Positions 1 through 32,000 of a DNA stretch of 32,000 bases are shown piece by piece. Every line of letters begins with the position of its first letter. Position 1 is the first letter of the stretch. This DNA is from Paracoccus suum. Its GTDB lineage: Bacteria; Pseudomonadota; Alphaproteobacteria; Rhodobacterales; Rhodobacteraceae. The notes beneath the pieces were generated by a model that saw only the letters and a list, made by a program, of their open reading frames with translations, was not told where the DNA came from and ran no database searches. The stretch covers positions 1,080,001 through 1,112,000 of the forward strand of contig NZ_CP030918.1 in the NCBI RefSeq assembly GCF_003324675.1, written 5' to 3'. The position numbers and the translations under genes were made by a program.

Positions 1-25
1 GGCAGCGGCGCGATTGAGACGACCT

Positions 26-490
26 ATGCAGATCGCCGATATTCTTTCGCCCGCCGCTGTCCGCTCGGTTGCCCAGGTGGCCAGCAAGAAACGCCTGTTC
101 CATGAGGTCGCCGATCTGGCGGCGGCGGCTTACGGGCTGCCCGCCGCCACCACGCTCGACGCTCTTCAGGAGCGCGAGAGCCTCGGCCCGACCGGGGTCG
201 GCCATGGCGTTGCAGTGCCCCATGCCCGGTTACACGGCCTCGACCGGGTAAAGGCGCTATTCCTGCGGCTGGAAAAGCCGCTGGATTTCGACGCAGTGGA
301 CCGTCAGCCGGTGGACCTGGTGTTCGCGCTGCTGGCACCCTCGACCGGAGGCGTCGATCACCTCAAGGCACTCGCCTTGGTGTCCCGCACGGTTCGTGAT
401 CCGAAGCTGCGCGAGATGCTGCGCGCCAATGCGGACCCCGTGGCTCTGCATGCCCTGCTGGTGCAGGCGACGGCGACCAAGGCGGCCTGA
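26..490 (+). CDS. ptsN: PTS IIA-like nitrogen regulatory protein PtsN (EIIA-Ntr)
   Basis: ORF 14..490. The translation shows the EIIA(Ntr)-type active-site region (GPTGVGHGVAVPHARL) and family-typical length. ATG at 26 (MQIADIL...) preferred over the TTG at 14. Confidence 0.85.
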   Translation: MQIADILSPAAVRSVAQVASKKRLFHEVADLAAAAYGLPAATTLDALQERESLGPTGVGHGVAVPHARLHGLDRVKALFLRLEKPLDFDAVDRQPVDLVFALLAPSTGGVDHLKALALVSRTVRDPKLREMLRANADPVALHALLVQATATKAA

Positions 491-505
491 GGTCGGAACC
501 GCCCT

Positions 506-540
506 GACGCCGGCTGAGGCTCTGACCTGTCAGCGGCGTC
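506..540 (+). terminator. Imperfect hairpin downstream of ptsN (possible terminator)
   Basis: Inverted repeat GACGCCGGCTGA (506-517) / TCAGCGGCGTC (530-540) with one unpaired base, starting 16 nt after the ptsN stop. No T-tract follows. Confidence 0.25.
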
Positions 541-630
541 GCATCACTTCGATCAAGGTGACTTGAGGCTAGTGTATCGGTCTTGCGCTCAGCTAACAGG
601 TCTGCGGGGCGCGCTGTCAGCCTTGGCGCG

Positions 631-1155
631 TCACTTCAGCGGCGCGGGTGGGGCCGATGGCACCTGCGCGCCGGCGCGGCGGTACTGCTCCAGGGTGGGC
701 CAGGGGTCCAGCGTTTGGCCACGGTAGGCGCGATTGTAGACGTTGGTCTTGGCGATGTTTTCCAGCAGCCGGCGCCCGCGGCGCGAGCGGAACTCGGCAT
801 CCTCGGTCGCGGTCACCTGGCGGATGCCCGGGGTGACGCCCCCGCGCCCGGCGTAAGAGATCAGCCCGCCATCACCCGCGCCGACACCGCGCGCGCTCAA
901 CTGCGCGGGATTGCCGCCAAGGGTCGCGACCGCATCGGCCAGTGGGGTCGGGTCGGTGATGTTGCTGCCGCCCGGCGTAGGCGCGGGCAGCTGGTTCAGG
1001 TCCGCCGGCAGGCTGAGCGCCTTGGTCGGCAGGATGGCGAACTCGTCCGGACCCTCCGAACTGCCGGCGAGATTGTTCAATTTCCCGTCGTTGCTGCAAC
1101 CTGCCAGCAGCGCGACCGCGGCCAGACAACCGAAACCCAAGTTTATCAAGCGCAT
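631..1155 (-). CDS. DUF3035-type lipoprotein (possibly BamF-like)
   Basis: ORF 631..1176. Signal peptide with lipobox (MRLINLGFGCLAAVALLAGC). The conserved PDEFAILPTK...LPAPTPGG segment recalls the alphaproteobacterial DUF3035 family. ATG at 1155 preferred; ATG at 1176 is an alternative. Confidence 0.75.
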   Translation of the reverse strand: MRLINLGFGCLAAVALLAGCSNDGKLNNLAGSSEGPDEFAILPTKALSLPADLNQLPAPTPGGSNITDPTPLADAVATLGGNPAQLSARGVGAGDGGLISYAGRGGVTPGIRQVTATEDAEFRSRRGRRLLENIAKTNVYNRAYRGQTLDPWPTLEQYRRAGAQVPSAPPAPLK

Positions 1156-1185
1156 CGACCGCCCCGTCCCCAGCATTGCGCCTGT

Positions 1186-1833
1186 CTAACGCGTCTTGCC
1201 CGCGTCGTCACGCGCCTTGTCCGGCTGCGGCTGCAGCACCAGCCCGATTGCGCCGGCGAAAATGGCGATATCGGCAAGATTGAAGCTGTAGGGATTGGTC
1301 CAGCCGGGCAGCGACATGTTCAGGAAATCCGCCACCGCGCCATAGGTGATGCGGTCGATGACATTGCCCAACGCGCCGCCGATCAGCAGCCCGGCGGCGA
1401 TCCGCGCATAGCGCCCGGGCCGCGCCCGCCGCACCCACAGGGTGACCCAGATGCAGACCGCGATGGCGATGGCGACCAGCACCCAGCGCATGATGTCCGC
1501 GCCGCCGGAGAACAGGCCAAAGTTCACGCCCTGGTTCCAAGCCATGCGCAGGTTCAGGAAAGGGTCGATGACGTCCAGTTCGCGCAGGGTCGCCAGATCG
1601 AGCGTCTGGACAACCAGCCACTTGCTGGCCTGGTCCACCGCAATCGTCGCCGCTGCCGTGATCGCGGTTAGGCGCAGCGGCCAGTCCGCGGGCGCAGGGG
1701 GTACGGGCGCGGCGTTCTTGGCACTTGCGCGCGGGCCCGCCGCGCCCACCGGCTTTGCCTTGGGGGTGCGCTTGCGCGGCGGCTTGGGCGCTGCTGGACC
1801 TGCGCGCGTGCCGGGGGGCGTCGGGGCGGCCAT
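1186..1833 (-). CDS. lspA: Lipoprotein signal peptidase II with Pro/Ala/Lys-rich N-terminal extension
   Basis: Translation contains LspA hallmarks (DQASKW, NxGVNFG-like [28 protein letters not shown]). The ATG at 1831-1833 overlaps the purH TGA (1833-1835) by 1 nt. Confidence 0.85.
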
Positions 1834-3470
1834 CAGTGGCGGAAATGCCGTTGGCCGGTGAACACCATGGCGAGCCCCAGGCGGTCGGCGGCGGCGATGA
1901 CTTCGGCATCCCGCATCGAGCCGCCGGGCTGGATGACTGCCACTGCGCCGGCCTCCGCCAGGGCCTCCACACCGTCGGCAAAGGGAAAGAACGCGTCCGA
2001 GGCGACGACCGCGCCCTCGGTCAGCGGGGCGTCGAGGCCCAGCGCGGCCGCCATGTCCTCGGCCTTGCGGCGGCCGATGCGGGTCGAATCGATGCGGCTC
2101 ATCTGGCCGGCGCCAATGCCGACCGTGGCCAGGTCGCGGGCATAGACGATGGCGTTCGACTTGACATGCTTGGCGACGGTCCAGGCGAACAGCAGATCGT
2201 CCAGTTGCGCCGCCGTTGGCTGGACCTGTGTGACGATGCGCAGGTCGTCACGCGAGATGCGGCCGGCATCGCGCGACTGCACCAGATAGCCGCCAGCGAC
2301 CTGGCGCAGGACATCGCCTGCCGCCGTCGGGTCGGGCAGCCCGCCGGCGGTCAGCAGCCGCAGGTTCGGCTTGCGGGCAAAGACCGCGCGCGCGGCCTCG
2401 TCGGCGTCGGGGGCGATCACGACCTCGGTAAATATCTGCACGATCTCTTCGGCGGTCGGTCCGTCCAGCGGGCGGTTCAGCGCGACGATGCCGCCAAAGG
2501 CCGACGTTCGATCGCAGTCAAAGGCACGGGCATAAGCCTCGGCCGGGGTGGCGCCGCGCGCGACGCCGCAAGGGTTGGCGTGCTTGATGATCGCGCAGGC
2601 CGGCCCGTCGGCGGCCGCGAAGTCGGCCACCAGTTCATAGGCGGCGTCGGTGTCGTTGATGTTGTTGTAGCTCAGCTCCTTGCCCTGCCACTGGCGGGCG
2701 GTGGCGACGCCGGTACGGGCATGGGCGCTGCGATAGAATGCCGCGGTCTGGTGCGGGTTCTCGCCATAGCGCAGAGGTTGGGCCAGCGTTCCGGCAAAGG
2801 CGCGGCGGCGCGGCGGCTGATCGCCCCCTGTAACACCCGCGAGCCAGGTCGAGACGGCCGTATCATAGGCGGCAGTCCGGGCGAACGCGATCTGCGCCAG
2901 TTGCCGACGGAATGCCGCGGTGGTGCCCCCCTCGGCGATCTGCGCGAGCAGCGGGGCATAATCCTCGAGGTCTACGACAACGGCAACATGGGCATGGTTC
3001 TTAGCCGCCGCGCGGGTCATGGCCGGTCCACCGATATCGATATTCTCGATGCAGTCGTCGATGCTGGCGCCTTTCTCCAGCACTGCCTCGAACGGGTAGA
3101 GGTTCGAGACGAGCAGGTCGATCCCCTCGATTCCATACGCCTGCATGTCGGCCACATGGCCGGGATTGTCGCGCAGCGCGAGGAGCCCGCCATGGACGGC
3201 CGGATGCAGGGTGCGCACGCGCCCGTCCATCATCTCGGGATAGCCGGTCACGTCGGCAACCTCGGTCACCGCGACGCCGGCCGCGCGCAGGGCCTGCGCG
3301 GTCCCGCCGGTCGAGAGGATCTGCACGCCCTGATCGGTGAGCGCGCGGCCAAGTTCGGCGAGGCCGGTCTTGTCCGAAACCGAGATCAGCGCCCGTCGCA
3401 CCGGCAAGCGCGAAGCGCCCGGATCGACGGTGGCGGCGCCAGCAAGGGCGGCATCGGAGGAGGCGGTCAT
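1833..3470 (-). CDS. purH: Bifunctional AICAR formyltransferase / IMP cyclohydrolase
   Basis: 545-aa ORF with full-length PurH similarity ([14 protein letters not shown]-like N-domain, C-terminal ...[10 protein letters not shown]). Confidence 0.95.
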
Positions 3471-3588
3471 GTCGCGGCCTTCGGGCAGGGATTGGATGGC
3501 TGCCAGCTACCCCGAGCGCGGGTGAAGGTCCAGCAGCCCCGGCGGCGATTCGCGCGGTGCGATGGGGCGCGGCGCCTGTCCGGCCTCC

Positions 3589-5139
3589 TCAGACCTGGGC
3601 AAAGGACCACGACACCGGCATCCGGCCGACGCTGGTGCGCAGTGTGATCTGCTGCGTGGCAAGCGGGCCGGGATGGCCCGGCTCGACCCATGCCGATGCC
3701 TCGAGAGCCAGCGGCGCGTCGCTGGCGCTGCGAAACTGCCAGGCCGTGCCGGTGGGCAGGGTCAGCGTGACCCCTTCGGCCGGGCCGATCAGATGTGCCA
3801 GGATATGGGGGTGCAGGTGGAAATGCAGGGTCACCTGCAGATCATGTCCGTCCTGCGTCCCAGCGGCGGAGAGCAATTGATCCTCGCCCAGCAGGGACAA
3901 CCCGTCGTCCGAGAGGCGCAGGCTGCGGTGATGCTGGACGCCGTGGCTTGCCAGCCAGCCATCGTGCCACCCCGCCAGTTGCCCCGGCACGGCGGGGGCC
4001 GCGACGACCGAAACCGGCTGCAGCGCGCCATCCGGCCGCAGCCGGGTCAGGCTGCAATTGTCTAAGACCAGGGAACTGTGGGCGGCGGTGGCGCGACTCG
4101 CCTCCGGCCAGGGGGCGGGCAGGCGGCGCCCGCTGCCGCAGGCAACGACCAGCGGATGCTCGCCCACCGTCACCTCGAACCCGAGGGCGCCGGCATGGCC
4201 CAGCGGCCCGCGCGGCGGTGGTGCCAGATCGCAGATGACCGTGGTGCGGCCCCGCGCGATGCGGCCGAAGCCCAGCGCCTGCCCCTCGGCCACGCGCGCT
4301 GCGATACGGCCGCCGGCCCGCAGGACATGGTCCAGCCGGCCGGGCACGCCGGCGCCGCCGCCATGCGCGCGGGGTAGGCCGCCGTCGGCATGGCGCAACC
4401 CGCGCAGCACCGGAAGGGCGCTGTTCAGCGTCGCGCGGATGGCGCCCGGCAGGGGGTGGCCGCCTTCGTCCGCCAGTTCGGCGGCCCAGACCAGCAGGGC
4501 CGTCCGCTCCAGCAGGCCCTCGGGGCGGCGGGTGTGAAAGGCGTCGGGCGCGGCCTCGGCGAGGGCGGCGAGGGCGGGGGCGATGTCACCCTCGGCGCCG
4601 CGCAGGCTCATGGCGGCGATGGCAGCGCCCGCCATCGCTTCGATCCGCGCCGCACCGGGGGGTGCAGCCTGGGCGTGCCGCATCAGATGCGCGAGGTCGG
4701 CATGCAGCGCGTCAAAGATCGGCGCAGCCTCGCTGCGGTCGAGGCCAGGCAGCAGCATCCCGCCATGCGAGACCCAGGACAGAACGCGCCGCCCGGCCGT
4801 CTGCGGCCACCAGACCGGGGCCCTGCGCCAACCCTCGGCCGGCGGTCCGCCCGGATAGCGCGAAAGCCAGCCCAGAACGCGGGTTTGGCCCAGGCTGCGC
4901 GCCTCCGGCGTGCCGATGGCGGCCAGGTCGTCCAGCCAGCGAAAGCCGTGCAGTTCCGACAACGCCGCCGCATCAAGTTCCGGGTTCGGCCCGAACGGAT
5001 CCCCGCACAGGGTCACCCCGTCGAGGGCGAGCCGGCCGCCGACGATCGCCGCACCGCGCGAGGGCACGCCCAGCCAACGTGTCTCGGGGCGCTGGACAAA
5101 GCCGTAGCGGTCGGCCGTTCGATCCTGATGCTGCTGCAA
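3589..5139 (-). CDS. Heparinase II/III-like family protein
   Basis: ORF 3589..5280. The HGFRWLDDL motif and length fit heparinase II/III-like proteins. Start placed at TTG 5139, preceded by AGGAGA with a 6-nt spacer. The ATG at 5280 would overlap rsmB by about 110 nt. Confidence 0.7.
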   Translation of the reverse strand: MQQHQDRTADRYGFVQRPETRWLGVPSRGAAIVGGRLALDGVTLCGDPFGPNPELDAAALSELHGFRWLDDLAAIGTPEARSLGQTRVLGWLSRYPGGPPAEGWRRAPVWWPQTAGRRVLSWVSHGGMLLPGLDRSEAAPIFDALHADLAHLMRHAQAAPPGAARIEAMAGAAIAAMSLRGAEGDIAPALAALAEAAPDAFHTRRPEGLLERTALLVWAAELADEGGHPLPGAIRATLNSALPVLRGLRHADGGLPRAHGGGAGVPGRLDHVLRAGGRIAARVAEGQALGFGRIARGRTTVICDLAPPPRGPLGHAGALGFEVTVGEHPLVVACGSGRRLPAPWPEASRATAAHSSLVLDNCSLTRLRPDGALQPVSVVAAPAVPGQLAGWHDGWLASHGVQHHRSLRLSDDGLSLLGEDQLLSAAGTQDGHDLQVTLHFHLHPHILAHLIGPAEGVTLTLPTGTAWQFRSASDAPLALEASAWVEPGHPGPLATQQITLRTSVGRMPVSWSFAQV

Positions 5140-5168
5140 GACGTGTCTCCTGCTGTGGCGAGCGACCT

Positions 5169-6416
5169 TTAGGCGGGCCGCTGTGGAATCTGCAAGCGCG
5201 CCATGTAGAATCCATCCATCCCGCCAAGCTCGGGCCAGTAATCGGGGCGCAGGCGGATGCCGCCCTCGGGCGTGATCCATCCCGGCTCGATCCCCAGGCG
5301 GGCGGGATCAGGTTGCTCGACCGTCAGCCCCGGGTGGCGGGCGAGGGCAGCGGTGATCTGGTCCTCGCCCTCGTCAGTCAGCAGCGAGCATGTGGAATAG
5401 ACCAGCCGCCCGCCCGGAGGCAGCAGGGCGATGGCGTGATCGAGGAGTCGAGCCTGCAGTTCGACCAGCGGGGCGAGGCCGCTGCCGTCGCGGATCGACG
5501 GCAGTTCCGGATGGCGGCGAATGGTGCCGGTGGCAGTGCAGGGCGCGTCTAGCAGGATCGCGTCAAGCGTGCCATCGGGCTGCCACTGCAAGGCATCGGC
5601 GGTGACCATTTGCGCGGTCAGGCGGCACCGGTCGAGATTTTCTGCCAGCCGGCGCAGGCGCGGGGCCGAGATGTCGACCGCTGTCACCTCGGCGCCGGCT
5701 GCGGCCAGTTGAAGGGTTTTGCCGCCGGGTGCGGCGCAAAGATCGGCGATTCGCTCGCCCGCCTTGGGTTCCAGCAACAGGGCCGGCAAGGCGGCCGCGG
5801 CGTCCTGTACCCACCACGCGCCAGTTGAAAAGCCCGAAAGGGCCGAGATCTGCGCGCCCGATTGCAGCCGGAACGAGCCGGTGGGGAGGACTTCGGTCCC
5901 CTCGATCGCGGTGCCCGGCTTGCGCGCGGTCAGGTCGAGTGGCGCCGCGCGCTCATGTGCGGCCTCGATCGCATCGGCGGCGCCGCTGCCCCATGCGGTG
6001 ACGATTGGGCCGCGCAACCAGGCCGGCATGCGGCGCGGCGCGGCCGCATCCCACGCGGTCCGGCCCTCCGCTGCACGGCGCAGGACGGCGTTGACCATTC
6101 CCGCGGCGGCGGCGCCCTTTTGCCCCTGCTTGCGGGCCAGGGCCACGGCCTCGCTGACAACCCCGTGTGGCGGCGCGTCAAAGCCCAGCATCTCGACCGT
6201 GGCGAGGACCAGCAGGTCGGCCACCGCCGGGCGGGGCCGGCGCGGCAGCAGTGGTGTGAGCACGGCTTCCGCCCGCCCGCGCAGCCGTAACGCCGCCGTC
6301 GCAAGGCGTCGCGCTCGCGCGCGCTCCGCGCCCTCGGCTCGCGCCGCCGCAGCGCTGTCGAGCATGTCGTCGAGGCCGAGGCCCTCGCGCACGCCGGCCA
6401 TCAGCCACAAGGCCAT
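5169..6416 (-). CDS. rsmB: 16S rRNA (cytosine967-C5)-methyltransferase RsmB/Sun
   Basis: C-terminal SAM-dependent m5C methyltransferase motifs (DLCAAPGGKT, ILLDAPCTATGTIRRHPE, LVYSTCSL) and an N-terminal NusB-like region. Start is uncertain: ATG 6416 is the minimal choice, and the frame stays open upstream to 6959. Confidence 0.8.
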   Translation of the reverse strand: MALWLMAGVREGLGLDDMLDSAAAARAEGAERARARRLATAALRLRGRAEAVLTPLLPRRPRPAVADLLVLATVEMLGFDAPPHGVVSEAVALARKQGQKGAAAAGMVNAVLRRAAEGRTAWDAAAPRRMPAWLRGPIVTAWGSGAADAIEAAHERAAPLDLTARKPGTAIEGTEVLPTGSFRLQSGAQISALSGFSTGAWWVQDAAAALPALLLEPKAGERIADLCAAPGGKTLQLAAAGAEVTAVDISAPRLRRLAENLDRCRLTAQMVTADALQWQPDGTLDAILLDAPCTATGTIRRHPELPSIRDGSGLAPLVELQARLLDHAIALLPPGGRLVYSTCSLLTDEGEDQITAALARHPGLTVEQPDPARLGIEPGWITPEGGIRLRPDYWPELGGMDGFYMARLQIPQRPA

Positions 6417-6897
6417 GGCGCGGGGATCGGCCGCCGCGCCGCGGGGCAGCGGCGGGACTTGCAGGGCATTGCGCGGGGGTGTGTCGGTTTGTGCAGGTTG
6501 CGTCGGCTTGCGCGCCGCGGGTCTGTCGGTGCGATTCTTCGCGGGGGACGCGCCTCCAGTCGCCGCCGCGTCGCGGTGGTCCGAACCGGCCGGGGTCTCT
6601 TGCGGGGACCGAGCCGGACTTGCGACGCGATCATGCGCGGACGAGCCAAGGCCCCGCGCCGGCGCTGCTGCGCCCGGCTCTGCCACGGCGGGTGCGGCGG
6701 GCTTTCGCTCCGCGGCGCGGCGAGGGGTGGCGCCGGCCCCGATGCCGACGCGAACGGTTGTGCCCTCGGGCGGGGCGGGGCGGCCCGCCGATGGCGGCGG
6801 CCCGCTGACCTCTGCCTCGTCCTTGTTCAAAACCCTGCCTCCGCTTAAGTTGAAAGTGTATTGTCCCTGCACCCAGCCCGACTGTCGAGGTCGAACC

Positions 6898-7119
6898 ATG
6901 GCCGAAGGCCACCCAAGCCCTGATCTATCCCCGACCGTGACCGACGCGGGCGCCTCCAACGACCTGCCCCCCGCCGCTCAGCGTGCGCTGGCAGAAGCCG
7001 CGGCGCGGCGCCGTGCAGCAGTGCCGCTGGCGCTGCCCGAGGAGTTTGGCGGCCGCGATGGCCCCGAGCCGGTGCGTTACGGTGATTACGAGCGCAAGGG
7101 CATCGCCGTCGATTTCTGA
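6898..7119 (+). CDS. DUF1674 (SDHAF4-like) small protein
   Basis: Last 73 codons of ORF 5719..7119, from the ATG at 6898. The C-terminal ...GGRDGPEPVRYGDYERKGIAVDF is the DUF1674 signature. Confidence 0.75.
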   Translation: MAEGHPSPDLSPTVTDAGASNDLPPAAQRALAEAAARRRAAVPLALPEEFGGRDGPEPVRYGDYERKGIAVDF

Positions 7120-7143
7120 CGCCGCCGAGGCCAAGGCCGGGCG

Positions 7144-8010
7144 CTAGATCCCAAGCACGTCGGCCACGTCGTATTCCCCCGGACCCTTGTCCTGGCCCCA
7201 CAGTGCGGCGCGGAGTGCGCCGCGGGCAAAGATTGCGCGGTCCGTCGCGAGATGGCGGAGCACGACGCGCTCACCCTCGGTCGCGAAGATCACGTCATGC
7301 TCGCCCACGACATCGCCGCCGCGGACCGAGGCGAAGCCGATACTACCGGCCGCCCGCGCGCCAGTCATGCCGTCGCGCGCCGGCGTGCGCAGATCGGCGA
7401 GGCTGTCGCCCCGGCCCTCGGCCGCCGCCTCGCCCAGCATCAGCGCGGTGCCCGACGGGGCATCGACTTTCATGCGGTGATGCGCCTCGACGATCTCGAT
7501 ATCCCAGGCGGTGCCGAGGGCGGCTGCGACCTTGCGCGTCAGCGCTGCAAGCAGGTTGACCCCGAGGCTCATGTTCCCGGCGCGAATGATCGGCGCGTGG
7601 CGCGCAGCGGGGCGCAGGCGGGCCAACTGTTCGGCGGTAAAGCCGGTGGTGCCGATGACATGCACGGCGCGCGCCTGCGCGGCCAGCGTCGCAGTCGCAA
7701 GGCTGGCCTCGGGGGCGGTGAAATCCAAGATCGCCTGGGCGCGGGCGATGGCGCTGACGGCGTCGTCGGTGACGGGCACCCCGACCGGCACGCCGCCCAT
7801 GGCGGCACCCACGTCCATGCCGACCCACGGATGGCCCGGCCTCACGAGGGCGGCGACGAGGCGGCAGGCGTCGCTGTCCAGGACGGCGCGGACCAGCATC
7901 TGGCCCATGCGCCCGCTGGCGCCCGTGACCACGACCCCCGGCAGCGGTGCCGCGATCTGCGGCTGGTCGCGCCCGGCCTCTTCCGCCGGGGCGGTGCCCT
8001 GATTGCCCAT
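7144..8010 (-). CDS. dapB: 4-hydroxy-tetrahydrodipicolinate reductase
   Basis: C-terminal 288 aa of ORF 7144..8646, from the ATG at 8010. Motifs: [11 protein letters not shown] (NAD(P) binding), [16 protein letters not shown] (DapB signature). Confidence 0.9.
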
Positions 8011-8088
8011 CCGAACCCCCTGCCTGCTGCGATACGGCGGCTGGTCTAGCCGGTTGCGGGCCGCGCCGCGACCCCCTACATCGGCGGC

Positions 8089-8538
8089 ATGGCCCAAACA
8101 CGTTATCCCCACGGCTCCGGCCCTTCGCAACGCCAGCTGCGCGTTGGCGAAGTGGTGCGCCGCCGCCTGTCCGAGGTTCTCGCCCGCGGCGACATCCATG
8201 ATCCTGACCTGAACCGTCACTCGATCACCGTCGGCGAGGTGCGCCTGTCGTCCGACCTGAAGGTCGCGACCGCCTATGTCCTGCCACTGCTGGGCCAGTT
8301 GGCCCCGGAGGCGCTGACCGACCTGCGCCGCAATGCCGGCGAGTTGCGCCATCTGGTGGGCCGCGATCTGGGGCTGAAATACACCCCGCAACTGCGCTTC
8401 GAGCTGGACGAGACCTTCGATCGCATGGACGAGACCCGCCGCCTGTTCGAGGACGAGCGGGTGCGCCGTGACCTGCAACCGGACCCCGAGGACGAGGGTG
8501 CCGACAGCGATGCCGACACCCGCCATGACCCGGCGTGA
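8089..8538 (+). CDS. rbfA: Ribosome-binding factor A
   Basis: 149-aa ORF with typical RbfA N-terminus ([19 protein letters not shown]...) and an acidic C-terminal tail. Confidence 0.9.
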
Positions 8539-9295
8539 GCGGCCGACGCCCTTGCTGCGGGCACTGGGGCTAGCCGCAGGCTGGCTGGTCGCGCTGACCG
8601 TTCCCGCGGCCGCGGGCCTCTGCGAGCGGACCGAGTTCGAGGGCAACGGCTATGTGGTCTGCAAGCTGGACAGCGCGGCCGAGCCGCAATTGCGCCTCTG
8701 GCTCAAGGACGCCAGCGGGGCGCCCTATCGCAACTTTGACCGCGTGCGCGCGGCCCTGCCGGCCGACGAAGTCCTCGGGTTTGCGATGAATGCCGGGATG
8801 TATCACGCGGACCTGTCACCGGTCGGCCTGCTGGTGATCGACGGCGAGGAGCTGGCGCCGATCGTGACCGAGGGCTCGCGGGGCAATTTTGGCATGCGGC
8901 CGAACGGGGTATTCTGCACCGGCGGCCGGCGCCCCTATCAGGTCGTCGAGAGCCGCGCCTTTGCCAAGGCCACGCCGGAGTGCCGGCTGGCATCGCAGTC
9001 GGGGCCGATGCTGGTCATCGACGGCGATCTGCACCCGCGCTTCCTTGAGCACAGCGACAGCCGTTACATTCGCAACGGCGTTGGCGTGTCGAAGGATGGC
9101 GAGACGGCGTGGTTCGCGATCTCGGATACGTCAGTGACGTTTCACCAGTTCGGACGGTTCTTTCGAGACGGGCTGAAGGCACGCGATGCCCTCTATTTCG
9201 ACGGCTCGATTTCGCGGCTATATGCACCTGAACTGGGCCGGGCCGACTGGGGCCGCAGCATGGGGCCGATCATCGGCCTGGTCGCGCCGAAGTAA
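8510..9295 (+). CDS. Phosphodiester glycosidase family protein (DUF2233), secreted
   Basis: ORF 8468..9295. Signal-peptide-like N-terminus and DUF2233-like segments ([27 protein letters not shown]). ATG 8510 or 8525; either overlaps the rbfA 3' end. Confidence 0.75.
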
Positions 9296-9405
9296 CAGTG
9301 GACCTATGCTGCTGCTCCTGCTCACGGAACATGAATGGGCGCTGAAACGGCTGGGTTGCGCGGCGCACATGCGTCTGCGGCGATTCAACTGCCAGAAACT
9401 CGAAC

Positions 9406-9426
9406 GGGCCGCCCTGAGGGCGGCCC
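9406..9426 (-). terminator. Perfect 9-bp GC hairpin, candidate intrinsic terminator for a minus-strand transcript
   Basis: GGGCCGCCC-TGA-GGGCGGCCC. On the minus strand it is followed by GTTCGAGTTTCTGG (partly U-rich). On the plus strand no U-tract follows. Confidence 0.35.
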
Positions 9427-9627
9427 GCGAGATCGACGGAGATGGTCCGGTTAGGGTTGGCGCGATTGCGCGCTGATCCCGGCAGGGCCATGAACCATTG
9501 GGGTTGCCCTCAGGCGAGAAGGCCCCTGATTGTCCCGACACCTCTCTCCAACATCACTCTCGACACTGGACCACCTCCTTTCAAAAGCTTCGCTCTAAGG
9601 GGAAGGTTGGCACAGCCCGGGCAAAAA

Positions 9628-10254
9628 TCAACGGCTTTCAGCGCGAGCCCGCAACAAATTGCCGACAATGATCCGGAACGGGATCAGCGCAAGCGCGGCG
9701 AGCCCCAGCTTGACGGTCCAGTCGGCGGCGCCCAAGGCGGCCCACAGTGGCACAAGCGGGCCATGGCCGAACCACAGCGGCACCTGCTCGGCCGCCCAAC
9801 TGACATCGTCGGCCGGGTCGATCGCGCGAAAGGCAGCGGCAAAGGCCAGGCTGAAGAAAATCATCGTATCGAGCGTCGAGCTGAACAGCGTCGAGACCAG
9901 CGGCGCGCGCCACCAGCTGCCCGCGCGCAGGCGGTTGAACACCGAAATATCCAGCGTTTGGGCGGCAAGAAAGGCAGTGCCAGAGGCTATGGCGATTCGC
10001 AGCGTGGTCTTGTCCAGGGCGGCGGCAGCGAGCGAGCACAGAACGCCCACCCAGAAGCCTGCCACCACGACCCGGCGCGCCGCGGCCGGTCCGGCAACGC
10101 GGTTGGTGATGTCGGTCACGAGAAAGGCGAACGGGTAGGTCAGGGCGCCCCAAGTCAGGTGATCGCCGAGGCGGAACTGCACGAGGATGTTGGATGCGGT
10201 CACGACAGCAGCCATGGCCAACACCGCCGGAAGCAGCGCAATGGGACGGGTCAT
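9628..10254 (-). CDS. yhhQ: Queuosine-precursor transporter (YhhQ / VUT / DUF165 family)
   Basis: 208-aa polytopic membrane ORF with YhhQ-family features (GALTYPFAFLVTDITN, SSTLDTMIFF). Confidence 0.8.
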   Translation of the reverse strand: MTRPIALLPAVLAMAAVVTASNILVQFRLGDHLTWGALTYPFAFLVTDITNRVAGPAAARRVVVAGFWVGVLCSLAAAALDKTTLRIAIASGTAFLAAQTLDISVFNRLRAGSWWRAPLVSTLFSSTLDTMIFFSLAFAAAFRAIDPADDVSWAAEQVPLWFGHGPLVPLWAALGAADWTVKLGLAALALIPFRIIVGNLLRARAESR

Positions 10255-10310
10255 CTAGGATTTCCGTTTTGACAAGGTGGCGGAGAACTCGACCCTCACG
10301 GGCAGGGGCG

Positions 10311-10339
10311 CGATAGGACCGGCGGGCGGGGCCTGTCAA
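10311..10339 (-). promoter_or_regulatory. Candidate sigma70-type promoter of the yhhQ-like gene
   Basis: Minus strand reads CTTGACA (-35; TTGACA = 10334-10339), a 17-nt spacer, then CTATCG (-10; 10311-10316). This is close to the alphaproteobacterial CTTGAC-N17-CTATAT consensus and predicts a ~50-nt leader. Confidence 0.35.
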
Positions 10340-10564
10340 GCGGTGACGCTGGGCGGGTGTTGGGGAAAGCCAGATCGCAGGGGGAATTCGGACCCGTCGC
10401 GGGAAATGGTCGCATAGGAATCGTCGTCGGCCCGGACGCAGGGAGACGCTGTGCCGCAAGCTGTCACCATCGGCATTGGGGGCACGCGAGCGGCAGTGCT
10501 GCCCGGCGCTCGTAGGTCGAGTCAAGCAGTATCCCGGCTGGGTTTGCCGCCGGAAAAAGCGACC

Positions 10565-11485
10565 TCAGTCCGTTACGCGATACTCGACCAGTTCGGTGCG
10601 CTGAAAGATCAGGAAGTTATCGTCCGAGATCATCGTCAGGTGAATGCCGCGGTCGTTGCGCCACACGGCCAGCCCCTCCAGGTTGTCATATTGGCCGGGG
10701 GAGGTGGTCAGCAGGACCTCGCCGCCGGAGAGGCCATCCTCGGCAATGTCGAAGCGGCGCACGCGGCTGGCGAAACCCATGATGCCGCGGAAGTTGCGCT
10801 CGAGCAGGTAGAGGCGCCCATCGGAGCCGACGTCGGCACCGACCGGCAACCAGCTGTCAGAGCGGGGCATGGTGAAGGGCTGGTCCCAGGCCCCGTCGCG
10901 AAAGCGGTAGAACTGATAGGGCTTGTCGGTGCCGCCGCTGCGCTCCGGGACGGTCAGAAGGGTGCCTTCCGGCAAGACGGCCAGCGCCTCCAGCCCGCCA
11001 TTGTCGGGCAGGTCGGTGAAAGCCGGGGGCAAAGGAATGGCCTGCGCGGAGCTGTCGGGGGTGGCGTAGCTGACGACGCGGTTCAGCCCCTCGAAGCTGA
11101 CCCAGATGGTGCCGTCGGGCGCGATTGCCAGCCCTTCGCTGTCGCCCTCGTAGCCGGGTTTCAGCGGCGCTCCCTTGGTGCTGCGCAAGGCAGCGGTGCC
11201 GGCGGTCGTCATGCCGCGGATACGGCCGGCGCGGTCACGCTCGAAACTGCCCCAGCGGATCGTGGCGCGGTCGGACAGCGCCCAGTAGCGACTGCCGTCG
11301 TCCGAGACCTCTAGCCCCGAAAAGCCGCCAAAGGTCGGTTCGTCGGACTGCCAGACATAGGTGCCGACATAGGTGACGCGTGCCGCGCTGGCAGGGTCGG
11401 CCCCCGCAGCCACGACAACGGCCAACGCAGCAGCGGAACCAATCCTTGCAGAAAGGCGGCCCTTTCCGCCTGCGGTCAGGGGCAT
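10565..11485 (-). CDS. Esterase-like activity of phytase family protein (secreted beta-propeller-like)
   Basis: ORF 10565..11671. Motifs FGGFSGLEV, EGLAIAPDG, GGLEALAV and NLEGLAV are typical of the phytase-like family. ATG at 11485 lies 2 nt after the mepA stop, and the N-terminus looks like a signal peptide. Confidence 0.7.
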   Translation of the reverse strand: MPLTAGGKGRLSARIGSAAALAVVVAAGADPASAARVTYVGTYVWQSDEPTFGGFSGLEVSDDGSRYWALSDRATIRWGSFERDRAGRIRGMTTAGTAALRSTKGAPLKPGYEGDSEGLAIAPDGTIWVSFEGLNRVVSYATPDSSAQAIPLPPAFTDLPDNGGLEALAVLPEGTLLTVPERSGGTDKPYQFYRFRDGAWDQPFTMPRSDSWLPVGADVGSDGRLYLLERNFRGIMGFASRVRRFDIAEDGLSGGEVLLTTSPGQYDNLEGLAVWRNDRGIHLTMISDDNFLIFQRTELVEYRVTD

Positions 11486-11487
11486 GT

Positions 11488-12369
11488 CTACCGGGCGAGG
11501 CCGACTGCGGTGCATTGCGGCGGCAACTCGCTCAGCCGGTAGCTGCGCGGGTGGCGATAGTCGGGATCGGGGGGCGTGGGATTGCGCTTGGGCGGATTGA
11601 TGCGGTCGGCGATCCACTTGGCGGCCTCGCCGCAGCCATCGCCCGGCGGCACTGCGTCCTGCGTCTGGCACGCGCTGGAGCCGGCGGGGCAGGCGAGGCG
11701 GATGTGGAAGTGGTAGTCATGCGCCTGGATCGGGCGGATCTTGGACAGAAAGCCGCGATCGCCGCGGATATTCTGGCACATCCAGACCTTGGCCATGGGA
11801 TCGACGAACACGCGCTGCACGCGCGGATCGGAAGCCGCCGCCTGCAGCAGCGCGGCATGGGCGGGGGACCAGAGCGACGTCAGCTGCGTGCCGCGCTTGT
11901 TGACGATCGACTGCGAGGAAATGCTTTCGCGCTGGGCCGGGGTCAGGTGCAGCGAGGCGGGCGGCAGCATCCACACGTCGGCATCGAGGCCCAGCTGGTG
12001 GCTGGCATGGCCCGTCAGCATGGGGCCGCCGCGCGGCTGGCTCATGTCACCGACATAGATGCCCTGCCAGCCGAACCGCGTCGCCTGCCGGCTGAGATCC
12101 TCGAGCAGTCCGACCAGTTGCGGATGCCCCCAGTTGCGATTGCGCGACAGGCGCATGGCCTGCCAGGTCGGCCCGGTCTCGGGCAATTGCACGAGGCCGC
12201 TGGCGCAGCCCTTGGAATAAAAGCCGATGGCTTGGGGCGCGCCTGCCGTCGGGCCACGGACCGAGCCAAAGACATCCTTGGCGAGAGGCTCGGCCGATGC
12301 GGGCAGGCCCGCGGTCAGCATCAGGGCCAATGCGCCGACAATCGGGCGGAGGCGGGAGAGCAGGGACAT
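11488..12369 (-). CDS. mepA: Penicillin-insensitive murein endopeptidase
   Basis: 293-aa ORF with a signal peptide and MepA-like motifs (NRNWGHP, HASHQLGLDADVW, HDYHFHIRL). Confidence 0.85.
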   Translation of the reverse strand: MSLLSRLRPIVGALALMLTAGLPASAEPLAKDVFGSVRGPTAGAPQAIGFYSKGCASGLVQLPETGPTWQAMRLSRNRNWGHPQLVGLLEDLSRQATRFGWQGIYVGDMSQPRGGPMLTGHASHQLGLDADVWMLPPASLHLTPAQRESISSQSIVNKRGTQLTSLWSPAHAALLQAAASDPRVQRVFVDPMAKVWMCQNIRGDRGFLSKIRPIQAHDYHFHIRLACPAGSSACQTQDAVPPGDGCGEAAKWIADRINPPKRNPTPPDPDYRHPRSYRLSELPPQCTAVGLAR

Positions 12370-13727
12370 CAGGGGGATTCTCCTTCGGCGCGAACCCAGA
12401 CTAGCAGGATCAGCGCCGCGATGAACATCACGATGAGCGGAGAGATACCAGCCCGGACGCTACCGGTCGCGCTGGTGACGAACGCGATCGACAGCGGCGC
12501 GACGAAGGCGGTCGCCTTGCCCGACAGCGCGTAAAGGCCGAATGCCTCGGTCGCACGCTCGGGGCTGGTGTGGCGCACCATCATCGTGCGCGCGGCCGAT
12601 TGCAGCACGCCGCCCGCAGCGCCGATCAGCACGCCCGCGCCCAGGAAGATGTTGTCGGGCAGCGCCGATCCCGGCGTAAGCGCCATGCCGAAGATCGCGT
12701 TCCGGTCCATGCCCACAAGGCCCATGCAGACCAGCGTCAGCACCAGCATGGCCGCGACCAGGACCGGCTTTGGCCCCCAGCGCCGGTCGGCATGCCCTCC
12801 CGCCCAGGTAATGATCGCCGCCGCCACTGCCGAGATGACGCCGAACACGCCGATCCGCGTGACCGGCCAGTCCAGCACGGTAGCGGCGTATATGCCGCCA
12901 AAGGCGTAAAGCCCGTTCAGCGCATCGCGCGCCAGCATCGACGAGGTCAGCCAAGCCAGCAGGCTGGGCCGAGAACGAAGGCTGGCCAGAAGCAGCCACA
13001 GATCGCGCAGTGCCGCGCCAAGTCGCAGTGGGCGCGCGGGGCCGCGCGGCTCACGTACTGCAAGGGCAAAGGGCAGCATGAAGACGATATACCAAAGCGC
13101 CGTGAATGGGCCCGCAAACCGCGTCCCTTCGCGCGCGGCGCCATCGAGGCCGAAGGCTGGCGGATGCCCGAGGAGGGTCAGCCCGGCCTGGTTCTCGGCG
13201 AAGCCCAGCAACATCACGGCGAGGGCCAGCACGCCCCCGACATAACCCAGCGCCGCACCCGTGCCCGAGATGCGCCCGATCTCGGACCGGGGGCCGAGGC
13301 CGGGCAACAGGGCGTTGGTGAAGATGGTTGTGAACTCCATCCCAATGACGCCGAGACCGAACAGGGCGATCACCAGCCACAGGCCCAGCGGGCCGGTGCC
13401 GGGGGCCAGCCACCATAGGCCGGCGGCGCCTACAACATAGAGAACCGAGAATCCCCAGACCCATGGCAGGCGCCGTCCGGTCTGGTCAGCGATGGCGCCG
13501 AGGATCGGTGCCAGAATGGCGATGACAACGCCCGAAAGCCCAAGGCCGACGCCCCACATCGATTGCGCGCCGGCGGCGGCCTCGGCCGCGGGGGTGCCAT
13601 GTGCGATCAGCGATTGCGCGGCGATGGTGCTGAAATAGGGTGCAAAGATAAAGGTCAGCAGCAGCGTGGCGTAGGGCTGGCTGGCCCAGTCATAGAACCA
13701 CCAGCCGAGAATTCGCCGCCTGTCCAT
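12369..13727 (-). CDS. MFS transporter, UMF1/Atg22-like family
   Basis: ORF 12369..13766. The N-terminus from ATG 13727 (MDRRRILGWWFYDWASQPY...) is typical of the UMF1 family, and the protein has multiple TM segments. Its TGA overlaps the mepA ATG by 1 nt. Confidence 0.8.
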   Translation of the reverse strand: MDRRRILGWWFYDWASQPYATLLLTFIFAPYFSTIAAQSLIAHGTPAAEAAAGAQSMWGVGLGLSGVVIAILAPILGAIADQTGRRLPWVWGFSVLYVVGAAGLWWLAPGTGPLGLWLVIALFGLGVIGMEFTTIFTNALLPGLGPRSEIGRISGTGAALGYVGGVLALAVMLLGFAENQAGLTLLGHPPAFGLDGAAREGTRFAGPFTALWYIVFMLPFALAVREPRGPARPLRLGAALRDLWLLLASLRSRPSLLAWLTSSMLARDALNGLYAFGGIYAATVLDWPVTRIGVFGVISAVAAAIITWAGGHADRRWGPKPVLVAAMLVLTLVCMGLVGMDRNAIFGMALTPGSALPDNIFLGAGVLIGAAGGVLQSAARTMMVRHTSPERATEAFGLYALSGKATAFVAPLSIAFVTSATGSVRAGISPLIVMFIAALILLVWVRAEGESP

Positions 13728-13798
13728 GCGCGTTCCCCTGCGGTTGCATCGCGCCCGCATGAACACCGCCCGGGGCCCGACTGTCTAGGGGCGGGCGC

Positions 13799-14353
13799 CT
13801 ATTCGGCCGCCGCGTCAGGCGCGCCCTCGGGCGGCCATGGCCGCTCGGCATCGGCGGCGATCCAGGCGCGGACCCACTCGGGCAGCGGCGGGCTCTCGGC
13901 CGGAAGGCCCATCGCCGCCGCGACCTCGGCGGTCGGCACGATCCCCGAGGCCCCTCGCGTCACGGCCGAACGCAGCAGCATGTTGTTGGCGCACTCGCCC
14001 CCCTTCCACATGGACTGCTCCATATAGAAGAAGCGCTCGTCCCAGCCGATCAGGCGCGAGACCATCTGGAACCGCTCGAACGACTTGATGCGCCGGCGGT
14101 AGCGCACCGACACGCCTGCCACGGCCAGCCCCCAGCGTCGCTCGCGCGCGGTCTGTGCAAGGCCGGTGCGCACTGACAGCGCCATCCGGCCCAGATCATA
14201 CAGGGTCAGTGTGCGGCCGTTGTTCATCTCCAGCCAGGGGTCGATGTCCCAAGGCCAGCAGCGGTGCTGCGAGACATGGGGCGCGAACGGCCCGAGCGCC
14301 GGCAGGCGGCGAGCGGCCGCAATATGGCGGGCAAAGCGCAGGATCGGATACAT
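13799..14353 (-). CDS. Hotdog-fold acyl-CoA thioesterase family protein
   Basis: 184-aa ORF with similarity by eye to thioesterase-like (4HBT_2-type) proteins (WDIDPWLEMNNGRTLTLYDLGR..., RYRRRIKSFERF). Confidence 0.65.
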   Translation of the reverse strand: MYPILRFARHIAAARRLPALGPFAPHVSQHRCWPWDIDPWLEMNNGRTLTLYDLGRMALSVRTGLAQTARERRWGLAVAGVSVRYRRRIKSFERFQMVSRLIGWDERFFYMEQSMWKGGECANNMLLRSAVTRGASGIVPTAEVAAAMGLPAESPPLPEWVRAWIAADAERPWPPEGAPDAAAE

Positions 14354-14530
14354 GGCGGGCCGTCTCGATGGGATTGGCCGGGGCTAAGGGGCCGCGCAGC
14401 AAGGTGCAACGACGACCTGACGGCACGAGGGGCCGGCTGGCGGAACCCGGCGTGTGCGCCGCGGGCGGTTGCGCGGGCCGCCCGCGTCGCTTACCTGCAG
14501 GCAAGGCCGGGCAAGACAGATGGGTTGGGA

Positions 14531-14824
14531 ATGGGCACGATCTACGAAGCACTGCAAATGCTGCTGAATGTGGTGTGGTTTGTCATGATCGCCCACATCA
14601 TCCTGTCCTGGCTGATCAACTTTCAGGTGTTGAACCTGCGCCAGCCGCTGGTAGCGCAGGTCTGGCAGGGGCTGAACAATCTGCTCGAGCCGATCTACGG
14701 TCCCGTGCGGCGCATCCTGCCCAATACCGGGGGCCTCGATCTGGCGCCGCTGGTGGTGTTCATCTGCATCATCATCCTGCAGCGCGCGCTCGCCAACAAC
14801 GCCGGCTGGTTCTACGGCTACTGA
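14531..14824 (+). CDS. yggT: YggT family membrane protein
   Basis: ATG at 14531 inside ORF 14264..14824. 97 aa with the YggT pattern (ILSWL...LEPIYGPVRRILP..GGLDLAPLV). Confidence 0.8.
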   Translation: MGTIYEALQMLLNVVWFVMIAHIILSWLINFQVLNLRQPLVAQVWQGLNNLLEPIYGPVRRILPNTGGLDLAPLVVFICIIILQRALANNAGWFYGY

Positions 14825-16854
14825 TGCCTACGGACCTGCTGCGCGAAGTCTGGGGCTTTGACGCCTTCCGCCCCGGCCAGCAGGAGATCGTCGAGGCGGT
14901 CGCGGCCGGCCGCGACGTGCTGGCGATCATGCCGACCGGCGGCGGCAAATCGCTGTGCTTCCAACTGCCCGCCCTCATGCGGGATGGGGTGACGCTGGTC
15001 ATCTCGCCGCTGATTGCCCTGATGCGCGACCAGGTCGGGGCGCTGAAGGCCTCGGGCGTTGCTGCTGGTGCGCTGACCTCTGGCCATACCGAGGCCGAGA
15101 GTGACGAGGTCTTTTCCGCCCTGCGCGACGGCTCGCTGAAGCTGCTCTACATGGCGCCTGAGCGCCTTGCCGCCGGCGGCACGCTGCCGCTGCTGCGCCG
15201 CGCCGGGGTCAGCGCGATCGCCGTCGACGAGGCGCATTGCGTCAGTGCCTGGGGCCATGACTTCCGCCCCGACTACCTGCGCATCGGCGAGTTGCGCCGC
15301 GCGCTGGGGGTGCCGCTGGCCGCCTTCACGGCGACCGCCGACGCCGAAACCCGCGGCGAGATCATCGCCCGCCTGTTCGACGGCGCCGTCCCACAGGTGT
15401 TCCTGCACGGCTTTGACCGGCCAAACATTCACCTCGCCTTTGCGGCCAAGGACGGCCCGCGCGCGCAGATCCTGGATTTCGCCGCCGCGCGCGCCGGCCA
15501 GTCGGGCATCGTCTATTGTGCCACACGCGCCCGGACCGAGACGCTGGCTGCCGCCCTGAATGCCGCCGGCCAGCCGGCGATCAGCTATCACGGCGGCATG
15601 GAGGCCGAGGCGCGGCGTGAGGCCGAGGGCCGCTTTCAGCGCGAGGACGGGCTGATCGTCGCCGCGACCGTCGCCTTTGGCATGGGCATCGACAAGCCTG
15701 ACATCCGCTGGGTGGCCCATGCCGACCTGCCCAAGTCCATCGAGTCCTACTATCAGGAAATCGGTCGCGCGGGCCGCGACGGCGCGCCGGCCGAGACGCT
15801 GACGTTGTTCGGCACCGACGACATCCGCCTGCGCCGCAGCCAGATCGACGAGGGGCTGGCCGATGACAGCCGCAAGTCGGCCGACCATGGCCGTCTGAAC
15901 GCCCTGCTGGGACTGGCCGACGCGCCGGGCTGCCGCCGTCAGGTCCTGCTGCGCTATTTCGGCGAGGACACCGCGCCCTGCGGCAATTGCGATCATTGCG
16001 ACCGCCCGCCCGAACTGTGGGATGCCACCGAGGCGGTGCGCAAGGCGCTCTCCGCCATGCTGCGCAGCGGCGAGTGGTTCGGCGCGGGCCATGTCATCGA
16101 CATCCTGACCGGCTCGGCCACCGAAAAGGTCAAGGCGCGCGGCCATGACCAACTGCCGACCTTTGGCGTCGGGCGCGATCTGTCTAAGGGCGAATGGCAG
16201 GGCGTGATCCGCCAGATGCTGGGGCGCGATCTCTGCCGCCCCGACCCCGAGCGGCACGGCGCGCTGCGCATCACCCCCGACGCCCACCCCGTCCTGCGGG
16301 GCGAGACCAGCGTCTCGCTGAAACGCGACGCGCTGGCCAAACGCGCGCCCCGCCCCGAGCCGCGCGCCATGGTGGCCGAGGAGGACGCGGGCCTGCTGTC
16401 CGCGCTGAAGGCCCGGCGGCGCGCCCTGGCCGAGGCGCAGCGCGTGCCGGCCTATGTCGTCTTTCCGGACAAGACCCTGATCGAGATGGCCGAGCGCCGC
16501 CCGCAGGACCTCGACGACATGGCCCGCATCCCAGGCGTCGGCGCGAAAAAGCTGGAAGCCTATGGCGCGGCCTTCCTCGAGGTTATCGCGGGCGAGGCCC
16601 CGGCCGTCCACCCCGCCCGGCGCAAACTGGCCGGCCGCCCCGAAGGCGCCCTCGCCGACCGGCTGGAGGCCGCGCAGACCGCGCTGCTGCGGGGCGCGGA
16701 CGGAACGGGCAAATACATGGCCTGCACGCGGGGGATGCTCGCGGCTGTGGCGAAGGCGCGACCGAGGGACTTGGCGGCGCTGGAGCGGATTATCGGGGAG
16801 GCGCGGGCCGAACGGTTCGGGGCGGTGTTTTTGGGGGAGATTGGGGAGGGGTAA
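14824..16854 (+). CDS. recQ: ATP-dependent DNA helicase RecQ
   Basis: ATG at 14824 inside ORF 14155..16854, overlapping the yggT TGA by 1 nt. Motifs: FRPGQQEIV, MPTGGGKSLCFQLPAL, DEAHCVSAWGHDFRPDY, zinc finger CGNCDHC, HRDC region. Confidence 0.95.
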   Translation: MPTDLLREVWGFDAFRPGQQEIVEAVAAGRDVLAIMPTGGGKSLCFQLPALMRDGVTLVISPLIALMRDQVGALKASGVAAGALTSGHTEAESDEVFSALRDGSLKLLYMAPERLAAGGTLPLLRRAGVSAIAVDEAHCVSAWGHDFRPDYLRIGELRRALGVPLAAFTATADAETRGEIIARLFDGAVPQVFLHGFDRPNIHLAFAAKDGPRAQILDFAAARAGQSGIVYCATRARTETLAAALNAAGQPAISYHGGMEAEARREAEGRFQREDGLIVAATVAFGMGIDKPDIRWVAHADLPKSIESYYQEIGRAGRDGAPAETLTLFGTDDIRLRRSQIDEGLADDSRKSADHGRLNALLGLADAPGCRRQVLLRYFGEDTAPCGNCDHCDRPPELWDATEAVRKALSAMLRSGEWFGAGHVIDILTGSATEKVKARGHDQLPTFGVGRDLSKGEWQGVIRQMLGRDLCRPDPERHGALRITPDAHPVLRGETSVSLKRDALAKRAPRPEPRAMVAEEDAGLLSALKARRRALAEAQRVPAYVVFPDKTLIEMAERRPQDLDDMARIPGVGAKKLEAYGAAFLEVIAGEAPAVHPARRKLAGRPEGALADRLEAAQTALLRGADGTGKYMACTRGMLAAVAKARPRDLAALERIIGEARAERFGAVFLGEIGEG

Positions 16855-16881
16855 GGGCGCCGCATAGCCCCGGCGCATCAG

Positions 16882-17097
16882 TTGGAACAGAGCAGCAACC
16901 GGGCCGAGACGAACCTAGTGCTGCGGGCCTTCATGCACGCGCGGCTGTCGGGGCTGCTGCGTGGGGGCGAGACGATGGACTACCTTTTCCACCGGGAAAA
17001 AGAGGGGCTGGACGGCCGCAAGCCGGGCTGGGGCGAGGCCCAGAAGGATTTCGAGGACCTGGGTCCCGACGCCGCCCGGTTGCTGAGCGACGAGTAG
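16882..17097 (+). CDS. Hypothetical small ORF (GC-rich, no recognisable family; may be a gene remnant)
   Basis: 71-codon ORF with a TTG start and internal ATGs, in host-like GC directly left of the low-GC islet. No convincing RBS seen. Confidence 0.15.
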   Translation: MEQSSNRAETNLVLRAFMHARLSGLLRGGETMDYLFHREKEGLDGRKPGWGEAQKDFEDLGPDAARLLSDE

Positions 17098-17243
17098 GGT
17101 GTGCCGATCGGGGAGGAGAAACGCTCGGGGCGGGCGGATACGATTGCGTGGTTAAGGGGGAGATAGGCGGAGTTTTTGTCTGCCATTGGCCGTGAGCAAG
17201 CCATACCTTACGGCTGCCTATGCTGTTTTGCTCTTCTGCCTCG

Positions 17244-18788
17244 CTATAGATCAACCAGAGCTTCATCTGGCACTGGCACCGCGCCTAGAAATTCTTTGCC
17301 CTCCGGAGTGAGGTTATCAAAAGTTCGCCGTTGAAATATTATTTCGCGATCTGGATGGTCTTGGTCAACCTTCCCCAAATTTGGGCTCGCGCTTGCGGCT
17401 GCCCACGGCAATATGTTACCTTTATCATCTTTCATGCGAGACTTGGAAAATATCCGAGAGAAGCGCACGTGGGTTATTCCTGTAAATTGGCGAAACTCCA
17501 CTTTCTCAGGTGATGGCGATGATTGATCTATATCTATAGAGTCGGGATACAGATCGGATGTAAAGCTCTTGGCATACGGCTCCAGGTAAGTTACTCGACG
17601 AATACCTGCTGCAACGATATGCTTAGAGCAGTTGTGGCATGGGAAGGTTGTGCAAAAGAGTTCGCCATCCTTAAGTGTGCTGCCGTTGCGAGCTGCAGAA
17701 GTGAGTGCGCTCATTTCTGCATGAACAGCGCGTCCGTACTCCAATGAGTCCATGATCTGCGAGTCTTTGAGCGGAGCATCCTTCTCGTCGAGCATTTTGC
17801 TCGGAAATTGCGTATCGGACTGATGCTCATCCTTCATATAAGGCTTCAGGAGGCTTACAATCTCAAGAACCATCTGCCTCTTTCTTACTGTATTTATATC
17901 CTTTCCTAACGCAACGTCCCGAGCGTCAATTCCATCTTCTGGCCAGTAGGTTCCCCCGAAAGCTTTTGGTGCCTCATTGTATCCGGAGGCAATCATTGTG
18001 CCCTCAACGGCAACTACTGCACCGACCTGCCTAGCAGTATCGATGGAAGCAAGGGAAGTTTGATATGCTATATTCTGAAAAAATTCAGACCTGGTAGGGG
18101 ATATTTTGAAGTTTCCGAACAGGCCAAAGAAAAATCTATTTACTATTTCGCGCGATAATTTTGGTTGAGAGGGGTCGATTATGACATCGGCAAGGGGGAA
18201 TACTTTGCTCACTCGTTGGCCATGCCTCGCGCTTGCCTCATCATCGTCTTGGTTTATCAAGTCTTGTGCTGTTTTGTTCCAAGACGCTTGGCGGGGAGCT
18301 TCTGCATGATCATCTGCAATCCTCCGAGACAATATCGAAAGTCGTTGATCTAATGGAATATGACACGACACTAAGATGAATTGCTGACCGTAAACCGCTT
18401 GCAGTGCTTCCGCTTCTTCCTTCCTTTTGATTTGATCGACAATGTATGCTCTCCGGGGCGCTGGAGAGTTTTCGTCGCCAGTGAATTCACGCCTGATTTG
18501 TCTTATTCTTGAAATGGCGTATGCAGCAAAGATTGCATCATTCTCAGATTTTTCTTGCACATCGTTGCAAGCCGCAATGTATGTTTGGTATCTTTTCTCT
18601 ATTGGATTCTCAACGATATCGAAGTTAAGCCGCTCTTCTTTAACTAAATCTGTTAGTTTTATGTGGGAAGTTAGGTAGTTCAGCGAGCTGAGGCATTGCG
18701 TAAGGATTTCAACCACGTCCTTGGTTTCCACACCCATCCTGCCGACTAGGCCAATTACCAGCTCGGCACCCTTTAACTGCGTTAGCAT
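17244..18788 (-). CDS. Kinase-like / CDA-fold zinc deaminase fusion; candidate anti-phage dCTP deaminase (nucleotide-depletion defence)
   Basis: ORF 17244..18830 (TTG at 18830). ATG at 18788 (MLTQLKGAELVIGLVG...) is preceded by GGGAGGG. HAE motif at 17715-17723 (CAT GCA GAA) and PCHNC at 17628-17642 were verified on the DNA. The N-terminal GLVGRMGV is a degenerate P-loop lacking GK[ST]. Overall layout matches my recollection of defensive dCTP deaminases. Confidence 0.75.
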   Translation of the reverse strand: MLTQLKGAELVIGLVGRMGVETKDVVEILTQCLSSLNYLTSHIKLTDLVKEERLNFDIVENPIEKRYQTYIAACNDVQEKSENDAIFAAYAISRIRQIRREFTGDENSPAPRRAYIVDQIKRKEEAEALQAVYGQQFILVSCHIPLDQRLSILSRRIADDHAEAPRQASWNKTAQDLINQDDDEASARHGQRVSKVFPLADVIIDPSQPKLSREIVNRFFFGLFGNFKISPTRSEFFQNIAYQTSLASIDTARQVGAVVAVEGTMIASGYNEAPKAFGGTYWPEDGIDARDVALGKDINTVRKRQMVLEIVSLLKPYMKDEHQSDTQFPSKMLDEKDAPLKDSQIMDSLEYGRAVHAEMSALTSAARNGSTLKDGELFCTTFPCHNCSKHIVAAGIRRVTYLEPYAKSFTSDLYPDSIDIDQSSPSPEKVEFRQFTGITHVRFSRIFSKSRMKDDKGNILPWAAASASPNLGKVDQDHPDREIIFQRRTFDNLTPEGKEFLGAVPVPDEALVDL

Positions 18789-18810
18789 TTTTTTTGCGAC
18801 CCTCCCAAAA

Positions 18811-18841
18811 ACTATACCCACCCGCCTCAAGATGTGGTCAG
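18811..18841 (-). promoter_or_regulatory. Weak candidate promoter for the deaminase gene
   Basis: Minus strand reads CTGACC (18836-18841), a 19-nt spacer, then TATAGT (18811-18816), about 22 nt upstream of ATG 18788. The spacer is longer than optimal. Confidence 0.2.
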
Positions 18842-18867
18842 ATCAGGTAGTGTTGTAGGAGGACACC

Positions 18868-19065
18868 ATGCGTAACAACTTGGACGCAACTGAAAAATTT
18901 GCGTTTGGTAGGTCTCTGTATGAGACGAGCAAGCGATTCGATACGCTCAGTGAAGGAAAGCGCGCTGACTACACTCGCTCGTTCTCGGCTGACAACAAGG
19001 TCAACTCGTGTGAAGCTACTCAAAAGGCGCCGGAACCAGTAGGGAGGCAGGTTCCGGCCAAATGA
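18868..19065 (+). CDS. Hypothetical small hydrophilic protein (65 aa), divergent from the deaminase gene
   Basis: ATG at 18868 preceded by TAGGAGGACACC (AGGAGG with a 6-nt spacer). Intermediate GC and no recognisable family. Two hairpins lie downstream (19030-19057 and 19066-19079). Confidence 0.35.
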   Translation: MRNNLDATEKFAFGRSLYETSKRFDTLSEGKRADYTRSFSADNKVNSCEATQKAPEPVGRQVPAK

Positions 19066-19101
19066 CTCAGGACTGAGTTGGGGTGAGCCCTGTCGTGACC
19101 C

Positions 19102-22100
19102 TCACCCCTGCAACGTCCTAACTCCCACATCCCCGTCCCCGCGGGACTGAATCGCGGCCACCGCGGCGATCGCTCCGGCAGCGGTCGTGAAATAGGGGAT
19201 CTTAGCGTAAAGCGCGACCGAGCGGATGTCGCGGGAATCTGCGATGGCCTGGGCGCCCTCGGTGGTGTTCAGGACCATCGCGATGTCGTCGTTTTTCAGG
19301 CGGTCGACGATGTTCGGGCGACCTTCATAAACCTTGTTGACCAGTTCCGCCTCGACATCCGCGCCGCGCAGGAAATCGGCGGTGCCCTTGGTGGCGATCA
19401 GGGTAAAGCCCATCCCCGAAAGGTCGCGCATGGCGGCGGCCATCTCGGACGTCTTGTCGCTATCCTTGACCGAGACGAAGACGCGCCCCGATTCGGGCAG
19501 GTGGGTGCCGGCGCCCATCTGCGCCTTGAGGAACGCGCGGGCGAAGTTGCGGTCCCAGCCCATGACCTCTCCGGTGGAACGCATTTCCGGCCCCAGCAGC
19601 GTGTCGACGCCGGGGAAGCGGGCGAAGGGCAGCACGGCCTCCTTGACCGAGAACCACGGGGTGACCGGGTCCGCCAGGGTCAGCGGGTCGGCGTAGGGCA
19701 AGGGCGTGTCGGGGCCGACGCCCGCGGGATAGGCGGGGCGCAGCGGAAAGTTCGACAGCGGCTCGCCGGCCATCAGCCGGGCGGCGATGCTGGCGAGGGC
19801 GCTGTCGGTGGCCTTGGCGACGAACGGCACGGTGCGGCTGGCGCGGGGATTGACCTCCAGCACGAAGATCTCGCCGTCCTTGATCGCGAACTGGACGTTC
19901 ATCAGGCCGACGACCCGCAGCGCGCGGGCCATGGCGACGGTCTGACGCTTGAGCTCCTCGACCGTCGCGGCGTCCAGGGTGTGCGGCGGCAGCGAGCAGG
20001 CGCTGTCGCCGGAATGGACCCCGGCTTCCTCGATATGTTCCATGATGCCCGCGACATGGACCGCCTCGCCGTCGCTGAGGGCGTCGACGTCAACCTCGAT
20101 CGCGCCCGACAGGTAGCTGTCCAGCAGGACCGGGTTGTCACCCGAAACATGCACGGCCGTGGTGATGTAGCGCCGCAGCTGGGCCTCGTCGCGCACGATC
20201 TCCATCGCCCGGCCGCCGAGGACATACGAGGGGCGGATCACCAGCGGGTAGCCAACGGTCTCCGCGATGCGCAGCGCCTCGTCCGGGCTGCGGGCAATGC
20301 CGTTGACCGGCTGCTTGAGGCCAAGGCGGTTCAGAAGTTGCTGAAAACGCTCGCGATCCTCGGCGAGGTCGATGGCATCCGGCGTGGTGCCGAGGATCGG
20401 AATGCCCTCCGCCTCAAGCGCGTTGGCGAGCTTCAGGGGCGTCTGGCCGCCGAACTGGACGATGACGCCATGCAGGGTGCCGTTCTGCTGCTCGACTCGC
20501 AGGATTTCCAGGACGTGCTCGAGCGTCAGCGGCTCAAAGTAAAGCCGGTCCGAGGTGTCGTAGTCGGTCGAGACAGTCTCGGGGTTGCAGTTGACCATGA
20601 TCGTCTCGTAGCCGGCGTCGGTCAGCGCATAGCAGGCGTGGCAGCAGCAGTAGTCGAACTCGATCCCCTGGCCGATGCGGTTGGGACCGCCGCCAAGGAT
20701 GACGACCTTCTTGCGGTCGCTGGGGCGCGATTCATCCTCGACCTCGCCCATCGCCGGGGCTTCGTAGGTCGAATACATGTAGGGAGTCTGGGCCTCGAAT
20801 TCCGCCGCGCAGGTGTCGATGCGCTTGAACACGGGGGCGACGCCCGCGCGCCGGCGTGTGCGGCGAACCTCGGCCTCGGGCGCGTCGGTCAGATGCGCGA
20901 GGCGGGCATCGGTAAAGCCCTGCGATTTCAGGCGGCGCAGGCCGGTGGCGTCGGTCGGCAGGCCTTGGTGGCGGACCTCATGCTCGGCATCGACGATCTC
21001 GCGCAGGCGGGCAAGGAACCAGGGGTCCCAGGCAGTGATGGTGTTGATCTCGTCATCTGTGAAGCCGGCGCGCATCGCCTCGGCAATGACGCGGATGCGG
21101 TCGGGGGTCTGGCGACTGAGCGCGGCGACGAAGGCGGGACGGCCCTCCTCGGCCGCGCCCTCGACGGCGATTTCGTCGAGACCGGTGAGGCCGGTCTCCA
21201 TGCTGGCGAGGGCCTTTTGCAGCGATTCGTGGAAGCTGCGGCCGATGGCCATGACCTCGCCCACGGACTTCATTGCGGTGGTCAGCTCGGGCTTGGCGCC
21301 GGGAAATTTTTCAAACGCAAAACGCGGGATCTTGGTCACGACATAGTCGATGGACGGCTCGAAACTGGCCGGGGTGACGCCGGTGATGTCGTTGTCGAGC
21401 TCATCGAGGGTGTAGCCGATGGCAAGTTTTGCGGCGATCTTGGCGATCGGAAAGCCGGTCGCCTTGGAGGCGAGGGCTGAACTGCGGCTGACGCGTGGGT
21501 TCATCTCGATCACGACCATGCGGCCGTCGGCGGGATTGATGGCCCATTGCACGTTGCTGCCGCCGGTCTCGACCCCGATCTCGCGCAGCACGGCGATCGA
21601 GCCATTGCGCATACGCTGGTACTCGCGGTCGGTGAGCGTCAAGGCCGGGGCGACGGTGATGGAGTCGCCGGTATGCACCCCCATTGGGTCGACGTTCTCG
21701 ATGGCGCACACGATGATGGCGTTGTCCGCCTTGTCGCGCACGACCTCCATCTCGAACTCTTTCCAGCCGAGGAGGGATTCGTCGACGAGAATCTGGCCCA
21801 CCGGCGAGGCATCGAGGCCGCTGCGGCAGATCGCCTCATAGTCGTCACGGTTGTAGGCAACGCCGCCCCCGGTGCCGCCGAGGGTAAAGGCCGGGCGGAT
21901 AATCGCGGGCAGTCCGACGACTTCGATGGCTTCAAGCGCAAGGCGGACGCCGGCCGAGACGTCGAAGCGGCCGTCTGAACGCTTGGGTGCCGTGATGATG
22001 GTCGCGCGCGGGTTTTCCAGCCCGATGCGGTCCATAGCCTTGCGAAAGAGGCCGCGGTCCTCGGCCATTTCGATGGCTTCGCGCTTTGCCCCGATCAACT

Positions 22101-22440
22101 CGACATTATAGCGGTCAAGAACGCCCATGTCAGCGAGGGCCAAGGCAGTGTTCAGCGCGGTCTGCCCGCCCATGGTCGGCAGCAGTGCGTCCGGGCGTTC
22201 GGCCGCGATGATCTTTTCCACGATCTCGGGGGTAATCGGCTCGATATAGGTGGCATCGGCTAGGCCAGGGTCGGTCATGATGGTCGCCGGGTTCGAGTTT
22301 ACCAGAATGACGCGATACCCCTCTTCCCGCAGGGCCTTGCAGGCTTGGGCGCCAGAGTAGTCGAACTCGCAGGCCTGCCCGATGACAATGGGACCAGCGC
22401 CGATGATGAGGATCGAGCGGATATCGGTGCGTTTCGGCAT
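19102..22440 (-). CDS. carB: Carbamoyl-phosphate synthase large subunit
   Basis: 1112-aa ORF with full-length CarB similarity ([29 protein letters not shown], duplicated ATP-grasp halves, MGS-like C-terminus). Confidence 0.97.
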
Positions 22441-22491
22441 GGGAACCCCGGGGTCAGCGGCGCCGAAGGGGCCGGCGCAAATCCTGCGGGG

Positions 22492-22519
22492 TTATAGTCG
22501 AGGGGCGCGGGCGCGCAAG
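22492..22519 (-). promoter_or_regulatory. Candidate sigma70-type promoter of carB
   Basis: Minus strand reads CTTGCG (22514-22519), a 16-nt spacer, then CTATAA (22492-22497), about 50 nt upstream of the carB ATG. The leader contains the hairpin GCGCCG-GCCCCTT-CGGCGC. Confidence 0.25.
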
Positions 22520-22742
22520 CGGAGAGGGGAGCGCGCGGGGAGGCCGGCGTGGCGTCCCGTTGGCGGATCGGTCGTGGAATTAGGGCATCGGGAAAGTTCG
22601 GGAGTGCGGTGCCGGCTCAACTCAGTCGTTTTCAACCACATTGACCGGCACCTGCTGCGGGCTGTGACTGAGAAGACGGAGCCGCTAGGCAGCGGTCTAT
22701 AAGCTTCGCTCCGGCGAGCCAATCACGCTCCGGCCAGCGGAA

Positions 22743-23528
22743 TCAGCCCGTAAGAATTGCGAGTGCGGTGGTGTAGGGGCCAGAGTATCCGGCCTGCTGG
22801 TTACTCGCCGCGCTTCTCGCAACATAGGTTTCGATGAGTTTGTCCAAGTTCGCTGAGTCGTTGAGTTTGTCAAAGAAACTGCTCCCGAACATCCGGCCTG
22901 CAGCTGCTCGGAATGTGTCCAGTTGTTGGTCGATGGGCGCCTTGGCCACAGAACCGGGGACACCTAACGCCCCTTCAATGACGCTGCGAAGCGGGGGCGA
23001 GCCCAGGATTGTGTACCACTTTGTGCTTTCGGTCGACTTGCGATTGGCGAGCAAGTTCAGTTCCCGCTTTGCATTCAGCGCCAAGCGCAGACTCTCGTCC
23101 GTCTCGCCCACCGAAAGTTCGAACGCGTGTTCGACGTACGCCTTTCTGACAAGGTTCACCACCGTTTCGGGTTTGGGGCGTGTTCCGCCTGGCCCCAAGG
23201 AAAATGCCTGCGCGAGCTTGAGGTAGCGCTTGTCCGAAAGGCGGTGCGCAAGACTTTTCGCATCGCCAAGATCGCTTTCCAGTACCTTGCGAATGAAAGC
23301 CTTGTTGTTGATGTCGCCCTCGAGTCCGAAAGCAGTAAGCGCGACTTTCATCGTGTTGTAATTGCCGACGATCTCCTCAGCCGACCCAAAGCTGTCCTTT
23401 GCCGCAGCGAACTTTTCAGTCGTCCGGGCAATCTGCGTGCCAGAGGCAAAGCGCTCGACCGCGGCCGTTCCCGTGCGCTGAAGAAGGCGCCAACCGGTCA
23501 TCCCTCCGAGCGCGAGCGCAACGCTCAC
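22743..23528 (-). CDS. DUF1217 flagellar-cluster protein
   Basis: C-terminal 261 aa of ORF 22743..23801. GTG at 23528 gives M-SVALALGGMTGWRLLQRT..., the typical DUF1217 N-terminus, and overlaps the flbT TGA (GTGA). Confidence 0.75.
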   Translation of the reverse strand: MSVALALGGMTGWRLLQRTGTAAVERFASGTQIARTTEKFAAAKDSFGSAEEIVGNYNTMKVALTAFGLEGDINNKAFIRKVLESDLGDAKSLAHRLSDKRYLKLAQAFSLGPGGTRPKPETVVNLVRKAYVEHAFELSVGETDESLRLALNAKRELNLLANRKSTESTKWYTILGSPPLRSVIEGALGVPGSVAKAPIDQQLDTFRAAAGRMFGSSFFDKLNDSANLDKLIETYVARSAASNQQAGYSGPYTTALAILTG

Positions 23529-23932
23529 TGCAGCGACGCGAACATGCGCGCCTCGCGGTCGACAAGTGATCGCAGCGCCTTGAGCGCACCGTATTCGTTC
23601 TCGACGATGGTTGCAGCAGAGGCGCGCGCCAACATTCCGCGACTGTCGCAATCGGTAAAGACCTGGCTGAGTTCCTCCAGCGCGCGCAGGAGGAGTTGGC
23701 GCCCTTCGGGGCGCGCAATATCCCCCGACAGGATTAGCTGGCACTGGTAAATGGCGCGTTTGACGGGGGTCGTGGCGTCCTCGGGATGGATCGCATCGCA
23801 CAGCCGCAGGATGTTTGCTTGCGGGGTCTTGATAGACAGCCGCGCACGGCGGTCACCGTTTTCGACCACCGCCCCGTTGATCAGGATACGCTCGTTTGGC
23901 GCAAGAGAGATAACCAGGCCGCCGCTGCTCAT
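23525..23932 (-). CDS. flbT: Flagellar biosynthesis repressor FlbT
   Basis: 135-aa ORF with a FlbT-like N-terminus (LVISLAPNERILINGAVVENG). Its ATG overlaps the flaF TGA (ATGA). Confidence 0.85.
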   Translation of the reverse strand: MSSGGLVISLAPNERILINGAVVENGDRRARLSIKTPQANILRLCDAIHPEDATTPVKRAIYQCQLILSGDIARPEGRQLLLRALEELSQVFTDCDSRGMLARASAATIVENEYGALKALRSLVDREARMFASLQ

Positions 23933-24300
23933 GCCGCGAGCCTTTCGGCGGAAAGCCCCTCGATGATGGCGCGATTGATGGCGGTCAGCGGTTCAATGGA
24001 GGCGTGTTGCGAGAGCACCCGGGCGGTGTGCGCCTGCACAAAGTCGGCGAGCGAAATCAACTGCGCCCGCAATGCGATCGGCAGCGAGTTTCCGTCGGCG
24101 GCCAGATCGCCGGCACAAGTGGACCAGAAACGGCGGTTGTCCGACAAGGCCTCGACCAGTTGAGGGAAGGCGACTTGGCCTTGAGTCGCGCTGCTCACCA
24201 TGCGCGCCGTAATTCTGGCGAGGATCGTAGCTTCTGCATCGCGAGGGCTTTTGGTGGGGGAAAGGGCCGAGCCGTAGGTCGGCGTAGGAAGAGCGTTCAT
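23929..24300 (-). CDS. flaF: Flagellar biosynthesis regulator FlaF
   Basis: ORF 23929..24330, with ATG at 24300 preferred. FlaF-like features: PRDAEATILARIT, NRRFW, and position upstream of flbT. Confidence 0.85.
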   Translation of the reverse strand: MNALPTPTYGSALSPTKSPRDAEATILARITARMVSSATQGQVAFPQLVEALSDNRRFWSTCAGDLAADGNSLPIALRAQLISLADFVQAHTARVLSQHASIEPLTAINRAIIEGLSAERLAA

Positions 24301-24395
24301 GCGTGCGCGTCTTTTCCTGATAAGGAACACCGGCGTCCTGCCGGCGCGGCTGAGACGGAGGGCGCCTGGGCGCCCTCCGTTTTGTCAGGTTGCGA

Positions 24396-25646
24396 TCAGC
24401 GGAAAAGCGACAGCAGTGCCTGCGGGGCCTGGTTGGCGATAGAAAGCGACTGCGTTGCCAGCTGCTGCTGGACCTGCAGCGCCTGCAGCCGTGCCGAGGT
24501 CTCCTCCATGTTGGCATCGACCATCGAGCCGACGCCGGAGGTTAGCGAATCGCCCAGTTTGCCGACGAAGTCGGACTGGATCGAGATCCGCTTCTCGACC
24601 GATCCGAAGGCGGCGGCGGCATCGATTGACACGTTGAGCAGCGCTTCGATCGATGCCAGAGCGCCGGTTGCGCCTGCATCGGTGGTCACGTCGATCGTGT
24701 TCAGAGCAGACATCGACCCGTCGGTCGAAGCCGCCGTGCCGCCCGTTGCGCTCTCTGCCAGAACGCTGAGATCGGCGCCCGAGTTGTTGGTCAGCTTGAT
24801 GGCATCACCGTCACGGACGACCGAGTACTTGGTTGCGCCGGTCGCGCCGAGAAAGCGGCTGATCTGAGAGGTCAGGTTAGCCGCCACCGACTCCATGCTG
24901 TCGGAGGGGTTGGCCACATACTCGAAGGTCCGCTTGCCGATGATGTTCTTGCTGCCCGCCGCACTGTCGTCGAGGACCATGCGATAGCTGTTGCCGTCTG
25001 CGACGGAGGCGATGTTGATCGTCTGTGTCGCGCCGGTTGCGACAGTTGCCGCCGTGCCGGCAGCTGCAGCGCCGTTGGCCACGATCGTCTGGTCGGTGAC
25101 CGCGGTCCCGCCAAACACCTGGGCGACCGAGGTGTTGGTCACCGACAGATCCTTGCGGTCAAAGGTGATGTGGGACGCTGTCACACCCGAGGAGTTGCGG
25201 TCGAGCGACGACAGGATCGAGAGCGGCTCGCTGGAGCTGCCGTCAACCAGGTTCAGCCCGTTGAACTGGGCCGAGCCGATCACCGTCTTGATCTGTTCTT
25301 TCAGGGCGGTGATGTCGGTCTGGATCTTGGCGCGGTCGACGTTCTTTTCCTGCGCGGCAACGACCTTGGACTTGATTTCGGTCAGCAGGTCGGTGACGGA
25401 CTCCGCCGCGTTCCGGGCGACCGCAATGGTAGAGGCACCGAGTGCGAGGCTGTCGGAAATGCCCTTGAAGCCTTTGACGTCGGCTTCCATTACCTTGGAA
25501 ATCGCCCACACGGCGGCATTGTCCTTGGCGTTTGCCACGGATTTTCCGGTCGAGATCTCGCTTTGCGTCTTCGCCATGCTGGCGTTGATGCCCTTGAGGG
25601 TCTGAAGCGCAACCATGGCGCCGTTATTGGTCAGAATGCTGGACAT
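24396..25646 (-). CDS. Flagellin
   Basis: 416-aa ORF with conserved flagellin N-terminal (MSSILTNNGAMVALQTL...) and C-terminal (ETSARLQALQVQQQLATQSLSIANQAPQALLSLFR) domains and a variable Ala/Thr/Ser/Gly-rich centre. GGAGGA RBS upstream. Confidence 0.95.
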   Translation of the reverse strand: MSSILTNNGAMVALQTLKGINASMAKTQSEISTGKSVANAKDNAAVWAISKVMEADVKGFKGISDSLALGASTIAVARNAAESVTDLLTEIKSKVVAAQEKNVDRAKIQTDITALKEQIKTVIGSAQFNGLNLVDGSSSEPLSILSSLDRNSSGVTASHITFDRKDLSVTNTSVAQVFGGTAVTDQTIVANGAAAAGTAATVATGATQTINIASVADGNSYRMVLDDSAAGSKNIIGKRTFEYVANPSDSMESVAANLTSQISRFLGATGATKYSVVRDGDAIKLTNNSGADLSVLAESATGGTAASTDGSMSALNTIDVTTDAGATGALASIEALLNVSIDAAAAFGSVEKRISIQSDFVGKLGDSLTSGVGSMVDANMEETSARLQALQVQQQLATQSLSIANQAPQALLSLFR

Positions 25647-25773
25647 GACGTCCTCCAGTTTTGGGGCGTTTGGCCCCGAGTGATGACTGGTCTTCTGACC
25701 TTTGAGCTCGCCCGAGCCCTGCGTGACTTTCTGCCTGCATCCCGTCTAACGGGCAGTGATTTCCAAATAGTGA

Positions 25774-25802
25774 ATTTCAGTAAGCTGAGCGAATCGGATC
25801 AA
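25774..25802 (-). promoter_or_regulatory. Candidate flagellin promoter
   Basis: Minus strand reads TTGATC (25797-25802), a 17-nt spacer, then TGAAAT (25774-25779). It predicts a ~120-nt 5' UTR. The -35 element overlaps one copy of the 9-nt tandem repeat. Confidence 0.25.
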
Positions 25803-25819
25803 ACTAAAATTCAAACTAA
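25799..25819. repeat. Tandem direct repeat TCAAACTAA-N3-TCAAACTAA
   Basis: Exact 9-nt copies at 25799-25807 and 25811-25819 (period 12). They lie in the AT-rich stretch about 155-175 nt upstream of the flagellin ATG. The second copy covers the stop codon of ORF 25816..26145. Confidence 0.6.
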
Positions 25820-26130
25820 TAGCGGCGTCCTTGGACGCGGCGAGTGTTGCGTGTCGCGCGACTGCCGGCCGAGTCGTAGGTGGTTAGCCTGCCAGCCGCG
25901 ATCAGCGCGTCCTGCAGGTCCTGACGCGCGGCGGTGACCCCCTCCGCACAGGCGTCGGCCATCAAACCCAGCACGCGCAAGCGCGCCTCACACGTGGCGA
26001 GGTCCTCCACGGCAGGTGGCCGCTCGGCGCAGAGCGCCTCGAACGCCTCGATCTCGCGGGCGCATCCCGCGGGATCGGCATGAAGGAGCGCGTCGCGCGC
26101 GCCATCCAGGTGGTCAAGATGCGTGCTCAC
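25816..26130 (-). CDS. Hypothetical flagellar-cluster protein (possibly FlgN-like chaperone)
   Basis: ORF 25816..26145 (TTG), with GTG 26130 as an alternative. Helical and Ala/Leu/Asp-rich, and immediately downstream of and overlapping the rod-binding protein gene. Family assignment rests on context only. Confidence 0.4.
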   Translation of the reverse strand: MSTHLDHLDGARDALLHADPAGCAREIEAFEALCAERPPAVEDLATCEARLRVLGLMADACAEGVTAARQDLQDALIAAGRLTTYDSAGSRATRNTRRVQGRRY

Positions 26131-26377
26131 TCGGTGCCCCCGCAAACAGCTTCAGATCGATTCGATCGGCCATGAGGTCGGCGTATCCGCGGGTGAGGAA
26201 CGAGTGGAACTGCGCCTCGCCAGCCCCGCCGGAGTTGGCCCCTTCACGGGCCTTTGGGCCAATGTATTTCATCATCTCCTCCAGAAAAGCGGCCTCCAAC
26301 CGATCAGCTGGCGATCGTTGCACGTTGGCCGGGGCGAGGGGGCGCCCCGATTGGACCGACATTGCGACAGGGGTCAT
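26114..26377 (-). CDS. Flagellar rod-binding protein (FlgJ N-terminal-like / CheL-like)
   Basis: 87-aa ORF with GGGAG RBS and a 6-nt spacer. The LEAAFLEEMMKY motif is typical of rod-binding proteins. Confidence 0.7.
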   Translation of the reverse strand: MTPVAMSVQSGRPLAPANVQRSPADRLEAAFLEEMMKYIGPKAREGANSGGAGEAQFHSFLTRGYADLMADRIDLKLFAGAPSEHAS

Positions 26378-26477
26378 TTCACACTCCCTAAATTACTTCG
26401 CGAGTTGTTATCACGCAGCGGTAAATAATTTGGTAATTCGATTGAGGTAGGACGGATGCGAACCGAAAGGAATCGGC

Positions 26478-28298
26478 ATGCCCGCCATTTCTCCGCTGAT
26501 CTTGATTTGTCCGCCGCTGAACCGTTCGGCTGGCGGCGGCGGGGCGCCTTTCCAATCCGACGACTTTGCAAGTCTGGTCGATTTCGTCGCGACCGATCTG
26601 CAGGATTGCGACGCTGGGGTTGCCGAACAAGCTGAGGCGCCCGGACTGTCGGGGACGGAGGAGGAGAGCGGGGCGGGTGCCCTGACTTTCTTCGGCTGGT
26701 TCCCGACACTTGGGACCGAAGCGGCAGGGGACGCGGCGAGGACGGGTCCGAGGGGCGAGGAAGCATCCAGCGTGGACGCGGCCAAATCCCGTGCGGATCA
26801 AGGTTTCGCGACGCCCACAGAGGACGGCCTAGAGGAGTCGGCACGTCGGCAGTTTTTGGGGGGCGCCGACCGCGTAAACGACCTCCAGGTGATGAGTGTC
26901 CCCCTTGGTCCGCCTGCGGCGCAACTCGCACCGACGGCCTCAGGGGAAAGTCGCCCCGCACTGCCGTTGGCGGAAGAAGTGGCGGCCCAGCCCGCCAAAC
27001 CGGCACAATCCAAGTCACCTCTTTCGGGCGAGATAGTCCTTGCTCGTCCTTCGGGCGATGCCGCCGCCTTGCCCTGCAGATCCGTTGCTGCTGATGCGTT
27101 ATCGCCTGCGGCTCCCGATGTCCTCGCAACCACGGCCCGACAAATGCCCCCGTCCGAGGATCTGGGTAAAACGGAAGGTGCAGGTAAAGAGGAAGCCGTC
27201 AGCAAAAGAACCACGATCGTTCGTCCAGCCCGACAAGGCGGCCCGGGCGCATCTGCCGATCGCGGCACCGTGGCTGAAACGGGGGACGTCCCCGCGCGCG
27301 CCTCCAGTTTTCCAACGCCTGCCGGCCCGCTGCCGACACTAGGAGACGAAATGCAGACCCGCGCGGATGAAGCAAGGCAAGTTTTGCCGCGCCCGCAGGC
27401 ACCAGTTCGGCACGAGCCTGCGCCGAGTCCGCCTCTCGCGGTAATCGAGATCGCGAGGGTGGGGGAATTGCCCAAACACGACGCCGCGAAGGTACCGATC
27501 GACGGGGAGACTGACGACGAGCTCGGTGATGATGGTGGGCAGGTGCGACTCAGGCTGGACCCGCCGGTCGCGGTGCATAGCAGAGCGGACGCTCCTTCCT
27601 CAGGGCTCGTGCGGCCGCGGGAGGACCACGCGGGTTTCGTCGCCGTCGTCCAACGACAGGTTCACGCGGATCGTCAGTTTTCGCAGCCATCGACTAGTCA
27701 CGTAACTAGTTGGCCCCATGCAGATTGGCCTTCCCCGGCGGAGACGTCGTCTGACGAGCCGCGCCTGAGCAGCGCCTCCTCCCCGGACGCCCAGCTCAAT
27801 GACATGCACGTCTTTGACGCAGCGGTCGGCGATCGGCATGGGGAGCCAGCCTCGCCCCCGGGGGTGAGCGGCCAGCCCTCATTCCGACCGACACAGGTGC
27901 ACGCCCCCCTTGCACGCGCGCATCACGCGACTCCCAGCCCCGACATCGAGATGCGGGATGGTGCAGCGCATCTGACGCTCGAGGGGGATGAACTGGGCCG
28001 GATCGATATTCGGGTCGAGCGTGGGGATGCAGGCATCGCGATCGTGATGCGCGCAGAGCGCGGAGAGAGTGCCGAGTTGATGCGCCGGAACGCAGATATT
28101 TTGCACAGAGAGTTGGCAGAGAGCGGGATCGGCAACGCGCGACTTGATTTCGGTCAAGGCGGAGGGCCGAGCCCGGGGATGGGCGGCCAATCGGGCGAGC
28201 GCGGCACTCGCGGCCGGCCTGACGGCCGCGAGGCCATTCGCCCGGAGAATGCAAAACAGACGCGCAAGGTCAGCGACCGCGTGGATTTGCGATTGTGA
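26478..28298 (+). CDS. fliK: Flagellar hook-length control protein FliK
   Basis: 606-aa Pro/Ala-rich ORF with a C-terminal Flg_hook-type domain (LTLEGDELGRIDIRVE...AELMRRNADILHRELAESGI...LDFGQGG). AAAGGAA RBS upstream. Confidence 0.8.
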   Translation: MPAISPLILICPPLNRSAGGGGAPFQSDDFASLVDFVATDLQDCDAGVAEQAEAPGLSGTEEESGAGALTFFGWFPTLGTEAAGDAARTGPRGEEASSVDAAKSRADQGFATPTEDGLEESARRQFLGGADRVNDLQVMSVPLGPPAAQLAPTASGESRPALPLAEEVAAQPAKPAQSKSPLSGEIVLARPSGDAAALPCRSVAADALSPAAPDVLATTARQMPPSEDLGKTEGAGKEEAVSKRTTIVRPARQGGPGASADRGTVAETGDVPARASSFPTPAGPLPTLGDEMQTRADEARQVLPRPQAPVRHEPAPSPPLAVIEIARVGELPKHDAAKVPIDGETDDELGDDGGQVRLRLDPPVAVHSRADAPSSGLVRPREDHAGFVAVVQRQVHADRQFSQPSTSHVTSWPHADWPSPAETSSDEPRLSSASSPDAQLNDMHVFDAAVGDRHGEPASPPGVSGQPSFRPTQVHAPLARAHHATPSPDIEMRDGAAHLTLEGDELGRIDIRVERGDAGIAIVMRAERGESAELMRRNADILHRELAESGIGNARLDFGQGGGPSPGMGGQSGERGTRGRPDGREAIRPENAKQTRKVSDRVDLRL

Positions 28299-28362
28299 CG
28301 GCCGCGCCGCACTTCCCAGGCGACCGCCGCAGGTCGCTACTGCCGCAACGTAGGAGCATGAG

Positions 28363-29085
28363 ATGATCAACAGTTTGGCGGCCCAGACACTGGCAACGGC
28401 GGCCGTTAGCCCGGGCGTGGCGGCCGGCGGCACGGAGACGGCGCCGGCCAAGAAAAGCGCGTTCGCGAACGGCGACTTCGAGACGTTCCTGAAAATGCTG
28501 ACAACGCAGATCAAGAATCAAGACCCTCTCAACCCGATGGAGGGGTCGGACTTTGCGGTCCAGCTAGCGACTTTCTCCGGGGTCGAGCAACAGGTCCGCA
28601 CGAATGAGCTGCTGACGGGAATGAACGGCGGGGGCAGTGGGATCGCAGGGCTGACGCAATATGCGGGTTGGATCGGCAAGGAGGTGCGCTCGACCGCGCC
28701 TGTCGCCTATGCCGGGCAGACCGTCACCCTGGAGGTGACCTCGGATCCGGCGGCGGACGATGTGGTTCTGATCAGCCGGGACGCGAGGGGCAAGATCGTC
28801 ACGCAGGACAGTATCGGCGCCGGTAACGGTCCGGTCGATTGGCTGGGGATGGACGCGGCAGGGGCAAGGCTGCCGAACGGGACCTACACCTTTGAGGTGG
28901 CGAACATGAAGAATGGCGAGGTCTTGTCGACCACGCGGGTGGCCAGCTACGCCGCCGTTGAGGCGGCAGAGACCGGGTCCGAGGGCGTAAAACTTGTCCT
29001 TGCCGGCGGAATCAAGGTCAGCGCGGACGCCGTAACAGCCATTCGCGAGATAGCGTTGCCAGCCAGCACGGTCGGCGCTCCCTGA
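28363..29085 (+). CDS. flgD: Flagellar hook assembly/capping protein FlgD
   Basis: 240-aa ORF with the FlgD N-terminal motif (FETFLKMLTTQIKNQDPLNPM, QLATFSGVEQ). AGGAG RBS upstream. Confidence 0.9.
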   Translation: MINSLAAQTLATAAVSPGVAAGGTETAPAKKSAFANGDFETFLKMLTTQIKNQDPLNPMEGSDFAVQLATFSGVEQQVRTNELLTGMNGGGSGIAGLTQYAGWIGKEVRSTAPVAYAGQTVTLEVTSDPAADDVVLISRDARGKIVTQDSIGAGNGPVDWLGMDAAGARLPNGTYTFEVANMKNGEVLSTTRVASYAAVEAAETGSEGVKLVLAGGIKVSADAVTAIREIALPASTVGAP

Positions 29086-29192
29086 CTCAGTCGGCGGCAA
29101 ATCTGCCTCAGCCGTCGTGGCAAATTTTCGCCATTTTTATGGACGCAGGCGATAGGCAAAAGGCGCCCTGCGGCAGCAGCGCGCGCCCTCGC

Positions 29193-30728
29193 TCAGAAGA
29201 TTGCTGCCACCAGCACTGTCGCCAGAACGCCGAGCGCCGCACCCAGGACCAGCCAAGCCGCCGCCGCCGAAGTTGACGGGGCCGGTTGAACCACGGGCTG
29301 CGGATGGGCGGCCTGCCACAGGCTGCGCTCGACCAGCGCCGGCAGCAGCGGGCCGTGGCGCGCGAGGGTTTGCAGGACCCGGCTGGCATCGGTGGCGATC
29401 GCCTTGGGACCCAGGCTGGCGCGGATGTAATCCTCGACCACGGGGCGGGCGACCTGCCACATGTTGATCTGCGGGTCCAGCGACCGGGCCACGCCCTCGA
29501 CCACCACCATCGTGCGCTGCAGCAGGATCAGTTGGGTCTGGGTCTGCATCCCGAATCGCTCGGTCACCTCGAAAAGGTAGGACAGCAGGTTTGCCATCGA
29601 GATGCGGCTGGCATCCGCGCCGAAGATCGGCTCGCCCACCGCGCGCAGCGCACGGGCGAAGGCGTCCATGTCGCGGTCGCGGGGGACGTAGCCGGCCTCG
29701 AAATGGACGCGGGCGACGCGGCGGTAATCGCGCTGGATGAAGCCCATCAAGATCTCTGCATAGGTGCGACGGGTATACTCGTCGATCTCGCCCATGATGC
29801 CGAAATCATAGGCGATGATGTCCCCGTTGGCGGCGACCTTGAGGTTGCCCTGGTGCATATCGCCGTGAAAAAAGCCGTCGCGCAGCGCGTGGCGCAGGAA
29901 AAGTTGCAGCAGGCTCTGCCCGATCCGTGCCGGGTCATGCCCTGCCGCGCGGATCGCCGCGACATCACCCATTGGCGTGCCCTCGGCCCAGTCCGAGGTC
30001 ATGACGCGCCGTGCCGACAGGTCCCAGTGCGGACGCGGTGCGGCAAAACCGGCGTCGTCTTTGGTATTTTCGCGAAACTCGGAGGCAGAGGCGGCCTCAA
30101 GCCGCAGGTCCAGCTCGGCCATCACGACCGATTCGAAATGGGAGACGACATCGCGTGGGCGCAGGCGGCGGCTGGAGGGCGAGAGCCGCTCGACCAGGGA
30201 TGCGCCGAAGTGAAAGGCGTCGATGTCGCGCCGGAAGGCGGCGGCGATGCCGGGACGCAGCACCTTGACCGCGACCTCGCCCCTCGTGTCGGCGCGAATG
30301 GCGCGGTGGACCTGGGCGATCGAGGCTGCGGCGACTGGCTCGGACAGGGTGGCGAACAACTCGTCGGGCGGGGCACCCAGTTCTGCCGCGATGATCTGGC
30401 GGGCTATCGGTGTCGGAAAGGGGGGCAGCCGATCCTGCAGCACCGCCAACTGGCCGGCCAGATCGACCCCCACGACATCGGCGCGAGTCGACAGGATCTG
30501 GCCGAACTTGACATAGGCCGGCCCCAGCGCGTTCAGGGCGCGCGGGATCGGCGGCAGCGCCGGATCGCCGCGAAAGCCAAGCCAGCGAAATGGCCAGCCG
30601 AGGATTCGCGCGGCCGCGCGAACGCGCGGGGATGCGCCCATGGCGTCCAGCGCGGCGCCCATCGCTCCGGTCCGTTCGAACGTGGCGCCCGTTCGGATCA
30701 AGCGCAGCAGATTATGCGGTCCGCGCAA
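29193..30728 (-). CDS. ubiB: Ubiquinone biosynthesis protein kinase UbiB (ABC1/ADCK family)
   Basis: 511-aa ORF with ABC1 kinase-like motifs (GPAYVKFGQILSTR, AAASIAQVH, FHGDMHQGN) and a C-terminal TM segment. TTG start directly abuts the ubiE stop. Confidence 0.9.
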   Translation of the reverse strand: MRGPHNLLRLIRTGATFERTGAMGAALDAMGASPRVRAAARILGWPFRWLGFRGDPALPPIPRALNALGPAYVKFGQILSTRADVVGVDLAGQLAVLQDRLPPFPTPIARQIIAAELGAPPDELFATLSEPVAAASIAQVHRAIRADTRGEVAVKVLRPGIAAAFRRDIDAFHFGASLVERLSPSSRRLRPRDVVSHFESVVMAELDLRLEAASASEFRENTKDDAGFAAPRPHWDLSARRVMTSDWAEGTPMGDVAAIRAAGHDPARIGQSLLQLFLRHALRDGFFHGDMHQGNLKVAANGDIIAYDFGIMGEIDEYTRRTYAEILMGFIQRDYRRVARVHFEAGYVPRDRDMDAFARALRAVGEPIFGADASRISMANLLSYLFEVTERFGMQTQTQLILLQRTMVVVEGVARSLDPQINMWQVARPVVEDYIRASLGPKAIATDASRVLQTLARHGPLLPALVERSLWQAAHPQPVVQPAPSTSAAAAWLVLGAALGVLATVLVAAIF

Positions 30729-31481
30729 CTAGATCTTCCAACCCGAATGCAGTGCGGCGATGCCCATCGACATGTTCCGATAACTGACGCGAGCAAAGCC
30801 CGCATCGCGGATCATGGCAGCGAAACGCTCCTGATCGGGAAAGCGGCGAATCGATTCGACCAGGTACTGATAGCTATCGCGGTCGTTGGCGACGGCCTGC
30901 CCGAGGGGCGGGATCACGTTGAAGGAATAGCGGTCGTAGGCCCACTGCAACGCGGGCACCGGCAGTTGGCTGAACTCCAGCACCACTAACCGGCCGCCGG
31001 GTTTCAGCACGCGGTAAGCGTCGGACAGGGCGGCCTCGATCCGGGTGACGTTGCGGATGCCGAAGCTGATCGTATAGCGGTCGAAGCTGGCGTCGGCGAA
31101 GGGCAGGGCCATGGCGTCGCCCACCACCCAGTCAAGGCAGTTCCCCATTGCTTGCGCCTCGGCGCGGGCCCGACCCTCGATCAGCATCGCCTCTGTCAGA
31201 TCGCACACCGTCACATGGGCGCCGGGTGCACGATCCAGAAAGCGAAAGGCGATGTCGCCCGTCCCGCCCGCCACATCCAGCAGGTGCTGGCCGTTTTGCG
31301 GCGCCAGCCAGTCCATCATCGCGGCTTTCCACAGGCGATGGACCCCGACGCTCATCAGGTCGTTCATCACGTCATAGCGCGATGCGACGCGCGAGAACAC
31401 GCCATGCACCAGCCCGGCCTTCTGATCCTCGGGCACGTCGCGAAAGCCGAAATGGGTTTTCCTGCCGGGGCCGTCGTCCAT
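30729..31481 (-). CDS. ubiE: Ubiquinone/menaquinone biosynthesis C-methyltransferase UbiE
   Basis: Last 250 aa of ORF 30729..31802, from ATG 31481. Motifs: [38 protein letters not shown]. Confidence 0.9.
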
Positions 31482-31563
31482 GGTGCTTGCCGTTCGCCTG
31501 CTACATCCGGCAAGACTGGGGCGCCCGCCGATCGGCGGCGACAGTGCAACGGATGGGCCCGGA

Positions 31564-32000
31564 ATGCCAGAACTGCCGGAGGTCGAGACGGTGCGACGCG
31601 GCCTTGAGCCGCATCTGGTCGGCCAGAAGATTGCCCGGGTCGAGGTGCGCCGGCCGGACCTGCGCTGGCCGCTGCCGGTAGATCTGGTGCAGGTGCTGAC
31701 CGGCGCCACGGTCACCGACCTCGGGCGGCGGTCGAAATACCTGCTGGGCACGCTCGATCGCGGCCCGGTCTTGCTGCTGCATCTGGGCATGTCGGGGCGC
31801 ATGCTCGTCGAGGGTGGGCCCTTGGCCGAGTTTCACCGCGACCCCGGCGTCCTGCCCCGGCACGACCACGTGGTCCTGACGATGGCTGATGGCACGACCA
31901 TCACCTTCAACGACGCGCGCCGCTTTGGCATGGTGGATCTGATCGCCCCCGGCGCGGTGCATCCGCTGCTGGCCAAGCTGGGACCGGAACCGCTTGAGGG
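31564..32000 (+). CDS. mutM: Formamidopyrimidine-DNA glycosylase (5' partial, runs off the window)
   Basis: ATG at 31564 translated by hand: [23 protein letters not shown]...GMSGR... This is the canonical Fpg N-terminus. Absent from the ORF track because there is no stop in the window. Confidence 0.9.

Follow-up and report, generated by a model that had tools for sequence, protein, structure and literature searches.

The locus analyzed here raises the question of whether a deaminase gene in a low-GC insert of Paracoccus suum belongs to an anti-phage system and, if it does, what would hold its product in check until infection. We studied it within a window of 32,000 nucleotides (contig NZ_CP030918.1, positions 1,080,001 to 1,112,000), to which all coordinates below refer. 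An earlier note, written from the letters of the window, had singled out the gene as a defense candidate.

A low-GC insert behind carB

The insert is about 1.93 kb long (17165..19100), carries two genes, and occupies a variable site between carB and the side of orf71 and recQ. One of its edges is the stop codon of carB (19102..22440, minus strand), the core gene for the large subunit of carbamoyl-phosphate synthase, whose product is 85-91% identical to Paracoccus CarB proteins. DNA homology with P. endophyticus and P. contaminans ends at this stop codon (19100-19102) and restarts at 17162-17167, around 77 nt beyond the stop codon of the deaminase gene. Across the insert from carB lies orf71 (16882..17097, plus strand), a small conserved high-GC ORF of the host backbone, for which tblastn recovered matches of 65-69% identity in P. 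endophyticus and P. contaminans on the far side of their own inserts, as well as matches in the loci L002 and L135. The low-GC islet described in the earlier note is clearly visible: GC is 0.38-0.54 within the insert vs. 0.61-0.83 outside it, and the deaminase ORF has a GC of 0.468 and a GC3 of 0.46, compared with 0.66 and 0.86 for carB, a GC of 0.70 for recQ, and a GC3 of approximately 0.8-0.86 for the host genome.

The site downstream of carB is without the deaminase gene in P. endophyticus, P. contaminans, and P. denitrificans (three loci), which runs against the possibility, raised earlier, that the gene is syntenic core. In the first two of these species, the site is occupied by other low-GC inserts, whose cargo has no assigned function. 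By composition and comparison with its relatives, the deaminase gene is thus accessory, forming part of a low-GC insert at a variable site and having no counterpart in three sister Paracoccus, and the breakpoints of homology indicate that the cassette is inserted exactly behind the carB stop codon. A search of the insert edges for flanking or direct repeats, a tRNA, or an integrase found none, and within the window the cassette has no known defense gene beside it, which leaves it without the support that a defense island usually provides. A 2.0-kb unit containing both genes is common to three genera at 88-90% nucleotide identity, with unrelated flanks, and homologues of the deaminase were found on 48 plasmids and in a temperate phage.

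Just inside the carB edge, a terminator-like hairpin can be read from the sequence of the minus strand (19020..19057), consisting of CCGGAACC, a 12-nt loop, and GGTTCCGG, followed by CCUUUUGA. This hairpin is present in the minimum free energy fold of the minus strand. The small ORF discussed below overlaps it with its 3' end, which is not conserved; a simple terminator scan missed the hairpin because its loop is longer than 8 nt. The scan for sigma-70 promoters and terminators was uninformative here, the region being alphaproteobacterial.

The deaminase and its family

The minus-strand ORF extends from 17244 to 18830 and encodes 528 aa when counted from a TTG; the likely start is the ATG at 18786-18788, which is preceded by GGGAGG and yields a product of 514 aa (17244..18788, stop codon included). 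These two lengths are the ends of the range given in the earlier note, and the 514-aa product matches P. suum AXC49178.1 at 100% identity. The gene's existing annotations are corrected here: GenBank lists a "hypothetical protein", and RefSeq has a truncated call of 495 aa.

Profile searches and structural modelling placed the protein in the anti-phage dCTP deaminase (AvcD/DcdV) family. The earlier note had proposed searches with the PADLOC model for dCTP deaminase and with Pfam PF00383, and both gave matches: the PADLOC dCTPase model PDLC02373 matches residues 18-496 (E=2.7e-132, 440.8 bits), and PF00383 matches residues 251-416 (E=1.9e-15). The NCBIfam equivalog NF041025, "anti-phage dCTP deaminase", aligns over model positions 1-434 of 437 with a score of 406.5 bits vs. 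a cut-off of 400, a narrow pass of 6.5 bits, and many homologues of 50-56% identity bear this same name. Family members from Vibrio and from E. coli plasmids align end to end with the window deaminase. These comparisons support the view that the protein is an ordinary member of the family to which V. cholerae AvcD/DcdV belongs; the earlier note had proposed either a member or a divergent relative, and only the first half of this proposal stands. A scan of a genome collection with the single deaminase protein returned seven loci, P. suum not being among them. The invariance counts given below come from an alignment of 22 homologues and from a second alignment that includes members from E. coli, Vibrio, Zymomonas, and a phage.

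The AlphaFold2 (AF2) model of the deaminase has a pLDDT of 83.9 and a pTM of 0.81. Its N-terminal domain (approximately aa 1-225; 18114..18788, minus strand) is modelled with a pLDDT above 90 over most of its length, and Foldseek matched it to the adenylate-kinase-related structures 3h0k and 3lw7 (E=2e-5, TMt 0.63-0.68) and also to the kinase domain of PFKFB3, which agrees with the domain of about 240 aa that had been proposed from the letters. In the model, the N-terminal domain is adenylate-kinase-like and the C-terminal one is dCMP-deaminase-like. The non-canonical P-loop segment ELVIGLVGRMGVE reads at 18726..18764 on the minus strand and has no GK[ST]; the earlier note was right about this absence but had located the segment at about 18720-18752. 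It had called the P-loop domain "degenerate", but the absence is no peculiarity of this protein, as GK[ST] is present in 0 of 22 family members. What the family keeps instead is the motif E9-x3-G13-x2-G16-x2-G19, with E9, G13, and G19 invariant in the 22 homologues and G19 also unchanged in the members from E. coli, Vibrio, Zymomonas, and a phage. Mutations in the N-terminal motif (G29A/C30A, S52K) have been reported to abolish defense or toxicity in E. coli and V. cholerae (bioRxiv 10.1101/2021.04.26.441389; 10.1101/2021.03.31.437871; PMC10511110).

The zinc deaminase domain (approximately aa 230-420; 17529..18101, minus strand) contains HAE at 17715-17723 and PCHNC at 17628-17642, exactly as had been noted, and residues H356, A357, E358, P383, C384, and C387 are invariant in both alignments. 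The sequence and fold matches of this domain in the PDB are dCMP deaminases, namely T4 Cd (1vq2), the S. mutans enzyme (2hvw), human DCTD (2w4l), and the bifunctional dCMP/dCTP deaminase of PBCV-1 (7fh4), and these four are the best structural matches to residues ~230-420. The dCMP deaminases share the fold and the HAE...PCxxC site, but they are single-domain proteins of 140-190 aa that have neither the kinase-like N-terminal domain nor two further parts of the window protein. One of these parts is a family-specific insert (17724..17972, minus strand) between the GYNE strand (17973-17984) and HAE, counted at 83 residues, close to the earlier estimate of about 85. Within it, P274, K275, G278, G279, Y281, W282, D288, R290, and D297 are invariant in the 22 homologues, and the AF2 model has low confidence at 275-299 and 344-353. 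The other is a C-terminal extension (approximately aa 421-514; 17247..17528, minus strand), in which F432, F435, G437, I438, F447, K453, G457, and E482 are invariant in the same homologues and which is modelled as strands plus helices at 440-447, 478-491, and 495-501. The end of this extension had previously been described as an unrecognised tail; it is in fact conserved in the family out to E482 and modelled as structured. Judged by the alignments, a P-loop without the lysine and a C-terminal tail are normal for the family and do not mark this protein as divergent.

A housekeeping role deserves consideration at this point, as the closest matches of the deaminase domain are dCMP deaminases and the gene adjoins carB, a pyrimidine-biosynthesis gene, in P. 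suum, in the loci L135, L001, and L002, and in Litoreibacter. Under this explanation, the protein would be a dCMP deaminase of the ComEB/Dcd type, or one of the tRNA or riboflavin type, located beside carB for metabolic reasons. The scores argue otherwise: ComEB (TIGR02571) reaches 52.9 bits vs. a cut-off of 219.45 and covers residues 367-421 only, while TadA and RibD are negligible at approximately 13-15 bits, so the housekeeping best match that the earlier note had named as a possible outcome is absent. The N-terminal domain, which that note thought might prove unlike its counterpart in the defense family, is itself part of the defense-family models. A protein of 514 aa with a kinase-like domain and a GC3 of 0.46 also fits such a role poorly, as do the empty site in the three other Paracoccus and the unrelated gene contexts in which other members of the deaminase clade are found. 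We regard this explanation as wholly improbable, and it is refuted as far as sequence analysis allows.

The defensive dCTP deaminase of E. coli AW1.7 depletes dCTP upon infection and requires both of its domains (Tal et al., bioRxiv 10.1101/2021.04.26.441389; Nat Microbiol 2022), and escape mutants of T7 in gp5.7 pointed to the shutoff of host transcription as the cue that is sensed (Tal et al., bioRxiv 10.1101/2021.04.26.441389). In that work, the family was defined by an N-terminal kinase-like domain and a C-terminal zinc deaminase in proteins of >350 aa (Tal et al. methods, bioRxiv 10.1101/2021.04.26.441389). The window protein combines the same two domains in 514 aa, compared with 576 aa in the AW1.7 system, and keeps the zinc ligands ([H/C]AE...PCxxC) and the N-terminal motif, a correspondence at the level of motifs and not residue by residue. 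Enterobacterial plasmid members that we retrieved are only about 29-33% identical to it. The patchy distribution described for the family is mirrored by a gene in a variable-site insert with relatives on plasmids and prophages. The system of Tal et al. was described as a single gene, whereas the deaminase of the window clade is accompanied by a conserved, divergent small protein gene.

The small divergent gene

This second gene is a 65-aa ORF (18868..19065, plus strand) with an AGGAGG Shine-Dalgarno (SD) sequence, unannotated in P. suum. The earlier note had suggested that it may take part in control, a suggestion that comparative evidence strengthens. All nine copies examined have an ATG and an SD sequence, with pN<pS in every pair, and the reading frame stays intact among copies sharing only 20-40% identity. 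Residues M1, F11, F13, D34, and R37 are invariant, the length varies from 47 to 65 aa across family copies, and a search among 1.84 billion proteins recovered approximately 55 representative clusters at E<=1e-3, the P. suum protein itself being absent from the collection. By these comparative measures, ORF 18868-19065 is a real, conserved protein gene. Searches against Pfam, PADLOC, NCBIfam, and PHROG gave no match apart from a chance-level one to PADLOC PtuB (E=0.034); no known antitoxin family was matched in the profile searches, and no DNA-binding domain was detectable. AF2 models the protein as a two-helix hairpin with moderate confidence (pLDDT 69) and no recognisable fold beyond that.

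The small ORF adjoins the deaminase gene in divergent orientation in every locus examined, including three distant members that were looked up independently, with start codons roughly 50-86 nt apart in the loci measured. In a larger set of 107 deaminase-family loci, a sample skewed towards relatives of the query, a divergent small ORF with ATG and SD occurs in 49% vs. 8% of shuffled controls; same-strand small ORFs are not enriched in these loci (9% vs. 7% in shuffles). We considered whether the other clusters of divergent small ORFs (c1-c6) belong to the same family as the one in the Paracoccus clade, and rejected this, as all hhalign probabilities were below 8% and the clusters are not detectably homologous. 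Conservation and constant position make it very probable that the small gene is functionally linked to the deaminase.

What this link consists of is a separate matter. In the window, the two divergent start codons are separated by a 79-nt spacer (18789..18867) that presumably contains overlapping promoters and 5' UTRs, and it is 91% identical to that of L135, compared with 81% for the deaminase coding sequence; other spacers are 65-69% identical. Divergent small genes with overlapping promoters are a classic layout of a regulator and its target, the spacer is strongly conserved, and the small divergent gene could be a transcriptional regulator instead of an inhibitor. The deaminase would then be a self-contained, single-gene defense, with the small gene as the cassette's regulator or a mere passenger; PADLOC models the system as one protein, Tal et al. 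describe one defensive gene, and about half of the sampled family loci have no divergent small ORF by the criteria used. Against this are the pairing of the genes in every locus examined, their joint transfer as a 2-kb unit, and a small protein that has no detectable DNA-binding domain and is modelled as a simple helical hairpin. Furthermore, the unrestrained enzyme is toxic in Vibrio and E. coli and some inhibitor is therefore expected, and within the 1.93-kb insert the small gene is the only candidate for it. On balance, we consider a self-sufficient deaminase unlikely. A divergent layout is atypical of toxin-antitoxin pairs: in type II systems, the protein antitoxin is co-transcribed with the toxin that it binds and neutralises, and the small protein gene of the cassette adjoins the toxin gene but is not in an operon with it.

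Proposed restraint and release of the deaminase

In the AvcID system of V. cholerae, restraint is exerted by an RNA. AvcI is a labile RNA that is encoded 5' of avcD and inhibits AvcD post-translationally (Severin/Hsueh et al., bioRxiv 10.1101/2021.03.31.437871; PMC10511110); it lies on the same strand as avcD, is co-transcribed with it, and acts without being translated (bioRxiv 10.1101/2021.03.31.437871; PMC10511110). Two substitutions near the C-terminus of the 532-aa V. cholerae AvcD, K511E and Q514R, make it insensitive to AvcI (bioRxiv 10.1101/2021.03.31.437871; PMC10511110). The AvcI-insensitive mutations of Vibrio fall in the region of the C-terminal extension or of the kinase-like LID. 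The P. suum cassette resembles AvcID (DcdV-DifV) in having a toxin of the same family, with a P-loop-kinase-like domain and a dC deaminase, and a small element directly 5' of it that varies in sequence between lineages but is constant in position; the expected logic, a labile inhibitor that is lost at host shutoff, would also be the same. It differs in that its element lies on the opposite strand, has a protein-coding signature, and has no conserved RNA structure that we could find, while an E. coli plasmid member that we retrieved has the same-strand layout of AvcID.

This resemblance makes it necessary to ask whether the cassette is a true AvcID-type (type III) system, in which an RNA made from the 280 nt that precede the deaminase gene would be the inhibitor and the peptide would be secondary. 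Such an RNA could be transcribed in the direction of the deaminase, running antisense to the small ORF, or it could be the mRNA of the small ORF itself. There is precedent in V. cholerae, where the inhibitor is encoded at the same place and was first taken for an ORF before it was found to be translation-independent. Folding of 18789-19065 relative to shuffled controls gave z=-2.64 for the minus strand and z=-0.02 for the plus strand, and part of the minus-strand value stems from the carB terminator hairpin. Third-codon positions are more conserved in the small ORF than in the deaminase gene (8/41 vs. 230/515, p=0.0016), a trend repeated in a second set of pairs. An RNA-level element would likewise be consistent with the unusually strong conservation of the spacer and of synonymous sites in the 5' portion of the ORF. 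The spacer further contains a hairpin that pairs CCUCCU with the deaminase SD (z=-2.8), which we examined as a possible SD-sequestering element of the whole clade. As such it was rejected: its z-score reaches significance in just two sequences, those of the window and of L135, its closest relative, and is around 0 elsewhere, and the hairpin arises largely because two SD sequences sit on opposite strands. RNAalifold found no consensus pairs on either strand of the upstream region in 10 clade members, and an Rfam scan of 16500-19500 at E<=10, with a database that has no AvcI-like family, gave chance-level matches only. An element acting purely as RNA would not need an ORF held open across 20-40% identity, nor does the lack of enrichment of same-strand small ORFs in the 107 loci favor it. 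A type III system of this kind appears unlikely, and we think it equally doubtful that the small-gene transcript, or an overlapping RNA, is the inhibitor.

We prefer a reading in which the small gene acts through its protein, and its product may be a labile inhibitor, the protein counterpart of the AvcI RNA antitoxin, a proposal to which we would give slightly less than even odds. By homology with the characterized systems, the deaminase would be made but restrained in the uninfected cell. When a phage shuts off host transcription, the short-lived inhibitor, which we infer to be the small protein or its transcript, would vanish; the freed enzyme would then convert dCTP and dCMP to dUTP and dUMP, emptying the deoxycytidine pool and stalling the replication of phage DNA. 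A family deaminase with this homology-based mechanism, in a cassette with a divergent small partner gene, is in our analysis the best explanation overall, with a probability of roughly 80%. The deaminase is of a known kind, and the two-gene layout is probably a new variant.

The toxicity of AvcD once its inhibitor is lost, and the small size and mobility of the cassette, would also be expected of an addiction module that stabilizes the insert and has no anti-phage role in its host. Homologous systems protect E. coli and Vibrio from phages, however, and addiction brings little benefit to a chromosomal insert of 2 kb that has no mobility genes; we therefore find this very unlikely. Curbing a dNTP-depleting effector by the product of an adjacent gene, which limits self-toxicity, is also known from Clover, in which the CloA dGTPase is paired with CloB, a nucleotidyltransferase that makes an inhibitory nucleotide (PMC12265719). 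The likeness to the putative deaminase-inhibitor pair is one of concept, as the proteins are unrelated and the partner here is a protein of 47-65 aa without an enzymatic domain.

Somewhat more tentatively, the same arrangement may extend to a large branch of the AvcD/dCTP deaminases, which would be controlled not by AvcI but by a fast-evolving, divergently encoded, labile inhibitor protein of 45-65 aa, whose loss at shutoff frees the depletion of deoxycytidine nucleotides. Unrelated families of small proteins would occupy the same position in other branches, and the 2-kb two-gene cassette would be mobile.

The deaminase itself adds little, as it extends a catalogued defense family to Paracoccus; the useful part is the partner gene. 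The silencing and triggering of dCTP-deaminase defense have so far been understood for the Vibrio-type RNA antitoxin only, and about half of the sampled loci, and always those in the clade of the window, have an unannotated small protein gene where AvcI would sit. The 3' end of carB in Paracoccus is a cargo hotspot worth mining. If the small protein is the safety catch of the enzyme, tools for finding defense systems should model two genes, one toxin family would use either RNA or protein inhibitors, and the compact 2-kb cassette would be suited for testing how the loss of host expression is sensed.

A deaminase of the anti-phage dCTP deaminase family

In the six-frame listing, the minus-strand reading frame at 17244..18830 comprises 528 aa counted from a TTG, and its GC content of 0.468 (GC3 0.46) compares with 0.66 for the core gene carB (GC3 0.86) and 0.70 for recQ, in agreement with the single large ORF in a low-GC islet described in the earlier note. 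The TTG start is without support. An in-frame ATG at 18786-18788, preceded by a GGGAGG Shine-Dalgarno (SD) sequence, gives a 514-aa product identical to GenBank AXC49178.1 (“hypothetical protein DRW48_05310”, Paracoccus suum), while RefSeq WP_162784680.1 starts at the next ATG (18735-18737) and has 495 aa. The 514-aa start fits the family alignment, because the shorter form would lose the first strand of the N-domain, which is conserved and carries E9, G13 and G16 of the P-loop-like motif. Within the 528-aa frame, HAE (17715-17723, minus strand) and PCHNC (17628-17642, minus strand) lie exactly where the earlier note had put them, and GYNE (17973-17984, minus strand) is separated from HAE by 83 residues, close to the 85 or so first estimated. 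The Walker A-like segment, ELVIGLVGRMGVE, is also present, but at 18726-18764 on the minus strand, slightly off the 18720-18752 proposed.

The PADLOC dCTPase model matches residues 18-496 (E=2.7e-132), and the NCBIfam equivalog NF041025 “anti-phage dCTP deaminase”, aligned over model positions 1-434 of 437, narrowly passes its cut-off (406.5 bits vs 400). Pfam detects the deaminase domain only (PF00383), and in the profile search the ComEB, RibD and TadA models all fell far below their cut-offs; a best match to a housekeeping ComEB or tRNA-type enzyme, the alternative that the earlier note had raised, was not seen. Of the 1802 homologues, the Roseobacter, Sulfitobacter, Ruegeria and Thioclava proteins at 50-56% identity are already named “anti-phage dCTP deaminase”. 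The AlphaFold2 model, built on an alignment of 22 homologues, is confident (pLDDT 83.9, pTM 0.81). In Foldseek searches against the PDB, its C-domain resembles the dCMP deaminases T4 Cd, those of S. mutans and human (DCTD), and the PBCV-1 bifunctional dCMP/dCTP deaminase, and its N-domain resembles the adenylate-kinase-related proteins 3h0k and 3lw7; sequence and Foldseek searches found no solved structure of a full-length relative in the PDB. The PADLOC and NF041025 matches support the family assignment, and by these profiles this is an ordinary defence gene of a type already in the catalogues, recognised for P. suum only now. PHROG 9198, listed as “unknown function”, matches 17247-18788 nearly end to end (E=1.4e-79), and the family is therefore present, unannotated, in the phage protein catalogue.

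The P-loop-like motif does lack the GK[S/T] lysine, but this is not a degeneracy peculiar to P. suum, as GK[ST] occurs in 0 of the 22 aligned homologues. The family motif is E-x3-G-x2-G-x2-G-x-[DE], with E9, G13 and G19 invariant among the 22; the motif is just as non-canonical in members from E. coli, Vibrio and Zymomonas plasmids and from a Burkholderia phage, across which G19 alone is invariant. In E. coli AW1.7, mutating this motif (G29A/C30A; Tal et al., bioRxiv 10.1101/2021.04.26.441389) destroys defence, and in V. cholerae a mutation there (S52K; bioRxiv 10.1101/2021.03.31.437871; PMC10511110) destroys toxicity, so the lysine-less N-domain is not thereby dead. Nine residues of the 83-residue GYNE-HAE insert are invariant in the 22 homologues. 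The C-terminal tail that had matched nothing does exist, but it is no oddity either, being conserved in the family to an invariant glutamate (E482) and modelled by AlphaFold2 as strands and helices. Because K511E and Q514R, near the C-terminus of the 532-aa V. cholerae deaminase AvcD, make it insensitive to its RNA inhibitor (bioRxiv 10.1101/2021.03.31.437871; PMC10511110), this extension is, by analogy, a plausible regulatory surface.

An accessory insert at the 3' end of carB

The deaminase gene lies directly downstream of carB (19102-22440, minus strand) at the related loci L135 (91% identical), L001 (74%), L002 (71%) and Litoreibacter halocynthiae L009 (55%). As this arrangement in the closest relatives cast doubt on its accessory status, we compared the carB loci of four other Paracoccus species with CarB 86-90% identical to that of P. 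suum, and none carries the deaminase. DNA homology between P. suum and these species ends at the carB stop codon and restarts at 17162-17167, about 77 nt beyond the deaminase stop. Different inserts follow the carB stop in P. endophyticus (1.1 kb; L136 9340-10457) and P. contaminans (1.6 kb; L137 9339-10959), both with a low GC content (0.44-0.56) and carrying ORFs of 200 aa and 130 aa, and P. denitrificans (L139) has no insert there. No repeats, tRNA or integrase were found at the edges of the P. suum insert. Forty-eight plasmids and the temperate Burkholderia phage phiE094 carry relatives of the deaminase as well. Judged by these comparisons, the 1.93-kb insert is accessory rather than syntenic core, and the carB 3' site is a cargo hotspot, which in Paracoccus may be one for cargo or defence. 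The overall finding of the earlier note was correct, its interpretation being supported by the profiles, the fold model and the accessory insert.

Between recQ and the insert lies a high-GC, 71-aa ORF (orf71; 16882-17097, plus strand), which is conserved in other Paracoccus at the far insert edge. It has no Pfam match in P. suum; the homologous stretch in P. contaminans sits within a 175-aa gene with a recorded BrnA_antitoxin match. L002 (GCA_046289095.1, JBKBVZ010000023.1) is a 2.3-kb contig labelled “Candidatus Paceibacteria bacterium” that encodes a CarB C-terminus about 79% identical to that of P. suum, with the same arrangement of carB, small ORF, deaminase and orf71, and it is probably a misbinned Rhodobacterales contig.

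A small gene divergent from the deaminase

The 313-nt gap between carB and the deaminase start contains an ORF of 65 aa (18868-19065, plus strand) with an AGGAGG SD. Every clade locus of at least 53% identity except L008 has a homologue upstream of the deaminase in divergent orientation, namely L135, L001, L002/L003, Pseudooceanicola L004, Roseovarius L005, Marivita L006, the Rhodobacteraceae MAG L007, Litoreibacter L009 and the IMG/VR contig L098. At L008 (Paracoccaceae MAG OY759767.1, 5995-7347) the small ORF is missing and the deaminase, without its first ~60 residues, is probably a decayed copy; ORFs upstream of it have a transposase-like appearance. In the nine copies examined, the ATG always follows a purine-rich SD by 5-8 nt, and all nine stay open at just 20-40% identity. 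Moreover, pN<pS held in 36/36 pairs, and close pairs gave a dN/dS of 0.22-0.32, with changes mainly at third positions. A word-indexed search recovered 18 clusters of this family; when 1.84 billion representatives were searched in full with an HMM, the count was 55, mostly of 43-80 aa and matching end to end, with the consensus [FY]-x-F-[TS]-x-S-F-x2-T-[LIV]-x-[RK]-[FY]-[ED]-x-L-S-x-G-K-[KR]-A-D-[YF]-x-R. Three distant members were looked up independently, and all three sit 78-85 nt divergently upstream of a deaminase. The family has no match in Pfam, PADLOC, NCBIfam or PHROG, and AlphaFold2 models it with moderate confidence as a two-helix hairpin. The P. suum copy was not found among 15 billion collected proteins and is therefore unannotated. 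On this evidence, the small ORF is a real, conserved protein gene, obligatorily linked to the deaminase.

The Pseudooceanicola, Marivita and Rhodobacteraceae MAG loci share 88-90% DNA identity over ~2.0 kb that hold only the small ORF and the deaminase, between unrelated flanks, and the GC content of the cassette is below that of its surroundings in every genus; the two genes move together. We also examined 107 loci of the family, taken from metagenomes and IMG/VR, which share 30-55% identity with the query (the best 80 of at least 574 matches, plus 44 viral contigs). A divergent ORF of 40-110 aa with ATG and SD, whose start is no more than 200 nt from that of the deaminase, was found in 52 (49%), compared with 8% in shuffled controls, and same-strand upstream ORFs were not enriched (9% vs 7%). 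The divergent ORFs form several clusters with no detectable homology between them; position is conserved and sequence is not, as has likewise been reported for the AvcI RNAs (bioRxiv 10.1101/2021.03.31.437871; PMC10511110). Within each cluster, variability rises from codon position 2 through 1 to 3, and pN<pS in 63/64 pairs, although choosing clusters by BLASTP similarity somewhat favours amino-acid conservation.

Other layouts were seen in individual members. The 4.6-kb E. coli plasmid NZ_CP148280.1 (L141) has a small annotated same-strand ORF (705-887) 5' of the deaminase, and the Zymomonas plasmid NC_015715.1 (L140) a 99-aa ORF in divergent orientation (1091-1390) that contains a CxC...CxH motif. 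In phiE094 (L143, 1-3045), the 570-aa member gp47 lies directly downstream of two same-strand AAA-family ATPase genes, a context different from the other loci and possibly multi-gene.

Possible control of the deaminase by protein or RNA

Homologues of this deaminase are toxic if unrestrained, require both domains, and deaminate dCTP and dCMP on infection, once phage-induced transcription shutoff has removed a labile inhibitor (bioRxiv 10.1101/2021.04.26.441389; 10.1101/2021.03.31.437871; PMC10511110). In V. cholerae the inhibitor is AvcI (DifV), a labile RNA that disappears on transcription stop; encoded just 5' of avcD in the same orientation and co-transcribed with it, this RNA still works after destruction of its apparent ORFs (bioRxiv 10.1101/2021.03.31.437871; PMC10511110). 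The E. coli plasmid member has this same-strand layout, but the Paracoccus clade does not.

The inhibitor here could also be an RNA made from the 280 nt upstream of the deaminase, which hold the small ORF. Between the window and L135, identity is 91% in the spacer and 90% over the initial 123 nt of the small ORF, against 81% in the deaminase coding sequence and 65-69% in other spacers, and third-codon positions differ at 8/41 sites in the small ORF versus 230/515 in the deaminase (p=0.0016); the L004/L006/L007 pairs, examined as a further set, follow the same trend more weakly. This points to nucleotide-level constraint on 18789-18990 atop coding, for example from promoters, UTR overlap or RNA. 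The minus strand of 18789-19065 also folds better than shuffled controls (z=-2.64), while the plus strand does not. Part of this signal is due to a terminator-like hairpin downstream of carB (CCGGAACC/GGTTCCGG, then a U-run; 19020-19057, minus strand), which overlaps the small ORF at its non-conserved 3' end, and part to an 85-nt spacer hairpin (18789-18873, minus strand; MFE -28 kcal/mol, z=-2.8), in which CCUCCU, the complement of the small-ORF SD, pairs with the deaminase SD GGGAGG. The spacer hairpin reaches z=-3.6 in L135, is not significant in more distant loci, and could mask the deaminase ribosome-binding site if transcription of the deaminase begins upstream of the hairpin. Another inverted repeat, GGGGTGAG/CTCACCCC (19064-19124), straddles the stop codon of carB, without being conserved in L135. 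However, RNAalifold found no consensus base pairs on either strand of ten upstream sequences, Rfam yielded no match, and the coding signature of the small ORF disfavours a purely RNA element. Overlapping promoters and 5' UTRs in the ~50-86-nt spacer would explain most of the RNA-level signals. While the spacer and 5' identity, third-codon conservation and minus-strand folding keep an RNA-level role of the region open, we consider an RNA inhibitor unlikely.

With its family membership, intact catalytic and nucleotide-binding motifs, accessory cassette and linked small protein gene read directly from sequence, the P. suum system may be controlled like its homologues. By analogy, phage-induced transcription shutoff would lead to loss of a labile inhibitor, and the deaminase, now active, would deaminate dCTP and dCMP on infection. 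We suggest, with a probability of about 0.45, that the inhibitor in the Paracoccus clade is the small protein; it is rather doubtful that the small gene is a mere transcriptional regulator or passenger. The literature searched contained neither a protein partner nor a structure for this deaminase family, which is no proof of absence. The small protein gene and the deaminase together are probably a two-gene variant of the dCTP-deaminase defence system. As this kind of deaminase is already known, the added insight lies in a partner gene that is conserved yet unannotated and in the anatomy of the cassette and hotspot, and partner gene and cassette offer a direct experimental handle on the control of the system.
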